Below, piece by piece: positions 1 through 64,000 of a stretch of DNA of 64,000 bases. Numbering within the stretch: position 1 is the stretch's first letter; every line of letters begins with the position of its first letter. The DNA comes from a virus (lineage: Duplodnaviria; Caudoviricetes). Both the position numbers and the translations under genes were made by a program. The stretch spans positions 64,001 through 128,000 of IMG/VR virus record IMGVR_UViG_3300026549_000032; one strand, 5' to 3'. A model generated the notes under the pieces. That model ran no database searches. It was not told where the DNA came from and saw only the letters and a program-made list of their open reading frames with translations.

Positions 1-2
1 AT

Positions 3-1373
3 GGTACTAAGGTAAGTGCAATTGCTGCTGACGGTGAAACCTATACTATTAAGCAGGGTACTACTGATGTTGCTACTATCAATATTGCTAAAGATATGGT
101 AGTTAGCTCTGGTTCAGTTATCACTGCTACTGGTGAAGAAACTGACGTTCCTACTGGCACTACTCTTGTAACTGGTAAGAAATATGTTCGTTTGGTTATT
201 AAAGACTCAACTGATGGTAAGAACATTTATATTGCTGTTGATGAGTTGTATGATGACTACTCATTTACTGATAGTTCTGAAATTGATTTCGCTGAGTCAA
301 ATAATGACGTAACTGCATCTATTAAGACGGGTTCTATTGCTGAGAGTAAACTCGATTCAGCACTTCAGGCAAAAATTGCTGGTGCAAGAACTGTTCTTGT
401 TGAAATTGCTCAGACAACTCCTGCTACTAAGCATATCACAGTAACTAAGACCGCCGGTACGGGATCAACTCCAGATTCCTATACGATTGCTGAGCACGAT
501 ATTGCATCGGCTGCTGCTCTTACTCAGGAAATCTCAGACCGCCAATCTGGTGATGCTGCTCTGCTGGGTGCAAGCACAGATGCATCTACTGCTAATACTA
601 TCTACGGTGCAAAGAAGGGTGTTGAGGAAGCAAAGGCTGCTGCCGCAACTGCTAAGACCGTAGTGAACGCTAAAACCCCAAGCACGGGTGAGCATATTAC
701 AGTAACTGTTACTCAAGACTCTACAGATAGTCATGATATTGTAACAATTTCTGAGAATGACATTGCAAGTGCTCAGCTCGTTGGTACAATTCCCGCCGGT
801 GCTACTTCCACAACAGTAACTGAATATGCTGCTGAGGTTGCATCTAGTGAGGCTAATGCTGCTGAAACTGCTGCTAAGGGTTATGCAGATGCAATTACAG
901 TAAACAGTAAAGGTAAAGGTCAAGACACTCAGAATATACTTATCGATGGTTCCGACATCGCCTTGACCGGATATACTGCTAAATCGGGTGCTGGAAATGA
1001 CGATGTTGCTGCTACTGATACAGTAAGTGCAGCTATCAAGAAAGTCGAGACTAAAGTAGACAACCTTGACTCTGCTTCTCCGTTTGGGTACACTAATGCA
1101 TCTAACAAGTCTACTGTACTTAAAGGCAGTAACTTAACTGCTCAAAACGTCAGTGAAGTAGCAGTTGGTCAATACAACGTATCAAGATCAGGTAAGACTC
1201 AGTTCTCTGTTGGTATTGGTGATGCAGTTAATGGCCAGAAAAATGGTATTGAAGTTCAAAACGACGGTACAATTATTATCTACCCATATGCTTCTAATGG
1301 CACCTTCTCAACGACTTCTGCTATTCTTCAGGAAATTCTGCACAACGAGATTGACTGGTACGAGGGAGCCTAA
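3..1373 (+). CDS. Tail fibre / virion structural protein, 5'-truncated
   Basis: Frame open from nt 3; A/T/S/G-rich fibre-like composition; C-terminal VGQYN...FSVGIG...KNGIEV segment typical of Bacteroidota phage fibre/adhesin tips. Confidence 0.65.
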   Translation, partial: GTKVSAIAADGETYTIKQGTTDVATINIAKDMVVSSGSVITATGEETDVPTGTTLVTGKKYVRLVIKDSTDGKNIYIAVDELYDDYSFTDSSEIDFAESNNDVTASIKTGSIAESKLDSALQAKIAGARTVLVEIAQTTPATKHITVTKTAGTGSTPDSYTIAEHDIASAAALTQEISDRQSGDAALLGASTDASTANTIYGAKKGVEEAKAAAATAKTVVNAKTPSTGEHITVTVTQDSTDSHDIVTISENDIASAQLVGTIPAGATSTTVTEYAAEVASSEANAAETAAKGYADAITVNSKGKGQDTQNILIDGSDIALTGYTAKSGAGNDDVAATDTVSAAIKKVETKVDNLDSASPFGYTNASNKSTVLKGSNLTAQNVSEVAVGQYNVSRSGKTQFSVGIGDAVNGQKNGIEVQNDGTIIIYPYASNGTFSTTSAILQEILHNEIDWYEGA

Positions 1374-1453
1374 TTAATCCTATATATTTCCAGGTGCGTA
1401 GGGAAGATTGAACTTCTCTCTTCTCTACCACCTTTTCTATAAAACAATAACAA

Positions 1454-3031
1454 ATGGCAAGTGAACTTATTCCAAATAAATTTATATGCTACCAGACTGA
1501 GGCTGCATTTCTCGTAGACAAAAACGCTGGTTATATCTCGAATAGATCTATTGCATTTGTTCTTGACAAAGAGTATATTTACTTTAGTGGAAAGACCTTC
1601 TCTGGTGGTCTAGACCAATCTGCAGTTGAGGCACTTATCCCTTCGTCCCTCCCTGACCCAAATTCATTAACTGTTCAGCAGAATGATACCAATATACTTA
1701 CCTTTAATGGTTCTTCTGCACAAACACTAAATTTTAAGGACGGTACGAACGTAACGGTTACGGAAGATTCTAGCGGAAATATAGTTATTTCTGCAACAGA
1801 CACTACATATACTAATATGTCAGCTGATGCAGGAAAAACTGGGACCGATACTACAGGAAGATTGATTAGTGCTGCTACCCTGAAGGCTATTATCGACGAT
1901 CGTGGTTATATTACTACCTCTGCCTTAAGTGGTTACTTGCAGTCTAGTGATGTGTCTGTTAGTAAGAGTGGACAAACCCTGACTGTAACAGTAGGTTCAA
2001 CTAGTGAGTCTCTGACAAACACGGATACGACCTATGATACGATGACATCGGAGGAAGGTATTACTGGTACAGATACTACAGCTCGTGTCATTACTCCTGC
2101 TGTCTTGAAGGCTATTATTGATGATAGAGGATTCTTAACGAGTCACCAGTCACTGACAGGTTATGCACAGGAGGCTAATCAGAGTGTCTCTAAGTCGGGT
2201 CAGACCTTGACGGTTAAAATAAATGGTACTACGGAGTCCTTGACCAATACAGATACATCGGTCACTTCTGCTGCTAATCACTATTCACCTACCAAGAATA
2301 ATGACTCAACCCTTACTGCTTCTGGTGGAACACTGGCAGGCGTAGGAACAGAGGTTCAGGTCATAACAGGAATCGAGCGAGACGCAAAAGGCCACGTGAC
2401 AGGTATTACGAGTGCTGGTGTTAAAAACACAGATACAGTCTATACTCACCCAACCTTTGAAGCTATCACAGGAAAGCCGACAGGCAATCAAACTCCTGCT
2501 TTCGGTGGAACATTCACTATTTCTCAGGTGAGTCGTAATACGGAGGGTCATGTATCGGCCATAACAGATCGTACTGTTACTATTCCTTCAGCTACCGCTA
2601 CAACTTCAGCTGCAGGTCTTATGTCTAGTGATGATAAGACTAAGCTGAATGGTATTGAGACAGGGGCTCAGATTAATACGATAACTGGTGTAAAGGGTAA
2701 TTCTGAAACTAACTATAGAACGGGGAATGTTAATATAACCGCTGCTAACATAGGTTTAGGCAACGTCAATAATACAAGTGATGCCAACAAGCCCGTATCA
2801 ACTGCCATGCAGGCTGCTCTCGATAAGAAGGTTGACAAGACAACTTTGGATGTTTGGGAAGAGACTACAGCAGCTGCTATTAATGATATTCTGGCAGATC
2901 CATACTCAGAAGTTTACAAGAGAATTGAAGACTTCTCAGAAAATACGGAGGATACGTTTGCAGCCGGTCTTAATGACCTGAGGTCTATGATTCAGAACCT
3001 ACAAGAACAAATAAATGCATTGAAAACATAA
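1454..3031 (+). CDS. Tail fibre protein
   Basis: Thr/Ser-rich; ~76 aa tandem duplication; ATTSAAGLMSSDDKTKLNGI and IGLGNVNNTSDANKPVSTA fibre motifs; C-terminal coiled coil. Confidence 0.75.
   Translation: MASELIPNKFICYQTEAAFLVDKNAGYISNRSIAFVLDKEYIYFSGKTFSGGLDQSAVEALIPSSLPDPNSLTVQQNDTNILTFNGSSAQTLNFKDGTNVTVTEDSSGNIVISATDTTYTNMSADAGKTGTDTTGRLISAATLKAIIDDRGYITTSALSGYLQSSDVSVSKSGQTLTVTVGSTSESLTNTDTTYDTMTSEEGITGTDTTARVITPAVLKAIIDDRGFLTSHQSLTGYAQEANQSVSKSGQTLTVKINGTTESLTNTDTSVTSAANHYSPTKNNDSTLTASGGTLAGVGTEVQVITGIERDAKGHVTGITSAGVKNTDTVYTHPTFEAITGKPTGNQTPAFGGTFTISQVSRNTEGHVSAITDRTVTIPSATATTSAAGLMSSDDKTKLNGIETGAQINTITGVKGNSETNYRTGNVNITAANIGLGNVNNTSDANKPVSTAMQAALDKKVDKTTLDVWEETTAAAINDILADPYSEVYKRIEDFSENTEDTFAAGLNDLRSMIQNLQEQINALKT
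1796..2252 (+). repeat. Intragenic tandem duplication (~76 aa unit x2) in tail fibre
   Basis: TDTTY...GTDTT.R.I....LKAIIDDRG....SVSKSGQTLTV....ESLTN occurs twice. Confidence 0.9.
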
Positions 3032-3033
3032 TC

Positions 3034-3624
3034 ATGATTACAAAATATAGAGTAGATATGTCGTCTCAGCCTCAGCCGGACGTTCTTCGTATCTCTGAAA
3101 ATTCTTCTAAGACTGTCTGGAGAGTATACTTCGATAGGGAGGAAGTTGAATCGGAGCAGACACGTGGAGAAGGTGAAGAGCCTGAGATCACAATTCAATA
3201 TCGTGCTAAGTTTATCGAGGTCACTCTGGCTACTGGTGTAACGCCAGTTCCCATTGATATCCTTCGCAGTGAAGTTATCAAGGAGATCACAGCCTATGAC
3301 GTCTCTTCTAATGTAAATGGTTTTATCTTGAACGGTAATGTCGTTTGGCTGGATAAGGATACTCGTGTAGGTCTTATGAACTCCACCTCTATCCAGAAGA
3401 GCGCTGGCTTAACGGAAACTGTTCTTTGGCTCGGTGAGACACCTCTCCGCATTAATTGCGACTTAGCTATTCAATTACTGTCTGCGCTGGAGCTTTATGC
3501 CCTGGAGTGCTTTAATAAGACAGCAGAGCATAGAAAAAATGTCCTTGCATTAGAGACCATTGACGAGATACTGGCCTACGATTATACGCAAGGATATCCT
3601 GCCATGCTCGAGATGAACGTATAA
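3034..3624 (+). CDS. DUF4376-like protein (probable tail fibre assembly partner)
   Basis: EITAYDVSSNVNGF...WLDKDTRVGL...LELYALECFNKT...YDYTQGYP; directly follows the fibre gene. Confidence 0.75.
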   Translation: MITKYRVDMSSQPQPDVLRISENSSKTVWRVYFDREEVESEQTRGEGEEPEITIQYRAKFIEVTLATGVTPVPIDILRSEVIKEITAYDVSSNVNGFILNGNVVWLDKDTRVGLMNSTSIQKSAGLTETVLWLGETPLRINCDLAIQLLSALELYALECFNKTAEHRKNVLALETIDEILAYDYTQGYPAMLEMNV

Positions 3625-3627
3625 TAA

Positions 3628-4137
3628 ATGATTATACCTGCTGTGTGTTCCCTTGTTCTCTTGGGAACCTATACTATATGGTTCTGTGTGAAGTACGGTA
3701 TCCCTGAGAGTCTTTCTCAGAGTTATTACTACATTCCTTGGAAGCCACTATGGACTCTTGTTCTTATGGCGGCTGGATTTCTCGTTCTCCCCGAGTGCAT
3801 GGATAGAGCTTCCAATGCTCCCACACAGATTATTCCCTTCGTTGGTATCTTTGGTTTGCTCTTGGTGGCAGCCGCACCCAGGGTAAGGGATTATGAAAGA
3901 ACTACACACATAATAGGTGCCTCTGTGGCAGGGATATTCTCACAGTTATGGGTAATCTTATACGGAAAGCCATGGACCCTGTGTGTATGGTTTATCATAC
4001 TCGGTCTATTCTTGATCGGGCATATACAAAATAGAGAGTTAACATTTGGAGAAGTCTTGGATAAGTACAAGATAGTCTTCTGGGGAGAAGTCGCCTGTTT
4101 CTTCACTTTATATATAAATCTATTATGCTTAAAATAA
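3628..4137 (+). CDS. Multi-pass membrane protein
   Basis: 5-6 hydrophobic segments; GIPESLSQSYY motif. Confidence 0.7.
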   Translation: MIIPAVCSLVLLGTYTIWFCVKYGIPESLSQSYYYIPWKPLWTLVLMAAGFLVLPECMDRASNAPTQIIPFVGIFGLLLVAAAPRVRDYERTTHIIGASVAGIFSQLWVILYGKPWTLCVWFIILGLFLIGHIQNRELTFGEVLDKYKIVFWGEVACFFTLYINLLCLK

Positions 4138-4388
4138 TTGAACGGTGGAAATGCACAGTTGCCTACTTCCTAGTATGCTTCTTCTTATTCATGCTAGTTT
4201 TTGTATGCGTCGCTCCTTTCTACCGAGAAAATCCATGCATTCCACGAGCATCTGGCATGATGGCCGTTATGTTTATGAGTATGTGGAAAGAACTTTGGTA
4301 CGATAAAAAGTACGGCGAGAAAGTAAAGAATTCTTGGGTCGGACTCCTCGGAGGTATGATCGGAGCTGCTTTCACGTTTATTCTCTAA
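4125..4388 (+). CDS. Small membrane protein
   Basis: Three hydrophobic segments; overlaps upstream stop. Confidence 0.6.
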   Translation: MLKIIERWKCTVAYFLVCFFLFMLVFVCVAPFYRENPCIPRASGMMAVMFMSMWKELWYDKKYGEKVKNSWVGLLGGMIGAAFTFIL

Positions 4389-4437
4389 AAATAAAAGACT
4401 CTCTAGGGCTTATTAAAGGCTCCAGGGAGTCCCTTTT

Positions 4438-4448
4438 TCTTACTAATG
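4438..4448 (+). promoter_or_regulatory. Putative phage promoter box TCTTACTAATG, 2 nt before ATG 4451
   Basis: Matches recurring (C/T)CTTA-N4-TG motif. Confidence 0.6.
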
Positions 4449-4450
4449 AT

Positions 4451-5275
4451 ATGAAAAAGATTTTAATATTACCTGACATACATGGACGTATGTTTTGGAA
4501 AGAACCTGAAGTCCAGACCGCCTGGGGTGAAGCTGATCATGTTGTGTTCCTGGGAGACTACTTAGATTCCTATCCATGGGAAGGAATTTCCTGGAAGAGG
4601 GCGTGGGATAACTTTATGGAGATAGTCGAGGCTAAGAAGAAGGAACCAAAAAAGGTTACGCTTCTCTTAGGGAACCATGACTATCACTATGCCTTCTCTG
4701 AGATTGTTGGAATGAAAGGAAGCAGGTTCAACTGGGATGAAGCTCCAAAGACAACACGTTTCTTCCAGGATAACTTAGGACTATTCCAGTTTGCTTGGTC
4801 TATGACAAATTCAAAAGGTCTTGTCTACCTCTTTACTCATGCAGGGGTAGTGGGCGGTTGGGTTAAGAGTAACAAGCTAGTTCCCCCAGCTTCGACAAGA
4901 GTAGCATCATGGCTAAACAATTTTGTGGTGAATCCAGATACGCTTCTCTCTATGATGTGGGATGTCTCCAGAGATAGAGGTGGTTATGCTAGATATGGTT
5001 CCCCTATCTGGGCCGATCATGAAGAACATCACTGGAATACATGGAGAGAAAAGAAAATATATCAGATCTTCGGACATTCTCAAGGGTGTTATCACTGGAT
5101 TGCCGGAGACCATTCGGCCTGTCTTGATTGCAGAAGACCATTCATCCTTCTCCCTGAGAGCGGTATTTTTGGAGAACCAGAGACAGTCGAAGGTAATAGA
5201 TACTGGACAAAGGTTATAGAAACATCCGGCCTTCCCACCAAAGAGTGGGTTGATGCTTGGATTAATGAGATATAA
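4451..5275 (+). CDS. Calcineurin-like metallophosphoesterase
   Basis: DIHG, GDYLD, GNHD, THAG, FGHS motifs; start moved to ATG 4451. Confidence 0.9.
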   Translation: MKKILILPDIHGRMFWKEPEVQTAWGEADHVVFLGDYLDSYPWEGISWKRAWDNFMEIVEAKKKEPKKVTLLLGNHDYHYAFSEIVGMKGSRFNWDEAPKTTRFFQDNLGLFQFAWSMTNSKGLVYLFTHAGVVGGWVKSNKLVPPASTRVASWLNNFVVNPDTLLSMMWDVSRDRGGYARYGSPIWADHEEHHWNTWREKKIYQIFGHSQGCYHWIAGDHSACLDCRRPFILLPESGIFGEPETVEGNRYWTKVIETSGLPTKEWVDAWINEI

Positions 5276-5289
5276 AAAAAAGAAGAGAG

Positions 5290-5766
5290 TTAAGTATAAA
5301 ACTTACTCTCTTTAATTTCCTTCTCGATATCTGGACTGAGGAGTCCTCTCTGATATAGGATTAGGACAGACTCTTTTCCCTTCCCCTTAGCGGACAGGAC
5401 AGATTTGGGGTCTTTAAGGTTCGTGGTTACTCCCTCTGCCCTGAGAATAGACATGTTCCTATTGTAGGTAACACTATCATCACCCACTTTATAGAGAAGG
5501 TCAAAGGTGGTTGATTCTCGGATAGGGAACAGTTCGCTTATTCCTACTACCCTGCCAGTACTCTCTAGGAAATGTGTCTCGTGGGAATAGAAGAACCTAC
5601 TCTTGAAGTCTCGATCCTCCGACAGGTAGTCATAAAAGTCAGACCATCCAATCAAGATATCGTCCTCTGAGTCCCCAATAGTCCAAGGACATCCTTTCTC
5701 GTCTAAGTATTTGGTTAGGTCGTATCCTTTATCGGCCGTATCAGCTCTGACTAGTACTTTTAACAT
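5290..5766 (-). CDS. Hypothetical protein
   Basis: 158 aa ORF overlapping the end of the ATP-grasp gene. Confidence 0.65.
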   Translation of the reverse strand: MLKVLVRADTADKGYDLTKYLDEKGCPWTIGDSEDDILIGWSDFYDYLSEDRDFKSRFFYSHETHFLESTGRVVGISELFPIRESTTFDLLYKVGDDSVTYNRNMSILRAEGVTTNLKDPKSVLSAKGKGKESVLILYQRGLLSPDIEKEIKESKFYT

Positions 5767-6484
5767 AGTCCCAAGCCCTCTTTAACATGAGAGGCAACTT
5801 CTGATAATCACTAAAACCATAAAGTCCACAGCTAATGAATTCATGAGCCTCCATAACGACGGTCATAACTACACCCTCCTTATTCTTGATTACAGCAAAG
5901 TCCATGGTTAGGGCAGGACAGGTGAGACCAGACAACTTAATAGCCCTCTTCATCTTAAAAGGTTCAGGGAAGATTAGTGGATCTCCTGAATATGGCTGAC
6001 AGGCTATAATCTCACCTCCCCAGACGAAGCACCTCCACTCCGACAAGACATCTAAGGGAAGTCGGAATTGGTAGTTCTGATTAGGGTCAAGGGTAGTGAG
6101 GTCCGTGACTAAGCCATTTATGTCGTCCTTAAGGGAAACAGTAGACTTGACATAGAGAGGCATAGCCGCCTTAAACTTCTCTGGTAAGTCGCCCACTTTA
6201 CCAACCCAAGCGCCACCAGTCCAAGTATCGTTCTCTAGGAGGGGAGTTGGAACATTGATTGGCTTGATGGTTAGCCCAGAGAAGGCCTTAACAAACTCTA
6301 TTGTTCCAACAGGTATCCAATCTGGGTCAAGTATGTCTTTCTTGGCAAGGAGTTCCTCCAAAGACATATAGGTAATCGAGAAGGGTTCTTTGCGCCAGTT
6401 CCAGTATTCCTGGGCGCGTTCTAATTCAAAACAAAAATCTAATGTAACTCTTTCGTTAATCGTTTGAATAATAAATTTCATCAT
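5741..6484 (-). CDS. ATP-grasp domain protein (DUF4343-like)
   Basis: PVGTIEFV, YVKS, EWRCFV..G.I, MDFAV, VVMEAH..SCGLYG. Confidence 0.75.
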   Translation of the reverse strand: MMKFIIQTINERVTLDFCFELERAQEYWNWRKEPFSITYMSLEELLAKKDILDPDWIPVGTIEFVKAFSGLTIKPINVPTPLLENDTWTGGAWVGKVGDLPEKFKAAMPLYVKSTVSLKDDINGLVTDLTTLDPNQNYQFRLPLDVLSEWRCFVWGGEIIACQPYSGDPLIFPEPFKMKRAIKLSGLTCPALTMDFAVIKNKEGVVMTVVMEAHEFISCGLYGFSDYQKLPLMLKRAWDYVKSTSQS

Positions 6485-6486
6485 AT

Positions 6487-6497
6487 CACCTATAAGG
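6487..6497 (-). promoter_or_regulatory. Putative promoter box CCTTATAGGTG, 2 nt before ATG
   Basis: Recurring motif. Confidence 0.65.
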
Positions 6498-6587
6498 CTG
6501 TGAGAAAATAAAAAAGGAGAAAATTACTTTCTCCTAAATTTTTTTAAAGTCGCTGTCCTTTCAAAGTCCAGCTCCACTGTCCATTAC

Positions 6588-7514
6588 TCATTCACAAGAG
6601 CTGAAGAAAGGTAACACATGGTACCTGCAACCCAGGCAAGCGTAATAGGGCCAGCGGCTCCAGCCACCATTACTGTTCAGGCGCCAAACCGAATCAGCGC
6701 TTCGCATTGAGGATGAGTAGAACCAATAGCCCCAAGGTATGTTCTCTAAGCCAAGGGCAAACCTAGTTATATTAATCTCTGCCAAAGACAGGAATGCTTC
6801 TTTAAGCTCACCAGTGGCCGGTACGTAACCACCAAGCTTTCTAGCTTTTTCGAAAGCAGGGAATTCTAGATCAGGGTTCTTGAGTAGAATGTCTCTCTGA
6901 TTTTCCTCACCATTCATATCACGGTCAGCTTCTTCAAACTTCATAGTCTTGGCCGTATTAATGATTCGGGAGGTACAGAATACTACATCCTGAAACCATT
7001 CTGTTGATATTATATGTTTGCCAACCTTAATACCAATCACGCCCTTTCTTTCTCGGCCTTCCTGAACACTTACTATACTTTTATCCATTAAGAGTACCTC
7101 TAATGCAAACTGGGGAACAAGGGACTCCAAGGTCTTAGTGTAGAGTTGTTCTGTGGCTCGGGAAACAGTATCTTTAGTGATATGTAACTTCCTCGCAGCT
7201 ACCTGATTCAAGTCATCTTGTATCCACATTCTCGTTCCTGCTGGGATTGTGGCTTTGAAAATCTCTCCACCGTTGTCATTTCTTCTAGCTTCGACGGGAT
7301 TCAGGTAGGCATGTATAGCTCCACCATTCAAGGAAAACTTATATCCATATTCGTCAAAGTTGGGGTCCCCGGAGGGAGTTAAGTCTTTTCCTAACTTAAC
7401 AGGATAGCCTTGGTAGGGAGTTTTATATCCATCTGCGCCCTTCTTTAGGACTTTATAAACTGTAATATCTTCTTTTGTTACAAATCCGTTTTTATTTCCA
7501 ACGTATAAACACAT
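6588..7514 (-). CDS. Two-domain phage protein with C-terminal CLec/DUF1566-like domain (possible DGR target)
   Basis: YVPATGEL...WFYSSS....VW.L...GG.....V.PF pattern resembles the C-type-lectin fold tail. Confidence 0.5.
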   Translation of the reverse strand: MCLYVGNKNGFVTKEDITVYKVLKKGADGYKTPYQGYPVKLGKDLTPSGDPNFDEYGYKFSLNGGAIHAYLNPVEARRNDNGGEIFKATIPAGTRMWIQDDLNQVAARKLHITKDTVSRATEQLYTKTLESLVPQFALEVLLMDKSIVSVQEGRERKGVIGIKVGKHIISTEWFQDVVFCTSRIINTAKTMKFEEADRDMNGEENQRDILLKNPDLEFPAFEKARKLGGYVPATGELKEAFLSLAEINITRFALGLENIPWGYWFYSSSMRSADSVWRLNSNGGWSRWPYYACLGCRYHVLPFFSSCE

Positions 7515-7621
7515 AATTTTAACTTAGTTTGTCTGTTTCTATGAGTAAGGCTTTGAAAAAGAAAAAGGAGGGAGAGAAAGATATTAAAATCTAATCTCTC
7601 CTCATAATTAAAATGATAATT

Positions 7622-9565
7622 TTATTTCAAGGATATGAGTTCAAAACCATTTATTCGTTTGTTCTCGCTATCTGACCAAACCTTAGTGGGTTTAATATCA
7701 AACCACTCTAGCATGTCATTTGCTTTTGCATTTTTATTAATTGAGAGCTCTCGGTATACTTGTCCCAAAATTGATTTAATGTCTTTTGAAGACAGTTTAT
7801 CTCCAGCATTAAAGATACTATAGACTTTTTCTTTAAGGGCATCAGATTTAGTATCTACCACCATTAGCTCTCGTAACTCATTGTCTCTAAACTCATGAGC
7901 TTTACAGGTAGTAGTTCCGAGATATCCATAATAATCTTTAAACCTAGGGTCTCTAATCTCAAACTCAAGTCTCCTAGCTATGTAATCATTTCCTGAAAAA
8001 GAGTCCCTAAACTTGCAATATAGTTCAAGTCGATTATTAAAAGTAGTGTAACTATTAAATTCTTCCAAGAACAACTCAATATACTCTTCATCTCTGTGAC
8101 GAAAATCTTGTTGTTCAACACTTAAACTTTCATCTTGTAAAGAGCTAATAGCACGGGTTACACTAATTCTATCCTGATAGTCCTCTTGAGCAACTTCCCA
8201 AGCTCGCTCATGAGCAATCTCAATAAAGTTATTATAGACAGGTCTATCTAACTTCTCAGAAATACTCATGAAGTTATCACTATATAAACTCAATCCTTTC
8301 TTTAAAAGCTTAGCGTAATATCCTTTATATAGTGCGAGGTTTACTCTTCTGCCATCATCGTCCATATTATCATAGTAATTTCTCAACAGAGTCTCAGTAT
8401 CTGCTTTTCTTTGAGCTTGAAGTTTTTCGAAATCCTCTCTGGTTATCTTATTACCTTCTCTAAGAACTTTATAGAAAATTACTATATTATTCTTGAATGG
8501 ATTCTCTCTATCTCTTTGTCTACCAGCTATTTGTGGGAGATCAAGGGAAATATCTACGGCTAAGCACTGTAGGTTAGGGTCAGCGAAGATATAAGTAGAT
8601 GCACACTTACTATAGAAATCGGCACCTATATAACAAGTGGAGGTACAGAAAGTAAACATCTTATTAGGTTCGTTTTCCATTGGAATCTGACCACGAGTAA
8701 AACCAACCTCCTTTAAGGCCTGGATGTTCTTCTCAGTTTCGCTACAAAGGATATTAACTTCTGATGGATCAAAGTTACCATTCCTTAAGATCCGAGTAAT
8801 ATCTTTGACAGAATTAAAATAGAAAACAGCCTCCTTGCTCTGACAAACCTTCCCCTGGTCGTTGACCGTAATAGGGAAATTTCCCTCTCGATAGTTCTCA
8901 ATAATTCTCATAGCTTCTTTAGGGAGAGATTTAACCAGACGTCTTTGGATGATCAAAGTATCAACACTCCCTGATTTACTCCAATCAAGCTGGTAATAGT
9001 CCAAACCAGCGAATTCAGGGATTCTGCTCAGGTACTTCTCAAGCATGGGAGTAGCACTGAGAAAGAGGACATTAGGACATTCGTGGATAGTCTCTAGGAA
9101 ATTATTCTCAACCCCTGCTTTAAAATAGGCGTCAACGAAAATTGACTGAAACTCATCCACGACAAAGATAAACTGATCCAAAAGATTACGAGACTTTAAG
9201 TAATCAACAACGTAGTGAGTAGAGTCATAGGTAACCATAAACTTAATAGCCTGACCAGTGGTTAAGCAGGATAGGATATGATTAGCCATAATATCACTCA
9301 GTGAGTCTACATCTTTGAAATCCTTTATTTCGTTCTTCAGGTAGATAATATTCTTTTCCTCTTGATGTTTTCTGGCTTTATTCTCCAAGAGCATCTTCCT
9401 TGGGGAACAAAGAACAACGTGTCTGTTATTAGTCAAACACAATTCGGTGTAACCACATCCGGTCACACCTTTATCAACAATACATTGCCCTTCAGGCAAT
9501 TCATAGTCTTTCCATTCGGAAATATATCTAGTTCCAAAGGGAACTGTCATTGGAATTATATTCAT
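7622..9565 (-). CDS. SF2 helicase-like / origin-binding-like protein, paralog A
   Basis: TGCGYT (degenerate Walker A), SPR, VTYDS, DEFQ, LSATP, YIGADF, QIAGRQR; basic C-terminal domain. Confidence 0.75.
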   Translation of the reverse strand: MNIIPMTVPFGTRYISEWKDYELPEGQCIVDKGVTGCGYTELCLTNNRHVVLCSPRKMLLENKARKHQEEKNIIYLKNEIKDFKDVDSLSDIMANHILSCLTTGQAIKFMVTYDSTHYVVDYLKSRNLLDQFIFVVDEFQSIFVDAYFKAGVENNFLETIHECPNVLFLSATPMLEKYLSRIPEFAGLDYYQLDWSKSGSVDTLIIQRRLVKSLPKEAMRIIENYREGNFPITVNDQGKVCQSKEAVFYFNSVKDITRILRNGNFDPSEVNILCSETEKNIQALKEVGFTRGQIPMENEPNKMFTFCTSTCYIGADFYSKCASTYIFADPNLQCLAVDISLDLPQIAGRQRDRENPFKNNIVIFYKVLREGNKITREDFEKLQAQRKADTETLLRNYYDNMDDDGRRVNLALYKGYYAKLLKKGLSLYSDNFMSISEKLDRPVYNNFIEIAHERAWEVAQEDYQDRISVTRAISSLQDESLSVEQQDFRHRDEEYIELFLEEFNSYTTFNNRLELYCKFRDSFSGNDYIARRLEFEIRDPRFKDYYGYLGTTTCKAHEFRDNELRELMVVDTKSDALKEKVYSIFNAGDKLSSKDIKSILGQVYRELSINKNAKANDMLEWFDIKPTKVWSDSENKRINGFELISLK

Positions 9566-9592
9566 TGTATAATTTTAATTTTCTTCTCCTTT

Positions 9593-9628
9593 CATGGGTA
9601 AAGGTTTCAAGTCGTCCCGAGCGCAAAA
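9593..9628 (-). promoter_or_regulatory. Putative promoter TTTGCG-N21-TA-N4-TG upstream of paralog A
   Basis: Reverse strand TTTGCGCTCGGGACGACTTGAAACCTTTACCCATG; same spacing as the 24772 (-) and 60881 (+) promoters. Confidence 0.55.
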
Positions 9629-9684
9629 TTTTCATTTCACGCTCGCGCGAAGAGGGATCTAAGCAGAGATATTCTTTTTCTTTG

Positions 9685-10035
9685 TTTGTCTAAAAATTTT
9701 CCCCACGAACGTATTCTCTCTATAATAGCATAGAAAAATGGAAAAATTAGACACTTGATTATCTTCTCCGCCTCGCCTAAGCTCGGCTCCGAAATACCAT
9801 CCTATATCCAACTGGGATGGCCGGAACGGCCCTTTCCTTTCGACATCCCGGGCGCGAGGACGAGTGATAACGAGGACGAAGTTGGCGTGGTGGGCGGGAT
9901 GTCGGTACGCTTGTCTTCTTTATTTCTCCTTACATCCGTCTTAGCCCTACAAAAATCAGACACTTCCATCTCTTGGTGTCATTTTTCTATATCACCTTAG
10001 TGAGGATTAAGAATTTTGTCAAAAACGGACACCAA
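9685..10035. other. Non-coding origin-like cassette A
   Basis: Inverted pairs TGTCTAA/TTAGACA (9687-9753) and TTGGTGTC/GACACCAA (9973-10035) flank a GC-rich core with GACATCCCG/CGGGATGTC and CGAGGACGA x2. Confidence 0.55.
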
Positions 10036-10059
10036 ATTCCACAAACGCCGACATTAACC

Positions 10060-10070
10060 CCTTACCTATG
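10060..10070 (+). promoter_or_regulatory. Putative promoter box CCTTACCTATG, 2 nt before ATG
   Basis: Recurring motif. Confidence 0.65.
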
Positions 10071-10072
10071 AT

Positions 10073-11137
10073 ATGAAAGAAGAAATGAACAATAAAAATC
10101 GATTAAAAATTATTTTTCGACCGTTTCTTCCTGAAACCAACTCCTCATCCTCACATTCCCTTGTTATTACACAAGGCACTCCCTACATTCTCCCAGGGAA
10201 TCCTCTCTGGGATGTTCCGACCGACCCATTGACCGCCAAACTCAAGATCGCCGGTTATGCATCATTCGGTCGTGGGGCTGGTGTGTATAACAGTGTCTAT
10301 TCAAAGATTCAGTATACCGCTGCTGCCTTGTGTTATTGGTCTAGGACAGAGAGAGCTTCGCATGAAGGTCTCCTCCGACTAGAAAGGATTATCAAGGATG
10401 TAACTGGTGTACCAGGGGTGACCTGGGAATGGATTCCTGATTATTATAAACGTCTCTTTACGGCCTATCAGGATCCTCGTGAGTTTATGAAGTACGGAGA
10501 GGAGGAAGAGTTTGGTTGGCCCGATGTGGACCATGAAGGAACGGATCGTTTTCCTGAAGTCTTAGAGTCAGATCAGACTATAGCCGACTTCATATTCTCC
10601 CCAACCTCAGTTCTCTATACTGGGGATGATGGTGGTTCGCCTTCTGTTCAATTCTTTGGAAGAACGGAACCTAAAGCTATTCTCCACGTAGAGATCCCTG
10701 AGCCCATCGGGCGTATAGATCTCCCTCTCTATAAATGGCCATGTAATGTGTTAAGTGAGATAGGAGACGTCTTGGGAAGAGGACCCTTGGATTCTGTGGT
10801 CTTTGAGAAAGGATCAACCCCTGGGGAATATATTGTCCGGGGGAAGGATGCCAGAGACCGCGAGCGTGTTCTCATAGATAATCCCTCGGGATCAGGTCCA
10901 AGAGTGGAACAAGATCAAGGGAGATTCTACTTTGCTGGGACAAACTATTTCAACCTCTTCAGGGATTTCCCGGCGGATGAGAAGCTGTACTGGTTTAGTC
11001 CGGCTCTCCCAGGTTATGTGGATGGGATTCGGAATGCTAATTATTCCCTCCCCGACGCTATGAAAGATCATCCCGACCTTTGGTTAGGTATCCCCTGGTC
11101 AGTAACAATCCTAGAACTTGGAGGAATCGAAGTATGA
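10073..11137 (+). CDS. Hypothetical protein with N-terminal ETNSSSSHS motif (radical SAM-associated)
   Basis: PETNSSSSHSLVI near N-terminus; ATGA overlap with radical SAM gene. Confidence 0.8.
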   Translation: MKEEMNNKNRLKIIFRPFLPETNSSSSHSLVITQGTPYILPGNPLWDVPTDPLTAKLKIAGYASFGRGAGVYNSVYSKIQYTAAALCYWSRTERASHEGLLRLERIIKDVTGVPGVTWEWIPDYYKRLFTAYQDPREFMKYGEEEEFGWPDVDHEGTDRFPEVLESDQTIADFIFSPTSVLYTGDDGGSPSVQFFGRTEPKAILHVEIPEPIGRIDLPLYKWPCNVLSEIGDVLGRGPLDSVVFEKGSTPGEYIVRGKDARDRERVLIDNPSGSGPRVEQDQGRFYFAGTNYFNLFRDFPADEKLYWFSPALPGYVDGIRNANYSLPDAMKDHPDLWLGIPWSVTILELGGIEV

Positions 11138-12147
11138 TGATGTTCACTAGAGAGTATTACCCAGGGACCTATATAAACGGAAACTATTATGTTACAGGAT
11201 CCCCGGAGAATGGAACAAGAGTTAAGAGGACTCTTAGGGTGGGTGAAGATTTTAAACCTGCCTTCCCAGATTCCATTGACTTGAAAATAACGTCTGCCTG
11301 TGGGTTTGGATGTCCTTTCTGCCATGAAAGTGCTACCCCGAACGGTAAGACGGCTGATCTTGAAAGACTAAAAGCATTCTTAGACCCTCTCCCCAGGGTT
11401 GGTATAGAGGTTGCTATTGGTGGGGGAGATATATTCTCCTGTCCAGAGTTTACCTATGACTTGGTTAAGTGGCTAGAGAAGGATAATGGTTTTCTACCCC
11501 GTCTCACTCTGTCCCATAGGAACTATGAGGAACTAAACGATACTGTCGTCGAAGGGATGCTTCAATATACTAAGTTCTCTGAGGATTCCGTTGAGAAGAA
11601 ATTAACCTATCTCTTGGAAGAAATTCCGGTGGGTGTTAGTCTTAATCAGTACTTAGAGAATCCTATTCCAGACAGAATAAGTGCATCCTCCTTCCGTTTG
11701 AGTAGTGAGAGAATAGTGTACCATGTCATTGCTGGAGTTATTAATCCGGAGGACCTATGGGAAATGTGGTTAGATAGAAGACACTATCGAAAGATTCTTG
11801 TCCTTGGGTTTAAACAATTTGGACGGGGCGCTTCTTATACCCTCCCAGACCTAGACAAGACGAAGGAAGTAGTGGAGAGGATTCTTGCTCGACAGAAAGG
11901 TCTATTCACTGGAGAAGTTAGAAAGGTTATTGCCTTTGATAACTTAGCCATTGAACAGCTCGGTATCAAGAGTCTCCTACCCAAAGAGGAATGGGACACG
12001 TTCTATCAGGGAGATGAATTTACAGCTTCCATGTATGTTGATGCCGTGGAAGAAACTGTTGCCCCTACCTCAAGGACCCCTAAGGAGGAGAGAACCTCAT
12101 GGAATCAGACAACCCTTTTAAAGTACTTCAATGAAAACCATCGCTAA
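11134..12147 (+). CDS. Radical SAM protein 1
   Basis: DLKITSACGFGCPFCHE (CxxxCxxC), EVAIGGGD, GFKQFGRG; start at ATG 11134. Confidence 0.9.
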   Translation: MMMFTREYYPGTYINGNYYVTGSPENGTRVKRTLRVGEDFKPAFPDSIDLKITSACGFGCPFCHESATPNGKTADLERLKAFLDPLPRVGIEVAIGGGDIFSCPEFTYDLVKWLEKDNGFLPRLTLSHRNYEELNDTVVEGMLQYTKFSEDSVEKKLTYLLEEIPVGVSLNQYLENPIPDRISASSFRLSSERIVYHVIAGVINPEDLWEMWLDRRHYRKILVLGFKQFGRGASYTLPDLDKTKEVVERILARQKGLFTGEVRKVIAFDNLAIEQLGIKSLLPKEEWDTFYQGDEFTASMYVDAVEETVAPTSRTPKEERTSWNQTTLLKYFNENHR

Positions 12148-12679
12148 AAAAGAAAAAGTATTTGCCTTGGCTGGTATAGATCCAACCTGGAGGTGGAAGA
12201 GATTAGAAGTTAATGAAGGTACGCGGAGACATTGGGGTTATCCCTACTGGATTACCGATCAGGGGACTCCTATCATCATAGATCCCTATCGGTGGATGGT
12301 TTTCTGGCCGAGCCAATACCCTGAGCCGGAGAACATAGATCCAGATCCCTATGAAGGTGTTGATTGGGGAAATTGGAAAATCACTCGCCTAAGTGAGGAG
12401 AAGCCTTACATACGAAATGAATATGCAAGAAGTACATGGAACTATAATGTACTGTATAAGACAGGCGTATACGAAGTCAAGGATACCAAGTGGGGAGACT
12501 CCTATGAGATACAACTTCTCTGCTGGGATGTTGAATATGAATTCCAAACATTCCTCAGGACACCCCTCAAAGTGAATTCAAACTTGGGATCTGAGACTAT
12601 TCGCCTGGAAGATGAATTTTACCTAGAAATATTTAAACATAATGGAGAAAGCTATAAAGTCGCTCATCTCAACTGTTAA
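12131..12679 (+). CDS. Hypothetical protein (Trp/Tyr-rich)
   Basis: Overlapping operonic ORF. Confidence 0.7.
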   Translation: MKTIAKKEKVFALAGIDPTWRWKRLEVNEGTRRHWGYPYWITDQGTPIIIDPYRWMVFWPSQYPEPENIDPDPYEGVDWGNWKITRLSEEKPYIRNEYARSTWNYNVLYKTGVYEVKDTKWGDSYEIQLLCWDVEYEFQTFLRTPLKVNSNLGSETIRLEDEFYLEIFKHNGESYKVAHLNC

Positions 12680-13055
12680 CAAGAAGATGAAAGTGACCTA
12701 TAAGGGAGGCGGCTGGATTGATGCCAGACGAACTCCTACCAGTGGTCAGAATATGGTTAATTCCCTGGAAGAATTTATTGATGCTGTCTTTAATCAGGAG
12801 TGTTATGACATCCCTGAGCTTAGGGAGGTAGAGGAACTCTTAGGAGGACGTCTCTTCAGTTGTACCTTAGAGGGAGAAGATGAAGCAAGACGTAGGTATA
12901 AACAGGCCACTATGACTATGGTTAGTCCTGAAGATATCGAGAACCCTAGTGAAGAACTCATTGAGCTCTTAGAGACAGCCAGGAAGTTCTTTGGTGGGAC
13001 GAAGATTAAATTTAATAGTGTACCAACTAAAATAAGATACAGCGTAGAATGGTAG
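12642..13055 (+). CDS. Hypothetical protein
   Basis: Operonic ORF. Confidence 0.65.
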   Translation: MEKAIKSLISTVNKKMKVTYKGGGWIDARRTPTSGQNMVNSLEEFIDAVFNQECYDIPELREVEELLGGRLFSCTLEGEDEARRRYKQATMTMVSPEDIENPSEELIELLETARKFFGGTKIKFNSVPTKIRYSVEW

Positions 13056-14506
13056 AAAAGTGGAGATTAGTAGAATCGTGTCGGCTTGTGCTGAATAAGG
13101 AAGCAAAAGAAGTTACTTTCAGACCAACCGACGTTAAGAAAGCTAGTGACGAAGGAATACTCCTTAGTGAGCCTGAGTTTGACTTAAAGTTTGATGATTC
13201 CTTAACCCCATGGATTAAATGGAAGGAGGAATATTACACTGTGAAAAACTTTATCCCCACCAACGAAGCTAGGGGGAAGTTAATCCGAGCTATGTCTGGC
13301 TTAGAGGGAACTAAACTTGATCCCGTCTTCAGTGAGGAAGCGGCGGATGCAGTTTGGTTCGTCAAGGCTGGAACACAGGAATATAAAGATGCTAGTGATG
13401 AAATGATTCGTCGACTGAATTGCAGTATGATGAAGAAAACTAGGAAATGGAAGCCTGGTCATCGCTACGATAGTGAGGATAAGACATACTACTATCTTGG
13501 GAAGTTCGTTAGTCATCGTAAGAATTATGACTCAAGCGAATTTCTCCATGATCCGGTTGAATGTCACTTAGTAGTTGAGAAGATTCCTGATGGAGTCAAG
13601 ACTATTCCCGATGTTCTCAGGACAGGTCTCTATGGAAGTACTGGAAAGGAGTTTATCCATACCCTTTGGGGTTCTAGTCTTCCCTTGATGGTTGATTCTG
13701 GACAAGCCTTAACAGATTCAGAGGAACCTTGGGATCTTCAGAGTCTCTACATGGACCAGCTTAAGAATATCTATGAGACAGGGGCCCCACTAGAGAAAGC
13801 TCTTGAGGTATTCGCCTACACAGACAAACCAGATGATGTATTTCTCCCCGGTTCGGTGGATCTAGATCCCATTGTGGCTCAGGTAAAGGTCACCATGGCA
13901 AACTTACTCATCGAGTGGTGGAACCTGAAATATAATGGAGATGCTCAGTATGTTGGTTCAGACCAGAACGAGGAAGGAAATATAAAGGGACTTATTACCC
14001 TTTTCTCGGGGAGTCTTGACCAGGAGAATATATTCAGAACTCTCTACTATCCAGAACTCTTCCGACTCATTGGTATTGACCTCACAGCTCTCGCTAAAGA
14101 AGCCTTGATTAACTGGGGTGGTGGTTATCTATTGAAAGGTGATTTTGACTATTACGTTAACGTATTACCTCTCTGGAGAAAACACCACAGAGAAATAGTG
14201 GACCTAGATCAGGCTTCCTCAGGGAATACAAATAATTTCCTCGGCAATAAGTTTAGTTCCCACCTGGCCGTTGCCTTAGAGAAACTACTTATCTCTGCTG
14301 CTTCGAATGGTGGTGAGGGAGTAACCTCATGGAAAGAGATCAACCGTGGGATCGCCAATAGGCCTGATATAGTGATTCAGGCAAGAGTCCTCCTCCAAGA
14401 TATCCTGGCTTTAGGAGAACCTAGTGAAACTCTTAAAAGTGATATTATTAACTCAGGATTTCAAGAGTTAAATATTAAGTTTATGAAAGATAAAGGCGTA
14501 AAATGA
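13049..14506 (+). CDS. Hypothetical protein
   Basis: 485 aa ORF coupled to infA. Confidence 0.8.
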
Positions 14507-14784
14507 AAGAACAAGCCATAATCAAAGAAGGAGTTGTTATAGAGGAACTTGGAAACTCCATGTTTAAAGTTCAACTCGACATGATTGGAGAACCAGTTAT
14601 CCTCTGTAGCATATCAGGAAAAATAAGAAAATATTATATCCGAATCTTGACTGGTGATCGGGTCAAGGTAGAGATGTCTCCTTATGACTTAACGAAAGGA
14701 CGAATCGCTACTAGACTCAAAGCTCCGGGCCAAGAGGAGGTAATAGGTAACAATAGTAATAACTCAAAAAAGAAAAAGAAATGA
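14503..14784 (+). CDS. infA: Translation initiation factor IF-1
   Basis: [17 protein letters not shown]...[32 protein letters not shown]; basic C-terminal extension. Confidence 0.95.
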
Positions 14785-15494
14785 GAAGACCAAAATTGAC
14801 GAACACCATGATTGGTAATGTCTATCCCTTCTTCCTGAACAATCAGGCATTGAAAACGTACTATCTCTATCAGATAGTTAGTCCAGGGGCTCTTAGCGAC
14901 TATACGCCGCTACTCACACTCCAGAAGATTTGTGAGAGGACAGGAGACAAGGACTTCAGTGCCGTGGAGAGAAAGGATTGCTGCATGTACGGAGCAGACA
15001 TCATTGCCACTCTCCTGAAGAGTCGTAAAAACATAAAGGCAGAGGCAGTCAAGTATCTCTCCGAACAGATCTTGGCCCGTGGTGATGGCAGTTGGCAGCC
15101 CACTCTGTATGAGAATGATGTTGATTTCCCAATCTTCGAAATGGATTGGAACAACAGTGTAGCAAAGGCCCTGATCATTGGTCTGCGTGACGCCCTGAGA
15201 TGGCAGCAGTATCGCTTTGCCCCAGGAAATAAGATCGATCTTCTCTTGACTCCAACGAAGTTTGGTGTCTTTGAGATTAAGGGTGATAAAGAAGCTATCT
15301 GGTTGGAGCCCGTTGGTGTGTTCCACAACAATGATGTAGAGATGAAGAATCCCATCGCCGGAGTAAACATGCAGGAACTCGATTGGCCTAAGGGTAAGTA
15401 CGTTGGAGCTACTCGTGCAAGTGCTCTGAATCGTGTACTCCGCCAGACAGAGTGGAAATCATTTGATAACACAGAAATTAAGGAGGCCCGTTAA
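14781..15494 (+). CDS. Hypothetical protein
   Basis: 237 aa, ATGA overlap with infA. Confidence 0.75.
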
Positions 15495-15517
15495 AGGTCT
15501 CCTCTTTTTTATAGACT

Positions 15518-15979
15518 ATGAGTACATCAATAGAAAACATAATTAGAGGACTGGTCTATTGGTCAGAACTCTTAGAGAAACAGAAAAAGAAGATAACTTG
15601 GCTAGTAAGAATTGTCTGGCTAGTGGTTATTGCAGTCTTGGTCTGGTGTTGGGGATGGTATGGAGGAAGTCTCCTGAAGAAGGGGATAATAACAGTATCC
15701 CTTATGTTGGGCCTCATAGCGATCTGGGGATGGACTGTTTTATATGAAATGTTCGCCTCATATCTCCTTGTCTCCTACAACATATCTAAAGCAACCACCA
15801 CGGAAACAGAACTCCTCGCAGATAATATGATCTTAGAGGACATGAAAGGTGGTAGCAGAAATGAAGAAGAGATGCAGTTCCTCTGGATACAGCTCAGAAC
15901 GGAGCTTGGTCAATGGATTGGTAGAAAACTACTTTCAGCCAGAGGATTCACTCCACCAGAGGGAGGAGAAGAAAAATAA
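15518..15979 (+). CDS. Membrane protein (2 TM)
   Basis: Two long hydrophobic helices. Confidence 0.7.
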   Translation: MSTSIENIIRGLVYWSELLEKQKKKITWLVRIVWLVVIAVLVWCWGWYGGSLLKKGIITVSLMLGLIAIWGWTVLYEMFASYLLVSYNISKATTTETELLADNMILEDMKGGSRNEEEMQFLWIQLRTELGQWIGRKLLSARGFTPPEGGEEK

Positions 15980-15983
15980 AAAG

Positions 15984-16025
15984 AAAACCTAGGAAAGGAA
16001 ATGCTGGAACCTAGGTTTTTCTTTT
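15984..16025. terminator. Bidirectional intrinsic terminator
   Basis: AAAACCTAGG...CCTAGGTTTT between convergent genes. Confidence 0.7.
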
Positions 16026-16029
16026 TCAA

Positions 16030-18732
16030 TCACACCACTACGAATGCCTTCTTTGTAGCGGGATCATAGTCCACTGTGAAACTCATTGCATCAGGGGCAT
16101 CAATCATTGCTCGCCCGACGGAATCTGTTACCCAGCGCTCTATATTACGATTAAGCTCTCGTGCTCCAAGACCAGCCGTACACTCATCAAGTACATGGTT
16201 CTTGAGGGCAGGAGTTACTTTTATCTTCAAGCGGCTCTTATTGAGCTGCTTTTTAATTTTCTCCAGTTCGAGGTTGAATACCTTGCTGAGGTCATCTCTC
16301 GTGAAGTGACGGAATACTATCTGTCTTGTGAGTCGATTTCTGAATTCCGGCTTAAACTTCTTCTCGATAGCCTTCTGGACAATCTCCTTGTCCTTATTGT
16401 GGCGCTCCTCGTCAGTCGGCTGGGTGAAACCAACCCTAAGCTGTGAGGCTACTTCCTTCGTACCTATGTTAGAGGTGAAGATTATGATTGTATTAGAGAA
16501 GTCGATCAACTCACCACTACTCAGGTTAATACGTCCCTCGTCGAGAATTGGGAGAAGCACGTCATAGATATGTTCGTTTGCTTTCTCAATCTCATCAAAG
16601 AGGAGGACACAAGATCCACCATTTGTGTCACGAACCTTGATAAGCTCACCAGACTCGTCACTCCTAACATAACCTGGAGCTGCACCTAAGAGTCGAGTCA
16701 CGTCTGCCTCAGACGTCATGCTACTCATATCAAATCTCACAAGCGCTTTCTCCGTGCCATAGAAGATTTCAGCCAGTTTCTTGGCGAGATAAGACTTACC
16801 AACACCAGTTTCACCTGAGAACAGGAGCACACCATAAGGTTTGTTAGCTGGTTTAACTCCTAGCACTGCTCTCTGGATACAACCCATAACTTCGTCTATG
16901 GCTTCTGGCTGACCAATCACTGTACGGGTCAACTCCTCACGCAAGAACTTCAGCTTCTCTCTGTCGTTCTGAGCTACCTTGTCATAGGGAATTCGGCTTA
17001 TATTAGAGACGGCCATGATGACGTCTTTGTCTTCAACTTCAGTCCAGTTAGTCCTCTTATTGGCTTCTTTAGCTGTAGCCTTAGTCTCTCGCTCAATAAC
17101 TTCATTCAAGGCCTTCTCCTCGTTCCTGAGGCGTTCTGCTTCCTCGAAGTCCTGATCCTCCATGACGGCTTTCTTCTTAAGCTCAATAACTTCAGCTAAG
17201 CGCTTTTCGGCCTCCGTTACGTCTTCCTTCTTCTCCGTGATTCGTTTCAAGGAGGCCAGCGAACCAGCCATATCCATGGTATCAACGGCCTTGTCAGGGA
17301 AGTTCTTGTCTGCCATGTACTTACCACTTAGCTCAACACAAAGGTCGAGAATGGCGGGAGTATAACGTACTCGATGGAACTTCTCATAGTTGCCAGCAAT
17401 TCCCTTCAGGATCTTCAAGGTTTCTGCCTGAGTTGGTTCCTCTACCATGACCTGGGTGAATCGACGATTCAGGGCTTTATCCTTCTCGATATACTTACGG
17501 TACTCGGCAGGAGTTGTTGCACCAATCATCTGGAACTCACCACGTGCCAGGTAAGGCTTGAGAATATTACCAGTATCGTTCTGACCACCAGCCGAACCTG
17601 ATACCAGGGTATGAAGCTCATCCAAGGCAATGATAATGTCCTTGTTGTTACATACCTCCTTGATTAGTTTCTGGAGACGTTCCTCGAATTGACCACGATA
17701 CTGAGTACCAGCCACTAGATCATTCAAGTTGAGGCTACATATCCTCTTTCCCTGAAGTTTCTCTGGAACTTCCCCGGAGGCAATTCTCTGAGCAAGTTTC
17801 TCTATAATAGCGGTCTTACCAGTTCCAGCCTCTGACAAGAGAGCAATGTTTGGCTTACGCCTCTTCAAAAGAATCTCTATCATAGATTCTACCACATCGT
17901 CTCTACCAATCACTGGATCAAATTCACCACGAGCTGCTTTCTTTGTCAGGTCTACACTGTAACGGTCCAAGTTAGGAGTATCGGAGTTGGGGTCAAGTTC
18001 AGTTCCGTCTATGGCTTCATGACGACCTGCTTCCTCGAACTCCCTTTCTTCATCTCCATCACCACCACCGTTATTAGCTTGTGGGGTAGGAGCTTCCCCG
18101 CCAGTCTTCTCTAGGATTTCTCCTATGAATTTTGCTGCCTCGTTTGGATCTCCATCAGCTACTGTCTTCACTAAAGAGTCCATGAGACCAGCTACGCTCT
18201 TAGCATCTGCTTTTCTATTAGATACCATTATCTCGTATAATACTTTTGATTCAAAACCTTCCATGTGGAGGTATTCAATACAATCTTCGTCCTCACCACT
18301 CATCTTAAGAGCAGCCATGAGAACAACGTCCGTATCAAGTTCGCTCATTCTCTCAGGGAAGAGTTGCTTACTTTCCCCGAGGGCATCGTCAAAGATGTCT
18401 TTCATGTTATCACTTAACATGATCATGGTTGGGTCGAATAGGTCAAGGTCATCACTATAGGTAGGTGCTACCTCTTCTTCTGTGTCTGTTAGCCCAGCTA
18501 AGGCATCCAGGATCCTCTTCTTATCTGGCTCTTTTAATCCAGAGAAGAAATCCTTTACAGACTTATTATATTTTCTGTCGGTTCCTCTTCCACTAAAGTA
18601 ATAGTAGAATAGGCTGTAAATAAAATTACCGACCGTAATTTCTGTAATCTTTGCTTCTTGTGCCGCTTGGTAAGAAGCTTTTAGAATTTTTGTTAATTCT
18701 TCAGTGTTGTCAAAAAATTTCATTCTTTTCAT
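16030..18732 (-). CDS. clpC: ClpC/ClpA-type AAA+ unfoldase
   Basis: Two AAA modules (EAGTGKT/DELH; [13 protein letters not shown]), YRGQFEER pore loop, UVR-like middle domain [16 protein letters not shown] ClpP-docking loop. Confidence 0.85.
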
Positions 18733-18733
18733 A

Positions 18734-18744
18734 CATGTATAAGA
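18734..18744 (-). promoter_or_regulatory. Putative promoter box TCTTATACATG, 1 nt before clpC ATG
   Basis: Recurring motif. Confidence 0.6.
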
Positions 18745-18751
18745 ATTTCAT

Positions 18752-19336
18752 TCACAAGAGAGTGCCAAAAACAGAATATGTCACGTGATAGGAAAACATG
18801 GTGATCAAGTTATCTACTCCACCAAACCAATAAGGGTGTTTTGGGTGGAGAGTGAAAGGGTCTTGATCCAGTCTCCCCATGATATAATCAAAGAGCCGTC
18901 CCTCTATGTTTGGGCCTGCCGCTTTGAGCTGTTCTTCTTGGATTGGGCTAGGTTTAGCCATCTTCAGCCTCGACCTAACTCCTTCCATTGCGTTCTTATC
19001 AATAATCTCTATACTTCCAAAGTCCAACGAATTCACAAGAGTATTAAAGGATATGTACTTGTACTGAGGGATGGTAGGTTTAGTTCTGAGATTAATATAT
19101 CTCCTCTCCCGACCGGCTCTCTTAACTATATCCTCATAGAATTCCGTCATTCGGTAAAACTCTGGGCTTAGCTCACCAGTGTTTTTATTATATGTCCTTA
19201 ACCACATCTCCCATTCTTCTCGATTGGGGAGTAGGTCTCTGACATTATACACATTAGCTAATCTAATCCACGGTTTCTCTATTAAGATACTAAGTTGTTT
19301 AAAATCTCCGTGATTATAACTAAATACTATTACCAT
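18752..19336 (-). CDS. Hypothetical protein
   Basis: 194 aa ORF. Confidence 0.7.
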   Translation of the reverse strand: MVIVFSYNHGDFKQLSILIEKPWIRLANVYNVRDLLPNREEWEMWLRTYNKNTGELSPEFYRMTEFYEDIVKRAGRERRYINLRTKPTIPQYKYISFNTLVNSLDFGSIEIIDKNAMEGVRSRLKMAKPSPIQEEQLKAAGPNIEGRLFDYIMGRLDQDPFTLHPKHPYWFGGVDNLITMFSYHVTYSVFGTLL

Positions 19337-19351
19337 ATATTACAAAAATAA

Positions 19352-19385
19352 GGGATTATTCGACCTTCACAGGCAAAATAATCCC
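19352..19385 (-). terminator. Intrinsic terminator with GUGA tetraloop
   Basis: GGGATTATT...CCT-GTGA-AGG...AATAATCCC followed by TTATTTTT on the minus strand. Confidence 0.6.
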
Positions 19386-19397
19386 AAAACGTCACCC

Positions 19398-19616
19398 TTA
19401 ATAACCTCTGACTTGTTTAAGTTCCTTCTTTAGGGCTTTATTTTCCTTCCGAAGGGATTCTATTTCTTCAGTCATTCGGTTAATCTTGTTACCGAGTTTC
19501 TCTATCCTATTGATCAGGCCCTTGATATTTTTCTCATTACCGAGGACCTTCTTCTGAATTGCATCGTCAGTCATGACAATTAATTTTAAGAGACGCCGCG
19601 TGGGCTGGGTAATCAT
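19398..19616 (-). CDS. Small coiled-coil protein
   Basis: Heptad pattern. Confidence 0.6.
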   Translation of the reverse strand: MITQPTRRLLKLIVMTDDAIQKKVLGNEKNIKGLINRIEKLGNKINRMTEEIESLRKENKALKKELKQVRGY

Positions 19617-19624
19617 TGATGTTT

Positions 19625-19945
19625 CTATCTTTTTCTAAACTTAAAGGTGTTGTTAAAGACCAAGGTTCTCTCGGTCTGAAATTTAATTTTATATCTAATA
19701 GTATCTGGTTGGAGTTCTATTACCATGAAGATTGAATCCTCGATGATATCCCACCAGAGTATCTTTTCTCCTTCTACGTGGTCTCCTACCTCACCCGTCT
19801 TGTCAGAGGAGAAACTATAGTAGACTCCTTCATTACTGACCCACGTACCTAGGATCTTACTCGTTTTATCAGTAGGCTTTTGTTCTCTTATCTCCTGACA
19901 TGCAATCAGGAAAATTGCTGTTAGTAGTAATATTAGTTTTCTCAT
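19625..19945 (-). CDS. Lipoprotein
   Basis: Signal peptide + LIAC lipobox. Confidence 0.75.
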   Translation of the reverse strand: MRKLILLLTAIFLIACQEIREQKPTDKTSKILGTWVSNEGVYYSFSSDKTGEVGDHVEGEKILWWDIIEDSIFMVIELQPDTIRYKIKFQTERTLVFNNTFKFRKR

Positions 19946-20670
19946 CTAATTTCGAATAGTTCTAGTTCTGGAAGACACCTATACATTAAGTCTCCTATGT
20001 GTCCAGAGAATCTTGTATGATAGTGTCCGTAGATCCACCAAGAGGCGTTAGTCTCATAGAGAACTTCATCCAAGTATCGACGATCTGCTAATACTCTATC
20101 CCAAGTTTCATTCGTACAATCATTCGGTCGAATAGGAACAGGCTCGAAAGCGAACGGTGCTTCGTGGGAAAGAATTATATCTACTTTCGTCGGATGTGGG
20201 TCCTTTGAAGGAACTATGTTTTCGTCAGGCCACCAACATCTCTGAGACGATCCTAACCTGATATAGCGATCGTTATACCATCTCCTGGTTCTTCCCTTTC
20301 TATCAGGAGCATCTATATCTACTGAGGTTGCTCCGCCAATGGGGTATATCTTCTTCCCACATATCTCGATGACTTCATGGTCCTTAAGGAAGTGCAGTCT
20401 AGGGAAATCATGTGTTCCATCAAAGAAAGCCGGATCATCGTGGTTTCCTCTGAGAGCCCACACTACATTATTGTCCTTCTCTAAGCGCTTCTCTATCTTC
20501 TCATAGTTAACCTGCATAGAGTGTTTTCTACCGAAGCCGGCTCCGAAATCACCAACCACGATTATGTCAGAGTTCTTAAGACCCCACTTACATTGTATCA
20601 CATTGTATACAAGATACTTTAGTTCACCGTGGATATCTCCACAAATAAATAATGATCTTTTTTCTTCCAT
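19942..20670 (-). CDS. Calcineurin-like metallophosphoesterase
   Basis: GDIHG, GDFG, GNHD, SHEAP, GHYH. Confidence 0.9.
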   Translation of the reverse strand: MEEKRSLFICGDIHGELKYLVYNVIQCKWGLKNSDIIVVGDFGAGFGRKHSMQVNYEKIEKRLEKDNNVVWALRGNHDDPAFFDGTHDFPRLHFLKDHEVIEICGKKIYPIGGATSVDIDAPDRKGRTRRWYNDRYIRLGSSQRCWWPDENIVPSKDPHPTKVDIILSHEAPFAFEPVPIRPNDCTNETWDRVLADRRYLDEVLYETNASWWIYGHYHTRFSGHIGDLMYRCLPELELFEIR

Positions 20671-20672
20671 AT

Positions 20673-20735
20673 CACTTATAAGGCTGTTCTAACTTAAGGA
20701 TCGCGTTTTCACCAGGTGGGTAATCCTTATTAGAG
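20673..20735. promoter_or_regulatory. Divergent putative promoter pair (CCTTATAAGTG minus; CCTTATTAGAG plus, variant)
   Basis: Recurring motif on both strands between divergent genes. Confidence 0.6.
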
Positions 20736-20744
20736 AGAAAATAT

Positions 20745-21443
20745 ATGAATATGAAAAAGAAATTTAATCTAAATGATTTTAGAGGATTCTTTAAAGCAGG
20801 GAATCCTGGCATGATGACTGCGTTCGATGATATTATGACGAAGAAAGAAGCTGTCCAAAGTCCATACATCCTGGAAGAAAGGGAAATGCACGTGACACAG
20901 ATGGATATCTTCTCTCGACTCATGGGAGAACGTCAAGTCTTCTTTGCCTCAGAGGTAGATGACTATTCGGCTAGTATTACAATAGCTCAGCTTTTGTACT
21001 TGGATAGTCAGTCGGACACAGACATAACTATGTACATCATGACTGGTGGTGGTAGTTGTAGTGCTGGTCTGGGAATATGTGATACGATGAACTTTATTAA
21101 GTCTGATATCAAGACGATCAATGTATCCATGGCTGCCTCTATGGGATCGCTCTTGCTTTCCTCGGGAACACGAGGTAAAAGATTTTCACTCCCCAATGCG
21201 TCGTGCCTTATTCACCAGCCCTTAATTGGAGGTGGTGGACTTAGTGGTCCGACAGCAGACATTATGATTGAAGCTAAGCAGATGGAACTCCTCCGGGAGC
21301 GTCTGTTCAGATATTTGGCTCAGAGAACGGGCCAACCTTACGAGAAGATCTTTGAGGATGCTAGACGAGATTTCTGGCTTAATGCTGAGGAATGTAAGAA
21401 GTATGGCATCATTGATGAGATTATCGAAACTAAGATGGATTAA
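20745..21443 (+). CDS. clpP: ATP-dependent Clp protease proteolytic subunit
   Basis: MDIFSRL, AQLLYL, AASMGS (Ser), IHQP (His), RDFW (Asp). Confidence 0.95.
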   Translation: MNMKKKFNLNDFRGFFKAGNPGMMTAFDDIMTKKEAVQSPYILEEREMHVTQMDIFSRLMGERQVFFASEVDDYSASITIAQLLYLDSQSDTDITMYIMTGGGSCSAGLGICDTMNFIKSDIKTINVSMAASMGSLLLSSGTRGKRFSLPNASCLIHQPLIGGGGLSGPTADIMIEAKQMELLRERLFRYLAQRTGQPYEKIFEDARRDFWLNAEECKKYGIIDEIIETKMD

Positions 21444-21470
21444 TTCTGGCATTAGTTTTAGTTTGGTTTT

Positions 21471-21505
21471 AGGGAAAGACGGTCCGTGAGGATAGTTCTC
21501 CCTTT
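21471..21505 (+). terminator. Intrinsic terminator with GUGA tetraloop
   Basis: AGGGA...TCC-GTGA-GGA...TCCCT then T-rich; similar to the 62452 hairpin. Confidence 0.6.
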
Positions 21506-21523
21506 CTATTCTTAACATGAATT

Positions 21524-22372
21524 ATGTACAAGTACTATAAATGTAAAGATTTTGATTGGTACGGAAGCGACCAATTTAAGGTAGGTGACGATCCAGAAGA
21601 TAGAAACTTCGTGCTAGTGATCGGAGAAGAAAAGAGAGATTACTGGATTAAGTTACCTGGTGATAAAACTTTCCGACGAGTGAAGACGGAAGGTGGAGGT
21701 ATGTACAGTAGCGGGGATAACACGTCTTCGTACGGTCTTACTTGGGCCACTGAGAAGAAGTTCCTAGAAAGAGATAGCATTGGTAGATACTTCAGGAAAG
21801 GTGATAAGGTCATGTTCCAGAATAGTATTTTCCACTTCGATTTCTTTGAACCAACGGACGAGTACGACTTAGAGAAGGCGCCAAAGATAGACTTCCCACA
21901 AGATGTCTATTGGGCTCTTCGCCTTCTGAAGAAAAAGGATAACTCTGGGTACTTAGTATTGTACGACCAAACGTACTATGATCCAGTAGATCCGGATCCT
22001 TTCACAGATCCAAAACTGTGGACCCTGGATGGTGCAGTAGAGCTTGACCTAGCTTGTTCAAAGGTCACAAAGACATACAAAGTTGAGAATTACAGCACCT
22101 ACAAAGATGGTGGTACTATAGTAGTTAGTCTAGTGGACCCAGAGAGTGGTAAAAAGATGGAACTACTAAGTCCTAATCGCTTAGGGAATCCAGAAGAAAA
22201 CGGTACCGCTACAGTAGACGGAGAGGAAGTTTTCCTAAGACTTAGGGAAGAGGATGAAAAATACTTCCCTATTCTGAAAAAGATAGAGAAGGTACTTGGA
22301 ATTAGGTTTTATAGTGAGGAAGAGTATTATGAACACGAGCAGTTGTTACGAAAGCATAGAACCGGAGTATAA
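21524..22372 (+). CDS. Hypothetical protein
   Basis: 282 aa ORF. Confidence 0.75.
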   Translation: MYKYYKCKDFDWYGSDQFKVGDDPEDRNFVLVIGEEKRDYWIKLPGDKTFRRVKTEGGGMYSSGDNTSSYGLTWATEKKFLERDSIGRYFRKGDKVMFQNSIFHFDFFEPTDEYDLEKAPKIDFPQDVYWALRLLKKKDNSGYLVLYDQTYYDPVDPDPFTDPKLWTLDGAVELDLACSKVTKTYKVENYSTYKDGGTIVVSLVDPESGKKMELLSPNRLGNPEENGTATVDGEEVFLRLREEDEKYFPILKKIEKVLGIRFYSEEEYYEHEQLLRKHRTGV

Positions 22373-22712
22373 TCCGAGAAGTCCAGATCGCCAGATGGCT
22401 TATAGGACAAAAAGTGTTCGTCTCTGGGGTGATCAGGTGGACAAAGAGCTGGTGGAAATTGAGAATGCCATCAATGAGATCCTAAAAGAAAATCCTGGCC
22501 TGACTAGAGAGGACATTACTCTCAGTACAGAAGCAGAACCGGAGGAATACGAGGATTGGTATAATGGAGTATTATCTCTTGGCTATTACACTCCCGAAAC
22601 AGATGAAGAGTGGAAGTGGAGACTAGAGAATATGGATCATGAAGTTAAAGAGCTCCGTAGACTCATGGCTCTTCATCCAGAGGAGGTAGAAAAATTTAAA
22701 AGTAGGACGTAA
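22329..22712 (+). CDS. Hypothetical acidic protein
   Basis: First ATG of the ORF at 22329. Confidence 0.65.
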   Translation: MNTSSCYESIEPEYNPRSPDRQMAYRTKSVRLWGDQVDKELVEIENAINEILKENPGLTREDITLSTEAEPEEYEDWYNGVLSLGYYTPETDEEWKWRLENMDHEVKELRRLMALHPEEVEKFKSRT

Positions 22713-22716
22713 AATC

Positions 22717-23250
22717 CTACTTCTTTTTTGTTTCTTTGTCTAAGATCTTTAACATCTTAGGGAGCCTGTGTTCACCAGCCATATTCTTGACCAAGGTTGC
22801 AACACCTTTTTGATCTCTCATCGCCTGTACATAGAGAGGTTTTTCACTAGTTCCTCTTAATACAAGTTCCGAGATCTCATCCGTCCTACAGAAGTTCGTC
22901 TTAGCTACACACCAGATATTTAGATCAGGATGTAATAAGCCTTTCCCCCGAAGGTCACTCATTAAGTGCTCTCCCAAGCCAGACCATTCCACTCCATAAT
23001 CCCCTTTCAGTTTATAGAAGCTATCGAGTATAATAGTATCAAACTCGGCTAGGTTAATCTTAGCCAAGCAATCTAAGATACATGGGAGTTCTCTCTTATA
23101 GAATAGTCCGGGTTGATATGGTTCAAACTCCGTCGACCAGACAGTAATTACTTGGGAAGGAGCTTCGTCTGAGAAGTCATTAAAAACAACTCCAACAGTC
23201 CGAGCTTTTTCCTCCCCAAAGTAGTATGTATCGATGGCTATTTTATACAT
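22717..23250 (-). CDS. nfi: Endonuclease V-like protein
   Basis: IAIDTYY, YQPGLFYKRELPCI, IILD, VAKT, LRGTSEKPLYV, GEHRLP. Confidence 0.85.
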   Translation of the reverse strand: MYKIAIDTYYFGEEKARTVGVVFNDFSDEAPSQVITVWSTEFEPYQPGLFYKRELPCILDCLAKINLAEFDTIILDSFYKLKGDYGVEWSGLGEHLMSDLRGKGLLHPDLNIWCVAKTNFCRTDEISELVLRGTSEKPLYVQAMRDQKGVATLVKNMAGEHRLPKMLKILDKETKKK

Positions 23251-23593
23251 AACCTTCAATTACCTTGGCTCCAGTCAGGTCATAATCCTTTCCTTCGTAG
23301 GTAACTGATTTCTGGTCTTCGTCGATCTCGATGATGTCCATGATTGTCATGTAAGCAATTCCACCACAATCATCATCGTCCCAATCGTCTCCTTCTGAGT
23401 AGTCGTCATCCCAATCATCCTCATCGGAATCATAGTCGCACTCGTCATCGTCCCAATCTACGGGATCTGCCTGGAAGTGATCGGGATATTCATCCCTTAC
23501 AAAATAGCCAAACTCAGTATCATCTGGCTCATGATCACATTTAAAGACATAGATGTCTCGTGTTTTGTCACTTTCTGCGATTACTGCGTACAT
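23243..23593 (-). CDS. Highly acidic protein with DWDDD repeats
   Basis: DWDDDECDYDSDEDDWDDDYSEGDDWDDDD. Confidence 0.75.
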   Translation of the reverse strand: MYAVIAESDKTRDIYVFKCDHEPDDTEFGYFVRDEYPDHFQADPVDWDDDECDYDSDEDDWDDDYSEGDDWDDDDCGGIAYMTIMDIIEIDEDQKSVTYEGKDYDLTGAKVIEGYV

Positions 23594-23599
23594 TGTTGT

Positions 23600-24397
23600 T
23601 TAATTATTTAAGTTTATTATTGAAGCGGACTCTGTATTAATAGAACCAGTGCCCATCAAGTCAATCAACTTAAGATCACCAATCTCAGGGACTTCATAAT
23701 AGTCCTCCTCAGTTTCAGAGATTACAATATTAATAGCCTGCTCGCCCTTTGTATCATAGAGCATAAGTCGCCAACTCTCTTTGTAGTCATGGCTAAGCTT
23801 AAGCTGACCAATCCTGAACAAGAATAACTTCCCAGTATCATTGTAGGTATTGGGATCTTCCTCATCCTGGACAGTCTCTCGGACAGCAGCTACTATGTTC
23901 TTACCATACTGTAAGAGCTGTCTCTGATCTTTACCTGAACTCTCACTGATGGCTTTAATAGCACCAAAGGGGAGAGTTTTAGTTTCGTCCCAGAGAGAAT
24001 CAATCCTACCAAAAAACTTCTCCTCTTCAACAACGGCACAGTGGAGAGAATACGGCATGAATCTGTTCATCGTACTCTGAATACCCTGTCCCATAATGTC
24101 GAAGGTAAAGCCCTCAGGGATGATAATTTCTTCAATCTCTGTCTTATCCTCCTTTCCTTCCTCGTTCTCACTGAGGTAGTACTTAATGGTATAAGTCATT
24201 GTAGCGGGATTGTAATCATAGATATCTATGATGTGTGCCGTGGCGAAGGAATTCATCCAAGTACCGTCCTCCTTTCGTGTGTAGTGGATTCGAATAACCT
24301 CTCCTCCAATGTACTTCAGAAGATCTCCTCCCGTCGGCAACCACTTAGTATCACCGCTGTTGTAAGAATACTGTTTCTTAAATTGTTCTACTTTCAT
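23600..24397 (-). CDS. Hypothetical protein
   Basis: 265 aa ORF. Confidence 0.75.
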   Translation of the reverse strand: MKVEQFKKQYSYNSGDTKWLPTGGDLLKYIGGEVIRIHYTRKEDGTWMNSFATAHIIDIYDYNPATMTYTIKYYLSENEEGKEDKTEIEEIIIPEGFTFDIMGQGIQSTMNRFMPYSLHCAVVEEEKFFGRIDSLWDETKTLPFGAIKAISESSGKDQRQLLQYGKNIVAAVRETVQDEEDPNTYNDTGKLFLFRIGQLKLSHDYKESWRLMLYDTKGEQAINIVISETEEDYYEVPEIGDLKLIDLMGTGSINTESASIINLNN

Positions 24398-24768
24398 ATT
24401 AAACCTTGTTTACTGAGTTGTATCTCAACTTGTCCCCAATCAATGTACGGTTTCTCTGACAAGTCTTGGTTATAAGTCAGAGGTGCTCCAAGTGCAGCAT
24501 CGTCTATGTAGAGATTTGCGTACACTTTCCTCGATTGTGTCCACCTGAACTGAGTGGGGTTGTTGTTAATCGCATACAGAGGAATTTCATTCAGCTCAAA
24601 CCACTTTCTGGCTGCTTCCTCGGTAGGCCCTGATCTCATTGTATGAAGGATAAGCTTATGTCCTTTCTCAACGAGTCGCTTAAGAATAGGAACGGCTCCT
24701 ATGTCTTTTCCTATTCTAGGATACTCATGTGTCACACAAGTACCGTCAAAATCAATTGCTATAAACAT
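24394..24768 (-). CDS. HAD-superfamily phosphatase (BT0820-like)
   Basis: IAIDFDGT, LILHTMR, KVYANLYIDD. Confidence 0.85.
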   Translation of the reverse strand: MFIAIDFDGTCVTHEYPRIGKDIGAVPILKRLVEKGHKLILHTMRSGPTEEAARKWFELNEIPLYAINNNPTQFRWTQSRKVYANLYIDDAALGAPLTYNQDLSEKPYIDWGQVEIQLSKQGLI

Positions 24769-24771
24769 ATT

Positions 24772-24828
24772 CACCTATAAGGTTGATGGGGGCCCAAAAA
24801 CGCAAAACCCTTGAAAATCTTAAGTATG
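24772..24828. promoter_or_regulatory. Divergent putative promoter pair (CCTTATAGGTG minus; TCTTAAGTATG plus)
   Basis: Both boxes lie 2-3 nt before an ATG. Confidence 0.65.
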
Positions 24829-24830
24829 AT

Positions 24831-24920
24831 ATGAACAGAGTTTATTGTATAAATGAAATTGTTAATGGAATTTTATACAGGACTCGAGAGAATAAGACAG
24901 GACACGCTTTTGTAGTTTAA
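24831..24920 (+). CDS. 29-aa small ORF
   Basis: MNRVYCINEIVNGILYRTRENKTGHAFVV; ATG 2 nt after promoter box. Confidence 0.5.
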   Translation: MNRVYCINEIVNGILYRTRENKTGHAFVV

Positions 24921-24922
24921 TA

Positions 24923-25033
24923 ATGTACAAAACACGAGATATAATTTCGGAAACTGATCCAAACTCAGTCAAAAGCACGACGAGTCTCAACCACAGTGAG
25001 ACAAAGTCATCTAACAACATTAATGTTTTATAA
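24923..25033 (+). CDS. 36-aa small ORF
   Basis: MYKTRDIISETDPNSVKSTTSLNHSETKSSNNINVL; 2 nt after the previous stop, 1 nt before the next ATG. Confidence 0.45.
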   Translation: MYKTRDIISETDPNSVKSTTSLNHSETKSSNNINVL

Positions 25034-25034
25034 G

Positions 25035-26084
25035 ATGAACAAATTTCTGATCTACACCTCGAACCCGAAGATCATGCCTAAGTCAATGGCTGATATCGTG
25101 GAGTTCGCTAAGAATGAGCCGAAGTTCCGCATTGCTAATGTTGAGCTGAACACTCACCTGGCAAACGTCAAGGCTGGTGACCACATTGTGACCACCAAGG
25201 GTAACAACCTGTATGTCATCAAGGCATATCAGGATTCTCTCGAGAACCTTTCAGAAGAAGAGCGTACGTACATTGACACGCTCACGCGTGAGTACGCCAT
25301 GAAGAAGGTCAATATCACTGGTGTATCGAATGTTATTAAGTTCGAGAACTGGTGCAAAAGTGCTAAACCATTAATCAAGACAACAGAAAAAGAAGACAAG
25401 ATGAACAAGACGAATTCTATCAAGGGCTATGCTGCCCGCATCAAGGAGATGTTCATGCCTACTGAGGCTAAGGACATCCGCGTAGCAACCGACGGTAACC
25501 TGTGTGTTGCCACCAGTAATGGTTATGTGGCTATTGACGCCGCCAACAACCTGCTCTCGTATCCCGAGGAGTTCACTATCGACCTGCCCGTGTATATCAT
25601 TAGCAAGCCGAAGGAGCAGCTCAAGCCCGGTGATGTGATTGCACTGGAGCGCAGCTATGCCAAGGTCGTGAAGATCGAGGGTGACAAGATCACCGGTATC
25701 AGTTACACTGGTTCTGGTAAGACCATCCACCTGATCAAGGACGTTCTGTTCAACCAGGCTATGGTCCGCGTGGCCGTATCTCTCACCGGTTCAATCGGTG
25801 GTCAGATCAATCCCATGCTGCTGATGGCCCTGAACGACGACGACAAGAAGGATTCGCTCCTGCCTCTGCTCCTCATGAACCAGCAGGGTGGCGCCGTTGG
25901 CATGAACCCCATGCTGATGCTCGCTCTGGCAGGCAAGGAGGACGGTAAGTCTTCTCTGAAGGACCTGCTGATGATGTCTGCACTGACCGGCAACAACCTC
26001 TTCGGAGGCGCCGCATTCGGTGTTCAGGCACCTGCACAGGTAGTAGACGCTCCTGCCGAGGCTGAGGCTCCGGCTGCCGAGTAA
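25035..26084 (+). CDS. Hypothetical protein with C-terminal NPMLLM-type repeats
   Basis: Strong C-ending codon bias; Met/Leu-rich repeats; start at ATG 25035. Confidence 0.85.
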   Translation: MNKFLIYTSNPKIMPKSMADIVEFAKNEPKFRIANVELNTHLANVKAGDHIVTTKGNNLYVIKAYQDSLENLSEEERTYIDTLTREYAMKKVNITGVSNVIKFENWCKSAKPLIKTTEKEDKMNKTNSIKGYAARIKEMFMPTEAKDIRVATDGNLCVATSNGYVAIDAANNLLSYPEEFTIDLPVYIISKPKEQLKPGDVIALERSYAKVVKIEGDKITGISYTGSGKTIHLIKDVLFNQAMVRVAVSLTGSIGGQINPMLLMALNDDDKKDSLLPLLLMNQQGGAVGMNPMLMLALAGKEDGKSSLKDLLMMSALTGNNLFGGAAFGVQAPAQVVDAPAEAEAPAAE

Positions 26085-26094
26085 AAAATGAACG

Positions 26095-26127
26095 AGGGTA
26101 CTCTTACTGTGGTTAAGGGTACCTTTT
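26095..26127 (+). terminator. Hairpin / intrinsic terminator
   Basis: AGGGTACTCTT...AAGGGTACCTTTT. Confidence 0.55.
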
Positions 26128-26151
26128 ACTTTCAATGTAAAACCAAACTAT

Positions 26152-26943
26152 ATGGACAATACGTTTAATTATCTCAATCTTTGCAGTATTTATAGAACAG
26201 AAGGATATGCCAACTATTCGTTAGGTAGCTATCCTTGTTTCGCAAAGACTCTCAATCGATGGGGCAACCATGATGCTAACAACGTTCAACGCGTGCATTA
26301 TGAGATCTACTTGATAAAAGGCTTAGATTCAATCAAAGCTAACAATAGAAATAATGCATGTCTCCTGAACAAGAAGGAGATTGAAGGCTGGCTTCAGATA
26401 GCTAAAACCTACCATCCATTCAAGTATAAACTGGAAAACAGTGAGTATAAGTTGGAAGGTAAGAAGTACGAAGCTTGGCGCTTGCACATCGATATGGAGG
26501 GTAATTATACTCAGCACAAGTGGATCTTGACATCCCTGCGTGGATTTTATGAATATCCGTTTAATATGTGGTTTATTGACGCACATCGCCTCAGGGCAAC
26601 GGATCCTCAGAAGTTCCGTGGAGAGTCTATCCTCAATCTCATGGAGACTATCATCTCATCATTCCCCAACAGTTATCAGACTGATCAGTCACTGCTCCTG
26701 CCTAATCGTCAGTTCCATAGCAAGAACTATGTGAAGAAGAAGATTGGTGAAGGAATCCAGTACATCACGAAGATCTACAACGAGGAAACAACGAGAGACT
26801 TTAAGCGAATTGCTGATGCAGGCGCCACTTGTCTCCACTCCTTCGATTGGTGGATGAATGAGGAGTCTTTTGCAGAACGAGCAAAGATCTATCATGAAAA
26901 TTACGATAAGATTAAGAAACAAACGAAGCCAGAAGCAGTATGA
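26152..26943 (+). CDS. Hypothetical protein of the amidoligase cluster
   Basis: 263 aa, ATGA overlap with GATase. Confidence 0.75.
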   Translation: MDNTFNYLNLCSIYRTEGYANYSLGSYPCFAKTLNRWGNHDANNVQRVHYEIYLIKGLDSIKANNRNNACLLNKKEIEGWLQIAKTYHPFKYKLENSEYKLEGKKYEAWRLHIDMEGNYTQHKWILTSLRGFYEYPFNMWFIDAHRLRATDPQKFRGESILNLMETIISSFPNSYQTDQSLLLPNRQFHSKNYVKKKIGEGIQYITKIYNEETTRDFKRIADAGATCLHSFDWWMNEESFAERAKIYHENYDKIKKQTKPEAV

Positions 26944-27566
26944 AAGTATTCGTAGTGGGACCCAGTGTCGGGTATTCAAGATTTATTGAGGACCTGGAAC
27001 TGGTTGACGACATGAAGGACGCACAAGTAGTCCTTTTCACTGGAGGCGAGGATATCAATCCTGAATTGTATGGATGTAAGAAACATCCGTCTACTTGGTT
27101 CAATACCAAGCGTGACCAATTCGAGGTTGAGTCTTTCAAGAAAGTCGCCTCAGACCAACTTTGCGTGGGTATATGCCGTGGATTTCAGCTTTTCTCAGCT
27201 ATGTATGGCGGGAAGTTAGCTCAAGACGTATCAGGTCACTGGTGCGGACGGAGTCACAGCATAACCAACGGAAAGATAACTTATGAGATTACGTCTCTCC
27301 ATCATCAGATGGTATATCCATTTAACCTGGATCAGAAGGATTTCGAAATCCTCTACTGGGCTGAAGGAATAAGCCACTACTATGAGGGAGATGGAATTGA
27401 TCCTAAGTTCTTTAGTATGTTTGGCGAGCCTGAGGTAGCTCTCTTCCATAGGGAGGGACTTCCGACGTGTCTTGGTGTGCAAGGTCACCCTGAGATGATG
27501 GCAGGTTCACCAGTTGCGAAGATGATTAATGATTTAATTCGTCAAAACATAAAGAGATGTCAATAA
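26940..27566 (+). CDS. Class I glutamine amidotransferase (peptidase C26-like)
   Basis: FTGGEDI, GICRGFQ (Cys), SLHHQ, VQGHPE (His/Glu). Confidence 0.9.
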   Translation: MKVFVVGPSVGYSRFIEDLELVDDMKDAQVVLFTGGEDINPELYGCKKHPSTWFNTKRDQFEVESFKKVASDQLCVGICRGFQLFSAMYGGKLAQDVSGHWCGRSHSITNGKITYEITSLHHQMVYPFNLDQKDFEILYWAEGISHYYEGDGIDPKFFSMFGEPEVALFHREGLPTCLGVQGHPEMMAGSPVAKMINDLIRQNIKRCQ

Positions 27567-28619
27567 AAGATATAACAATTGGAGCAGATCCTGAGTTGTT
27601 TATCATAAACAAGAAGACAGGAAAGGTCGTATCATCCATAGGATTGATCCCTGGTGAAAAGGGTAATCCTTGGGTAGGCGAAGACATGCCTACAGGATTT
27701 GGCTTGGAGATTGATAATATCTTGGCAGAATTCAACATTCCTCCTGTTACGGACGGACTCAGTTTCGTCAATAACATCGAGTATATGAAGAAGTATATTG
27801 AAAGATTTGTAAGTGAGAAGGACCCGAATCTCGGAATCCTTTGCGCTGCAAGTCAATCAGTGCCATCAGATCAGCTCCAGTCAGACGAGGCAAAACAGTT
27901 CGGCTGCAGCGTCGACTACAATGCCTATACGGGAGGTCCTAATCCTAAGCCAAAGGGTGAGACGACAAACTTAAGAAGTGCAGGTCAACGAAGGCCTGAA
28001 GCGCAGTAATGCGCCGTTGAATAAATCAAAAACGGTAAACGAGTAGATAACTAGTCTTGAATACCGTGCTAACCTAGGGAACTAAAGAACCCTAGACAGT
28101 GTAACGCATAGAGGTTGAACCTCATCAAACGATGAGAATAAAATATCTCCACGAGTGATTTACTCCAGGATTGCCTGGATGAAAATATATGCTGAACTTA
28201 CGGAAATTATCTAGGACCGTAAGAGCTATAGGATAAAAAGCCTATAGGGTAACAAATTGTTTCATATCCATATTGGATACAAAAACTATAATGCAGATAC
28301 CTCTATCCAGTTGGTCAAATATCTGGATCAGTATCTCGGAATCCCGTCGATTATTCGAGACCAGGACAAAAAGAGAAGATCTCTATACGGTAAAGCCGGT
28401 TGTTTCCGACTTACGGGCTACGGAGTAGAGTACCGAGTACTATCTTCTGCCCTCATGAAAGATGAGGAGAGCCTGGATTTCGTATGGCAGAGAACGATGC
28501 GTGCCATTCAGATGTATAATGAAGGTGCAAGTCTCTTGCCAACTGCAGTCGTGCAAGATATCATTAACAATACAAAAGTTAAGACCGCTGAACAGGTCAT
28601 TGCCGACTACAATCTCTAA
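27557..28619 (+). CDS. phiEco32-like COOH-NH2 ligase type 2, spliced: join(27557..27985,28260..28619), 262 aa
   Basis: IGADPELF, DNILAEFNIPP, FGCSVDYNAY, LRSAG|FHIHIG, RRSLYGKAGCFR, YGVEYRVLS. Confidence 0.9.
27986..28259 (+). ncRNA. Group I self-splicing intron (274 nt, no ORF)
   Basis: Exon ends in U, intron ends in G; P1 CAGGU/GCCUG, P3 TAAATCA/TGATTTA, P4 ACGGTA/TACCGT, P7 GCATA/TATGC, P8 TCCAGG/CCTGGA, P9 hairpins; removal restores frame. Confidence 0.9.
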
Positions 28620-28627
28620 AGATATAC

Positions 28628-28730
28628 CCGCTGCGAGGAGAGTTTCCGCACTTAACCGTGTGGGCTCTCATTCAGCGGTGATAGAAAATAAATCATTAAT
28701 TTAGTTATAAACAAAAAATTTTAGCAGCGG
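28628..28730 (+). promoter_or_regulatory. Long hairpin with an alternative pairing partner abutting the next start codon
   Basis: CCGCTG/CAGCGG, GAGAG/CTCTC, CCGCAC/GTGTGG stems; second GCAGCGG at 28724-28730. Confidence 0.45.
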
Positions 28731-30209
28731 ATGTGTGGCATATTTTCGATAATTAACTCGAAACCACGTAAATTTGACTATACGACCTTTTGTGTATTAG
28801 GAGTTAATAATGACTCTCGCGGAGGTGATAGTTGTGGAGTATTCATTGACGGACTTTGGGAAGTCGGAGTAGATAAAAAGAAAGAATTCCGAGACTTTTT
28901 CAAGGAGAGTTCCGTCCTGAATCGAATTAAAGGTAAGAACGTAAGTATCGCCCTCGGACATTGTCGAAAGGCATCTGTCGGTGGCGTATCAGATAAGACG
29001 GCTCAGCCTGTAGTCTTAACGGACAAGGCAGGGAACGCCAAGTTTGTAATGATTCACAATGGCACCATTCATAACTATGAAGAGCTCGCCAAGAAGTATA
29101 TCCCGAAGATAGATATCAAGGGTCTGACCGATTCTCAGGTCATGGCTAGAATATTCTATTACAAGGGCTATGACTGTCTGTCCGAATATAACGGCGGATC
29201 AGTATTCTTGATTGTGGATTATAGACAACCTGAGCCAAGAATCCTCATATTCAGAGGAGCTAGTAAGAAGTATTCAACTTCTACAACCATCGAGGAAGAG
29301 AGACCATTCTACTTCATCCAGAACAAGAATGAGTTTGTCTGCTCTTCCATCGACAAGTATTTAGAGGTACTCCGTCCAGACGATGAAGTATTCACCGTTG
29401 AGGATAATGTCCTGATTCAGGTACTTCCTGGTGACATTGTAAATGTTAAGTCTTATGACCGTAGCAATTGTCAGCAGAGCAAGGTTGTCAACTATACTAC
29501 CAGTAATTCTTATGGAACTGTTTGGCAGGGCAACCAAGGCGGAAGTACTTATGGTGGCACTTATTATCAGGGTGGTGGCTATCGTGGAGGTGCTGGTGTT
29601 GGACATACAACTCCGGCCGTTGGTTCTGAATTTAACAGAGGAGGCACGTCAACGGGGAGCTCTATTGACAGAGTCACCTCGATTGGGCCCAAGTTTCTCA
29701 GACCCGACAAAACCACAAACATCTACTTCACAGACAAAGCCAAAACAATCCCCGCCCACGGACAGCTCTCAATCAACGACTTCGGCCGCATGTATACAGG
29801 AGAAGCTGCCAAAGAGGAATCCTCACATACAGTCAAAGAGATCTGGTTTTTTAACGGGATTGCTCTCTTGGATGTTGAGTATTTTAGATTCCTCGAGTTC
29901 GCATTGAAGAAGTCGAAGATGAGTAAGGAAGAGTTTATGACGAAGTATCAGAACCTGATCAGGTTTGTGAGCCTCGATAAGCTCTACTCTATGAACGGAT
30001 CATTCCATCTTGCGACTGGCTTCTCCTCTCACAGACCATTCACTGGTGAATTCCAGATGATAGGTGATTCATTCGTTAGCGAGTTCAAGGACGGTCAGAC
30101 TTCATGTTATCGAAACATAAAGAACTATGATCATCCATTGGACCTATTGGGAACCAAAGGAATAAGTGTAACCAAACTCTATAAACGATGCAAGTCATTG
30201 ATGAAGTAA
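28731..30209 (+). CDS. Class II (Ntn) glutamine amidotransferase domain protein
   Basis: MCGIF N-terminus, RGGDSCG, GHCRKAS, HNGTI, TDSQ. Confidence 0.9.
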   Translation: MCGIFSIINSKPRKFDYTTFCVLGVNNDSRGGDSCGVFIDGLWEVGVDKKKEFRDFFKESSVLNRIKGKNVSIALGHCRKASVGGVSDKTAQPVVLTDKAGNAKFVMIHNGTIHNYEELAKKYIPKIDIKGLTDSQVMARIFYYKGYDCLSEYNGGSVFLIVDYRQPEPRILIFRGASKKYSTSTTIEEERPFYFIQNKNEFVCSSIDKYLEVLRPDDEVFTVEDNVLIQVLPGDIVNVKSYDRSNCQQSKVVNYTTSNSYGTVWQGNQGGSTYGGTYYQGGGYRGGAGVGHTTPAVGSEFNRGGTSTGSSIDRVTSIGPKFLRPDKTTNIYFTDKAKTIPAHGQLSINDFGRMYTGEAAKEESSHTVKEIWFFNGIALLDVEYFRFLEFALKKSKMSKEEFMTKYQNLIRFVSLDKLYSMNGSFHLATGFSSHRPFTGEFQMIGDSFVSEFKDGQTSCYRNIKNYDHPLDLLGTKGISVTKLYKRCKSLMK

Positions 30210-31447
30210 CAAGGAACGAGGTTAACTCCAAAAATTGCAAACGAATAATCGTTGGCTGGGAGAAGGAAGGAGGTTGGATAGAAGGTTATACCTCTCATGT
30301 GGATAAGTGCATACCAGCATGTATCCAGTATAAAGATGGGAGGATAGAGGAACGCCTGATCCTAGGAAGCTCCGAGGCTGGTAAGAATGTGTTTTTCAGT
30401 AATCTCAATGGACGCTATATGTGTCGATTGGGAATGGATAACGAGACTTACCTGAGGGAGAGATATACTAGAGGTAATGGTGCATTCCCGTACCACTTCG
30501 AAAGAAGGTATGAAGCCGTGGAGAACTTCAGTCTCTTTAATCGAAAGCAGAAGATTGTTGGGACTAAGAAGACAAAGTATCCGATCTCTAAGCACTTGAA
30601 GTATACGTTTGGATTGGAATTCGAGACCAGTGAAGGTTATATTCCAGAGGACCTCTGTTTCAGAGATGGACTAATTCCTCTCAGGGATGGTTCCATAAGC
30701 GGTCTTGAGTATTCAACGGTTGTACTAGAGGGAAACAATGGTATATCCCTGCTTCATCAGAGCTTACATGACCTGAGGAAGTATACTGGTTTTAATAAGG
30801 AGTGTTCCTTGCATATTCATATGGGAGGATATCCACTAGAGCCAGATAGGATATATGCCCTCTATGTGACGTGTTATCGTCTACAACCGGCTCTCCAAAA
30901 CATCTTACCTGCTTTGACATTCCGCACAAGCAAATATAAAGCAAGTGGAAAGGATTATTGCAACCTGATGCCAGCGTTCTATAGTTTCGACGAACTATTC
31001 CAAGGACTAGTAGGGCGCAGGTATATGGGATCATTGGTACAGCCACATCCTAATGATATCGAAAGAAAAAGAAAGTGGCAAATTAATACGCGCTATTTCT
31101 GGTTGAACCTGATTAACATGATATGTTATGATGTTAACAAAACAGTTGAGTTCAGGTTCCTTAGACCTACTTACAATTTTAGAAAGATAGTGACTTGGAT
31201 CTATATCTTCAATGGTATCCTAAAGTTCTGTGAGGAGAATTGGAGATTCATAAGTCACGACCTAAGCAAGCCTCTCTCTTTGGTAGAGATTATGAGGCGA
31301 GCATATCCTAAAGATGTTGCTGATAAGATTGAAGGCGAGATTATTAAGTTGTCAATACTCGTGCAGAATCAGCACAAGAATGGTGATAATATTGGCCAGG
31401 ATATCTCCTTTGAGGAAGAGCTCTTCCCTGAGGATGTCCTACTATGA
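30188..31447 (+). CDS. Putative amidoligase (COOH-NH2 ligase)
   Basis: FGLEFET, RDGSI, EYST, CSLHIH, RYFWLN, TVEFR. Confidence 0.85.
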   Translation: MQVIDEVTRNEVNSKNCKRIIVGWEKEGGWIEGYTSHVDKCIPACIQYKDGRIEERLILGSSEAGKNVFFSNLNGRYMCRLGMDNETYLRERYTRGNGAFPYHFERRYEAVENFSLFNRKQKIVGTKKTKYPISKHLKYTFGLEFETSEGYIPEDLCFRDGLIPLRDGSISGLEYSTVVLEGNNGISLLHQSLHDLRKYTGFNKECSLHIHMGGYPLEPDRIYALYVTCYRLQPALQNILPALTFRTSKYKASGKDYCNLMPAFYSFDELFQGLVGRRYMGSLVQPHPNDIERKRKWQINTRYFWLNLINMICYDVNKTVEFRFLRPTYNFRKIVTWIYIFNGILKFCEENWRFISHDLSKPLSLVEIMRRAYPKDVADKIEGEIIKLSILVQNQHKNGDNIGQDISFEEELFPEDVLL

Positions 31448-31465
31448 GAAAGAAAAAGAAACGGT

Positions 31466-31732
31466 TTAGCACACCGTTTTCTTTTCGAATGGATTTTCTA
31501 TGATCATATAGGCAGCAGGGATATAGAGAACGTCATCTCCTTCCTCTGCATACATATTCTCCGCATTCGCTGGGGAGGTTTTAACAGCCATGAGAATCTC
31601 TGGGACAACTGTGTTCCCAATGATTATGTCCTGTTTAGCATAGAGAAGCATTGTCCCAATGGGAATACTCTCCCAATCCTTTTTGTAATCGTTAGGATTG
31701 CTATAATCACTCTGTCTTATCCACTCCATCAT
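31466..31732 (-). CDS. Hypothetical protein
   Basis: First ATG of the ORF at 31732. Confidence 0.6.
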   Translation of the reverse strand: MMEWIRQSDYSNPNDYKKDWESIPIGTMLLYAKQDIIIGNTVVPEILMAVKTSPANAENMYAEEGDDVLYIPAAYMIIENPFEKKTVC

Positions 31733-32006
31733 ACTTCTTAAGTCTTTCTTTGAGTCGTTCAATTTTTCTAGCTTTCTCTTCGATAAAAGCGGGCTCTACA
31801 TTAAATGCAACGAGCATTTGTTCTACCATGATACTAACGTCCGCGAGTTCTGTAACAATATCGGGAAGTTCAACTCTTCCTCGTCTATACTTACAGATTG
31901 CGTTGGCCAATTCACTCATCTCCTCTAGGAGCATGAATACTTGGTCCTCAATGCCCCACTTAGAGAGGGCTTCAATGTAAACTTCTATGTCTTCTTTCTT
32001 TAACAT
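31707..32006 (-). CDS. MazG-like nucleotide pyrophosphohydrolase
   Basis: EEMSELA...ELADV motif. Confidence 0.85.
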   Translation of the reverse strand: MLKKEDIEVYIEALSKWGIEDQVFMLLEEMSELANAICKYRRGRVELPDIVTELADVSIMVEQMLVAFNVEPAFIEEKARKIERLKERLKKYDGVDKTE

Positions 32007-32215
32007 TAATTAAGTTTATAAATTTTACCACACTTGGGGCACCGATACGTTGAAATACCGAGCCCTTCTTCGTTTACATTCTGTGCAATTAAGTCGCACT
32101 TAGTCTTACAATCCTCACAAAGGACAACATCTTCGCCATTCCCTCCTGCAAGGATAGCAGCGAGAGCTAGAACTACCACTGCTCCGATTAATGCTAATAC
32201 TAAAGTAATAATCAT
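32006..32215 (-). CDS. Membrane-anchored zinc-ribbon protein
   Basis: N-terminal TM; CxxC...CPKCG. Confidence 0.7.
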   Translation of the reverse strand: MIITLVLALIGAVVVLALAAILAGGNGEDVVLCEDCKTKCDLIAQNVNEEGLGISTYRCPKCGKIYKLN

Positions 32216-32232
32216 AAGCTTTAAGTTTTAAT

Positions 32233-32265
32233 CATGAATAAGGACCTGGGACTTCCTTAGTAGTG
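32233..32265. promoter_or_regulatory. Divergent putative promoter pair (CCTTATTCATG minus; CCTTAGTAGTG plus)
   Basis: Boxes 11 nt apart. Confidence 0.65.
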
Positions 32266-32269
32266 AAAT

Positions 32270-32818
32270 ATGAAAAAGATAATAGCAAAATTGATTTTAA
32301 CAGTATTACGGTGGAAAATTATAGATAATGTTAAACCCACTAATCCAAGTGTGATCCTATTCGCACCCCATACATCCTTTGCTGACGGATTCTTGGGAAA
32401 ACTCTTCTTCTGGGCACTCGGCCTGAAGCATAAACTGATTATGACCGACAAGTATTTCTATTGGTGGTCTGCACCTATTCTCAAGTTCTTTGGATTTGTA
32501 CCCGTCGGAAGTAAGAGTAGTAGGAATGCCATCATAGACGCGGCGAAAACCATTAGGGAGGATGGAAATTCTATTCTGATATGCCCTGAGGGTCACCTTC
32601 GAGCCGTGGAAGATTGGAATCCTGGAGTATACTTGATAGCAAAGAAAGCAGAATGCCCAGTAGTCTTCGCAGTTTTAGATTATAAGAATAAGCAAGGAGG
32701 ATTACTCGATGTGATGGGACCCGAAGAGATAACCTGGAACGGAATAAAAGAAAAGTCTTGGGACTTATATTCCCCAATCCAAGCGAAACACCCAGAGAAA
32801 TTTCTACTCCCCAAATAA
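32270..32818 (+). CDS. PlsC-family lysophospholipid acyltransferase
   Basis: APHTSFAD (HX4D), ICPEG, GVYLIAKKAECPV. Confidence 0.85.
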   Translation: MKKIIAKLILTVLRWKIIDNVKPTNPSVILFAPHTSFADGFLGKLFFWALGLKHKLIMTDKYFYWWSAPILKFFGFVPVGSKSSRNAIIDAAKTIREDGNSILICPEGHLRAVEDWNPGVYLIAKKAECPVVFAVLDYKNKQGGLLDVMGPEEITWNGIKEKSWDLYSPIQAKHPEKFLLPK

Positions 32819-32829
32819 AAAGAGAACCA

Positions 32830-33390
32830 TTATTGGCTCTCTTCTTTTTTACTCTCCTCGATCATCTCTAGGAATTGTTTTCTACCTTCCATTCCTTTCT
32901 GACCAAAGGATCCTATATATTCTTCTCCGTTTTCCATGTTTATGGCTTCGAACTTCTGTGAGATTCCTCTGAAACCGGGCCAGTCATTCCACAGGGCTAT
33001 TGGATATACAACTCTATGTTCCTCAGAGTACTTATCAAGTTGGTCTAAGAGACTCTGCTGGATATCCCTTGGCTCTGGATCAAAGTCATTCTGGTACTCA
33101 GTGTACATTTCTGACCAGAGAATTAACTCTTTGACAACCCCTAAGAAGTCAGACCAAGCTTTATGGACAACTTCAATGGGATGTTGTTTGATAGGTTCCG
33201 GGTCTAAGTTCCAGCCCTGTTCTATTGTTCTGAACTTAATCGGTTCAATAGCTTTTAGGGCTTTCTCCAGGAGCTCTTCATACTCCTTACACCACTGCTC
33301 TTCTTCGAAAAGTTCACCATCTAATGCTTGCCAGACTTGCCTCATACAGCATCTTTTCTTTTGTTGTACTGATACTTGACGAGTTGCCAC
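32830..33390 (-). CDS. Hypothetical protein
   Basis: ORF; start may be at MRQVW. Confidence 0.6.
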   Translation of the reverse strand: MATRQVSVQQKKRCCMRQVWQALDGELFEEEQWCKEYEELLEKALKAIEPIKFRTIEQGWNLDPEPIKQHPIEVVHKAWSDFLGVVKELILWSEMYTEYQNDFDPEPRDIQQSLLDQLDKYSEEHRVVYPIALWNDWPGFRGISQKFEAINMENGEEYIGSFGQKGMEGRKQFLEMIEESKKEESQ

Positions 33391-33836
33391 CAGAGATACT
33401 TGATATCCTCTTGTAGTTCTCTGGCTACCTTAAGCTGATGATTATCGGGGCCATAGTTAATAATGGTCTCTTTATTCTCCTCAAACTTCGCCTTATCCGC
33501 CAGTCCTTCCTTCATGAGAGACATACAGGTTGTGAGATACCTCTTACCATTGCCAGTCACCATGAGCTGCTCAATCCATTCCCATACCATCTGAGCAAGA
33601 CCATCAGTCTTAATGGCTTTTACATACTTAATCTCTAAGTACTCCTCTGGGTGACCCCAAAGTTTAATCTTGCTGTAGTACTGGTTTTCGGTTGGAGCGA
33701 TACATTTCCTTGATCGTTGGCCGACAGTTGAGCACCATTTAGTCCATAGGGCACAATGGCGACACTTTTTCTTTACGTCTTTGGCTTCTAGTAATTCAGT
33801 ATTCTCCGTTAAGTTTTCCAAGATGTTTGTTGACAT
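33342..33836 (-). CDS. Hypothetical Cys-containing protein
   Basis: CRHC...C...C. Confidence 0.65.
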   Translation of the reverse strand: MSTNILENLTENTELLEAKDVKKKCRHCALWTKWCSTVGQRSRKCIAPTENQYYSKIKLWGHPEEYLEIKYVKAIKTDGLAQMVWEWIEQLMVTGNGKRYLTTCMSLMKEGLADKAKFEENKETIINYGPDNHQLKVARELQEDIKYLWWQLVKYQYNKRKDAV

Positions 33837-33840
33837 GTCT

Positions 33841-34104
33841 TTATGCTTTTTTATGAATCGTTACTCGTCTGATTTTTAGGTTAGCATCCCACTCACACTG
33901 CGGGCACTTAAGTTTAATCATACCTTCTGTGACTTCGGCATCCTCAAGGTGCTCTAGTTTCCAAATCTGTTCGTCACTAAGGTTTGAGTCTAGAGTAATG
34001 TGAACTGGATGACCGCAAGCGGGGCAGTGATCCTTATCTTGATCATCAAAGATACGACCATCCTTTGTAGTTCCTTTGATTCGTAATAGGTCTTTAATCT
34101 CCAT
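33841..34104 (-). CDS. Zinc-ribbon protein
   Basis: CPACG and CPQC. Confidence 0.7.
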   Translation of the reverse strand: MEIKDLLRIKGTTKDGRIFDDQDKDHCPACGHPVHITLDSNLSDEQIWKLEHLEDAEVTEGMIKLKCPQCEWDANLKIRRVTIHKKA

Positions 34105-36016
34105 ATTCTTTTAATTGTTTAAACCATTCATACTGATTAGCATCACTTGGCATTCTCCAATCACCTCTTGGGCTTAAGGAGATTGAACCAATCTTAGGTC
34201 CATCAGGGAGACAGCTTCTCTTAAACTGTTGGCTGAAGAATCGATTGATAAATACTTGCAACCACTGTTTAAGGTCTGCTCTCGTATAGTCCTTACTCCA
34301 ACCTTCTCTGGTGTGCTCTGCCAGGTACATAATCTTAGCAGGACCATAACCATGACGAAGCATATTATACAGGAAGAAGTCATGGAGCTCGTAAGGACCA
34401 ATCTTATCTTCCGTTACCTGAGCGTCTTGTCCACCGGCTCCAGAACCAGTAAGCTCTGGACTAACTGGAGTGTCAAGGATATCCATGAGAGTGTCATGAA
34501 GTTCTCTATTGGATACCATAACCCAGCTAGCGTACCAGCCAATGAGCTTCTTGATGAGAGTTTTGGGAACACTAGCATTTACACCATACATACTCATGTG
34601 GTCGGCATTGTAAGTACACCAACCAAGAGCAAGTTCCGATAGGTCACCAGTTCCGATAACCAGGCCTTTCTCCTGATTAGATAGGTTCATGAGGATTTGT
34701 GTTCTACTACGTGCCTGTACATTTTCATAGGTAACATCCTGTGTGGTCAAGTCATGACTAAGGGCCTTGAGTTCAGCGGTAGCCATGTCGACGATACTTA
34801 TCTCTCTAGTGTCAATCCCAAAGGCCTTCATCAGGGCCCAAGAGTTCTTCTTCGTTCTCTCACTGGTTGCAAATCCAGGCATAGTCACGCCAATGACGTC
34901 AGAGACGGGATTCCCTAACATCTTCATAGCTTCTATGGCTACAATCAATGCCCAGGTAGAGTCTGATCCACCAGAGATACCTATGACAGGTTTCATTCTA
35001 GTGTGGTATAGTCTCTTAGCTAGGGCAGCGGACTGCATTGTCAAGATATCTTTGCAACGATCATCTAGTTCTTTGCCTGTTGGGACGAATGGTTTAGGAT
35101 TCCACTCTCTCACTGTATCACCTTCACCAATGATGGATCCTGGGATCTGCCATTTTGTCACATCTCTTGGATTATAGTCGGCCCTGAACTGACGGAATGT
35201 CGTATTGACTGCACGTTCGTTCCTGAGAGACTCTAGGTCTATGTCATTCACAACAATCTGACCACCAGTATTGGCGACTAGGGATCTGTTGTTCTGAGCC
35301 AAGAGCTTACCATTCTCAAAGATCAGGGCATTTCCCTGATAGACTAGATCTTGAGTAGATTCACCAAAACCAGAGCTAGCGTATACATAACCACAAATGT
35401 GGTCTGCACTTCTCTGACGAAGCATGGACACTAAGTACTGATGTTTGCCAATGAGCTCATTGCTTGTGGAGAGGTTGAAGATAACCTCAGCTCCAGCCTG
35501 AACCATAGTCGTACATGGCGGATAGGGAGCCCAAACGTCTTCACAAATCTCAACACCAAACTTCACGCCATCTTCTGACTCAAAGACGCGGAAGGGGAAG
35601 TTATCACGACTGAACCATCGAGGCTCATAGAACTCTTTATAACCTGGAAGATTTCTCTTACCAACGGCCTTAACGACTTCACCTTTGTAGATGACCAGGG
35701 CGGTATTGAAGATTGGTTCATTTCTGTCCGCTCTAGCAGGAGCACCAACAATAATAACCTGCTTGTGATTCTTTGTATGTTCACAGATATCTGCAACACC
35801 ATTTTCGGCAGCTTCAATGAGACATTCCTGGAAGAATAAGTCACCGCACGAATAGCCAGTTACACAGAGTTCCGGGAAAACGATTATATCAACTCCTTGT
35901 TCTTCTGACTTATCAAGGAGTTCTATTATTTTACTAACATTATAGGATACATTTCCTACAGTTACTTCTGGAATAGCTGCTGCTACTCTTAATAATTTTG
36001 CTTGTTTCCTGTTCAT
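34094..36016 (-). CDS. nadE: Glutamine-dependent NAD+ synthetase
   Basis: Nitrilase-like domain (FPEL, K, EICED) + GISGGSDST, ENVQARSR, GTGDLSE, QQFKRSCLPDGPK. Confidence 0.95.
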   Translation of the reverse strand: MNRKQAKLLRVAAAIPEVTVGNVSYNVSKIIELLDKSEEQGVDIIVFPELCVTGYSCGDLFFQECLIEAAENGVADICEHTKNHKQVIIVGAPARADRNEPIFNTALVIYKGEVVKAVGKRNLPGYKEFYEPRWFSRDNFPFRVFESEDGVKFGVEICEDVWAPYPPCTTMVQAGAEVIFNLSTSNELIGKHQYLVSMLRQRSADHICGYVYASSGFGESTQDLVYQGNALIFENGKLLAQNNRSLVANTGGQIVVNDIDLESLRNERAVNTTFRQFRADYNPRDVTKWQIPGSIIGEGDTVREWNPKPFVPTGKELDDRCKDILTMQSAALAKRLYHTRMKPVIGISGGSDSTWALIVAIEAMKMLGNPVSDVIGVTMPGFATSERTKKNSWALMKAFGIDTREISIVDMATAELKALSHDLTTQDVTYENVQARSRTQILMNLSNQEKGLVIGTGDLSELALGWCTYNADHMSMYGVNASVPKTLIKKLIGWYASWVMVSNRELHDTLMDILDTPVSPELTGSGAGGQDAQVTEDKIGPYELHDFFLYNMLRHGYGPAKIMYLAEHTREGWSKDYTRADLKQWLQVFINRFFSQQFKRSCLPDGPKIGSISLSPRGDWRMPSDANQYEWFKQLKEYGD

Positions 36017-36036
36017 GTTTGTTTCGTTATAATAAT

Positions 36037-36064
36037 CACCAATAAGGCTTACACCTTAAAGATG
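36037..36064. promoter_or_regulatory. Divergent putative promoter pair (CCTTATTGGTG minus; CCTTAAAGATG plus)
   Basis: Boxes 6 nt apart. Confidence 0.65.
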
Positions 36065-36065
36065 T

Positions 36066-36449
36066 ATGAACGAGAAATTAGTACTTTTATCAAAAAAATA
36101 TATACCGTCCTTCGATACCGTCGACAAGATTATCGAGAGCTATGATATAAGAAGCAAAGTCGTAAAGGAGGTTGCCGAGAAGATGGTTAGAGATGTCTTG
36201 GATGAAGAGATCCTTAGGACAACGCCAATCTATTTCCACCACTTCTATTGTGGAGAATGGAGAAACCCTCTAACGAGCCGTGCTTTTGATATAGGAGGTG
36301 CAGTATTTAGGGTAGCCGGGGTAATGTTCACTTTGAATAGACTTTTTGGTCCGAATCAAAAGCCTGTGTACGATATTATAGTGGGTGATAGCTTAGAAGA
36401 AGAGATAGAAGGAGACGTTATAAGAAAGAAAATAAAAAGAGAGGGTTAG
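36066..36449 (+). CDS. Hypothetical protein
   Basis: 127 aa. Confidence 0.7.
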   Translation: MNEKLVLLSKKYIPSFDTVDKIIESYDIRSKVVKEVAEKMVRDVLDEEILRTTPIYFHHFYCGEWRNPLTSRAFDIGGAVFRVAGVMFTLNRLFGPNQKPVYDIIVGDSLEEEIEGDVIRKKIKREG

Positions 36450-36461
36450 CTCTCTTTCTTT

Positions 36462-36794
36462 TTACCAGGATTCAATGAAAGTGAAGACATAGGCTGGATT
36501 ACTGTTATCGTCAGATCCCCTATAGTCATCTATGTAGTAAGACTTCTTTGGGATATATCCTGAGTCCATAGGTTCAATCCTATAGCCAACCATTCCCCTA
36601 TCTCTGACTATTTCAACTAAGCGAAATCCTTTTGGCAGTCTAATTATTGCTTTCTGCCTAGAATCCTTTGTAATTTCAGCTGTATAGTCTTCTAGGGCTA
36701 CTGTATTTTCTACCGTTTCAATCTTTGTCTCACACCCTAGAAAGAGAGTGAGGATCAAGAATAAACTACCAACTTTCGATAATTTCTTTAACAT
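36462..36794 (-). CDS. Lipoprotein, paralog 2
   Basis: FLGC lipobox; EDYT, LPKGFR, MDSGY.PKKS, IESW shared with neighbour. Confidence 0.75.
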   Translation of the reverse strand: MLKKLSKVGSLFLILTLFLGCETKIETVENTVALEDYTAEITKDSRQKAIIRLPKGFRLVEIVRDRGMVGYRIEPMDSGYIPKKSYYIDDYRGSDDNSNPAYVFTFIESW

Positions 36795-37080
36795 ATGTAT
36801 GTTCTGTATCATTGTACCTCTGATATATTATACTTTTCTTAGGGACATAACCAGAATCCATTTCTGTCATAGCAATAATGATGGCACAGCCACTTTCTTT
36901 GCTAAATCCAGAAAACCGGAATCCTTTGGGAAGATATATAGTCTCTTTCTCACAGCTCCCCGGTGGGGTGTTTCCAGTGTAATCCTCTATAATAGTTTCT
37001 ACTGGTTTGGGTACGTCATTAGGTTCATAACACCCAACAAATAATGTTGCTATTAAAATTGCAAATACTGTTTTCTTCAT
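36766..37080 (-). CDS. Lipoprotein, paralog 1
   Basis: MKKTVFAILIATLFVGC lipobox; start at ATG 37080. Confidence 0.8.
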   Translation of the reverse strand: MKKTVFAILIATLFVGCYEPNDVPKPVETIIEDYTGNTPPGSCEKETIYLPKGFRFSGFSKESGCAIIIAMTEMDSGYVPKKSIIYQRYNDTEHTYVKEIIESW

Positions 37081-37082
37081 AT

Positions 37083-37108
37083 CATAAGTAAGGTATTCCT
37101 TATTCATG
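37083..37108. promoter_or_regulatory. Divergent putative promoter pair (CCTTACTTATG minus; CCTTATTCATG plus)
   Basis: Boxes only 4 nt apart. Confidence 0.65.
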
Positions 37109-37132
37109 ATAAAACAAAAAAGGAAGAAAATT

Positions 37133-37774
37133 ATGAAATACATTAGTGCAAGTGGCTATCAAAGATTTATAGGATTATGTAATAAGAAAGGCCACAAATT
37201 TAAAACAAATAAGTTTGGAGTAACCTGGTGTGTTAGGTGTGGAGCAGTAGGTCCTTGGACTATTGATGATCCCATCACAGAGGATGATCGTTTCATAGTA
37301 GTTCCCGACGAAGATCCTCGCCTTGGTCTTATTCCAGGTCGAGTAGTGGGAGTGGATGTAGATGCTACTATATTTCAGGATGAGTTTCCGCAGTGTGGTG
37401 ATCCAGTTCCTGGTGCCATCGAGGTTCTTAAGGAGCTTCAAAAGTACCATCAGAAGATTCTTCTCCATACTATGCGAGAACACGAACCATTCGGGAATTG
37501 TCCTGATGTCCTGCAAGTTGCCTTAGACAGACTGGCGGCAGAGGGAATTGAGATATATGCAGTAAACGAGTTCCCTCGTGTTGATAATCCCTATTATCCA
37601 AGCAGGAAGACATATGCTGACGTATACATAGACGATCATAACGTGGGAATACCACTCATCGACTATGTCAACTCTAAAGGTGAACACTCTCCTTACGTAG
37701 ATTGGAGAGCTATTGATAAGTGGTTTGTTGACAATAAATACTACCCAGCCTGTGTTTTGGAAGCCGGACAATAA
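37133..37774 (+). CDS. HAD-superfamily phosphatase (BT0820-like) with N-terminal Cys/His domain
   Basis: GVDVDATI, LHTMR, KTYADVYIDD; C...H...CxxC N-terminus. Confidence 0.8.
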   Translation: MKYISASGYQRFIGLCNKKGHKFKTNKFGVTWCVRCGAVGPWTIDDPITEDDRFIVVPDEDPRLGLIPGRVVGVDVDATIFQDEFPQCGDPVPGAIEVLKELQKYHQKILLHTMREHEPFGNCPDVLQVALDRLAAEGIEIYAVNEFPRVDNPYYPSRKTYADVYIDDHNVGIPLIDYVNSKGEHSPYVDWRAIDKWFVDNKYYPACVLEAGQ

Positions 37775-38291
37775 CTATTTCTTATGGTTCTTAATACATA
37801 ACGACTTTTTTGGTGGGTGGACATATTACTATCTCTTCCCAACCTATCTCCTACTCCCAGAGGACAAGAATATTCTTGATATCCCACACTTCTTGACAGA
37901 GGAGAGTGTGAACAAAGTTAAGAGTTGGGGAAAAGGAACACACGAAGTACCAGTCTGGCTTGAGGCTCATGGTACAACTACTTTCGAGAAGAAAAGGAAG
38001 AAGTGGGCACCAAAACTAGAAAGCATCCTAGAGAATGTAAACTATGAACAAAGATGTTCGGTTGTTAGGTCTAGGCAATCTCTAAGCCCCGATCTCTGCA
38101 TAAAGATAGTATCAAAAGAGATAAACCTCTGGCGAGGACATGGAGGAGACTGTGTTGTTGATGCTGGTAAAGTAAAAGCACCAGACGATTGGAAGTACGT
38201 GGAGATGGTAGGAGATCCAGAACACTTCCCAAACGATTACCTACAATATTTACTAAGAGATGGAAAAAGATTTGGAGAAACTGAAGCTTAG
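37713..38291 (+). CDS. Hypothetical protein
   Basis: ORF, start uncertain. Confidence 0.55.
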   Translation: MISGLLTINTTQPVFWKPDNNYFLWFLIHNDFFGGWTYYYLFPTYLLLPEDKNILDIPHFLTEESVNKVKSWGKGTHEVPVWLEAHGTTTFEKKRKKWAPKLESILENVNYEQRCSVVRSRQSLSPDLCIKIVSKEINLWRGHGGDCVVDAGKVKAPDDWKYVEMVGDPEHFPNDYLQYLLRDGKRFGETEA

Positions 38292-38529
38292 AATAACTTA
38301 TGCTATGTGGCGTGAGTATGCTAGGAAGATAACAGCCGTAACCCAGGACATAGAACAAAAGAAAACATCTGCCAGGACTAAAGAAGACTTTGCAGCTAAA
38401 GAGGCGTGGAGAGAAATCAAGCACCTCAAAGAAGTTCGTGTTTATTATGGGAAGAGGGCTAAAAAATATAAGAAAGATTTTAGATCCATGAATAGGGCCT
38501 ATTCGATGAAAAAGAAAGGAGAGAATTAA
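38260..38529 (+). CDS. Small basic protein
   Basis: Lys/Arg-rich. Confidence 0.6.
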   Translation: MEKDLEKLKLRITYAMWREYARKITAVTQDIEQKKTSARTKEDFAAKEAWREIKHLKEVRVYYGKRAKKYKKDFRSMNRAYSMKKKGEN

Positions 38530-38567
38530 CTCTCCCTCTTTTTTTTCGGAACCTCATTACAGAGGTG

Positions 38568-39062
38568 TTACTTTATTATAAACTCTTCTTTGCCGTTTAG
38601 CCACTTGTTACGATAGTTCTTCTTGTAACGAAGACACTTAATGACCTCCTTGAAGTGACTCAGTTCTTCTGTCGGGAACTTAACACGTACGCTCAGGCTA
38701 GACTTCGTAAGCATCATCTTCACGTCATCGCCCAGAGTATAATATTGTCTTGTCTTAGCCGCCTTTTCACCTCTCCCTGAGCGTGTGGCAGTTAATCCAA
38801 TGACATCGCCATCTAATTCATTAACGTCATCAAAACCATGACCAATCAGGTAATCCGAAATCTCTTTCTGTGCTTCTTCTGACCTAACATGAATAGTAAC
38901 TATGCACAGATTGGAATCCAAGGATAGCTGGAATAGTCGCCTGAGATCTTTCTGATTGATGTCTTGATCGTTTTGGTAATGTAGGAATGGGTACACCTCT
39001 ATGAGGCCGAATTCTTGTTTTTCTCCATTAACTGGATTGTCGATTTTTAATAAGTTCTCCAT
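38568..39062 (-). CDS. Hypothetical protein
   Basis: First ATG 39062; promoter box upstream. Confidence 0.7.
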   Translation of the reverse strand: MENLLKIDNPVNGEKQEFGLIEVYPFLHYQNDQDINQKDLRRLFQLSLDSNLCIVTIHVRSEEAQKEISDYLIGHGFDDVNELDGDVIGLTATRSGRGEKAAKTRQYYTLGDDVKMMLTKSSLSVRVKFPTEELSHFKEVIKCLRYKKNYRNKWLNGKEEFIIK

Positions 39063-39087
39063 ATGTTTCAAATATTTTATGTTTGTA

Positions 39088-39122
39088 CATACATAAGAAT
39101 TTCAATTAAACTCTTATTAATG
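39088..39122. promoter_or_regulatory. Divergent putative promoter pair (TCTTATGTATG minus; TCTTATTAATG plus)
   Basis: Recurring motif. Confidence 0.6.
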
Positions 39123-39153
39123 TCATAGGACTAATTCCTTGACTAATTAAAAC

Positions 39154-39627
39154 ATGATTAGTAACAAAATTGACGAATTAATTTCGGAAGCACGTAGTTC
39201 TAAGGATAGAGAACTACTGAAAGTATTAACCCTGATCAAGGCGGAACTTCAGAAAGCAAAGACCGCTAAGAACAGGAAAGCTACTGGTGAACTGACGGAG
39301 GTAGAAGAGGCAAAGACTCTCATCGCCATGGTAGAACAAAGAAAAGGTTCTATCGACGAATATATAAAGGGCAAGCGAGAGGACTTAGCACAGGCTGAAC
39401 AGAAAGAGATTGATATTATTCAGCCCTACATTCCAGAGCTTCCCACCGAAGAAGAACTTAAGGAGTATATTGCCGGAGCAATAACCGCCTACAAGACAAC
39501 GAAAGAGGATGGTTATGCACTAAGTATGAAGGATATGAAACCCTTGATTGAGATTGTTCAGGGTAAATATCCTACGGCTCCAGGTAAGTTAATCAGTAGT
39601 ACACTTCAAGGAATCCTAAGAGGATGA
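39154..39627 (+). CDS. GatB/YqeY domain protein
   Basis: L.LIKAEL...QRK.SI..Y...REDLA..E..EI.II..Y.P, MKDM. Confidence 0.85.
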   Translation: MISNKIDELISEARSSKDRELLKVLTLIKAELQKAKTAKNRKATGELTEVEEAKTLIAMVEQRKGSIDEYIKGKREDLAQAEQKEIDIIQPYIPELPTEEELKEYIAGAITAYKTTKEDGYALSMKDMKPLIEIVQGKYPTAPGKLISSTLQGILRG

Positions 39628-40172
39628 AACCGCTTATTGCTAATCAGTATTGCCCAGAGTTCCTAGAGAAATGGGAATCTCTTCGGGAATGGATTAACCA
39701 GACTCGTTCTAAGACTTGGCAAGGATTCTTCTTTGGCCTAGACTTAGTCGGAACGGTTGTGTTTGCCGTAATAAGTACGGTTGGTGTTTTTGGTGTTTTC
39801 GGAGAGCCCCTAAAGTGGTTTGGTATTCTCAATCTTCTGAGAGTGACAATAAGTCTCGTCATGATAGGAGTAGTATCAAGTCAGGTACTAGATCGAGGAC
39901 GAATACCTCTCGCACAAGGACCAAGCAACGTTACACAGGTCTTATATTGGATCCTGTATATGTCCTCTCATGCAGCACTTATCATGATTGCAGAGGGTGG
40001 TCTTTGGTCACAGATGACTATAGGGGCTAGGTGGCTTATCTTTGGATTATTCTTATCCAAGATTATCAACTTGAACCATACCAAAGACTTTGACCTACAG
40101 GGTGCTTTCATAGGAGCACCAAAGTTTCTCTTAAAGGATATTCCTGAGTGGATTAAGAGCCGAGTTTCATAA
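39624..40172 (+). CDS. Multi-pass membrane protein
   Basis: Four hydrophobic segments. Confidence 0.7.
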   Translation: MKPLIANQYCPEFLEKWESLREWINQTRSKTWQGFFFGLDLVGTVVFAVISTVGVFGVFGEPLKWFGILNLLRVTISLVMIGVVSSQVLDRGRIPLAQGPSNVTQVLYWILYMSSHAALIMIAEGGLWSQMTIGARWLIFGLFLSKIINLNHTKDFDLQGAFIGAPKFLLKDIPEWIKSRVS

Positions 40173-40209
40173 AGCTCGGTTTTTATTTTCGAACCCCTTA
40201 TTAACAGAT

Positions 40210-40557
40210 ATGAACGAAATAAAACTACACGAACTAGTAGCAAACGTATTTAGGGATTACCCATATAATGCGTGTTTATATATAGGAAAATATAGATTTA
40301 AGGCGGAAGGAGAGACAACTCCAGAGGTAGATGTATGTTTCCCATGGGAAGCGACTGACGTGGAGGATATTCCCTTCTCCGTCTATAGTAGAGGACCAAT
40401 TATCACTGGTAAACCAAAGGAGAGCATAGACAAGTTGCTTATGTTCTTCTTGGATGATAGTCCGACGAACTATTTCACAGTAGTTCATAGAGAGCCCGGC
40501 AAAGACTACTACATGTACATAGATAGACATTCAGATATATACGTAACAAAAGTATGA
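40210..40557 (+). CDS. Hypothetical protein
   Basis: First gene of the TNSS/radical SAM operon. Confidence 0.7.
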   Translation: MNEIKLHELVANVFRDYPYNACLYIGKYRFKAEGETTPEVDVCFPWEATDVEDIPFSVYSRGPIITGKPKESIDKLLMFFLDDSPTNYFTVVHREPGKDYYMYIDRHSDIYVTKV

Positions 40558-41123
40558 TCAAGGTTAAAAGTATAACTGACGTTATTACTAACTCAAGCAC
40601 AGAAGTATTTGTATTGAAATTAACAAGTAAAGAAGTTGAATGGCTTGAGAATAAAAGAATAACGTACGCCAGAGAAGCTCTGAAAGCTAACAAGGAAAAT
40701 AAAACTTGGATGAGAAGCTTGAGTGAGAAAGAGAGAAAAGAGTATACTTCCCTCGACTTTCTCCTTGAAGAGGTTGACGAATGTAAGGTTGTCTTAGCTC
40801 CCTGCTTCACTAGGGAAGGTCTCTTGTGGGGCTTGGGCAATAAAGAAGATAGAAAGAGATTCTGGGTTAATGATGACTGGGAGTATATCAGAAAAATTAT
40901 AGGCGGTAAAGCCATCGAAGAGACAGACGAGGATCCAGATTTTAGGTCATTTAATAAATGGTTGGCAAATAATATAGACTGGATCTCCGAGAAGATGAAG
41001 GATGTCTGGCTCATGGAAGTCTGTAACTATGACGAGAAAATCTATGAGAAGCTAGATCTCTATGCTCACATGGATAACCTACCCAAAGATGGTAAAGTTT
41101 TGTTTTATGAATGTAGGCATTAA
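40554..41123 (+). CDS. TNSS-motif protein 1
   Basis: MIKVKSITDVITNSSTEVFV. Confidence 0.8.
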   Translation: MIKVKSITDVITNSSTEVFVLKLTSKEVEWLENKRITYAREALKANKENKTWMRSLSEKERKEYTSLDFLLEEVDECKVVLAPCFTREGLLWGLGNKEDRKRFWVNDDWEYIRKIIGGKAIEETDEDPDFRSFNKWLANNIDWISEKMKDVWLMEVCNYDEKIYEKLDLYAHMDNLPKDGKVLFYECRH

Positions 41124-41526
41124 GAGTATCACCGACGTCATAACTAACTCAAGTACAGAAGTATTTGTAGTTAAGAAAAGAGGTAAACAAGTAGCTGAGA
41201 ATGGTTACTTCTCTGGAATAAACACACCACAATCTGTTAACTGGGAACCCAAGGAGATAACTTGGAAGTGGTTAAGGTCTAATCAAGGGAAGTCTGAATG
41301 GATGATGATATGTGACCTGGTTGACAAACCCTACACTGAGCTATCAACTTCTGGGGATGAACCTGATTGGGGTAGGTGGAACGACTGGGTTACTCTTCAC
41401 AAACATAGAATCCAAGATAGAGCTATTGGCTTATGGTTCCTAACAATCCGAGATGGCTTTGGTGGATTCTTAGACATGGTAAAGGATATAAAAGATTACA
41501 TTGTCTGGCATGAAAATAGGCATTAA
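41107..41526 (+). CDS. TNSS-motif protein 2
   Basis: MNVGIKSITDVITNSSTEVFV; start at ATG 41107. Confidence 0.8.
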   Translation: MNVGIKSITDVITNSSTEVFVVKKRGKQVAENGYFSGINTPQSVNWEPKEITWKWLRSNQGKSEWMMICDLVDKPYTELSTSGDEPDWGRWNDWVTLHKHRIQDRAIGLWFLTIRDGFGGFLDMVKDIKDYIVWHENRH

Positions 41527-41803
41527 GAGTAGGACAGATATAATAACCAATTCTAGTACGGAGGTTTATGAGATCATCATTAATGGATCTCCTAAGAGAG
41601 TTGAAGAGGTACTTCAAGGAATCTTAGACACCTTAGATTGGGTTGGACATGACACAGCTAGAGTGACCACTGAAGATAATGTTATAACTTTAACTGGTAT
41701 TGAAGACAACTCGATCCCATTCCCCTTGATAAACTTATTAGAGAAAGGAAAGTTTAAAGAGTGGTTTGATGAAATTAGTGAAATTAAAAATAGAAGAATA
41801 TGA
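41510..41803 (+). CDS. TNSS-motif protein 3
   Basis: MKIGIKSRTDIITNSSTEVYE; start at ATG 41510. Confidence 0.8.
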   Translation: MKIGIKSRTDIITNSSTEVYEIIINGSPKRVEEVLQGILDTLDWVGHDTARVTTEDNVITLTGIEDNSIPFPLINLLEKGKFKEWFDEISEIKNRRI

Positions 41804-42918
41804 AAAATTTTACAGGCTGGGGAACAAAGATTAGAAGAGACCTTAGCAAGAACTACTATGCCATATGGCAAAACTTAGTAACAACGCGTCTCGACCTGGG
41901 AGATGAGATTGCCCTAGAGCCGGAGAAGTCTGAGTTCATGGATGTTGGTATAACCTCCAGATGTAATGCATGTTGTCCGTTCTGCTATGTCAGTGCAAGC
42001 GATAAAGGTCTTGATTACAAGAATATTGCCAAGACATGGAAGAAATGGATGGCAACAATGCCCGCTGATAGACCAATAGATCCTAGTCTTCTCCCGGAGG
42101 ACGATCCATTGAAGGAGGTCTTTGATGACAAGCGAACTCCAAAAGAGCTGCTCATAGATATAGCAGAAATTGGAGCGGGTAAGAAAAAGACCAATGACGC
42201 TGGTGAAAACATGGACGACCTGGAGTTAATTCTCAAGATCAAATCCTTCACAGCCCTGGGACTTCCGCTGGTAGAAACATTTAGGCCTTATCAGGTGGCT
42301 TGTGGTTCGATTGGTGAGCCAACAATTCATCCAGAGTTTGTAGAATTCTTACAGGCTGTCTTTGAGACTGGTGTGGTTCCCAATTATACAACAAACGGAA
42401 TCGTACTCTCAGACTATAGGACACAAGAATGTAAGGACCTCCTAGAGGCAACTAAGCAGTTCTGTGGTGGTGTGGCAGTTAGCTTTGGTAATAAGAAACT
42501 TCACCCACATGCAAGAGTAGCTATAGAGAACTTAATTTTATACGGGGAATGCAAGGTGGTCATCCACCACATCATTAGTGACAAGGCTAGTGTGGACGAT
42601 ATGATTAGTCTTGCCAAGGAATATAAAGATCGACTCCACTACCACGTCCTGCTGCCACTTATGGCTCATGGTCGTAGTAAGGAAGGCCTCCAGGAAGGAG
42701 TCTTTGAGTATATGTATGAGAAATGTGAAGAGGAAGGAGTGACGAATTTGGCCTTTGGTGCTAACTTCGCTCCTCAATTGAAGGCACATCCAGACCTCTT
42801 CCCCGTCTATGAGTATCCTCAGGAGATCTATAGCAAGAATGTACTCCTGCAGGAGGATAAAGTAGTAATAACACCAAGTAGCTTTAATTTAAAGCCATGC
42901 AAGACGATAGAATTGTAG
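41800..42918 (+). CDS. Radical SAM protein 2
   Basis: DVGITSRCNACCPFCY (CxxxCxxC), GEPTIHPEF, PNYTTNG, VAVS. Confidence 0.9.
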   Translation: MKNFTGWGTKIRRDLSKNYYAIWQNLVTTRLDLGDEIALEPEKSEFMDVGITSRCNACCPFCYVSASDKGLDYKNIAKTWKKWMATMPADRPIDPSLLPEDDPLKEVFDDKRTPKELLIDIAEIGAGKKKTNDAGENMDDLELILKIKSFTALGLPLVETFRPYQVACGSIGEPTIHPEFVEFLQAVFETGVVPNYTTNGIVLSDYRTQECKDLLEATKQFCGGVAVSFGNKKLHPHARVAIENLILYGECKVVIHHIISDKASVDDMISLAKEYKDRLHYHVLLPLMAHGRSKEGLQEGVFEYMYEKCEEEGVTNLAFGANFAPQLKAHPDLFPVYEYPQEIYSKNVLLQEDKVVITPSSFNLKPCKTIEL

Positions 42919-43079
42919 ATTTTACAACATGCGCAGGAATCGTAGATTTTTATAGCTCCTGTCGTGCGCCAACGGAAAGAGAAAAACTCAAGAGGAGTCT
43001 CAAGATGGATAACGACACTTGGGAGATCTATGAAGCCTGGCTGGACAGTAAGAACGACGATTGGCTTATCTTGAGCTGA
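42897..43079 (+). CDS. Small hypothetical protein
   Basis: Fills the gap between flanking genes. Confidence 0.45.
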   Translation: MQDDRIVDFTTCAGIVDFYSSCRAPTEREKLKRSLKMDNDTWEIYEAWLDSKNDDWLILS

Positions 43080-43080
43080 G

Positions 43081-43890
43081 ATGTTTGGTCATACTAAACA
43101 ATTCAAACAGCTTACCGAAGAAAAGAAAGAAGAAAAACCTCCCATAAAACCTCTCCTAGAGGACCTACAGTTTATATCAGACTGTTACAGGGCGTTCTTT
43201 AAGATAGGGGTTAATGATTCTTGGAAGGTTGTATTCAGAGAATTCTTTAAGCAGGTTAAGTTTCACTTTGGTGATAGACGATTCTTGGTCGTTACTAGAT
43301 CAGACTTTGTTGATATGGCCGACAGACAAGGAATCCTAGTATTCAGTAGAGAAGAAGATAAAACTGAAAGAATGGGGACATTCAAGTCTAGGACCCTATT
43401 TAATTGTAGCCTAGGATTTGTCTATGATTTTATCAAGACCGTTCCTAGTGTGACATTAAAGGACGGTATAGAAGCTGGTAACCTTGTATTCCAAGTACAC
43501 CAAGGAGTCATAGAGAAAGGTGGTCGAAAATTAGTAACTACCATTCAACGTGAGAGTCCAGAAGAGATCACTGCCAGAGCAATTTTCAATGCTCTCTGGG
43601 GAATATTCACAGAACCTAAAAGGAGTGTAATAGGAACTCCCATCGAACTAGCTGCGACGAGTGTGGCATCTGGTTTTAGACCAGACTGTGATTATGTAAA
43701 GAGCAATGAAAGGCCGACAGGAGTTAGTAAGTATGTGGTGCCGGAGGACAATATCTTGGTTGGAAAAGGGAAGGACAACGAAAAAGAAATTAAGTTTACA
43801 CCAACACCGTTTGGATATATAATTTGGTTAAGTCCAGACGTAGATGGCGGAATAGTAGAGAAAGTAGGATGGTTATACTCAAGGGTATAA
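43081..43890 (+). CDS. Hypothetical protein
   Basis: 269 aa. Confidence 0.75.
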   Translation: MFGHTKQFKQLTEEKKEEKPPIKPLLEDLQFISDCYRAFFKIGVNDSWKVVFREFFKQVKFHFGDRRFLVVTRSDFVDMADRQGILVFSREEDKTERMGTFKSRTLFNCSLGFVYDFIKTVPSVTLKDGIEAGNLVFQVHQGVIEKGGRKLVTTIQRESPEEITARAIFNALWGIFTEPKRSVIGTPIELAATSVASGFRPDCDYVKSNERPTGVSKYVVPEDNILVGKGKDNEKEIKFTPTPFGYIIWLSPDVDGGIVEKVGWLYSRV

Positions 43891-43907
43891 TCCCTATTTT
43901 CTCTTTT

Positions 43908-43918
43908 CCTTATTCATG
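43908..43918 (+). promoter_or_regulatory. Putative promoter box CCTTATTCATG
   Basis: Recurring motif. Confidence 0.6.
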
Positions 43919-43947
43919 ATTAATATGAACAACAAACTTTTAAGACA

Positions 43948-46143
43948 ATGGAAGCAATAAGAAAATTACTACAAGAACAGTTTAAGAATCTCCTAGCAAC
44001 TGGACATTTATTCAGGTCTAATATTGAAGGAGACTTGTTGTGGGCGGGTTATCTGGAAGGATTCAACCAGGATCCAATCTGGCGAGCCGAGGATAGCTCA
44101 ATTCACAACTGTAACTATTGTAAAGGTTTTATTCGCCATTATGGACCGATCGTAGCTATCAATCAGAACTACGAGCTCATCTCGTTATTTGATATAGATG
44201 ACAACAAGATCCCTGACGAATATAAGAAGTCTATTAAGGATATGCGCGACCTGATTCGTGCACAGGGAAAGGTCAATGATATCTTCATCGAGTCGTTTGC
44301 TCACCTGGCTGATCCGCGTACCCCGTATGAAGAGAATCCGAAAGACAATCAGCCTACATATCGAATTGGCGTTGAACATAATATCAAGAGATACTTGGCT
44401 GAAGATATAGCTAGATGGCCAAACTCTGGCTTCAAGCTCAATCAGGTGGAGACGTATCGTCACTTCTACCTGGATCTGCCTCGTGAGTATGTCAACTTCA
44501 GTACTTCATCAATTCAAGAGATCATGTCTATTAAGAGAAGTACGAAGGATGCATTCAAGCGTATCTTGGACGAAGTTAGTCCTGATACTATGCAGCTAGT
44601 AATCGAGCTTGAGGAGCAGGGTAGCTTGCTTAATGCAGCTCAGTATATGCCCTCCTTGAAAAAGTGTTTAGAGGTAGCTGAGCAATACCAGAGCCTGACT
44701 GCCAAGCAGCGAGACAATTTCGCCTGGATTCAGAGCCTGGAGAACCGTGGTGCCATAATCAAGAATAGTAGTGCACTCGGAAAACTTCTTGAGGATCTGG
44801 CTGATGGTGAAACAAGTTTGGAGAAAGCTTGTGAGAGCTACAATTATATGGTAGATTCCGCAAACTATCGTAGAGCAACTGCTCCCGTCTCAAAGAGTGC
44901 CATCCTAAAGGCCCAGGAGTTCATTGAGAAGAATGGATTCGAAGAGTCCTTCATTCGTAGGTGTGCAACTATCGAGGATATCCAGGCCGACTTGGTGCTC
45001 TTCAGTAATCAGACGGAGACACAGACTAAGACGAAGGTGTCCATCTTCGATGGCCTGAAACCAACTACTGTGGCTAAGACGAACAACATGGCCAAAGGTT
45101 TCGATAAGCTAGAGAAGGTTCCCGTCGATGCCTTCATGACTGACTTCTTGCCGAGATGTGAGAGCGTGGAAGTTTACTTGGACAATATTCACAAGAATAA
45201 CTTCATGACCCTCCTCACCTCGAACAACAAGGACAGCAAGAGGATTTTCAAGTGGATGAACAACTTTAGCTGGTCCTATGTTGGTGGCAATGCAGGTAAG
45301 TCTATGATCAAGACGGCCGTTAAACAGGCTGGTGGTAATGTAGAAGCACCGTTCAGATTCTCCATCATGTGGAACGAAGATTGGCAGACGAATCCCGTTA
45401 CCGTGGACTTTGATGCCCATGCTATCGAGCCTAATGGAGTGGAGATATTCTACTCAACCCCCTACCGAAAGGATAGAGGAAATCAGATGACTCCATGCTC
45501 GGGACAGCTGGATATTGACATGATCAATCCTCCAAAGACTGGTGTTGAGAATATTTACTGGACAAACACCGCCCGACTGAAGGATGGTAAGTATGTACTG
45601 TTTATCAACAACTTTGGTGGTACAAACCGTGGATGTAAGGCAGAGATCTTCATTGATGGCGTGACCTATCAGTATCATGTCACTAAAGCCTTCAGGAACA
45701 AAGAGAATCAGACTATAGCAGAGGTTTGGATTAAGGATGGACATCTCCAGAAGATCGACCACTCTCAGTGGCTGGTCAAGGAGGAAACAAAGCAGGAAAC
45801 CGTATATGGCCTGGATACATGTCAGTTCCATCCCGTTAGCCTGGTTTGTGTAAGTCCTAATTATTGGCAGGGAGAGGGAGTCGGTAATAAGCACTACTTC
45901 TTCATGCTGAAGGGTGCTAAGGCTCCGGAGAAGATTCGTTCTATTTACAACGAATTCTTGATCCCAGAACTCTACAACTATCGAAAGGTGTTGGAAGTTC
46001 TCGGTAATCAGCTGAAGGTAGACTCTACACCTAACCAGCTGTCCGGTCTCGGCTTCAATGCTACCGTACGTGATGAAGTTGTACTCCGCTTAACAGGAGA
46101 CTTCGAAAATAATAAACAAAAACTCATTAAAGTAACATTCTAA
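43948..46143 (+). CDS. Large phage protein with HNCNYC motif and C-terminal YfaP/TerD-like domain
   Basis: HNCNYCKGFI; FSIMWN...DFDAH.IEP.G.EIFY...LDIDM...VENIYW. Confidence 0.7.
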   Translation: MEAIRKLLQEQFKNLLATGHLFRSNIEGDLLWAGYLEGFNQDPIWRAEDSSIHNCNYCKGFIRHYGPIVAINQNYELISLFDIDDNKIPDEYKKSIKDMRDLIRAQGKVNDIFIESFAHLADPRTPYEENPKDNQPTYRIGVEHNIKRYLAEDIARWPNSGFKLNQVETYRHFYLDLPREYVNFSTSSIQEIMSIKRSTKDAFKRILDEVSPDTMQLVIELEEQGSLLNAAQYMPSLKKCLEVAEQYQSLTAKQRDNFAWIQSLENRGAIIKNSSALGKLLEDLADGETSLEKACESYNYMVDSANYRRATAPVSKSAILKAQEFIEKNGFEESFIRRCATIEDIQADLVLFSNQTETQTKTKVSIFDGLKPTTVAKTNNMAKGFDKLEKVPVDAFMTDFLPRCESVEVYLDNIHKNNFMTLLTSNNKDSKRIFKWMNNFSWSYVGGNAGKSMIKTAVKQAGGNVEAPFRFSIMWNEDWQTNPVTVDFDAHAIEPNGVEIFYSTPYRKDRGNQMTPCSGQLDIDMINPPKTGVENIYWTNTARLKDGKYVLFINNFGGTNRGCKAEIFIDGVTYQYHVTKAFRNKENQTIAEVWIKDGHLQKIDHSQWLVKEETKQETVYGLDTCQFHPVSLVCVSPNYWQGEGVGNKHYFFMLKGAKAPEKIRSIYNEFLIPELYNYRKVLEVLGNQLKVDSTPNQLSGLGFNATVRDEVVLRLTGDFENNKQKLIKVTF

Positions 46144-46556
46144 TGTACAAAAAAGCAACACGACTGAAGCTCCGCTTCAATGTAGGTAACGGTCCCTTGA
46201 CTGTTGATCAGCTTTGGGACATCAACATGAATAGCCTGAAGAAGGTTGTAGAAGTAACTCACAAGCAGCTCAAGGAATTGTCTCAGGCCAATGATGATGA
46301 TGACCTCGCCTTCCTCGAGTCTGAAACTCCCGTCGAGAACAAGGAGTTGGATCTGGCTAAGCTCCGTTTCGAAATTGCCAAAGACGTCTATGTGACTCGC
46401 CGCGATGAGCGTACAGCTGCCAGCGAAGACGCTAAGAACGCCGCTGAGATCAAGCACTTAGAGGAAGTTTTGGCCCGTCGTAAAGAACAGGAATTGGAGA
46501 ACCTCAGCTCGGAGGAACTCGAGAAGAAGATTGCTGCTCTGCGAGAGAAGAAATAG
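46143..46556 (+). CDS. Coiled-coil phage protein, partner of upstream gene
   Basis: ATRLKLRF...G.LTVDQLWD; C-terminal LENLSSEELEKKI. Confidence 0.75.
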   Translation: MYKKATRLKLRFNVGNGPLTVDQLWDINMNSLKKVVEVTHKQLKELSQANDDDDLAFLESETPVENKELDLAKLRFEIAKDVYVTRRDERTAASEDAKNAAEIKHLEEVLARRKEQELENLSSEELEKKIAALREKK

Positions 46557-46571
46557 GAGAAAGAAAAAGAG

Positions 46572-46602
46572 AACCCTAGAGAATTAACTCTAGAGTTTTC
46601 TT
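46572..46602. terminator. Bidirectional terminator
   Basis: CTAGAG-AATTAA-CTCTAG flanked by A and T tracts between convergent genes. Confidence 0.6.
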
Positions 46603-46893
46603 TTATTTTTCAAGGCTCTTGGCAATGGCCTCTTTAAGCTCATCATAAATTGACTGAAGACTTGCTAAGTCTAAGAGATCAGCAGTAGTTCCCTTTTCTG
46701 GTCCCTCAACACACAAGGTATTCCCATCAGCCAACGTTAAGTTTCGATAGGGATGTCGTGTAGTGATTGGGAAGGCGGTAAGATTTGTTTCTACCATCCA
46801 CTCAGTCATAGTCTGAAGAAGCTTGATCTTCAGATTCTCTGTTACTTCACTAATCTCTTCAATCTGTCTACTAAATTTTATCTTGTCTATCAT
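46603..46893 (-). CDS. Hypothetical protein
   Basis: 96 aa. Confidence 0.65.
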   Translation of the reverse strand: MIDKIKFSRQIEEISEVTENLKIKLLQTMTEWMVETNLTAFPITTRHPYRNLTLADGNTLCVEGPEKGTTADLLDLASLQSIYDELKEAIAKSLEK

Positions 46894-47186
46894 AAGCCAA
46901 AGCCCTCCTTCTTTATTCGCTTCCTGTCATATACCGGGAGATTCTTAAGCCATTCATTAACCCACTCTTTGTTTCTGTTCTGGTAGGATACACGAATGCC
47001 TTCTTCTCTAGCGTCCTTGAATTCTGGAGTCATGGAAGTAATGGATACTACCTTTAGGACTAAGCCTCTCGGGAATTCAATGTTGACAAGATGCTTCTTT
47101 GTATAAACTTGTTCATCACTATCTAAGACGTCTGTTTTCTTTGTCGTCTCACAATTATTCAATAAGTATTGTAGTATTTGTTTCAT
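46890..47186 (-). CDS. Hypothetical protein
   Basis: ATG immediately after CCTTATATATG box (47187-47197). Confidence 0.65.
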   Translation of the reverse strand: MKQILQYLLNNCETTKKTDVLDSDEQVYTKKHLVNIEFPRGLVLKVVSITSMTPEFKDAREEGIRVSYQNRNKEWVNEWLKNLPVYDRKRIKKEGFGL

Positions 47187-47224
47187 CATATATAAGGCTT
47201 TTCACGGAAAACAGAGAGGACTAT

Positions 47225-47595
47225 AAAGAAAATTACACCTCAGATTAGGTGCACAAAGGAGTGAGCGCAGCGATTCCCACATAGACAAGCAGTAACAAAA
47301 CCAGCACCCGCTCGGCCAAAGATTCTTTACGCTCCACTTCGCTTCTCCACGAAGCTCGTTCCACTAAACTTTGTCCTCGCGGGCCTCTGGGTTACGACCC
47401 CTCTTCGTCTCCGACAGCAAGGTCTCCGACTCATCGGCCGCTTCGCGGAAGGTCGAACCTTGAGGTGGTATTATGTATTATTTTTCGTAGCTGAGCACGA
47501 GCATAGCGAGGGCGAGGCAGAGAGGTGTAATTTCTATGACATTTTTTGGCAAAAACTTATAATAGTCTCTTTCGCATAAAAAATTACACCTTTAG
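47225..47595. other. Non-coding origin-like cassette B
   Basis: AAATTACACCT at 47230 and 47581, inverted copy at 47523; GC-rich core; GAGCACGAGCATAGCGAGGGCG motif similar to cassette A. Confidence 0.55.
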
Positions 47596-47654
47596 GGGAC
47601 TCCCTGGGGGAGGCTCCTGGGTCAAAAAAGAAAGGGACCGAAGTCCCCGAAGAA

Positions 47655-49709
47655 TTATTTCTTCTTAGTAAAAGTTAATCCATTATCTCCGTTTACTTTG
47701 GCTCGAGCAACTTCAAACCATTTCTTGAGATCACTGGCTTTGGCTTTTATTGTTAAGCCAAAATCTTTGTAGACTTTTGCTAATCTATTTTTAGCCTCAG
47801 CATTAGTCAGTCTTTCTCCAACGGAGAACTCGGAATAAACTTTTTCTTTTAATCCTTCTTCGTCGATTACCTCTTCTGGTTCGAGCATCTGATTAAGCCT
47901 CGTAATATGATATCCGTTAGCCATAATCACATCTCTTCCCAAGCTCAGGTAGCCACGAATCTTACTATCCATCTGGTTTTCGACTATGTCTCTAACTTCT
48001 GGTGTCATGTTCGATTCACATAACCATCTCAGTTTATCTACTAACGTTGTCTGGCGTTCGATCGAAAGTAGTGCTACTTTAACGTCGAGTGCTGTTTGGC
48101 TCTCTTTCCCACCAAAAACCTCGTCAATTGTACTGAAGACTGTGAATCTATCCTTGTAGTCGATTTGCTGGATATCGAATGCTCTCTGTTCTGCGATGAG
48201 CACTAAATTGTTCATGACGGGAAGTTTATTTCTCCCTGCATGTTTATTAATGCCTACGTAGTCATCTTTGTAGTTTCTATCTCTACACCTATCCTCCAGC
48301 TGCTTAACAGCTACGTCTTTATTAGGGGCCGCCTGATAGTTCTCTAAGGCTGCTTCACTAAAACGAATTTTGATCTCGATCTTTCTTTCGTAATCTTCTC
48401 GAGTCATTTTTCGATTAGTTTCTTCATCCCTGAGAGTTTTGTAGTAGAACTCCGCTGAATTCTTCCATGGATTCTCTTCAAGTCTTTGTCTTCCGAGAAT
48501 CTGAGGAAGATCCAAGCTTATATCTACTGCCAAGCAGTCCACATTAGCGTCACTTAGAATAAATGTCCTAGCATTATCAGAATAGAAGTCAGCCCCAAGG
48601 TAGACCGTTCTTGTACAGATCGTAAACATCTTCCTAGGTTCATCCTTTAGAGGAACTTTTCCGATGATATACTTTTTCGAACCTAGGCCCTTGTTAAATT
48701 TGGCCTGATTATCTGGGGTATTACTACAAAGGATATTCACTTCCTCTGGTTGAATACCACACTTCTTTATGATCTGGATGATATTCTTTACGGAGTTAAC
48801 GAAGATCATAGCTTCTCTACTTTCTATGGTCCTGATCTGACCAGTATCTTTGTCTACCTCCCTGAAAGTTTCAAACTTACCTCTCCTATATTCTCTTACT
48901 ATTCTCTTAATAGGTTCATAGATAGAGTCGATTATTCTAACTTTCAAGTTTGGTTTCCTTGTTCTTCCCGGGTCAGCTGTCTCCCAATCTAATTCATAGT
49001 AAGGAAGATTAGCAAATTCTGGGATTCTCTGGAGGTATGTCCTCATCATCGGGGTAGCACTCAGGTAGCAAACCTTATCTATCCCTTGGAGGACGTTAAC
49101 GAACTCCAGTTCCGTATCACTTTTAAATCTACTGTCGACGAAAATTGATTGAAACTCGTCAACTATCACTTGGAATGAGTCTAATAAGCCAAACTCGATC
49201 AGTACATCTTTGAGTTGGCGAAAAGAGTCGTAGGTTACGATAATCTTTAAGGGTAAGCCTTTCCTAGCCATGTTGGCTTGATAGGTCCTTAGTTCTCTAC
49301 GAAGTTTTTCTCGGAAGGAATTGTCAGCTTTAGCTGTATCCTCAGCCAGTTTCCGGAGGAATTCTTCTACGTCGATTCCTTCATCTCTGGCCTTGTCTTC
49401 TTCACTTCGATCCATTCCAGTTTTATCAATATCTTTATCAATATTGAGGTCATAATCTCTAGAGTCGTTGACTACTCTATAGACCGTGTCCGGATGCTGT
49501 TCCCATTTATTCTGAATCAGCATGTTTCTCGGACTACATAGGACAACGTTATCCTGGTTTGTGAGACACCATTCGGTGAAGCCACACCCAGGGATCTGTT
49601 TGTCCATAATGTGGGGAATCCTAGGAAAGTTGTTGTAGAATTCTTTCCAGTCCCCAATGTACCTAATTCCAGGAGGTACAATTAATGTTGTTACGTTATT
49701 ATTTTTCAT
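47655..49709 (-). CDS. SF2 helicase-like / origin-binding-like protein, paralog B
   Basis: PGCGFT, SPR, VTYDS, DEFQSIFVD, LSATP, YLGADFYS, CLAVDISLDLPQILGRQR. Confidence 0.75.
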   Translation of the reverse strand: MKNNNVTTLIVPPGIRYIGDWKEFYNNFPRIPHIMDKQIPGCGFTEWCLTNQDNVVLCSPRNMLIQNKWEQHPDTVYRVVNDSRDYDLNIDKDIDKTGMDRSEEDKARDEGIDVEEFLRKLAEDTAKADNSFREKLRRELRTYQANMARKGLPLKIIVTYDSFRQLKDVLIEFGLLDSFQVIVDEFQSIFVDSRFKSDTELEFVNVLQGIDKVCYLSATPMMRTYLQRIPEFANLPYYELDWETADPGRTRKPNLKVRIIDSIYEPIKRIVREYRRGKFETFREVDKDTGQIRTIESREAMIFVNSVKNIIQIIKKCGIQPEEVNILCSNTPDNQAKFNKGLGSKKYIIGKVPLKDEPRKMFTICTRTVYLGADFYSDNARTFILSDANVDCLAVDISLDLPQILGRQRLEENPWKNSAEFYYKTLRDEETNRKMTREDYERKIEIKIRFSEAALENYQAAPNKDVAVKQLEDRCRDRNYKDDYVGINKHAGRNKLPVMNNLVLIAEQRAFDIQQIDYKDRFTVFSTIDEVFGGKESQTALDVKVALLSIERQTTLVDKLRWLCESNMTPEVRDIVENQMDSKIRGYLSLGRDVIMANGYHITRLNQMLEPEEVIDEEGLKEKVYSEFSVGERLTNAEAKNRLAKVYKDFGLTIKAKASDLKKWFEVARAKVNGDNGLTFTKKK

Positions 49710-49781
49710 ACTAAAAACGTTGATTTAACAAATGAAATAGACCCCATCGTTTTTAATTAAAACAATGAGATCTTTACTATC

Positions 49782-49792
49782 CATATATAAGG
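49782..49792 (-). promoter_or_regulatory. Putative promoter box CCTTATATATG
   Basis: Identical 11-mer also at 47187, 50172, 50712 (minus) and 62493 (plus). Confidence 0.65.
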
Positions 49793-49837
49793 GTTTCATG
49801 GCTTCTGAGACGGTGGGTCCAAAAAGAAAAGAAAGGG

Positions 49838-50068
49838 CTACTTAGTAGCAGCCTGCTTTCCTTCTTCTTCGTATTTATCTGTTTTGTTCCAAAGCCATAC
49901 AACGGCTGGACCACAGACAATCATCATCACTGTACCGAAAATTTTCTCGGTCTTACTCATTTCATCACTGAAATCTGCAAAACTAGCAACTTCAAAAAAT
50001 GTTACCAGTAATACGAGGACCATGCCTAAGAAGCATGCAATCCATTTTGCAATTGTTAACTTTTTCAT
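49838..50068 (-). CDS. Small membrane protein (2 TM)
   Basis: Two hydrophobic helices. Confidence 0.65.
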   Translation of the reverse strand: MKKLTIAKWIACFLGMVLVLLVTFFEVASFADFSDEMSKTEKIFGTVMMIVCGPAVVWLWNKTDKYEEEGKQAATK

Positions 50069-50204
50069 GTCTTTATTCTATTAGTTTGTTTCTCTTGCTT
50101 AATTAAAAATGACCGAACTACTTTCTCGCTGTTCGGTCTCTAGGTAGAGAATTAATTCATCTCTTTCTCTACATATATAAGGTTTTCGACCCTTTCCTAG
50201 ACGG

Positions 50205-50312
50205 TCATTTTTTAAGGACCTTCTTGAGGATCAGGTAGATGATATACATTCCTAGTGCCCCAGCGCACCAAATTCCTAAATCGATTAAGTCTTTTGGATC
50301 AATGTAAATCAT
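50205..50312 (-). CDS. 35-aa single-TM protein (not in ORF track)
   Basis: MIYIDPKDLIDLGIWCAGALGMYIIYLILKKVLKK; CCTTACCAGTG box 3 nt upstream. Confidence 0.6.
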   Translation of the reverse strand: MIYIDPKDLIDLGIWCAGALGMYIIYLILKKVLKK

Positions 50313-50337
50313 ATTCACTGGTAAGGAAAAGAAAAGG

Positions 50338-50691
50338 CTATTTGTTAGCCTCTTCCTCTTTCTTTAACCACTCGACGGATCCAACGACATCACATATATT
50401 GTCTAGGGTCGCCAGGAGTTCATAATTCTGCATCTTTTCCAAGTCCTCTTTGGATTGGATGGGGATGTATGTTATTCTTCTTCTCTCCTTAATGGCCTCT
50501 TGTGTGAGTCGATCCATAACCTCGTTGTAGAGGTCGAGTGACATGTAGCGTTTTTCGTCATTTAGTTTTTCCCAAACTTTATCGACCAGGTACTCCCTTC
50601 CCCGGCGATACGCTTTCTTACATAGAATTGGTGTCCCAATCAGGACTGTCAATATTCCAAGTAAGATTAATCCATTTGATTTTGTTTTCAT
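50338..50691 (-). CDS. Membrane-anchored hypothetical protein
   Basis: N-terminal TM. Confidence 0.65.
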   Translation of the reverse strand: MKTKSNGLILLGILTVLIGTPILCKKAYRRGREYLVDKVWEKLNDEKRYMSLDLYNEVMDRLTQEAIKERRRITYIPIQSKEDLEKMQNYELLATLDNICDVVGSVEWLKKEEEANK

Positions 50692-50759
50692 TTTTAATAG
50701 ATTTATTTCTTCATATATAAGGCGTTGAGTACTATTTTGACAGTAAAAGAAAAGGGAAT

Positions 50760-50936
50760 TTACTTCCCCTTCCTTGGTAATTCATATACGGCAATTCCTC
50801 GTAAGTTTTTGCCGATAGCTTTCTTTACACCTTTCGTAAAGGCCCAGCCCACCAAGTAGGCACCTATTACTGTCAAAACTGCTTTAGCTGTCTCATTGAG
50901 TAGCCAATCTACTGTTTCCTCTTGCTCTTTTGTCAT
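50760..50936 (-). CDS. 58-aa single-TM protein (not in ORF track)
   Basis: MTKEQEETVDWLLNETAKAVLTVIGAYLVGWAFTKGVKK...; starts 1 nt after upstream stop. Confidence 0.55.
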   Translation of the reverse strand: MTKEQEETVDWLLNETAKAVLTVIGAYLVGWAFTKGVKKAIGKNLRGIAVYELPRKGK

Positions 50937-50937
50937 T

Positions 50938-51447
50938 TTACTCTACCTTATTGAAGTTATTATAATTATAGTAAGTGTTCATCTCAAACCTATGAGTCAC
51001 GTCCTGTTCGACTTGAACTCTCATGTATCTTTCATTGGCTATCTTAAGAGCAGCTTCCTCGTTAGGAGCTCTGAAGTGGAAAGTCCATCCATGACTGTCT
51101 ACGCAGAAAACGTCATTGATTACATTGAATGAGTCTGATGCATAGTAGTAATCGTCTCCTTGACTTTCATCGATTTCCCCAAGACATCGAGCGCTCCAGT
51201 AGGCTTTACCTTTCTCAATGTCTCTTCTTTCCCCACAATTAATTGATCTGTGGACATACCAACCGAATACCCAGTCTTGATTTTCCTCACCAAGTACGTA
51301 CTCCTCAACGTCTGCTTTTCCATCATAGGAGCTGTCGCTGATAGATTCTCTGTACTTTTCAGCCTTCTTTTTGTCTAAGAATACTCTACAAATGTGATAA
51401 TCACTGTAACTTCCTTTAGTTACTACATAAACTTTTTGTTCTTCCAT
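50938..51447 (-). CDS. Hypothetical phage protein
   Basis: VYVVTKGSYSDYHICRVF.DK.KAE N-terminal domain. Confidence 0.75.
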   Translation of the reverse strand: MEEQKVYVVTKGSYSDYHICRVFLDKKKAEKYRESISDSSYDGKADVEEYVLGEENQDWVFGWYVHRSINCGERRDIEKGKAYWSARCLGEIDESQGDDYYYASDSFNVINDVFCVDSHGWTFHFRAPNEEAALKIANERYMRVQVEQDVTHRFEMNTYYNYNNFNKVE

Positions 51448-51466
51448 CTATTATTCTTTTATTATT

Positions 51467-51507
51467 CACATATAAGGCATAGACAAACAATAAACACCTT
51501 ATGATTG
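51467..51507. promoter_or_regulatory. Divergent putative promoter pair (CCTTATATGTG minus; CCTTATGATTG plus)
   Basis: Recurring motif. Confidence 0.65.
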
Positions 51508-51510
51508 AAT

Positions 51511-52128
51511 ATGAAAAACGAAATTAAGAAATTAGGATTATTACTTGGTACATTTGATCCTATACACATAGGACATATTGAATTAGTAACTAGAGTACTT
51601 GGTGAGGGTCTTGTAGACAAAGTTTACATTGTTCCTACCCCAGGTAATCCTTGGAAAGATCACAAACCGGCTTCTTTCGAGTTTAGGTGTTACATGATAA
51701 AACATCTTCTCAAGAAAGAAATAACGGATGCTGGTCTTCAGGATAAGGTGGGGTTTGTAACGGGAGCTTTCTGCGAATACAATCCAGTTGACCTAGCGGA
51801 TCCAGAGGACGGTAAGTATTATTCTTACCTACAACTGGCCAGGGTTAAGGATGAACTTGGACCCACCTACGAGTACTATATTATAGGTGGCACTGATGTT
51901 GCCGAGAGTGTGAAGGGATGGAAGAAGAGTGAAGAAATACTTAAAGAATTCCATCTCTTGGGGATGGACCGTGCTGGATATGTAGATTTTCCTGAGGGAG
52001 GACCATCGATTAAGGTCTCTTCAACGAACATTCGAGAGATGATTGCTCAAGGTAAACCCGCATTCCCATGGCTCATGCCTAGTACAATTGACATAATTCA
52101 CAAATACAGACTATATGAACGAGAGTAA
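51511..52128 (+). CDS. nadD: Nicotinate/nicotinamide mononucleotide adenylyltransferase
   Basis: GTFDPIHIGH, NPWK, IGGTD...WK, VSSTNIR. Confidence 0.9.
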   Translation: MKNEIKKLGLLLGTFDPIHIGHIELVTRVLGEGLVDKVYIVPTPGNPWKDHKPASFEFRCYMIKHLLKKEITDAGLQDKVGFVTGAFCEYNPVDLADPEDGKYYSYLQLARVKDELGPTYEYYIIGGTDVAESVKGWKKSEEILKEFHLLGMDRAGYVDFPEGGPSIKVSSTNIREMIAQGKPAFPWLMPSTIDIIHKYRLYERE

Positions 52129-52861
52129 TTCAAAATTTCAAAAGAATCCTTTCCCGTGGTTAGCCTTAATGACAGTTTGGTCTGTCATGTTAGCTTGTTT
52201 ATGTGGCTACATAGGTGGCTGTACACAAAGGGGAAAGGCTGAGGATCGCCTACATGACGATCGGCTTGAAGCAAAGCTGAAACTACAAGCTGCTTCTGAA
52301 CTTGAGGCTAAATCTGTAATGGAGCTTCAGAAGCTTAGGAAGGAACAGAAGGAGTTTGAAGAGAAACAAGCCAAGTTTAGGGCAGAACAAAACCAGAAAG
52401 CTAACGAGGCAGTAGCTAAGAGAGACTCTTTTATGAAGGCTCAGGCTAAGAACTCACAAGTTCCTGATTCTGCTTCCCCCAGTCCTAGTCGAGTTATCTT
52501 GAAGGGTAATCTATTGAAAGTAAAAGATACAGGGAGATCTATCTTTGACCTTGATGCTGCTAAGAATGATAAGTGGCATAACTGGTTCGCCAGATTCCAC
52601 TATGTCTTAGAGGGAGGTGAATTTAGAACTATCTCTGTATCGGTTGGTGAACTGAGTGTTATCCAATCTGAGGAAAGGATAGCTTCTGTCGAGACTGGTG
52701 GTAGCCCTGATGTAGAGGGTGTACTAAGATCTCTTAACTATGATAGTCCGGGTAAGTATGCGGATAGGAAGAATGGAGATCAGAATAGATCCGCACAGGT
52801 CTATGTACATATTCCCATTGAGGAGTTTAATAAATATGTCGAACTTTATCATAACGATTAG
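52115..52861 (+). CDS. Single-TM protein, tandem family member 1
   Basis: TM, coiled coil, C-terminal VYVHIPIEEFNKYV. Confidence 0.7.
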   Translation: MNESNSKFQKNPFPWLALMTVWSVMLACLCGYIGGCTQRGKAEDRLHDDRLEAKLKLQAASELEAKSVMELQKLRKEQKEFEEKQAKFRAEQNQKANEAVAKRDSFMKAQAKNSQVPDSASPSPSRVILKGNLLKVKDTGRSIFDLDAAKNDKWHNWFARFHYVLEGGEFRTISVSVGELSVIQSEERIASVETGGSPDVEGVLRSLNYDSPGKYADRKNGDQNRSAQVYVHIPIEEFNKYVELYHND

Positions 52862-52864
52862 TGT

Positions 52865-53392
52865 ATGAATACAGGGAAAGATAGAACAGCTGACTTGAAT
52901 GTTGGCTCACGACTACAGGAAGTTGTTATGTTCCTGGCAATAGTAGCATTCTTTTGTGTTGTCTTATACGGAATATATCGTTTGGTAAAGGCAAATGACG
53001 GAGATGGTCAGCCTGCTAAGGTTGAGATAATTCAGCTTGGTACTCCACAGAGAATCGGAGATGGTACATTGAACTTGAGAAGTCTCTTGAGTGATCGAGA
53101 GGTAGCTGTCAAAAACCAGATTACATACTCTATCTGTACGAAGACGGCAGATGGAATTATACACTTCTTGGATATTCGGGCCATTGATGTTAAGTTTATT
53201 GATGCGTCCGGGATTAGATTAGAGGCAGAAGTTAAAGAACCCCTTGGCCTTGATGTTTTTGACTACATTGAAAAGAACATGGGACGTGCTCAATATAGTT
53301 GGGCTAGACCTAATGATAAAGTCAGTGTACGACTGTGTTGCCCAATGGATAGTGTTGAATTTTACTTGAAGAGAGGCAATGGAGCAAAGTAG
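52865..53392 (+). CDS. Single-TM protein, tandem family member 2
   Basis: TM; C-terminal VSVRLCCPMDSVEFYL. Confidence 0.7.
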   Translation: MNTGKDRTADLNVGSRLQEVVMFLAIVAFFCVVLYGIYRLVKANDGDGQPAKVEIIQLGTPQRIGDGTLNLRSLLSDREVAVKNQITYSICTKTADGIIHFLDIRAIDVKFIDASGIRLEAEVKEPLGLDVFDYIEKNMGRAQYSWARPNDKVSVRLCCPMDSVEFYLKRGNGAK

Positions 53393-54032
53393 AGGGAAGA
53401 AAGGACATCCTTTATTGAAGAAAATCCTAACCCCATTCTCTATTGTTTGGGGATGGTGGATGAAGCAAACAAAAGCCTCTAATGGAGTTAACTGGGTTGT
53501 CTTATGTCTTTTCGTGTTTGTAAGTTTCTTAATAATGTTCCTCATTAATCAGTGTACTAGTGAAACTAAGTGGATTGAGGAACATCGTTTACATAAAGTC
53601 GGCGACATAGTTCCGGATCACGGAAATACTAAAGATCTTAATATCAACGGTCTTAACTTTAATGTATCGTCTGATATGAGGACGCTTACTATGAGAGTTC
53701 GACCAGACTCTACTTATCTTAATACTGAATTTATAGCAATTAGCCCGATTAACTTTGTCTATTTCGTAGATTCCCCTAAAGAACATTCGCTCTGGGTTTA
53801 TGTAACAAAAAAGGGAGCCCAAACTCTTTTAGATTGGGATAAAGAGGGTAGTAGTGCTAATTGGCCCGCCGTCATTAATGGTTACGGAAAAGGTGGAGGT
53901 AATGGCCTTTGTAAGGAAGTTTCTTATATTGAAATTCGGATGCCAAAGAAAGACATCCCTAAGTACATAGGAATAATTGATAATGGAACAGAGTCAAAGC
54001 AAGAAGACGCCAAAGTGGAAAATAAAGACTAA
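53379..54032 (+). CDS. Single-TM protein, tandem family member 3
   Basis: TM; WIEEHR; SLWV; IEIRMPKKDIPKYI. Confidence 0.7.
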   Translation: MEQSRGKKGHPLLKKILTPFSIVWGWWMKQTKASNGVNWVVLCLFVFVSFLIMFLINQCTSETKWIEEHRLHKVGDIVPDHGNTKDLNINGLNFNVSSDMRTLTMRVRPDSTYLNTEFIAISPINFVYFVDSPKEHSLWVYVTKKGAQTLLDWDKEGSSANWPAVINGYGKGGGNGLCKEVSYIEIRMPKKDIPKYIGIIDNGTESKQEDAKVENKD

Positions 54033-54606
54033 AGAGATATCTTCTAAGATATTTCGTGGTCTAGGAAGATTTCTTGAATTCTTAATAGATCTTGGTTACG
54101 AGACAGAGGGAGCCAGTTGGCTTGTTATATTCTGTATTGCCGCTGCTTTTGTACTCTTCTCGCCCGTTAAGAGTTGTATAAATAGGAAGAGCGACTGGAT
54201 TGATAAGAATCGTGTTACTAAGTTAGCCGACCTATCACAGCTTCCTTCGACGGTAGTTCCTTGGGACATTGATACCCTAGATGTAGAGAAGGAGGATAAT
54301 CAGGGAATTGTGTTTATTATGAGAGGTTTTACTAATAAGAAGTCTTATAACCTAACTACTTTCAAAGTTCCCTACCCTAAGAGAGTTATCTTTACCAAGA
54401 CTAATTCCTCTACACCGTCGTTGTGGATTCGCTTAACGAGAGACAATGCTGATAATCTTTTCTACAAAAAAGATAAAGGTATTTCTCAGTTTATCGAACA
54501 CATAGAACACTCAGAGGATACTATCGAAATTCAGATTAGGAAGGAAGATATTCCAAAGTATATAATGATAAAACATGGAAACAGGAGCAAGCAAGAAGAC
54601 GTTTAA
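53983..54606 (+). CDS. Single-TM protein, tandem family member 4
   Basis: TM; WIDKNR; SLWI; IEIQIRKEDIPKYI. Confidence 0.7.
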   Translation: MEQSQSKKTPKWKIKTKEISSKIFRGLGRFLEFLIDLGYETEGASWLVIFCIAAAFVLFSPVKSCINRKSDWIDKNRVTKLADLSQLPSTVVPWDIDTLDVEKEDNQGIVFIMRGFTNKKSYNLTTFKVPYPKRVIFTKTNSSTPSLWIRLTRDNADNLFYKKDKGISQFIEHIEHSEDTIEIQIRKEDIPKYIMIKHGNRSKQEDV

Positions 54607-55207
54607 ACAAAGAATAGCCTGGCTTGGGGATGTAATCAGTAATATATTCAAGTCTGCTAGGTCTCTAATAAAAACTCTAATATCTATCGCCATCGTTGGT
54701 GCAATCCTATTCTTTGGTGGTAGATGGGGTTGGAGTACTTGGAAAGAGTGGAGAGAATCATCTGCTAAGGAAGATGCTTGGGTTCTTAAGAATCATGTCT
54801 TTGAGGTTGGTGAACTCATGGTCCTAGGAGAAGATGAACTGGGAACGTCGTTTGATCAGATTATCAAAGATATAGAAACAGCCCCGGCTGATTTTGTGGC
54901 GGTTATGACAGTTCGATCAAAGAAGGAAGGTCATATCACAAGAATTATTATACCTCTAGATCACCTTTACTTAGGACAACAGCCCCAGGGGAAGATCGCT
55001 CCGGTCATAAAACTTAAGAGCACCCATTATGCAGAGGCCCTATATGAAGGGAACCTAGAGAAAAGTAACTTGATAGAATATGTCAAATCTCATTTTGCTG
55101 AGAAAGGCTCGAACAGTTTTGCGGATGGAGGTAAGAACGATATCTTATATGTTTATATAGATCGTGAATTATGTCAATCATATATTATGATTAAGAAGAG
55201 AGATTAG
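54575..55207 (+). CDS. Single-TM protein, tandem family member 5
   Basis: TM; WVLKNH; LYVYIDRELCQSYIMIK. Confidence 0.7.
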   Translation: METGASKKTFKQRIAWLGDVISNIFKSARSLIKTLISIAIVGAILFFGGRWGWSTWKEWRESSAKEDAWVLKNHVFEVGELMVLGEDELGTSFDQIIKDIETAPADFVAVMTVRSKKEGHITRIIIPLDHLYLGQQPQGKIAPVIKLKSTHYAEALYEGNLEKSNLIEYVKSHFAEKGSNSFADGGKNDILYVYIDRELCQSYIMIKKRD

Positions 55208-55302
55208 TGTCTCTCTTTCTTTTTCTCCCGTGATGCAGAGTCCGCTTGAAAATAAAAGGCCTCGACTTTAGTCTTAGCCTTCTTTTTATATAGAATCGGT
55301 AC

Positions 55303-56694
55303 CTAGTATAAAAGTTCTCCTCTATACATTCCACCATTTTTCTGAACACCACTTATAATAAAGCGACGTTCAACCTCACCATATCTGCTATAGAGCCAGC
55401 CATCTTTATCTTCTTTGTAGATTTCTCCAAAGTTTTCGGTTCTGGTTCCTACATGCAGGCGAGTTCCCTTCACACGAATTGTATCTGTGTAAAGACTGAA
55501 CTTGTTTGCCAGGTAGTCATCAACCCAATGGCTTGGTTCTTCAACGGTCTGGTTCTTTTCCTCCTCGACCTCTGGATTAACTTCTTCCTCTTTACAAGGA
55601 TCTTCCTTGATCTTAAGTCCTTTTCCAGCACTGATAGAGTTCAAGACTTTTCCGACTACAGCATTCAACTTACCTTTCTTAACGGGAGTTGGGTGAATGC
55701 ATTCGTCCTCTTCTTCATTCTCATGATACCAGTCATAGTCTGGATCAGTTCGACGATCCCACTTACTGTAGAGCCATGAGGAGAGTTTGTCTTTTCGTCC
55801 ATACTTCTTGATGTAGACTTTGGCTTCATTGAATCTCTTCTCAAAGTCGTCCACATCATCACGCCCATCAACATAGTCCATATACAGGACACTAACGTAA
55901 TTTGTACGAACCTGTATGTTCAGGCAGTTGTCGTCCTCAATCTGACCATGGATGTTGGCCTCATCAACAATAGACTTGAGAGTATCGATGGTACTAACCT
56001 CCAAGGAGTTGACAAGCTCCATAACGTCGGCACGGGCCTCTTTAACTTCAAGGTTCTCATCAACATACTGGTTGATAGCCTTGGCAGAGATGTTACTGAA
56101 TGTCTTGATGTACTTGATACGGCCAGGTCGACCAACCAAGTTTTCATTAATATTCAGTGTGTTCGTTGTCAGGATATAGAGCTTTCTGCTCTTGTTCATG
56201 ACACCATCAATCATCTTAAGAAGTGCTTGGCTTGCATTGGGGTCATCATTCCGGAAAACTTTCTCAGCCTCATCCAGGAAGATAATACACTCAAACTCCA
56301 GCATCTGCACAAACTCAATCATACCAGGGATAAACTGGTTGATGATAATGACGGGGATATTGATTTCATTACAAAGAATCTTGGCAGAGATGGTCTTTCC
56401 CGTGCCCTTGATTCCATTAAAGATTATACCCAGATTCTGGTTACGTGAAATTACATACTCACTATTCCAGGTCTTCTTTATTTTCTCAATGAATTCGTCA
56501 ATTCCCAAGTCATATACTTTGAATGGGAATTCGAACTTCTCTGCAACCTTCTGGAGGCCAAGTCGTTGACTCATCGGGTTTGGGTCTTGAACCAGGTTAA
56601 ATATGCCTGGTCCTGGGGAAGGATAGACTTTAAAGTCAGCCGAGATTGGAAAGAATATACCATGCTCGGGGATCCACTTGATTTGATTACTCAT
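55303..56694 (-). CDS. AAA+ ATPase
   Basis: GIKGTGKT, IFLDEAEK, LLKMIDG, LTTN, RPGRI. Confidence 0.9.
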   Translation of the reverse strand: MSNQIKWIPEHGIFFPISADFKVYPSPGPGIFNLVQDPNPMSQRLGLQKVAEKFEFPFKVYDLGIDEFIEKIKKTWNSEYVISRNQNLGIIFNGIKGTGKTISAKILCNEINIPVIIINQFIPGMIEFVQMLEFECIIFLDEAEKVFRNDDPNASQALLKMIDGVMNKSRKLYILTTNTLNINENLVGRPGRIKYIKTFSNISAKAINQYVDENLEVKEARADVMELVNSLEVSTIDTLKSIVDEANIHGQIEDDNCLNIQVRTNYVSVLYMDYVDGRDDVDDFEKRFNEAKVYIKKYGRKDKLSSWLYSKWDRRTDPDYDWYHENEEEDECIHPTPVKKGKLNAVVGKVLNSISAGKGLKIKEDPCKEEEVNPEVEEEKNQTVEEPSHWVDDYLANKFSLYTDTIRVKGTRLHVGTRTENFGEIYKEDKDGWLYSRYGEVERRFIISGVQKNGGMYRGELLY

Positions 56695-57562
56695 ATTCGT
56701 ATTTACCAGCTAATAAATTGTACATATCAATATAGTCAATTCCACAAGCATGGGCAGCATCAGCATCTTTACTACTGAGACCCCATCTACCGGAATTGAT
56801 TCCTATGTAGACCATATCTTCTTTATTCCTCCAATCACGAACCGCCCCATAGACAATTCTCTCTTTTGGAGAACCTTCCACCTGCTGTTTCAGAATAAAC
56901 ACAGAGTCTTTCCGAATTCTCAGATACGTGCTCACACAAACTTTGATATATTCCAAGGTTAGGTTTGCTACCCCAGGATTACCAAAGGCTGGAACAATAT
57001 CATTAGCCGGGAAGATCACATATAGTCTAGTGGGATTGAAACTAGCTATCTTATCCCATACGTCGAACTTTGGCTTCAGATCAAAGAGAGCTCTTGGCAT
57101 AATGTTTGGTCTGCCATTACTCTCCCATGATTCATACAGGCAGTCTAGGACGTCACAAATGACTACTTTCTTTCTGTTTCCCAGACCTCCGGTCGGTGTA
57201 ACTTTAGGTTCTTCTTTCTTTGGTTGATTGAAAGAACTACTACCACCCCAGCTACTGCCTGCTGACCATCCTCCGCTACCTCCCCAGGAGGGAGTTGTAT
57301 CTTTCTTTTCCCATGGGGCTCCTCCACTTCTGGCGGAACCGAATGGGCTATTTCCGTTGTCGAAGGGAGTATTGTTGCTCATAGGCACCCAATGCCTCCT
57401 TTCTTCGAACTCGCTGTCGAGTCTACTATTGAGTTCTTCTTGTTCATCAAGTAGTTTTTCTATTTTAATATCGTCCTCGTCTATCATCTCCTCCAGGGGA
57501 TCGTCTTCTTCCCTGGGGTGATCTGTATAGTCGGGTGGAATATATTGTCTGTTATCGCTCAT
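56687..57562 (-). CDS. Acidic/Gly-Trp low-complexity N-terminus + degenerate HAD (PNKP-like) domain
   Basis: VVICDVLDCL; MVYIG...SSKDADAAHACGIDYID. Confidence 0.5.
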   Translation of the reverse strand: MSDNRQYIPPDYTDHPREEDDPLEEMIDEDDIKIEKLLDEQEELNSRLDSEFEERRHWVPMSNNTPFDNGNSPFGSARSGGAPWEKKDTTPSWGGSGGWSAGSSWGGSSSFNQPKKEEPKVTPTGGLGNRKKVVICDVLDCLYESWESNGRPNIMPRALFDLKPKFDVWDKIASFNPTRLYVIFPANDIVPAFGNPGVANLTLEYIKVCVSTYLRIRKDSVFILKQQVEGSPKERIVYGAVRDWRNKEDMVYIGINSGRWGLSSKDADAAHACGIDYIDMYNLLAGKYEYE

Positions 57563-58116
57563 GGAGCACAGGTATTACCAACGCTGTTACAATCCTCTTC
57601 CTTGTCGCATTCTTTCTGCTCTTCAGCTTCATGCTTAGCAGCAAGTTCAGCTTCTATGTTGGGATTGTAGTGGCAGCTCTTCAGGAGACTATGCAACATA
57701 CATGATCCGTTGCTAGGTGAACATGCAGAGTGGCAGTCGTTATACAAGCCACATACGCCATCACATACGGCATCAATCACATTGGTCATTCGAACATAAC
57801 CATTCTCCTTGATGATGTTCTGATATACATCTTCATATTCGGGGAAAACCTGTTCGATAGTTCCCTCAACCGGGACATAATCTTTGTAATCCTTGTTTTC
57901 TTCATCGTCTATGATTCCGAGGTTACCGCAGAAATCCAGGAATGTTTTGTCTGGGTTTTCAGGGTCTCTAGGATCACGGAGAGATCCACAGATCTTAGGC
58001 CCGTAAGGACATACACTGAGACATGAAATCTCGTTGTGGTTGTCTAAGACGGGTCTGAATACTAGGTAGCGATCACCATTACTAGTAACCACTTTGATTC
58101 TTTTAATTTTTTCCAT
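57559..58116 (-). CDS. Cys-rich hypothetical protein
   Basis: Two Cys clusters. Confidence 0.7.
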   Translation of the reverse strand: MEKIKRIKVVTSNGDRYLVFRPVLDNHNEISCLSVCPYGPKICGSLRDPRDPENPDKTFLDFCGNLGIIDDEENKDYKDYVPVEGTIEQVFPEYEDVYQNIIKENGYVRMTNVIDAVCDGVCGLYNDCHSACSPSNGSCMLHSLLKSCHYNPNIEAELAAKHEAEEQKECDKEEDCNSVGNTCAP

Positions 58117-58195
58117 ATTCTATATTAAAATGTTATTTGTCTTTAATAAGGTTAAGAAGTCCCAGGCCAATTTCTCAGCCCAGGACTATTAAGTA

Positions 58196-58351
58196 TTAAT
58201 GTTCGTTATTCTCAGATAGCCACCTCTCTAGTCTCCCTTTATCGGCGGGAACGACATGGTTTTTAATGCTATCTATCTGAATACTAAACATCATCTGTAT
58301 CTGCTTCTTGGTGTACGTGGCACCGTTATCAAGTGTTATTGTTACTGGCAT
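58196..58351 (-). CDS. 51-aa small ORF (not in ORF track)
   Basis: MPVTITLDNGATYTKKQIQMMF...WLSENNEH; overlaps upstream gene, followed by a hairpin. Confidence 0.5.
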   Translation of the reverse strand: MPVTITLDNGATYTKKQIQMMFSIQIDSIKNHVVPADKGRLERWLSENNEH

Positions 58352-58580
58352 ATTTTTCCTTGTATTTTTTATCACTGATTATTGTTAAGGTTCCGTCCAC
58401 TGGATCTTTCATGATCCAATCTCCTTCCACAAGTCTCTTACCCTCTATGGTACAATGAAACTTATGATAGGGCATTCGAGAAGCACATGTGAAGTTACCT
58501 GCACGATTTTCTGTGTATAAAATAACTTCAGCTATGTTCTCTCTCGTAAATTGGATTGCGGTTGGCTCAGATTCTAACAT
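58329..58580 (-). CDS. Small phage protein (GDW/PGDYG-like)
   Basis: AIQFT...EGDWIMK..DG. Confidence 0.6.
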   Translation of the reverse strand: MLESEPTAIQFTRENIAEVILYTENRAGNFTCASRMPYHKFHCTIEGKRLVEGDWIMKDPVDGTLTIISDKKYKEKYASNNNT

Positions 58581-60123
58581 TGATCTCTTTGAATCTCCAG
58601 GAAATCTCTACACCTTTCAGGGTAAGACCACTGAGTTCTACCTTCTTCGTAGTCTGACCAGCTGATGGACGATACTTGTCTGCGAACTTGGCCGTCTTGC
58701 TGGCGATCAGCTTGAAGGTATTCTCACGGATGATGCTCTGAGAGTTCTTCTCAATGGCTTCCCAATAGGACTTATTCTTGCTAGTCCGCTTGATATATCC
58801 AAGGATCCTAATCAGGTTCTCTGCTTTGATACCACCACGACTGATCTGTCCATGCTCAACATAGTCAGTCAAGGCATTGGTGATAGCTGTCGAGTCTGAG
58901 AAGAGGCCCTTCATAGTGGACTGTAGTTCAACAGTCTTATAGGAACCATGACTCTGAACGAGAATCTCTCGTGTGGGATAGTAATGGTCTCCGTAGATAC
59001 CAATTCCCCGGAGGAACTGTTCTGCGCTGCTAACCTGAGTACGATGCTGACGGTTCTGAGAGTTTTGCTCAGCGGCCTTATTCTCCATCATTGTCAGGTA
59101 TTCCTGAGCAACCTTGGCGATATACAGTCTTGCCTCAGCGTCAGCCAATACATAGGACGGCATGGCCTTTACGTTGTTCCTACATACGATAGGAATCTTC
59201 TTGAGGTTGACCAGGTAGAGATTGTCGTAAGCTTCGTTCATCTCTATGCAACCTACTGCTCTCAATCGACGGGCAAGGTTGCTACTTACCTTCACTCCAA
59301 GGAGAGGCATGTTGAGACGACCATCACGAATTATGTTTATGGTTTTTAAGCAGGTCAATCCTTCACGACGACCAGGCTCTACACCAAATTCATTCTCGGG
59401 AACGTCCACACTAACAAGAGCTTTATACTGCAGGCTCAGGTTAGCACGAGTCTTATTACCAACGATTGCCGTCACGGGGACGAGCTGATTCATGATATAT
59501 TCGACACCTTCCGGCTTACGAGTTGATGAGGCCGTGATTCTTTCGTATCTACCAACCAGTTCTGGGTCAATCAAGATCTTAGCGCCATCCTCCACTAGGT
59601 CGTTCACCAGCTCAAAGACACTATATCTACGACCCTTTTTGTAGAGTCTTGGACAGGTCATGATATCGAAGTCTTGGTTGATGGTTGGTCTCCAGTTAGC
59701 GCTTTCATACATCTCTCCTGCCATGTTCTCCAGAGCATTAAGTCCGGATTCACCGTAGACGGAGTAGAATTGATCGATGAGTTTAGAATCACGTGTGCTC
59801 AGAACCAGGTCTTCAATAGTATCCATGTAGACTTTTGGGGTACCAATAATCATTACCAGGATTTCACGAAGGTCATTGATCTCATATGTCTGGAGAGGAT
59901 TCTTGGTAGTAGTCTTGAGGATCACGTAGGCGTGAGTTCCTTGTACCTCTACCTCGTTCAGGCCATAGGTTTGGTAACACCTGATGGAGTTTGATACAAC
60001 ATCGAGAGTCACTATAAATTGTGCTCTCTGTTGGGATTTATTCGTTAAACGAACTTTCCCGTTTTCAATCGTTTGTGGGGTAATCTTAATTCTTGCTCCA
60101 CTAATTAATACTTCGTTGTTCAT
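58567..60123 (-). CDS. Hypothetical protein
   Basis: 518 aa. Confidence 0.8.
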   Translation of the reverse strand: MNNEVLISGARIKITPQTIENGKVRLTNKSQQRAQFIVTLDVVSNSIRCYQTYGLNEVEVQGTHAYVILKTTTKNPLQTYEINDLREILVMIIGTPKVYMDTIEDLVLSTRDSKLIDQFYSVYGESGLNALENMAGEMYESANWRPTINQDFDIMTCPRLYKKGRRYSVFELVNDLVEDGAKILIDPELVGRYERITASSTRKPEGVEYIMNQLVPVTAIVGNKTRANLSLQYKALVSVDVPENEFGVEPGRREGLTCLKTINIIRDGRLNMPLLGVKVSSNLARRLRAVGCIEMNEAYDNLYLVNLKKIPIVCRNNVKAMPSYVLADAEARLYIAKVAQEYLTMMENKAAEQNSQNRQHRTQVSSAEQFLRGIGIYGDHYYPTREILVQSHGSYKTVELQSTMKGLFSDSTAITNALTDYVEHGQISRGGIKAENLIRILGYIKRTSKNKSYWEAIEKNSQSIIRENTFKLIASKTAKFADKYRPSAGQTTKKVELSGLTLKGVEISWRFKEINVRI

Positions 60124-60158
60124 ACCTTTTTTTTTGTAGTTTATGTATGTTTTGTATT

Positions 60159-60196
60159 CACATATAAGAATTTAACCATTAATATCCTTATTAGTG
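60159..60196. promoter_or_regulatory. Divergent putative promoter pair (TCTTATATGTG minus; CCTTATTAGTG plus)
   Basis: Recurring motif. Confidence 0.65.
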
Positions 60197-60198
60197 AT

Positions 60199-60840
60199 AT
60201 GAAAAATAAAATCGGTAAATGGAATGAAGTAACTTACGAAACAATGACAGACATTTTTCGTAGATTCTTGGAGATGGAGGACTGGACCAAGGACATGGTT
60301 CTGGAGATTCAGGATCCTATTGCCATAGCGGCTGGGGACCATGAACGACGCATGTATCTTGGGAATAGAATAGGTATCGATGGCTGGGAGAAATATGACG
60401 AGCCTTATCTCGATTGCATAAAAGCAGTTACGGAGGTTAAAGGCGTCGACAGCTCAATCATGTTTGACAAAGATTATATAATCTTGTGCATGCTTGAGAA
60501 CAAGAACCCAACAATAGTGCCTATCTTTACAGTTGATGAGAAGATGAGCAGAGCACTACTAACAGCTTTCTTTGGAGATCCGTCTATTGATGGTAGCTCC
60601 TTTGCAGACCTTATCGACACAAGTTCTCCTAAGTGGTATACAATCGGAGAAGATGGCAAGAGGTATGTTCACCTTGGGCCAGAAGCTTATAAAGAGTTTC
60701 CGATAGAAAAAAAGTTTATTAGGATAAGAACCCTAGACTATGAAACCTGGAAAAAAGATATTACTGGATTCCTAGAGGACGACCAACCTCTTCAGTATAC
60801 TGACTTAGACCTACAAGAAATAACCCTCCTTAACCCATAG
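60199..60840 (+). CDS. Hypothetical protein
   Basis: 213 aa. Confidence 0.75.
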   Translation: MKNKIGKWNEVTYETMTDIFRRFLEMEDWTKDMVLEIQDPIAIAAGDHERRMYLGNRIGIDGWEKYDEPYLDCIKAVTEVKGVDSSIMFDKDYIILCMLENKNPTIVPIFTVDEKMSRALLTAFFGDPSIDGSSFADLIDTSSPKWYTIGEDGKRYVHLGPEAYKEFPIEKKFIRIRTLDYETWKKDITGFLEDDQPLQYTDLDLQEITLLNP

Positions 60841-60917
60841 GGAGGGATTTTTATTTTTTGCGTTCGGAGAGACATGAAAGCCCTATAAGTGTATAACAAA
60901 TAACAAAGAATTTAACA

Positions 60918-61667
60918 ATGAATAAAGATGCAGTTTATGTGGTAAAACAACCAATACACTCAATTGTATCAATTGTTGTTGTAGACGAGGCAAAAACACC
61001 ACTTCATCCATCAGCTCATGCAAACCTAGATCAGCTTGTGGATATGACAGATGTGATTTTTGTTTTCTCAGACAGATTCTCAGTAAGCGGTTTTATGCCT
61101 GACAAGTTTACTAACTTGTATAGAGGCTGTGCGTACATTCATGGAAGTGGGAATGTCCTAGGACGACCTATCTTCCAGGCTATGTTGTATGCACAGGAAA
61201 TCTTTAGACGTCATGCTTCCTATGTGGTGACAGACCTAGAGAGACTTGGGAAGATAAGATTCCAAAATAAAGAGCTCTTACAAACTCTAACTGCCAGTGC
61301 CATCGTAAAGCCAATCCTAAGAATCAAGAGACTCAGTCCAGAGGAACTCTACTCGATATATCTCCCGGAGAAGGAGGAAGAGGAGGAGAAGACCCCATGG
61401 TGGAAGTTCTGGGAAACTGAACCTACAACAACTCAAGGGGAAGATAGAATCAATAGTAGATACTGTTCTGATTCTAATCTGATGTTCTTTAAACAGACGT
61501 TAGTGAAGATCTTCCTGAAGAATTATGAAGATAAGAAATTTATGAAATATATAAATACATTCTCAGAGGATGACCCAAGTTATCTATTTGCCTCGTATAT
61601 CAGGGAGCTAGGCATAGATAATATTGATTCCTCCCCAGAGGAGCTAACTAACATTGGAGAACTATGA
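60918..61667 (+). CDS. Hypothetical protein
   Basis: 249 aa; TTTGCG...CCCTATAAGTG upstream. Confidence 0.75.
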   Translation: MNKDAVYVVKQPIHSIVSIVVVDEAKTPLHPSAHANLDQLVDMTDVIFVFSDRFSVSGFMPDKFTNLYRGCAYIHGSGNVLGRPIFQAMLYAQEIFRRHASYVVTDLERLGKIRFQNKELLQTLTASAIVKPILRIKRLSPEELYSIYLPEKEEEEEKTPWWKFWETEPTTTQGEDRINSRYCSDSNLMFFKQTLVKIFLKNYEDKKFMKYINTFSEDDPSYLFASYIRELGIDNIDSSPEELTNIGEL

Positions 61668-61996
61668 TCAAGTATAAACAACGAGGCCAAAATGATACTT
61701 TCCCGGGAGAGGTCACAACATGGAAATATGGAGATGACGTCCCAGAGTGGTTAAGTGACATAGCTAAAGTGGCCAGCATAGATAATAATACTCATAGAAT
61801 CTCCTTAGAGACGAGGGAGACTAATACTGGGGGATTCGAAATCCTAGATTCAAGTGGACAACATGTCTTGGCGAGACTAGATTCGAAAACCGACATCTTA
61901 TGTAGGGATATTAGTTCGGAGGTTAAAGGAATTACTCTATTCTCCATGACCCCACGTCAATTTGACTTAATTTATGTAAGCTATGGACAATTATGA
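61664..61996 (+). CDS. Hypothetical protein
   Basis: ATGA-coupled ORF. Confidence 0.7.
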   Translation: MIKYKQRGQNDTFPGEVTTWKYGDDVPEWLSDIAKVASIDNNTHRISLETRETNTGGFEILDSSGQHVLARLDSKTDILCRDISSEVKGITLFSMTPRQFDLIYVSYGQL

Positions 61997-62432
61997 TGAA
62001 CTTCAATCGAAGATTAGCACGATTGAATCTGAGCTTGCCAAAGCCAAACTAGAACTAGAGAGCAGTAAGAAAGACGACTTCAAAGCAGAAGTAGAGAAAT
62101 TCTTTGAAGCTGCCCTTGATGAGCAAGCTATTACTGGAATGGGACTTAGCTTTAATCTATCAGAAGATATGAATTTTGCTAAGGGGATGATAATTGCTCT
62201 ACTAGGAAATGAATCAAGCGATGACTATGCTATGGCCAAGACTTATTTCAACTCTTTCAAATCTAAGTACCTAGAACTTAGTGAGAAGATTGCTGAAGTA
62301 AATCACATCAGGGCTAGTGTAGAAAACATGGTTCGTGTCTTCAAGAATGAAGTACACCTAGCGGAGGAGAAAAAGAGAAAAGCGGCGATTGAGAGTGACT
62401 ATAGTCTCAAACCGGAGATCGCTGAGATTTGA
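61983..62432 (+). CDS. Coiled-coil protein
   Basis: Heptad-rich. Confidence 0.7.
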   Translation: MDNYDELQSKISTIESELAKAKLELESSKKDDFKAEVEKFFEAALDEQAITGMGLSFNLSEDMNFAKGMIIALLGNESSDDYAMAKTYFNSFKSKYLELSEKIAEVNHIRASVENMVRVFKNEVHLAEEKKRKAAIESDYSLKPEIAEI

Positions 62433-62451
62433 TAAATTTCTGACAAAGCCT

Positions 62452-62491
62452 GTGGGGAAACCGTCTGTGATGGATAGTTTTCCCACTTTTT
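62452..62491 (+). terminator. Intrinsic terminator
   Basis: GTGGGGAAAC...GTTTTCCCAC + TTTTT. Confidence 0.7.
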
Positions 62492-62528
62492 ACCTTATAT
62501 ATGAAATGAATAATAACACAACAAAAGT

Positions 62529-62717
62529 ATGAAGAAAAGTAAGAATTGGCTATTGATTATTGTAGTAGTGATCGTAGCAATCTGGGTTCTCCCGGCCGCT
62601 TTAGGTGCACTAGGGAGTTTAGTATGTGTCAGCTTTTCCTTGATTGGATCGCTGATTAGTGTCGGATTCTGGGCTTTCGTAGCCTGGTTGTTATGGAAGC
62701 TTTGGAAGAAGGCTTAA
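62529..62717 (+). CDS. Small membrane protein
   Basis: Almost entirely hydrophobic; promoter box at 62493. Confidence 0.7.
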   Translation: MKKSKNWLLIIVVVIVAIWVLPAALGALGSLVCVSFSLIGSLISVGFWAFVAWLLWKLWKKA

Positions 62718-62741
62718 GAGTAAAAATAAAAGAGGGGCAGC

Positions 62742-63671
62742 TTAATTGCTGTCGCCTTCTTTTTTATTTATCCACCAGATTATGTGGTCTTCGAGAGGTT
62801 TATCTGGTTCAAGCCCATATGTATTCCCGAATTTTGCTACGGAGGACTTAATCATCTCCTTTGTTTTCTCAAAGAACCCATCGATCAAGTCTTCATGGCC
62901 ATCCATAAATTCCTCATACTCTATGTTGGTATATTGAGTAGGATTATATATGACTGTATATCCCATACAGGCCGAAGTGTATCGGAGTTCTAGATTTCTA
63001 TCAACGGACACCCAGTAGTAATCATCTGCTCCATCAACGGCTCCTAAGAGATATGCTAGGTCTCTTGGTTCTACCTTATCGTAGTTCCCTGGATAATCAG
63101 GGTTTCCCCATGCCCAGTGAACGTACTTACCAACATCGTCCTTAGCTTCTTTCAAGATAGCTAGTTCATTATTGGCGTGCCAGAAGAGATGGTGTTTGCT
63201 GTAGTAGGCGTTCTTAAGTTTCTCTAAGACGTCTACATTACATTCCTCTATGGGATTTCTGGGGTTACCGTTTTCATATTGATCACCAAAGATATCTAAG
63301 ATAAATCGCCCAACGGCTTTCGACCTAGACTTTCCAGCTTTACAATGAATAACGAAGTCCTTTCCTAAGTTCCTTTCAATGAAGGTAACTATCTGAGCTC
63401 CCTGTCCACCAGTCATGGCTTTCATCCAATGTCCTTTGTAAGGATAATCACCCGGTCCGGGGACATCATCAAACTCTATATTAAAGACGTTCGGAGAATC
63501 GGAGAGGATGTGATCATTATCGAAGTCATCCTTATCCTCTTCCAGTCGATACTTGATACAGTCTGGGGAACCTTCAATAGAGATAAAGGCTGTCTTAGTG
63601 GGATCTCTCTTGTATATTTCTTCTCGGAAATCTACTTTCGAGTATACACTTACTGTTTTCTTTTCCTTCAT
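62742..63671 (-). CDS. Protein tyrosine/dual-specificity phosphatase-like domain protein
   Basis: IHCKAGKSRS (HCxxGxxRS), FDD loop; start at ATG 63671. Confidence 0.8.
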   Translation of the reverse strand: MKEKKTVSVYSKVDFREEIYKRDPTKTAFISIEGSPDCIKYRLEEDKDDFDNDHILSDSPNVFNIEFDDVPGPGDYPYKGHWMKAMTGGQGAQIVTFIERNLGKDFVIHCKAGKSRSKAVGRFILDIFGDQYENGNPRNPIEECNVDVLEKLKNAYYSKHHLFWHANNELAILKEAKDDVGKYVHWAWGNPDYPGNYDKVEPRDLAYLLGAVDGADDYYWVSVDRNLELRYTSACMGYTVIYNPTQYTNIEYEEFMDGHEDLIDGFFEKTKEMIKSSVAKFGNTYGLEPDKPLEDHIIWWINKKEGDSN

Positions 63672-64000
63672 GGTAATTCCTCTATTCCTTGATCCAACCA
63701 ATCAGCCACTATATGGCGGTGACAGAAGTCACCCGGTTTCTCGTAGCATACCAGAGCAATTTCTTCCCTACCGCCCGCTAGTTTCTCTAAGTTCTTTAAA
63801 ACTGACTCTTTGTCTAGGACTCCAAGTCTTTCATGTAGGAACCTCTCAGTGTACCTTTCGGGTGAACCACCACGATTCTTGTATTCATCATAGATATCCC
63901 AGGAAGGAGCCAAGAGTTTATACTCAGGGTACTCCCAGCCTGGAACAGCTTTCCCACATATAGCAATAGGCATTATCTTGTCCGTATCTATTGACTTAAT
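63668..64000 (-). CDS. DUF488-family protein, probably 5'-truncated
   Basis: LAPSW...Y..RF...IALVCYEKPGDFCHRHIVADWL; frame open to window end. Confidence 0.8.
   Translation of the reverse strand: MKSIDTDKIMPIAICGKAVPGWEYPEYKLLAPSWDIYDEYKNRGGSPERYTERFLHERLGVLDKESVLKNLEKLAGGREEIALVCYEKPGDFCHRHIVADWLDQGIEELP

Follow-up and report, generated by a model that had tools for sequence, protein, structure and literature searches.

In a megaphage from the gut or rumen, sequence comparisons identify the long gap upstream of an SF2-like gene as a conserved control region, which belongs to an uncharacterized SF2-like winged-helix family. The same comparisons place its signal in a folded GC-rich element, inverted 18-nt boxes and a 5'-UTR hairpin, and not in the GACAC boxes to which an earlier note on this DNA had drawn attention. 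We consider it plausible, at somewhat less than an even chance, that a control region or a long and structured 5' leader lies here, to which the product of its own gene probably binds. This gene, paralog A, lies in the window, the whole stretch of 64,000 nucleotides that was analyzed, and the window lies within the 218 kb of the genome that we examined. The coordinates of the features are collected in Table 1.

Table 1. Features of paralog A and of the gap upstream of it, in window coordinates
Feature	Position	Strand	Length	Sequence or structure	Identity
SF2-like gene, paralog A	7622..9565	-	647 aa	two-RecA core, ~1-370; helical middle; C-terminal winged-helix-like domain, ~577-644	
Upstream gap	9566-10072		507 bp	between paralog A and the divergent gene	
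5'-UTR hairpin	9618..9645	-		12-bp stem, GNAA tetraloop; 53-80 nt upstream of the start codon	95-98% (proximal block)
Proximal box	9650-9667	-	18 nt	sense TCTGCTTAGATCCCTCTT; inverted copy of the distal box, 15/18	
AT-rich variable middle segment	9670..9754	none		holds the left pair	56-72%
Left pair	9687-9693/9747-9753			TGTCTAA/TTAGACA, 53-nt spacer	
G-rich tail after core	9755..9783	-		sense ...GAGCCGAGCTTAGGCGAGGCGGAG	76-83%
C-rich structured core	9784..9912	-	129 nt		91-96%
P3 region	~9790-9818			invariant loop motif	
P2	9819-9831			small GC hairpin	
P1	9841-9850/9895-9904		10 bp	inverted repeat CGACATCCCG/CGGGATGTCG as closing stem; 44-nt loop, 50% C, contains GCCCACCACGCC	
Repeat in core	9855 and 9871			CGAGGACGA, two copies	
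Distal box	9925-9942	-	18 nt	sense AAGACGGATGTAAGGAGA; with purine-rich leader in block 9913..9950	97-100% in four orthologs (9913..9950)
Conserved motif	9951-9958			GATTTTTG, just upstream of the distal-box block	
CAGACAC	9957-9963				
Right pair	9973-9980/10028-10035			TTGGTGTC/GACACCAA, 47-nt loop with CTATATC; span 9973..10035	88-99% (flank, where present)
Divergent gene	10073-11137	+	354 aa		

The earlier note gave the gap as about 500 bp, in agreement with its measured length, and every sequence feature that it listed is present; its 9-bp inverted repeat in the core is in fact one of 10 bp. Its choice of the GACAC boxes as the key signal does not survive comparison, since these are not the conserved parts. 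We took the third codon positions of the gene (72 to 78% identical) as a neutral yardstick, and by this measure three parts, namely, the core, the 18-nt boxes and the 5'-UTR hairpin, are conserved far above the neutral rate. The AT-rich middle segment evolves at about the neutral rate and carries an 82- to 87-nt indel in three orthologs, and the left pair that it holds is missing from all four close orthologs. The right pair, whose arms can be extended to 14 nt with 86% complementarity, is retained in L011, L146 and L142; in the close relative L012, a 93-nt block with this pair is cleanly deleted as a whole. The right pair is probably part of the divergent gene's promoter or 5' UTR; no relatives of the product of this gene were found in IMG/VR. 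A flanking direct repeat (24 nt, 79% identical) shows no conservation in L012, L142 or L146. Nothing similar to the gap occurs elsewhere in the window, which rules out a DGR template repeat for the neighboring variable-region-like gene.

Compensatory change marks the core. In P1, 4 of the 10 pairs are altered on both sides (GACATCCCG/CGGGATGTC in A, GAGGTCCCG/CGGGACCTC in D and GATACCG/CGGTATC in L013), 96% of the cells are paired compared with 26 to 52% after sliding the partner, and the covariation score was reached by none of 500 shuffles. P2 shows a compensatory insertion of one base pair, GGCC[G]TTC[C]GGCC. About three independent lineages stand behind this covariation of the A and D cores. 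The match to the core covariance model scores 130.7 bits. An nhmmer search of the 218-kb genome found only two copies of the core, upstream of paralogs A and D, in addition to those of their orthologs, and the copy at paralog D lies 90 kb from that at paralog A. In these two lineages, about 35% identical in protein, the orientation of the core is fixed and it stands 240 to 530 nt upstream of the gene. The earlier description of a gene with an adjacent origin-like cassette holds insofar as the module is conserved and a homologous core is found at paralog D; it does not hold for the GACAC boxes, and among the other paralogs B has no cassette, a small ORF standing there.

The motif GCCCAMC occurs in seven lineages, within a 34- to 57-nt loop of 45 to 54% C. 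Each of the seven loops is closed by a stem of 7 to 10 bp, and five different sequences are found among these stems; the closing stems are lineage specific while the interiors are conserved. In L151, L153, L155 and L161, a C-rich module is accompanied by an inverted G-rich copy, with an AT-rich spacer between them. The G-rich tail that follows the core of paralog A is complementary to the core's CGAGGACGA repeat at 9 of 11 positions and, read by eye, may be an inverted copy of the core motif that has degenerated. A search of 50 loci from more distant homologs with a narrow covariance model (R1) detected no copy; the upstream blocks of these homologs form separate sub-families.

Taken together, the compensatory changes and the strand-specific G.U pairs described below suggest a single-stranded structure, most likely RNA. 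A small protein gene in the core was ruled out, because none of the indel lengths between copies (5, 8 and 13 nt) is divisible by three and because the changes compensate one another in pairs. Rfam 15 gave no match at gathering score in the window or in nine related loci, the best result for 9450-10200 being no better than an E value of 1.5, and ARAGORN found no tRNA or tmRNA. The core motif has 78 hits in IMG/VR, which nhmmer shows to be chance matches in GC-rich contigs without exception.

Two inverted 18-nt boxes bracket the cassette. The boxes comprise one distal copy and an inverted pair at the gene start, and their sequences differ between paralogs. Local inverted box pairs are seen in L151, L153, L155, L156 and the D lineage, and relatives with a protein identity of about 50% (L151, L153, L155 and L156) retain AGATCCCTCT-type boxes upstream. 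In other lineages, the equivalent distal box lies 0 to 25 nt after the T-run of the upstream gene's terminator. On either strand, the minimum-energy fold pairs the distal box with the proximal one.

The 5'-UTR hairpin bears on the strand. Ten of the 12 pairs in its stem are Watson-Crick and the other two are G.U, so that only the gene-sense strand can form all 12. Across five orthologs the loop is GAAA, GGAA, GUAA or GCAA, and the closing pair changes from U-A to U.G. Sense and antisense wobbles in the proximal hairpins stand at 2:0 in paralog A, 3:0 in paralog B, 3:1 in L153 and 3:0 in L155. Over all stems the sense and antisense wobbles number 23 and 16, against 40 and 54 in shuffles. One core pair (P1b), A.C versus G-C, gives G.U on the strand opposite to the gene sense. 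The folding energy of the whole region is not exceptional (z = -1.4 and -2.0).

The paralog A protein has no match in Pfam-A (E <= 0.01), PHROG, NCBIfam or the PDB sequences, and the PADLOC defense models return only a marginal Cas3 fragment for it (E 0.0022) and nothing for paralogs B and D. By Foldseek and VIA-align, its fold matches DinG and DEAD/DEAH helicases with Z scores of 17 to 19 over 300 to 320 residues, and the best fold neighbors are mostly RNA helicases bound to RNA. The motifs G-C-G-x-T-E, DEFQ, SAT and Q-x-x-G-R-Q-R are invariant in 15 homologs. The motif I loop of paralog A reads GCGYTE, and the Walker A lysine is missing; its position is taken by Tyr or Phe in the 15 homologs (G-C-G-[YF]-T-E) and by Thr or Ala in cultured phages (GVGGTT and GCGATH). 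An invariant Lys stands four residues ahead of the GxGxT loop. The C-terminal domain is modeled with a pLDDT of 91.6 and aligns with RFX-DBD over 66 residues (Z 6.0, rmsd 2.9); a Foldseek search with this domain alone returned nothing at E <= 0.001. Its predicted structure resembles a DNA-binding winged helix, and by both sequence and predicted structure this C-terminal domain is also present in a T5orf172 nuclease gene of the same genome.

The family comprises more than 5,000 clustered proteins at E <= 0.001. Members are found in cultured Acinetobacter, Psychrobacter and Edwardsiella phages, and the family is multi-copy in gut and rumen megaphages, with four paralogs in the 218 kb, at least six in one 305-kb contig, and identities of about 35%. 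Unannotated DNA of 450 to 1,350 bp lies upstream of all other members that were fetched with upstream DNA, including two cultured phages, the exception being paralog B, whose gap is largely taken up by a small ORF. In the phages D'Alembert and Phab24, the upstream region is a 0.9- to 1.3-kb AT-rich divergent junction, which in D'Alembert adjoins the terminal repeat. A literature search returned no paper on the family; a UL9 cryo-EM study (PMC12543377) and a gut jumbo-phage survey (PMC11662467) provide context only.

Most of the gap is probably cotranscribed with the gene as a structured 5' leader of about 330 to 380 nt. Transcription would start near 9945, close to the conserved GATTTTTG and the distal box. 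The leader RNA would then fold into the C-rich, stem-closed core (P1, P2 and P3), the GNAA-capped hairpin would end it just ahead of the start codon, and pairing of the distal with the proximal box would close the leader as a whole. The product of the gene, with its predicted RNA-helicase-like fold and nucleic-acid-binding C-terminal domain, may bind this region and so set its own expression. Comparison shows that the elements are conserved, that bases change in a compensatory manner, that wobbles in the proximal hairpins favor the sense strand, and that cassette and gene stay together among paralogs and in different phages. A sigma-70 promoter scan was not above shuffles and identified no promoter for the long leader, and the Bacteroidetes-type TAnnTTTG is not enriched upstream of genes (7 versus 4). 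A phage promoter-like motif, GACCGTCT-N16-CCTTATA, separates the cassette from the 5'-UTR hairpin in paralogs B and D; there the core would fall outside an mRNA that starts from that promoter. The C-rich module with its inverted G-rich copy also suits a DNA-level element. The C-terminal domain, which is shared with the nuclease gene and has the predicted look of a DNA-binding winged helix, argues against a leader as well. The contrary A.C/G.U core pair, the unexceptional folding energy and the small number of independent lineages also stand on that side.

It is unlikely, in our view, that the region is a replication origin, at which the SF2-like paralogs would bind the paralog-specific boxes of their own cassettes via the winged helix, open or remodel the DNA or an R-loop, and start replication. 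The box pair by the start codon would double as an autoregulatory operator, as in iteron plasmids, and a genome of 360 to 430 kb would hold several origins, each with its own initiator. The protein points both ways: an SF2 core is joined to a C-terminal winged-helix-like domain, and the fusion of the same domain to a T5orf172 nuclease is the layout of site-specific DNA endonucleases, but the Walker A lysine is missing, UL9 is not a preferred fold match, and neither Pfam Herpes_ori_bp nor any other replication-initiator family matches. So does the DNA. An arrangement of one distal box and an inverted pair at the start that differs by paralog is in keeping with such sites, and the long unannotated regions upstream of other members (including the AT-rich divergent junctions of D'Alembert and Phab24) are consistent with it; however, paralog B lacks the cassette, and a repeat search of 9566-10072 for tandem iterons (at least three direct copies) found only two-copy direct families. 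Inverted GC-rich modules flank an AT-rich spacer in several lineages, and the strong C/G skew of the core would favor an R-loop. The earlier note had seen inverted boxes around AT-rich spacers, but the conserved stems here enclose C-rich GC loops, and the AT-rich segment shows neutral evolution and large indels. A single strand accounts better than duplex sites for the compensatory insertion in a 4- to 5-bp hairpin and for the sense-only wobbles. As to genome context, two family members lie directly after DNA polymerase A, whereas the GC skew, in which an inflection had been proposed as a sign of an origin, tracks gene orientation only. Decidedly unlikely is the wider proposal that megaphages of 360 to 430 kb use several origins, each a structured C/G-skewed cassette read by its own UL9-analogous SF2-like paralog; we give the same low standing to its parts taken jointly, in which the P-loop lysine would have moved, the winged helix would recognize the paralog-specific boxes, and the core would act in single-stranded or R-loop form.

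We regard as quite improbable a separate noncoding RNA gene, with the core, on either strand, forming a small RNA of its own that acts in trans or as an RNP with the SF2-like protein. On this account, the altered ATP site of the protein suggests a clamp or scaffold and not a motor. The core is indeed a compact covarying unit amid fast-evolving DNA, but it has no Rfam family match, and its orientation and distance are tied to the SF2-like gene and to no neighbor. On the plus strand of the window, P2 followed by CTTTCCTTTC has a terminator-like score in this genome and in L011, and the U-rich tail of this site is retained in the D lineage and in L013; such a terminator, however, would split the core, with P1 lying beyond it. 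Sequences resembling TTGACA-N16/17-TATAAT face the core on the plus strand in L011 and L012, as seen by eye and absent from the scan output, in which there is no site for a small RNA. The P1b A.C pair turns into G.U on the plus strand, and the L012 deletion leaves the divergent gene only the cassette as upstream DNA.

Sequence conservation disfavors an ordinary divergent promoter region, in which the GACAC boxes and short repeats would be chance or routine promoter features, and we hold this to be very unlikely. The short repeats by themselves would allow it. Inverted repeats of at least 7 bp number 10 in the gap compared with 3.0 in dinucleotide shuffles (p ~0.01), an excess that is due to the GC core; those in the two AT flanks alone are not above shuffles (p = 0.10 to 0.28). 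GACAC/GTGTC occurs 4 times in the gap against 0.47 expected from the genome, for a motif chosen post hoc. The left pair is unconserved, the right block is dispensable in L012, and the CTATATC inside the right pair resembles promoter-like motifs elsewhere in the phage. Over the whole genome, only 15 perfect inverted repeats of at least 8 bp with 25- to 70-nt loops occur in about 20.8 kb of noncoding DNA, and the gaps ahead of paralogs A, C and D account for 5 of these; a comparable repeat-flanked CTCTATATAG is found upstream of paralog D. An ordinary promoter fails, however, on a core of 129 nt that is constrained beyond coding sequence, changes in a compensatory manner and is common to a paralog 90 kb away, and on the long unannotated region that precedes every other member retrieved along with its upstream DNA, paralog B aside.

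The suggestion in the earlier note of a selfish mobile unit, whether gene plus cassette or the box-bracketed cassette alone, moving within or between megaphage genomes, is highly improbable: the number of paralogs, the bracketing inverted boxes, the T5orf172 or "HNH" homing-endonuclease-like genes that often adjoin family members (though not paralog A, and variably so in close D orthologs, being present in L160 and absent in L159) and two P2 variants common to the A and D lineages, a hint of exchange between copies, speak for it, but the paralogs are just ~35% identical, so that the duplications are old, synteny around paralog A is retained in five relatives, the core has only two copies genome-wide, variable closing stems with conserved interiors are the reverse of transposon ends, and neither a target-site duplication nor an empty site was found.

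The SF2-like family is large and multi-copy and is without any annotation, and a conserved folded noncoding partner, along with a nucleic-acid-binding domain, provides a concrete handle on its function. The core is a candidate new structured RNA motif, and the cassette offers a testable candidate mechanism by which the replication of very large phage genomes is controlled or started. As Phab24 and D'Alembert are cultured, both a structured leader and an origin can be examined at the bench.

Among known systems, the DEAD/DEAH-box and DinG/XPD helicases share motifs II (DEFQ), III (SAT) and VI (QxxGRQR) with the protein, which differs from them in the replaced motif I lysine and in having no sequence-level match. 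The T5orf172/GIY-YIG homing-endonuclease-like genes have the C-terminal domain in common, over about 120 to 160 residues, and often lie directly downstream of family members; their N-terminal module is a nuclease in place of the SF2-like core, and paralog A has no such neighbor. The likeness to UL9 of herpes simplex virus 1 and its oriS/oriL, which the earlier note had raised, stands in broad layout: an SF2 two-RecA core with a C-terminal nucleic-acid-binding domain (winged-helix-like here), encoded beside a noncoding inverted-repeat region between divergent genes, with several copies per genome. Specific kinship does not follow. The UL9 structures 9hgi and 9hgj are among the Foldseek matches (E ~5e-9), but this fold is common to SF2 proteins in general, UL9 has hundreds of equals among the matches and falls outside the top 50 by Z, and neither Pfam nor a profile search of the PDB sequences matches it; moreover, the Walker A lysine is absent here, the loops are C-rich and not AT spacers, and the evidence is for single-strand structure. 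The initiators of the iteron rep-ori cassettes found in plasmids and in phage P1 are RepA-like winged-helix proteins that repress their own promoter via an inverted repeat. The resemblance lies in a gene for a winged-helix-like protein that follows candidate binding boxes, which differ between paralogs and include an inverted pair at its start; the differences are the single distal copy without tandem iterons and an SF2-like core in place of WH1-WH2. Autoregulatory structured leaders and operators include the ribosomal-protein leaders and those of phage T4 gene 32, regA and gene 43. The region described here would be far longer, at about 330 to 380 nt, modular and without an Rfam match, and it would be like them in presenting, directly upstream of the gene, a conserved folded RNA that could bind the gene's own product.

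Contigs of 350-430 kb recovered from animal gut and rumen carry close homologs of the SF2-like gene paralog A, and for this reason the source is taken to be a megaphage; the window comprises positions 64001-128000 of a viral record of 218 kb, rated 60% complete by CheckV. Against a neutral yardstick, the third codon positions of paralog A (72-78% identical), the distal box, GC core and proximal block of the gap upstream of this gene are more conserved and the AT-rich middle is not (see table), while the right flank is 88-99% identical wherever present.

Coordinates of features in the window, the 218-kb genome and related loci (L numbers)
Feature	Position	Strand	Remark
SF2-like gene, paralog A	window 7622-9565	-	647 residues
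Neighbouring gene	window 10073-11137	+	divergent from paralog A; 507-bp gap between
Proximal block	window 9590-9669		95-98% identity
AT-rich middle	window 9670-9754		56-72% identity; 82-87-nt indel
GC core	window 9784-9912		91-96% identity
Distal box and purine-rich leader	window 9913-9950		97-100% identity
Core copy upstream of paralog D	genome 163954-164092		
Walker A replacement sites	window 9440-9480; 49570-49595		first site: protein residues 32-41
GACCGTCT-N16-CCTTATA examples	window 49780-49800; 50170-50190; 62480-62500		
T5orf172/MUG113 (GIY-YIG-like) nuclease gene	genome 14915-15793	+	outside window; L008:991-1866
Other T5orf172/MUG113 genes directly after SF2-like paralogs	L153:3428-4294; L160:3219-4253; L162:3213-4235		

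The repeats listed in an earlier note are all present where it placed them. Short inverted repeats are in excess over the whole gap (10 with arms of at least 7 bp versus 3.0 in dinucleotide shuffles), but the GC core accounts for this excess, and those of the two AT flanks taken alone are within the range of shuffles (p = 0.10-0.28). The GACAC/GTGTC boxes occur four times versus 0.47 expected, for a motif chosen post hoc. An alignment with four orthologs (90-93% protein identity) shows the left pair TGTCTAA/TTAGACA in none of them; three retain the right pair TTGGTGTC/GACACCAA, and in the fourth (L012) its entire 93-nt block is cleanly deleted. The deletion (window 9964-10056) leaves the divergent 354-aa gene with nothing between it and the cassette, so the promoter of that gene must lie elsewhere or within the cassette. 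The ATP-grasp genes at window 5290-6484 are replaced in the closest relative by a reverse-transcriptase-like gene (L011:6694-7824; weak RVT_1 match), which lies ~0.7 kb beyond L011:5048-5980, the ortholog of window gene 6588-7514.

On the gene-sense strand, the core consists of P1, a 10-bp stem closing a 44-nt loop (50% C, with GCCCACCACGCC), followed by P2, a small GC hairpin, and P3, where a loop motif is invariant. Within the 218-kb genome, nhmmer and a covariance model located the core exactly twice, upstream of paralogs A and D, and copies also precede their metagenomic orthologs. The P1 arms are GACATCCCG/CGGGATGTC for paralog A, GAGGTCCCG/CGGGACCTC for paralog D and GATACCG/CGGTATC for L013. 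Both sides have changed in 4 of the 10 pairs, 96% of cells are paired (26-52% with partners slid), and none of 500 shuffles reached the covariation score. P2 occurs as GGCCTTCGGCC or GGCCGTTCCGGCC, a compensatory one-base-pair insertion. The exact A/D core is carried by only ~3 independent lineages, and this support is real but thin. More distant members, whose proteins are ~50-60% identical, carry GCCCAMC within a C-rich loop that has other closing stems, such as ACTGGCCT/AGGCCAGT or GTCAGGC/GCCTGAC; several have a second stem-closed module, G-rich and inverted, across an AT-rich spacer. Still more distant paralog sets have their own upstream blocks of ~100 nt, common within each set.

In inverted orientation, the distal box (9925-9942; sense strand AAGACGGATGTAAGGAGA) matches the proximal box (9650-9667) at 15/18 positions, and the two are paired in the minimum-energy fold of both strands. 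Boxes of the AGATCCCTCT type, one distal and an inverted pair beside the start, are retained in relatives that are otherwise unalignable, and the D lineage has a different box, AGTTRGGAG, in an identical layout. A 12-bp hairpin (9618-9645) separates the proximal box from the start codon; it pairs fully on the sense strand only, via two G.U pairs, and its loop in five orthologs is GAAA, GGAA, GUAA or GCAA. Wobbles in comparable hairpins upstream of paralog B and in L153 and L155 likewise favour the sense strand, and the bias over all stems is 23 to 16, versus 40 to 54 in shuffles. For the 5'-UTR hairpin part, RNA is the best reading. Taken together, compensatory changes, the insertion in the P2 hairpin and sense-only wobbles favour a structure tied to paralog A that is single-stranded and most likely RNA.

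Among the four paralogs in the record, A, C and D have large upstream gaps (507-569 bp), but only A and D have the core, and the gap of B is mostly filled: its apparent 628 bp hold a small ORF (49838-50068, minus strand; 76 residues, hydrophobic) with its own CCTTATA motif, and B is therefore without a large noncoding cassette. Every other member retrieved together with its upstream DNA has 450-660 bp unannotated there, except Psychrobacter phage D'Alembert (1349 bp) and phage Phab24 (930 bp), both at divergent junctions. The AT-rich 1.35-kb D'Alembert gap (L157:3590-4937) adjoins the annotated terminal repeat, and a GATCGTGTCAACA box recurs in it, at locus positions 3648 and 3996. In other megaphages, members of the A-like and of the D-like lineage lie directly downstream of a DNA polymerase A gene (L151/L152:1-55, L161:1-664). 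Genome-wide, a bipartite promoter-like motif, GACCGTCT-N16-CCTTATA, is located 1-40 nt before many start codons, implying very short or absent leaders in one gene class. In B and D the motif closely precedes the 5'-UTR hairpin; A has only a degenerate copy.

The paralog A protein had no match in Pfam, PHROGs, NCBIfam or PDB sequences, and PADLOC returned a marginal Cas3 fragment and nothing else. Its motif I, G-C-G-[YF]-T-E, is without lysine, and an invariant Lys stands four residues before the loop. The Walker A lysine is replaced family-wide (GCGYTE, GCGFTE; GVGGTT and GCGATH in cultured phages), and all members keep the upstream Lys, possibly the catalytic lysine moved to a new position. 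The C-terminal 160 residues are confidently modeled (pLDDT 91.6), the last ~70 with a weakly winged-helix-like predicted fold (RFX-DBD, Z 6.0, rmsd 2.9 over 66 aligned residues). A T5orf172 (GIY-YIG-like) protein, whose gene directly follows paralog C and several orthologs, has this C-terminal domain at its own end. Among close D orthologs, L160 has this gene and L159 does not, a homing-endonuclease-like pattern.

Because a single-stranded structure tied to the gene is favoured, we rank first a long structured leader or control region, probably autoregulatory, a tentative reading to which we give a little under an even chance. The points against it are real: an mRNA started at the proximal promoter of B and D would not include the core, inverted GC modules flank AT spacers in several lineages, and the C-terminal domain looks DNA-binding. 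These keep two alternatives alive. One is the initiator/origin module suggested by the earlier note, which we consider unlikely; a separate noncoding RNA is slightly less probable still. Mobility of the unit is weakly supported and very improbable.

The earlier note had referred to the SF2 protein UL9, which binds herpesvirus oriS. UL9 is one among hundreds of Foldseek matches and falls outside the top 50 by Z, and the many viral-library fold matches labelled origin-binding score at the level of other SF2 helicases. The AlphaFold model (pLDDT 80) has a predicted SF2 two-RecA core that most closely resembles DinG and DEAD/DEAH RNA helicases (top Z, 17-19).

Follow-up and report, generated by a model that had tools for sequence, protein, structure and literature searches.

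Two overlapping phage genes raise the question of what a radical SAM enzyme does beside a protein that opens with a serine-rich motif. The genes lie in a stretch of 64,000 nucleotides (the window) from a virus of the Caudoviricetes; the source phage is large and uncultured, and comes from the gut. Most probably the pair is a system not described before, whose role is the chemical modification of entire proteins at their N-terminal end.

The gene pair

The upstream gene, ORF A, encodes a 354 aa protein with PETNSSSSHS near its N-terminus and is coupled through ATGA to the gene of a divergent radical SAM enzyme, rSAM-A. These features were named in the original prediction, together with the CGFGCPFC motif of the enzyme, its VAPTSR sequence and its want of auxiliary-cluster cysteines, and every one of them has been borne out. 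The features of the locus are:

10073..11137, + strand: ORF A, type-A client protein of 354 aa (open frame), with an N-terminal tag, a domain of ~170 residues and a subfamily-specific C-terminal domain
10103..10159, + strand: tag of ORF A, made of the leader strand LKIIFR (residues 11-16) and the core ETNSSSSHS (residues 21-29, nt 10133-10159)
11120..11137, + strand: translational coupling site, with GGAGGA at 11120-11125, 8 nt upstream of the ATG, and the ATGA overlap at 11134-11137
11134..12147, + strand: rSAM-A, single-cluster radical SAM enzyme of 337 aa, clade phrog_16999 (profile matches, alignment and AF2 model)
11170..11253, + strand: N-terminal beta-sheet of rSAM-A, residues 13-40 (AF2 strands 13-15, 18-22 and 29-33), the predicted docking site of the leader strand
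11299..11322, + strand: CX3CX2C motif CGFGCPFC, predicted ligand site of the radical SAM [4Fe-4S] cluster (C56, C60 and C63 conserved)

In the overlap, the TGA stop of ORF A (11135-11137) shares letters with the ATG of rSAM-A at 11134. The start of ORF A is ambiguous: a second in-frame ATG at 10085 would shorten the protein by 4 residues, and neither start is favoured. A sigma-70 promoter scan of 9400-15600 found sites no more numerous than in shuffled sequence.

The tag and the proteins that carry it

Residues 11-29 of ORF A translate as LKIIFRPFLPETNSSSSHS, with LPETNSSSSHS at 19-29. Mean column identity across 143 homologues is 14%. None of them varies in N23, S24, S25, S26 or H28, and R16, E21 and T22 are retained in 90% or more. 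Such conservation of the motif is far beyond chance. In the logo of 127 unique tags, position -6 is R and position -1 is E, each in 99%. ORF A meets the family criterion, which is hR..h(F/P)ETNSSSxH no more than ~25 residues from the start, beside a clade-A radical SAM gene. The tag occurs on more than a thousand protein clusters, nearly all viral. An exhaustive profile search was needed to see this breadth (1222 cluster representatives of ORF A homologues at E<=1e-3); a word-indexed search gave only five close relatives.

At least three unrelated kinds of protein are headed by the type-A tag. That the TNSS stretch is a fixed active-site strand of one enzyme family was considered and rejected, because the tag heads unrelated proteins too. 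The type-A protein is also more than a carrier of the motif, as most members share a domain of ~170 residues and unknown fold. A profile of this domain without the tag matches 67 of 104 unique tag-A proteins; the domain is absent from the other 37, and a second recurrent kind of client exists. In length, type-A clients range from 90 to 350 aa, and many of them contain a conserved globular domain. Invariant polar residues of the domain in the 143 homologues are K78, Y81, D153, H154 and D186, and its motifs (FGW, K..Y, (I/V)DH.S and G.D) are met in ORF A at F65-G66, K78, Y81, D153-H154 and G184-D186.

Known families offer little help. ORF A has no family in Pfam, NCBIfam, PHROGs or PADLOC, and a Pfam scan of its 143 homologues gave scattered single matches only. 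Short type-A clients match phrog_28997, a family of unknown function that includes gp130 of Ma-LMM01; in the PHROG search ORF A itself does not. Phage GenBank holds no match to the region by megablast or to ORF A by tblastn, a PDB sequence profile search with ORF A found none, and the structure and feature atlases return viral hypothetical proteins only. The AF2 model of ORF A (pLDDT 82.8) has no PDB fold match at E<=1e-3 by Foldseek, and the best Z by VIA-align against 48,161 chains is 3.1. These negatives are no proof of a new fold, and the C-terminal domain (200-354) was never folded separately. Residues 1-23 are modelled with low confidence. In its place at the extreme N-terminus and its low confidence in the monomer model, the tag appears substrate-like.

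A compact radical SAM enzyme

The enzyme rSAM-A matches Pfam Radical_SAM (PF04055) at E 1e-5 and 26.2 bits (26.6 bits in the genome search), under the cut-off of 29.5 bits; a fused relative, gp146c of Salmonella phage Arash, clears the cut-off at 51.4 bits. The match to phrog_16999 ('Fe-S oxidoreductase') is strong, with E 1.9e-42 and residues 40-333 covering positions 5-286 of the 288 in the profile. When 36 homologues are aligned, C56, C60 and C63 are the only conserved cysteines, and the C-terminal region has neither a cysteine cluster nor a single conserved cysteine. The family thus lacks an auxiliary cluster. The ...VAPTSR segment is a family motif in which S313 is invariant (36 homologues), and the glycine-rich SAM-binding strand motif E(L/V)AIGGG(N/D) is conserved as well. 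Scores of rSAM-A with the NCBIfam SPASM models are far under their cut-offs; membership in the SPASM or anSME groups was ruled out, because the auxiliary cysteines are lacking.

The AF2 model of rSAM-A (pLDDT 87.9, pTM 0.88) matches 64 PDB chains at E<=1e-3, and the top matches listed are almost all radical SAM enzymes. As modelled, the protein meets the criterion of a partial TIM-barrel fold of the superfamily. The best matches are CteB (E 4e-8), SkfB, SuiB with its peptide, anSME and EpeE; the closest fold relatives of the predicted structure are radical SAM maturases that modify peptides or proteins. N-terminal of the core, no Pfam or NCBIfam domain was found and the model has three short strands before the barrel; a divergent recognition element is not excluded. 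The N-terminal sheet segment carries an insertion, and does so only in the subclade paired with PETNSSSSHS clients.

Linkage in other phages

Linkage of the two genes was followed in both directions. Starting from the tag, the neighbourhoods of homologues of the 354 aa protein contain a clade-A enzyme within 6 kb in 75 of 80 viral loci. Of the five exceptions, two have the enzyme at another place in the contig, and three come from fragments of 16-38% completeness. Starting from the enzyme, a tag gene lies upstream on the same strand in 79 of 80 loci, the median gap being -3 (the 4-nt overlap seen here); the remaining locus, L253, has no tag gene within 6 kb. The two-gene pair recurs in hundreds of phages. 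The only families common to 56 dereplicated loci are the tag and the enzyme (56 and 55 loci), the next commonest being present in 9, and no third conserved partner (reductase, protease, transporter or SAM synthetase) was found in them.

In Arash gp146c, an N-terminal ATNSSSSHS domain and a radical SAM domain are in one protein. In Microcystis phage Ma-LMM01, gp130 (FETNSSSTHS) is two genes upstream of gp128, a homologue of the enzyme. In Prevotella phage Lak-C1 a single enzyme precedes several proteins, each beginning with MK(V/I)QIRxGVFETNSSS, and up to 5-6 tagged proteins with unrelated bodies can follow one enzyme. The two-way linkage and the Arash fusion support the inference, made earlier from the sequence of this phage alone, that the pairing is functional.

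A sister locus with its own tag and enzyme

The same gene order, with diverged partners, recurs 30 kb away, as had been noticed:

40554..41803, + strand: three type-B tagged proteins, ...S(I/R)TD(V/I)ITNSSTEV (from sequence)
41800..42918, + strand: rSAM-B, 372 aa, with CNACCPFC (from sequence and the enzyme tree)

The type-B tag is D[VI]ITNSS[ST]E, as against ETNSSSxH for type A. Type-B tags are dispersed in the genome, with 11 genes at 5 places and only 3 of them adjoining the enzyme, whereas type-A clients are nearly always adjacent to theirs.

The original prediction held that there are two sub-types, each with its own enzyme, and suggested comparing motif type with enzyme phylogeny. The co-variation is perfect. 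Both outcomes named in advance as grounds for rejecting the prediction, a lack of co-variation and homologues of the 354 aa protein that usually lie apart from radical SAM genes, were looked for, and the results favour the prediction. All 80 full-length clade-A enzymes are near tag A only, and all 39 of clade B near tag B only. On a tree of 50 dereplicated enzymes (38 + 12 clusters at 70% identity), each tag type requires one change, on a long single branch (SH-aLRT support 100%); none of 500 shuffles of the labels equalled the observed fit of tag to tree. The split between PETNSSSSHS and FETNSSS inside clade A also follows the tree: a subclade of nine enzymes (support 99) pairs only with (L/M)PETNSSSSHS clients. 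The second pair had been called independent as well. This is correct in that the A and B pairs are functionally separate; they are not evolutionarily independent, because they share the TNSS core and the enzyme region from the N-terminal hairpin to the cluster motif, where rSAM-A and rSAM-B are 33% identical over 60 residues.

A predicted complex of client and enzyme

When ORF A and rSAM-A were modelled together, the complex scored an ipSAE of 0.78, against 0.00 for the best control. Among solved complexes 58 of 80 meet the same mark, and among mismatched pairs 2 of 110 do, a comparison that is only rough here (custom alignments, ligands included). Runs agreed in at least 70% of contacts, and partner pLDDT was 60-64. 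On the client side the predicted interface is confined to residues 7-34, which run into the barrel of the enzyme; no contact from the globular part is confident. The lowest-error contacts join enzyme residues 28-33 to client residues 11-18. The TNSSS.H core is placed against invariant barrel residues, and 14 of the 21 invariant enzyme residues are in the predicted interface (p 1.7e-6). It should be noted that the complex score is the model's own confidence and that placing a peptide in a barrel is common model behaviour.

What the pair may do

We consider it probable that rSAM-A covalently modifies the tag of ORF A, in a self-contained module of two genes, a single-cluster radical SAM enzyme and its protein substrate. 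From the models, the disordered N-terminus of the client would dock by adding its leader strand (LKIIFR, 11-16) to the N-terminal beta-sheet of the enzyme (29-33), and the core E-T-N-S-S-S-S-H-S would thread into the partial TIM barrel, next to both SAM and the [4Fe-4S] cluster. If the chemistry of the family applies, a 5'-deoxyadenosyl radical would then take a hydrogen from an invariant Ser, Thr or Asn and so lead to a covalent change. Which residue is modified, and by what chemistry, are guesses without biochemical evidence; serine oxidation (anSME-like, -2 Da) or an intramolecular cross-link involving His28 can be offered with low confidence. The modified N-terminus might mature or switch the client inside the infected cell. 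A secreted peptide product is argued against, because there is no protease, exporter or third conserved gene. Type-B tags would be served by rSAM-B; having their own enzyme, they would make the phage one that runs two orthogonal tag-enzyme pairs.

Several points count against modification. The enzyme lacks the SPASM/twitch auxiliary clusters used by anSME and most cross-linking maturases, its Pfam score is sub-threshold, and the enzyme at L253 has no tag gene nearby. A fusion of enzyme and substrate, as in Arash, would also be unusual.

The last point fits equally well, as a fusion of subunits, with the strongest alternative: that ORF A is an accessory subunit whose N-terminus plugs or completes the active site of rSAM-A (Ser/His ligands or gating), the heterodimer acting on a third molecule (such as a nucleotide, a nucleic acid or a host protein) that the client domain may bind. 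That domain is conserved and, with its invariant polar residues, could itself be a catalytic partner; an enzyme without auxiliary cluster suits such a role, and the complex model would describe a stable plug equally well. A dedicated subunit is hard to reconcile with the strings of tagged proteins of unrelated body behind one enzyme, the tagged proteins that lack the domain altogether, the absence of confident contacts from the globular part, and fold relatives that are maturases taking a peptide into the barrel. We regard it as unlikely, if still a serious contender.

More doubtful is the possibility that the tag is only a docking handle, the enzyme binding it as a leader and modifying the client elsewhere, or the tag mainly co-localising clients with the enzyme. 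RiPP leaders are recognised and not modified (the SuiB/SuiA type of precedent), and it is from the leader strand that the lowest-error contacts come. However, there can be no common second site, because the bodies behind the tag are unrelated, and it is TNSSS.H, not the leader, that is strictly invariant and that the model sets against invariant barrel residues. Finally, incidental adjacency, with the TNSS motif acting as a signal for sorting, secretion or capsid targeting independently of the radical SAM gene, has nothing in its favour beyond the N-terminal position of the motif and can scarcely be maintained, being effectively refuted already by the two-way linkage and the enzyme tree, with the Arash fusion and the 0.00 of the complex controls also against it.

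Modification of the tag by rSAM-A can be extended into a wider proposal, which we put forward tentatively as one that could well fail. Large phages would carry orthogonal pairs of protein tag and radical SAM writer, of at least three specificities (PETNSSSSHS, FETNSSSxH and D[VI]ITNSS[ST]E), and each would give entire proteins, not otherwise related, a radical-derived modification of unknown nature at the N-terminus. This would be RiPP logic applied to proteins, a portable signal for maturation or switching in infection, possibly in counter-defence.

Novelty and meaning

The literature on phage radical SAM proteins, DUF6375/Avap and megaphages yielded no published description of the pair, and searches with the tag motif strings returned noise only. 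The radical SAM peptide systems described by Kaur et al. (2020) are different ones. In the present pair, linkage, fusion and co-variation all join a compact enzyme that lacks auxiliary clusters to a serine-rich tag of nine residues that is essentially invariant. If the tag is modified, the chemistry would be new among post-translational modifications and the tag-writer pair would be a new portable one, and two or three orthogonal versions in one genome would be of interest for phage biology and as a tool. The system is directly testable, because cultivable phages carry the pair (Ma-LMM01 gp128/gp130 and Arash gp146c).

Comparison with known systems

Only a few radical SAM enzymes are known to modify whole proteins, namely anSME, the glycyl-radical activases, RimO, QhpD and Dph2. 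Those activases (PFL-AE, NrdG) are, like rSAM-A, small single-cluster enzymes, and they act on a folded protein, as is proposed for rSAM-A; PFL-AE is among the fold matches (8fo0, E 1.5e-4), the match to NrdG2 being weak. They target a Gly of a large enzyme, however, in a C-terminal loop, whereas the type-A tag is N-terminal and has no Gly.

Bacterial defence offers a parallel of setting. Avap1, a radical SAM protein, and Avap2 (DUF6375) are an accessory pair of KpAvs2 whose substrate was left unassigned (Bechon et al., 2024, PMC11564622). Here too a radical SAM protein is found with a small partner of unknown role in phage-host conflict, but Avap1 and Avap2 belong to a bacterial defence operon with the Avs2 NLR, to which Avap2 binds. 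No link of ORF A to DUF6375/Avap2 was found: PF19902 has no match in the 218-kb contig at E<=1 and none in the 143 ORF A homologues at E<=0.01. Among phage families, no function has been described for phrog_16999 or phrog_28997, nor any link between the two. Locus B has the logic and the TNSS core of locus A, with a different enzyme clade and tag, and 0 of 159 type-B proteins have the type-A domain.

A close precedent on whole proteins is anSME/AtsB with the sulfatases, where the residue that a radical SAM enzyme modifies is a Ser or Cys, set in a short invariant motif close to the N-terminus of an entire folded protein. The enzyme anSMEcpe is among the top fold matches of rSAM-A (4k36-4k39, E about 2e-5, TM about 0.52). 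It differs in its SPASM domain with two auxiliary clusters, as against only three conserved cysteines in rSAM-A, and in its client motif, (C/S)xPxR as against ETNSSSxH; type-A clients have no relationship to sulfatases, and sequence searches give no match at family level. Nor is the client criterion of that system, (C/S)-x-(P/A)-x-R on a sulfatase of alkaline-phosphatase fold, met by ORF A, whose tag is ETNSSSSHS and which has no Pfam or PDB fold match.

The best structural matches of rSAM-A are SuiB/SuiA, CteB, SkfB and EpeE. Unlike these RiPP maturases, rSAM-A has no SPASM/twitch domain; its model has a three-stranded sheet only, and no PqqD-like RRE is seen, although a divergent one is not excluded. 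The type-A locus differs from RiPP loci in its protein-sized clients and in having no protease, exporter or immunity gene, and the type-A tag is N-terminal with its core as the invariant part. The likeness is in the mode of recognition. In RiPP maturases, as predicted here, the leader lines up as a strand with an N-terminal element of the enzyme while the core goes into the barrel, and a single enzyme can work on several precursors if they have a recognition sequence in common.

The gene pair and its surroundings

The window spans bases 64001-128000 of a 218 kb IMG/VR phage contig, whose completeness is estimated at ~60%. The pair is laid out as follows:

10073-11137, +, ORF A, the type-A client (tagged protein), 354 aa; residues 11-29 are LKIIFRPFLPETNSSSSHS
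11134-11137, +, ATGA stop/start overlap (TGA of ORF A, ATG of rSAM-A), with GGAGGA 8 nt upstream
11134-12147, +, rSAM-A, the clade-A radical SAM enzyme, 337 aa, carrying CGFGCPFC

Both ORFs, the overlap and the motif are thus present where the original prediction placed a 354 aa TNSSSSHS protein ATGA-coupled to a CGFGCPFC radical SAM enzyme. The gene order is, as it also held, repeated at a second locus, where three proteins starting ...TD(V/I)ITNSSTEV precede a radical SAM gene (41800-42918). In the whole contig, type-B tags number eleven at five places; the type-A tag occurs exactly once, in ORF A. Against Pfam Radical_SAM, rSAM-A scores 26.2 bits, slightly under the 29.5-bit threshold, and it matches phrog_16999 at E 1.9e-42. 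The only cysteines conserved in 36 homologues are the three cluster ligands, and the enzyme was therefore rightly described as having no auxiliary-cluster cysteines. The same homologues share the motifs NGNY...DGTK, CxxxCxxCHE, E.AIGGG(N/D), LILGYKxFGRG, SFDNLAIEQL, FYMGDD and FAPTSRS.

The surroundings hold several other genes. Three without a family match (182, 137 and 485 aa; 12131-14506, +) follow the radical SAM gene and are syntenic in a 305-kb relative (L006, 6845-9351). An IF-1 (translation initiation factor) homologue (14503-14784, +; PF01176, E 5e-21) apparently lies in the operon of the pair, which may end at a terminator-like hairpin (15481-15503); an IF-1 homologue is also downstream in L006 and present in 9 of 56 dereplicated loci. 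Farther off are a calcineurin-like metallophosphoesterase (4334-5275, +) and a ClpB/Hsp104-like double AAA+ protein of 900 aa (16030-18732, -).

Linkage of tag and enzyme

The tag-A gene and the clade-A enzyme form a two-gene module, since they alone are common to the 56 loci left after dereplication at 70% enzyme identity (enzyme in 56, tagged protein in 55, the next family in 9). When 80 IMG/VR loci were retrieved by tag pattern, a clade-A enzyme lay within 6 kb in 75, nearly always adjacent and on the same strand; of the five exceptions, two have the enzyme farther along the contig and three are fragments 16-38% complete. Starting from the enzyme, a tag-A gene was found in 79/80 loci, always upstream and in the same orientation; the median gap is -3, which is the ATGA overlap seen at ORF A/rSAM-A. 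The lone exception (L253, 3963-6891) has no tag-A gene within 6 kb; directly upstream of its radical SAM gene are a phage SAM synthetase (388 aa, two genes upstream) and an untagged 277-aa protein without a Pfam match. These counts dispose of the proposed refutation, that homologues of the 354 aa protein would usually not lie beside radical SAM genes.

Named phages show the same association. In Microcystis phage Ma-LMM01, gp128 shares 37% identity with rSAM-A, and two genes upstream of it is gp130 (MLSIQVRQGVFETNSSSTHS...). In Prevotella phage Lak-C1 a series of proteins, all starting MK(V/I)QIRxGVFETNSSS, comes after the enzyme, and gp146c of Salmonella phage Arash joins an N-terminal ...GFATNSSSSHS domain to the radical SAM domain in a single fused protein.

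Co-variation of enzyme clade and tag type

Type-B loci were retrieved with a back-translated tag pattern. Within 3 kb, all 80 full-length clade-A enzymes have tag A and no tag B, and all 39 clade-B enzymes have tag B and no tag A. In a quick maximum-likelihood tree (38 + 12 clusters after dereplication), a single branch with 100% SH-aLRT support splits the tag types; the tag label needs one change, which none of 500 shuffles equalled. The anticipated co-variation of radical SAM clade with motif type is borne out, and the inferred two tag sub-types, each with its own enzyme, are supported. The two systems occur together on many contigs, as in the genome of the window. rSAM-A and rSAM-B (the clade-B enzyme) are 33% identical across a stretch of 60 residues that covers the hairpin and the cluster motif, with no similarity beyond it; judged by sequence, they are distant homologues.

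The window's enzyme falls in a nine-member clade-A subclade (support 99) whose clients are only of the long (L/M)PETNSSSSHS kind (285-346 aa). The N-terminal hairpin, which the model sets against the leader strand of the tag, carries an insertion in this subclade. The remaining clade-A enzymes have hFETNSSS(T/S)H clients as partners, one to five per locus. One locus (L042) carries two clade-A genes of different subclades, at 3942-4862 (-) and 6752-7741 (+); PETNSSSSHS is the only client type visible in the fetched stretch.

Another homologue (L075, 6861-8965; IMGVR_UViG_3300002138_000052) is broken exactly before the third cysteine of CX3CX2C. Its N-piece ends ...CDANCPF/CFHPDSEV, resembling an intein start, and its C-piece resumes ...NCLVHN/CHEKS, resembling an intein end; an HNH endonuclease is encoded by a free-standing ORF at 7339-8130. 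The break looks like a split intein, or one disrupted by an endonuclease, in the loop that binds the cluster.

The client family and its distribution

Word-indexed searches with ORF A gave no relatives beyond five close ones. An exhaustive profile search with its first 215 residues gave 1222 cluster representatives at E<=1e-3 (312 at E<=1e-10), the match starting at residue 2-5 in nearly all. Among 143 relatives, mean column identity is 14%; N23, S24, S25, S26 and H28 are invariant, and R16, E21, T22, F65, K78, Y81, D153, H154, S156 and D186 are at least 90% conserved. A Pfam scan of the 143 gave a meaningful domain in none. The AF2 model of ORF A is confident except at residues 1-23 (pLDDT 82.8, pTM 0.73); it has no Foldseek match among solved structures at E<=1e-3 (best VIA Z 3.1), and its matches in the Atlas are viral hypothetical proteins only.

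A domain profile that excludes the tag picks up 67 of the 104 unique tag-A proteins and none of the 159 with tag B. Among the tag-A proteins that it misses, another type of client recurs: small acidic proteins (~90-150 aa) unrelated to the ORF A domain, with an FETNSSS tag and the ending ...TP(S/N)G..V.AFG(Y/R)YGY (for example ...AFGYYGY):

L004, 7038-7343
L072, 6508-6849
L048, 1448-1891
L065, 6483-6755
L068, 6544-6942

The type-A tag is portable.

The tag-A/enzyme module is essentially viral. IMG/VR scans gave at least 575 tag matches and at least 522 confirmed enzyme loci; a prokaryotic scan of 185,579 species, one genome each, gave 126 tag-pattern matches, of which 12 were confirmed. Among the 12, two are on ~370 kb contigs resembling mis-binned megaphages, which they probably are:

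L283, 376 kb contig binned as Bacilli (water deer omasum), carrying a type-A client
L284, 371 kb contig binned as a Mycoplasmatota MAG, carrying a type-A client

Structure and possible mechanism

In the rSAM-A model (pLDDT 87.9), a radical SAM barrel follows three short strands at the N-terminus. The solved structures that it matches best are maturases acting on peptides and proteins (CteB, SkfB, SuiB with bound SuiA, anSME, the anaerobic sulfatase-maturating enzyme, and EpeE); by sequence it resembles solved enzymes weakly at most. The ORF A/rSAM-A complex, modeled with cluster and SAM riding along, scored 0.78 (best control 0.00), a mark reached by 58/80 solved complexes and 2/110 mismatched pairs, although these counts hold only roughly here. 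The runs share at least 70% of contacts, with partner pLDDT 60-64. Only client residues 7-34 contact the enzyme in the model; of these, 11-18 pair with its strand 28-33 and the others lie against barrel residues. The predicted interface takes in 67 of 337 enzyme residues, yet 14 of the enzyme's 21 invariant positions fall inside it (p 1.7e-6).

The tag could be part of the active site of one enzyme, or a site of recognition and modification. The maturase-like fold matches, the complex model, the enrichment of invariant residues and the portability of the tag together favor recognition and modification, although a covalent change, the residue hit and the role of the client have not been shown. 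That auxiliary clusters are absent speaks against a simple anSME or sactisynthase mechanism. Chemistries that remain possible are serine oxidation with the electron returned via the radical SAM cluster, epimerization, and a His-linked cross-link.

Comparison with known systems

rSAM-A does not pass the defining test of a SPASM/twitch enzyme, ORF A does not pass that of an anSME client, and the module does not pass that of DUF6375/Avap2. We found no paper on the tag-A/radical SAM pair. The nearest printed case is Avap1/Avap2, the radical SAM and DUF6375 (PF19902) accessory pair of KpAvs2, whose roles are likewise unknown (Bechon et al. 2024, PMC11564622); also near are other peptide systems with radical SAM enzymes, located in conflict islands (Kaur et al. 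2020). We rate the module as a protein-modifying radical SAM maturase, its modification not being shown, with an undescribed enzyme clade, tag and client fold, and probably an undescribed chemistry as well. It would work much as a RiPP or anSME-type maturase does, with a leader-like recognition sequence.

Follow-up and report, generated by a model that had tools for sequence, protein, structure and literature searches.

A conserved N-terminal peptide tag linked to a radical SAM enzyme in giant uncultured phages: a candidate protein-modification system

The locus described here lies in a 218-kb record of a giant uncultured phage that is 60% complete. All coordinates refer to the window, the whole 64,000-nucleotide stretch of this record that was analysed. 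Three tagged genes lead into a gene for a radical SAM enzyme, with the following features.

40554..41123, + strand: tagged protein 1, candidate client of the enzyme; 189 aa, tag K5-F19 at 40566-40610, ending ...YECRH
41107..41526, + strand: tagged protein 2, candidate client; 139 aa, tag K6-F20 at 41122-41166, ending ...HENRH
41510..41803, + strand: tagged protein 3, candidate client; 97 aa, tag K6-Y20 at 41525-41569
41800..42918, + strand: radical SAM enzyme; 372 aa, MoaA/NifB/PqqE/SkfB-like core, C-terminus ...ITPSSFNLKPCKTIEL
41875..41901, + strand: conserved N-terminal enzyme strand (residues 26-34) with invariant L26, T28 and R30; predicted to dock the tag
41962..41985, + strand: CxxxCxxC cluster motif of the enzyme, C55, C59 and C62; invariant in 18 homologues
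42097..42279, + strand: helical insertion of the enzyme, approximately residues 100-160; long enzyme forms only
42897..43079, + strand: 60-aa gene overlapping the 3' end of the enzyme gene; matched in 2 of 85 loci

The three tagged proteins begin MIKVKSITDVITNSSTEVFV, MNVGIKSITDVITNSSTEVFV and MKIGIKSRTDIITNSSTEVYE, respectively, and share the start KS[IR]TD[VI]ITNSSTEV[FY]; their genes are translationally coupled and run into the radical SAM gene. An earlier note on this DNA had described three overlapping genes of 189, 139 and 97 aa with a common N-terminal motif and strong divergence after it, and the open reading frames bear out both points. The 139-aa and 97-aa lengths assume ATG starts at 41107 and 41510 (the longest ORF forms are 154 and 100 aa), and outside the tag the three proteins align at only 23–34% identity. 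The ATGA overlap that the note reported between the 97-aa gene's stop and the start of the radical SAM gene (41800) is confirmed, and a 115-aa gene upstream overlaps the first tagged gene in the same way. At the other end of the module, the 60-aa gene is conserved only among the closest relatives and its membership is therefore doubtful. Searches of Pfam, PHROGs, NCBIfam and PADLOC returned no family for the tagged proteins, the 189-aa protein included, and no sulfatase domain was found in them. Orthologues of the 139-aa protein are present in related phages.

The CxxxCxxC motif and a partial TIM-barrel core place the enzyme in the radical SAM superfamily. Its AlphaFold2 (AF2) model is confident (pLDDT 92.9) and resembles many solved radical SAM enzymes (Z 13–21), and G-E-P-T, its glycine-rich motif for SAM binding, is conserved among its homologues. 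By profile the assignment is less direct: the enzyme scores 23.2 against PF04055, under the cut-off of 29.5 (many homologues do match), and the family libraries otherwise yielded no more than generic radical SAM and viperin matches below threshold. C55, C59 and C62 are the only cysteines invariant across the 18 homologues. The SPASM/twitch cysteine set is missing from this alignment, and PF13186 and TIGR04085 are unmatched, in agreement with the earlier observation of an ITPSSF C-terminus devoid of such cysteines. Auxiliary clusters, which are typical of most protein- and peptide-modifying relatives, are absent, and the 18 homologues hold no further invariant cysteine as a candidate hydrogen donor; both observations speak against the tag being a substrate. 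The insertion of about 70 aa noted before is also real, as a stretch of ~60–70 aa (about residues 100–160) is missing from enzyme forms of 306–312 aa. The family comprises more than 700 members, and in its split genes Rfam identified no intron at the break. Among the cultured phages of INPHARED there was no blastn match for positions 40200–43000 and no tblastn match for the enzyme, and the phage forms of both the enzyme and tag families are confined to uncultured large phages.

The tag is not restricted to this operon. Eight further tagged genes, absent from the earlier note, lie elsewhere in the genome, so that the record holds 11 tagged genes in four clusters (encoding proteins of 97–286 aa) but only one enzyme of this family. 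Their consensus is K-S-x-T-D-[VI]-I-T-N-S-S-[ST]-E-V-F. It contains no sulfatase-type motif (C/S-x-P-x-R) and no conserved Gly, and hence no glycyl-radical motif (RVxG). For the 10 residues that are the same in all 11 copies of the genome, 550 pairwise comparisons per codon position give 64, 64 and 348 differences at positions 1, 2 and 3, and every change at positions 1 and 2 is a switch between the AGY and TCN codons of Ser. The suggestion that the motif DNA varies mostly at third positions thus holds; synonymous sites are saturated, and selection therefore acts on the peptide. The family of tagged proteins, whose size had also gone unremarked, forms 1644 clusters at 50% identity; across 149 representatives N, S and S never vary, and conservation of T, E, D and I is at least 96%. 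The tagged proteins have a median pI of 4.56; subsets share a C-terminal E-x-R-H, and an internal GMGG occurs in 41 of 150 representatives. One apparent fusion of the tag to an ADP-ribosylglycohydrolase (P0324) was set aside, as inspection by eye pointed to a deletion joining a tagged gene to a downstream ARH gene and not to a designed fusion.

Given that a single-sequence query had retrieved no related loci, the co-occurrence of motif and enzyme proposed as a check was examined in IMG/VR with an enzyme profile. In 78 of the 80 loci recovered, representing 20 enzyme clusters at 80% identity, one to five tagged ORFs lie within 3.5 kb upstream of the enzyme on the same strand, with none elsewhere within ±10 kb of it; no other neighbour in the window is conserved beside the enzyme. 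The linkage also holds in the opposite direction. An unbiased DNA-pattern scan for the tag placed it at an ORF start in 104 of 108 loci, and the enzyme lies within 6 kb in 27 of the 38 that have at least 4.5 kb of downstream sequence (the other 11 have none within that distance). These counts speak against the possibility, raised beforehand as a refutation, that the motif occurs mostly away from radical SAM genes, although in the present genome 8 of the 11 tagged genes are indeed 30–90 kb away from the enzyme. Two further observations count against the link: one record (L009) carries enzyme and tags ~100 kb apart, and eight tag-bearing records have no strong enzyme match, although each of the eight is only 37–74% complete. 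All six tag-carrying records that are at least 93% complete also encode the enzyme.

Cellular cousins of both partners, which had escaped the earlier note, extend the association beyond phages. We identified 15 distant cellular relatives of the enzyme (HMM E-values of ~1e-25 for most, the weakest 4e-16), all of them SPASM-positive with matches to both PF13186 and TIGR04085. Every one is directly preceded by a 132–133-aa protein starting MK[IV]K[LFI]DF[VI][ST]NSSSTSFVYI. The pairs sit inside SMEK/NACHT cassettes of bacteria and archaea from many phyla, and the cassette consists of four genes, encoding a SMEK_N/NACHT STAND NTPase, a 125-aa protein, the 133-aa MKxKxDFVSNSSSTSF protein and the radical SAM/SPASM enzyme, as in plasmid pAt of Agrobacterium tumefaciens (NZ_CP011248.1). 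When phage and cellular tagged proteins were compared by hhalign, the tag alone aligned. No publication describing this four-gene cassette was found; a literature search on the tag itself gave only unrelated matches and no paper on the enzyme or the tagged families.

We took advantage of structure prediction to ask where the tag lies in a tagged protein. The AF2 model of the 139-aa protein (pLDDT 85.7) consists of a ferredoxin-like domain at residues 15–139 and a free tail at residues 1–14, which score below 50; the fold begins at S15. Comparison with solved folds gave nothing significant (best Foldseek E 0.036, best VIA Z 5.9), the ESM Atlas returned only unnamed viral clusters and weak PII/ACT-like rows, and its search by features only unnamed viral clusters. 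We read the predicted fold as a generic ferredoxin-like arrangement and no more. S-T-E-V-F-V-V is predicted as its first strand, and part of the tag conservation may therefore be structural. This bears on a further objection, that the motif is just the first strand of a shared fold: the model supports it for S-T-E-V-F-V-V and contradicts it for the most conserved part of the tag, which is predicted to be an unstructured tail. In its fuller form the objection holds that the tag is a mere structural strand of an old, fast-evolving family whose synteny with an unrelated radical SAM gene is fortuitous. We regard this as very improbable. The E-V-F-V-V strand and the E-x-R-H and GMGG features shared by subsets of tagged proteins would fit, but the residues under the strongest conservation (S, D, I, T, N, S, S) fall outside the modelled fold, the families are not detectably homologous beyond the tag, and 20 enzyme lineages keep the synteny, as do cellular cassettes whose other genes differ.

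Modelling of the enzyme together with the 139-aa protein, as had been proposed, predicts that the two meet through the tag. The complex scored an ipSAE of 0.63, 0.63 and 0.64 against 0.00 for the best control; this score is the model's own confidence, and 58 of 80 solved complexes attain the mark, compared with 2 of 110 mismatched pairs. Each partner has a pLDDT of at least 71, and at least 44% of contacts agree between runs. Only residues 1–13 of the tagged protein form the predicted interface, running along the N-terminal strand of the enzyme (residues 26–34), with further contacts to insertion residues 103, 106–107, 136, 139–140 and 143–144 and to the family-invariant barrel residues Q165, N195, T197, A226, Y281, Y339 and P340. 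Confident contacts end at T13, and the invariant N-S-S is therefore not seen in the active site. The three-stranded N-terminal sheet that provides this predicted binding site aligns with the N-terminal domains of SuiB and SkfB.

A predicted interface specific to the tag also bears on whether another factor reads the tag as a signal for sorting or processing, its linkage to the enzyme then being indirect. Possible examples would be a capsid-targeting sequence with an S-x-E prohead-protease site, as in T4 internal proteins and phiKZ inner-body proteins, or Asn-Ser autoprocessing. The pattern is suggestive, since T4 capsid-targeting sequences are conserved N-terminal segments of ~15 aa on otherwise unrelated, acidic, multi-copy proteins; the tagged copies here are dispersed in the genome and of low median pI, and S-T-E and S-S-E fit an S/A/G-x-E site. 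We nonetheless find such a signal quite improbable: the same tag core occurs in non-viral SMEK/NACHT cassettes, always beside a related enzyme, and the enzyme is the sole conserved neighbour across phages. The T4-type prohead protease family PF03420 was also unmatched, though in a record that is 60% complete and with control genomes likewise unmatched.

Taken together, the two-way linkage, the free tail, the tag-only interface in the model and the related cellular pair support the earlier proposal that variable client proteins carry the motif as a tag for recognition or modification. Our preferred reading, which we hold to be probable if only modestly so, is an enzyme–substrate tag system in which the three proteins of the operon and the eight encoded elsewhere are clients of the radical SAM enzyme. 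Since the pair of enzyme and tag recurs in many big phages and in bacterial defence-type cassettes, it is probably a previously undescribed system that chemically marks whole proteins.

We infer catalysis on the tag, together with its site, chemistry and biological role, as follows. The three tagged genes would be co-transcribed with the enzyme, and all 11 tagged proteins of the genome would serve as its clients, each with a flexible N-terminal tag ahead of a small folded domain, acidic in most of them and variable in sequence. The first half of the tag would be held as an added β-strand along enzyme residues 26–34, with the helical insertion taking part in gripping it in the long forms. This would carry the invariant T-N-S-S to the mouth of the barrel above the [4Fe-4S]/SAM site, where the 5'-deoxyadenosyl radical would take a hydrogen from one of these residues, resulting in a covalent change to the tag. 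Given that there are no auxiliary clusters, a change that needs no further electron relay is favoured, such as epimerization, or oxidation or cleavage at Asn/Ser giving a reactive group. The mark would then switch on, stabilize or direct the differing client domains.

The same linkage and interface data fit a second arrangement, in which the tagged proteins would be exchangeable partners or adaptor subunits and not substrates: docking of the tag would complete or gate the active site of the enzyme, and the variable domains would each deliver a different target, be it a small molecule, a nucleic acid or a protein of the host, to a single radical SAM catalyst. The invariant polar residues of the tag (D, T, N, S, S and E) could line such a site, and the clients are folded domains and not short peptides. 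There is also a possible precedent in the KpAvs2 operon, where Avap1 (radical SAM) and Avap2 (DUF6375) are encoded beside a STAND anti-phage NTPase and Avap2 binds the STAND protein, without having been shown to be a substrate (Bechon et al. 2024, PMC11564622). However, up to 11 adaptors for one enzyme, mostly encoded far from it, would be unusual, no binding or enzymatic fold is recognisable in the client domains (best solved match Z 5.9), and the nearest solved relatives of the enzyme use a peptide strand as substrate. We therefore think adaptor subunits unlikely.

If the tagged proteins are substrates, as we prefer to think, the system would join a small group. Few radical SAM enzymes are known to modify whole proteins (anSME, the glycyl-radical activases, QhpD and a handful more), and each has revealed new chemistry. 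Neither the enzyme nor the tagged family has a Pfam, PHROG or NCBIfam family. Because the module offers a concrete candidate substrate, a peptide of 15–20 residues with an invariant T-N-S-S, the function of the enzyme can be tested directly. That the tag has expanded to 11 clients in this genome suggests a general role for the mark as a switch of phage accessory proteins; if true, such a switch would operate only under anaerobic gut conditions.

A bolder extension, offered tentatively and rather unlikely as a whole, is that the N-S-S tag and its enzyme form an ancient protein-marking pair that phage and host alike deploy in their conflict. In cells the pair would serve the SMEK/NACHT STAND cassette; giant phages would have captured it, shed the SPASM domain and spread the tag over a shifting repertoire of acidic effectors, 11 of them here. 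The mark might arm these effectors, or the effectors might act as decoys of the host's tagged partner. Either way it would constitute a new post-translational modification of an Asn-Ser-Ser segment in whole proteins.

Among known systems, the capsid-targeting sequences of T4 internal proteins are likewise short N-terminal peptides, conserved on phage proteins that are otherwise hypervariable and multi-copy, but they have no such enzyme partner, and the tag of the phage module is also found in cellular cassettes. Similarity to PFL-AE is limited to the core fold (Z 13.6), which does not make the enzyme a glycyl-radical activase. Another parallel is anSME/AtsB, a radical SAM enzyme that acts on whole proteins, the Ser/Cys-type sulfatases, at a conserved Ser-containing motif that is short and close to the N-terminus, and that serves several clients. 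The phage enzyme resembles anSME (PDB 4k38) with a structural Z of 15.9; however, the SPASM domain of anSME holds two auxiliary clusters and its motif is C/S-x-P-x-R, and the phage module has neither.

The Avap1/Avap2 pair is the only published and tested case that we found in which a compact radical SAM protein of unassigned chemistry and a small partner protein accompany a STAND anti-phage NTPase (PMC11564622). It was compared with the phage module via the PF19902 (DUF6375) profile only, and no STAND gene adjoins the module, with no STAND (Avs2) NTPase gene in the operon at 39154–46556. HMMER searches with PF19902 found no match in the phage genome, in 19 phage tagged proteins or in the cellular tagged proteins; they show little, because the family was matched nowhere at all, four cellular genomes and 400 sampled genomes of one class included.

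Among solved structures, the best matches are SkfB (PDB 6efn; Z 20.7, rmsd 3.2, 257 residues aligned) and SuiB with SuiA (PDB 5v1t; Z 18.5–19.4, with rmsd 3.3 and 270 residues aligned at Z 19.4). They cover almost the entire chain, its N-terminal part included, and both alignments begin near residue 6–8. Both enzymes are peptide maturases whose N-terminal domain binds peptide; they hold their substrate as an extended strand, and their genes adjoin those of their substrates, just as the phage enzyme gene adjoins those of candidate clients. Unlike them, the phage enzyme has no SPASM/twitch cysteines and no PqqD/RRE family match, and its identity to solved structures is 14–16%. The clients also differ: they are not short leader/core precursors of the RiPP type but folded proteins of 97–286 aa (with a confident domain in the 139-aa model), conserved at the very N-terminus, and there are many per genome.

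The cellular cassette carries the same tag core, D-h-h-[ST]-N-S-S-[ST]-x-x-F, in a gene directly upstream of the enzyme, and its enzyme is the nearest cellular homologue of the phage one (38% identity over residues 129–269 by tblastn). The cellular enzyme retains its SPASM domain and is accompanied by a STAND NTPase and a single tagged protein, which belongs to one conserved family, whereas the phage module, with an enzyme devoid of SPASM and no STAND gene, places the tag behind a longer N-terminal segment and on several unrelated client domains.

The module lies in a tightly packed string of genes and consists of three genes for small proteins with a common N-terminal D-x-I-T-N-S-S-T-E-V-type peptide (the tag), followed by a radical SAM gene:

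~39154-46556, + strand: densely packed genes, with a terminator-like hairpin on either side (38518-38535 and 46576-46593)
start 40554, + strand: tagged gene 1, 189 aa, N-terminus MIKVKSITDVITNSSTEVFV
start 41107, + strand: tagged gene 2, 139 aa, N-terminus MNVGIKSITDVITNSSTEVFV
start 41510, + strand: tagged gene 3, 97 aa, N-terminus MKIGIKSRTDIITNSSTEVYE
41800-42918, + strand: radical SAM enzyme gene, 372 aa, CxxxCxxC, C-terminus ...ITPSSFNLKPCKTIEL

The factual statements of the earlier note on this DNA all hold. The three proteins share the tagged N-terminus and then diverge strongly (23–34% identity past the tag in our alignment), and the last tagged gene overlaps the radical SAM gene by ATGA at 41800; a further ATGA overlap joins the upstream 115-aa gene to tagged gene 1. 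The string opens (39154-40172) with genes for a YqeY-like protein (PF09424, E 8e-22) and for a protein of 182 aa, by eye multi-pass membrane-like; neither is kept beside the enzyme in other loci. Downstream (43948-46143) it encodes a 731-aa PHROG 1735 protein (E 1.9e-180, function unknown), which in other phages shows no linkage to the enzyme. Elsewhere in the window, at 11080-12147 (+ strand), a 355-aa radical-SAM-like gene unrelated to the enzyme gene matches PF04055 at E 1.1e-5, under the cut-off; 328-aa ORFs in several large tag-bearing records match it weakly and may be orthologues.

The viral record spans 218,381 bp (CheckV completeness 60%), of which the window covers bases 64001-128000. 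A six-frame scan of this record located the strict tag motif in 11 ORFs of 97–286 aa, always 6–11 residues past the start codon, in four clusters:

genome 104554-105803: the window module
genome 137577-139547: tag cluster (locus L006)
genome 169077-170694: tag cluster (locus L007)
genome 192942-194868: tag cluster (locus L008)

The last three clusters hold eight tagged genes, all distant from the enzyme, whose family has only one gene in the record. Some of the eight share an internal S-G-M-G-G-E and D-x-D segment, and GMGG is present in 41 of 150 representatives of the tagged family. The tag DNA differs mostly at third codon positions, as the earlier note had observed: in pairwise comparison of the ten residues invariant in the 11 copies, codon positions 1, 2 and 3 differ in 64, 64 and 348 of 550 cases, and all position-1 and -2 differences are Ser AGY/TCN switches. 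Synonymous sites are therefore saturated. Judged from these codons, it is the tag peptide that is conserved, and not as a result of recent gene conversion.

At E <= 0.001, a profile built from 19 tagged proteins retrieved 1644 clusters (50% identity) of proteins of 49–257 aa, in which every match begins at residue 1–11. Among 149 representatives the tag has an invariant N, S and S, with conservation of at least 96% at T, E, I, D and the upstream S and of 92% at F, giving the consensus [IM]-K-[IV]-[QK]-S-[IV]-[ST]-D-[VI]-I-T-N-S-S-[ST]-E-[VT]-F. The tagged proteins are acidic (median pI 4.56, with 92% of 365 sequences below 5.5) and have no match in Pfam, PHROGs, NCBIfam or PADLOC. One protein, P0346 (400 aa), carries two tags, N-terminal and at about residue 250, and looks like two tandem tagged genes joined in one frame. 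Another, P0324, a 245-aa protein on contigs of up to 96 kb, comes from a natural variant of the phage type of locus L001 and is by eye a 104-aa tagged gene fused to the C-terminal part of an ADP-ribosylglycohydrolase gene. This fusion would remove another tagged gene together with the genes for the radical SAM enzyme and a 101-aa protein; provided that these contigs are correct, the phage can do without the module in this setting.

Among 18 enzyme homologues the only invariant cysteines are C55, C59 and C62 of the CxxxCxxC motif, in agreement with the reported lack of a SPASM/twitch cysteine set, and the proposed ~70-aa insertion corresponds to a helical stretch of ~60–70 residues (about 100–160) absent from family members of 306–312 aa. 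The AF2 model (pLDDT 92.9) is nearest among solved folds to SkfB (Z 20.7, rmsd 3.2, 257 aligned) and then SuiB (Z 19.4, rmsd 3.3, 270 aligned); both alignments start at enzyme residue 6–8 and therefore include the N-terminal sheet. Further matches are viperins (~Z 17), anSME (Z 15.9), GDGT-MAS, BlsE, DesII, ChlB, MoaA, EpeE and PqqE. Relatives in a word-indexed protein collection number at least 713 at E <= 0.001, nearly all unnamed and many on contigs of 100–430 kb; the enzyme was not found in any cultured phage of INPHARED. Its conserved C-terminal I-T-P-S-S-F (residues 354–359; 42859-42876), within or near which T358 and S361 are invariant, resembles the tag core I-T-N-S-S-x-x-x-F; this may be accidental or may reflect an internal pseudo-substrate. 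Several related phages have an enzyme gene interrupted by 0.5–1.6 kb near its G-E-P-T SAM motif (loci L089, at 10424-12574, L119, L129, L135 and L248; records G007, G017 and G022). In L089 the intervening DNA codes for a 319-aa homing endonuclease of GIY-YIG type; Rfam at gathering score detected no group I intron at this break, and one lies at L089 4171-4450 (RF00028, 57 bits), ~6 kb upstream of the module.

The genomic co-occurrence of tag and enzyme, proposed earlier as a check, was evident from both sides. The enzyme profile retrieved 80 IMG/VR loci, which fall into 20 enzyme clusters at 80% identity; in 78 of them 1–5 tagged ORFs lie on the enzyme's strand no more than 3.5 kb upstream, and none has tagged ORFs elsewhere within ±10 kb. 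Of the eleven other genes that surround the window module, only a 60-aa gene is seen again beside the enzyme in 85 related loci (2/85), so that enzyme and tagged genes together make up the conserved unit. Starting from the tag profile, 48 of 50 loci have the enzyme within 3.5 kb downstream, in a set biased by its tblastn confirmation step. An unbiased set, drawn with a degenerate DNA pattern for D-[IV]-I-T-N-S-S-S/T-E-V-F, comprised 108 loci, with the tag at an ORF start in 104; the enzyme lies within 6 kb in 27 of the 38 having at least 4.5 kb of downstream sequence. The 11 exceptions are in records of about 150–360 kb and are like the dispersed clusters of the window's genome. In four complete records every tag adjoins an enzyme, two more (93% and 100% complete) contain both, and the eight records that bear tags but give no strong enzyme hit are each 37–74% complete; one 305-kb record has enzyme and tags about 100 kb apart. 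We conclude that no near-complete genome examined has the tag without the enzyme, and that strict adjacency was lost in the very-large-phage lineage that includes the window's phage. The module is real and non-random, and belongs to a widespread, unnamed enzyme–tag system.

A scan of 185,579 species genomes gave three close enzyme hits, on MAG contigs that bear 3–4 tagged ORFs as well and probably represent phage DNA caught in the binning, and 14 distant ones (HMM E mostly about 1e-25, weakest 4e-16); a plasmid search added Agrobacterium pAt. The distant enzymes retain the SPASM domain, and in 15 of 15 the gene directly upstream encodes a 132–133-aa protein starting MK[IV]K[LFI]DF[VI][ST]NSSSTSFVYI. 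The cassette runs from a ~885-aa protein (in pAt, SMEK_N with a weak NACHT hit) through a 125-aa and the tagged 133-aa protein to the radical SAM/SPASM enzyme. When phage and cellular clients are compared by hhalign, the tag alone aligns (D-V-I-T-N-S-S-S-E-V-F with D-F-V-S-N-S-S-S-T-S-F; E 6e-4 and 1.4e-3), at low probability because the stretch is short. Enzyme and tag therefore co-vary across two otherwise unrelated genomic settings. This pattern is the strongest argument for joint action of the two, and it speaks against an exclusively virion-related role, such as a sorting or processing signal might have; we consider such a signal very improbable.

For the 139-aa client, AF2 with 15 orthologues (pLDDT 85.7, pTM 0.79) gave a beta-alpha-beta/beta-alpha-beta domain from residue 15, with no significant solved or named structural relative. 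The rival account that the motif is merely the first strand of a shared fold stands in part, in that S-T-E-V-F-V-V forms strand 1 of the model; residues 1–14, which run to I-T-N and make up the most conserved part of the tag, lie outside the fold and score below 50, and a purely structural tag is the least probable of the readings. Modelling the enzyme with this client predicted an interface through client residues 1–13, to which the confident contacts are limited (ipSAE 0.63, 0.63 and 0.64 versus 0.00 for the best control; partner pLDDT at least 71; run-to-run contact agreement at least 44%). Of 80 solved complexes 58 reach the mark used, as do 2 of 110 mismatched pairs; these counts calibrate only roughly because our own alignments fed the model. 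The tightest predicted pairs join client residues 4–10 to enzyme residues 27–33, the client strand extending the enzyme's N-terminal sheet, where L26, T28 and R30 are invariant. Further contacts are predicted with the insertion (103, 106–107, 136–144), which may form a second wall of a tag-binding groove, and with the barrel (Q165, A167, N195, T197, A226, Y281, 337–340), nearly all family-invariant. No confident contact involves the invariant N-S-S.

Such a predicted interface is what would be expected for a peptide substrate, and the model favours enzyme–client binding. That the tagged proteins are adaptor subunits seems unlikely to us. The proposal that the tag is a recognition or modification signal on the enzyme's clients agrees with the linkage, the predicted complex and the cellular enzyme–tag pair, and on balance we lean towards the tag being a substrate of the radical SAM enzyme.

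Searching the literature for tag strings returned nothing relevant. Among published and tested systems we found only one of comparable composition, the KpAvs2 operon, in which Avap1 is a radical SAM protein of unknown chemistry and Avap2 (DUF6375) binds Avs2 (PMC11564622); homology to the phage module could not be shown because PF19902 matches no tagged protein. Radical SAM modification of peptides has been predicted in other STAND/vWA conflict systems, in a description that does not include the N-S-S tag (Kaur et al. 2020, PMC7159879). RiPP maturases resemble the phage enzyme in their gripping of a peptide strand, here a prediction. The phage enzyme has no PqqD-type family hit, although its N-terminal sheet aligns with the N-terminal domains of SuiB and SkfB, and its clients are folded and not leader–core peptides. 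It also lacks auxiliary-cluster cysteines, and in contrast to anSME its clients' tag lacks the C/S-x-P-x-R motif. The module fails to show the defining features of either. Closest in working is anSME with its sulfatases, where a single radical SAM enzyme serves several whole proteins that carry a short N-terminal motif containing Ser.
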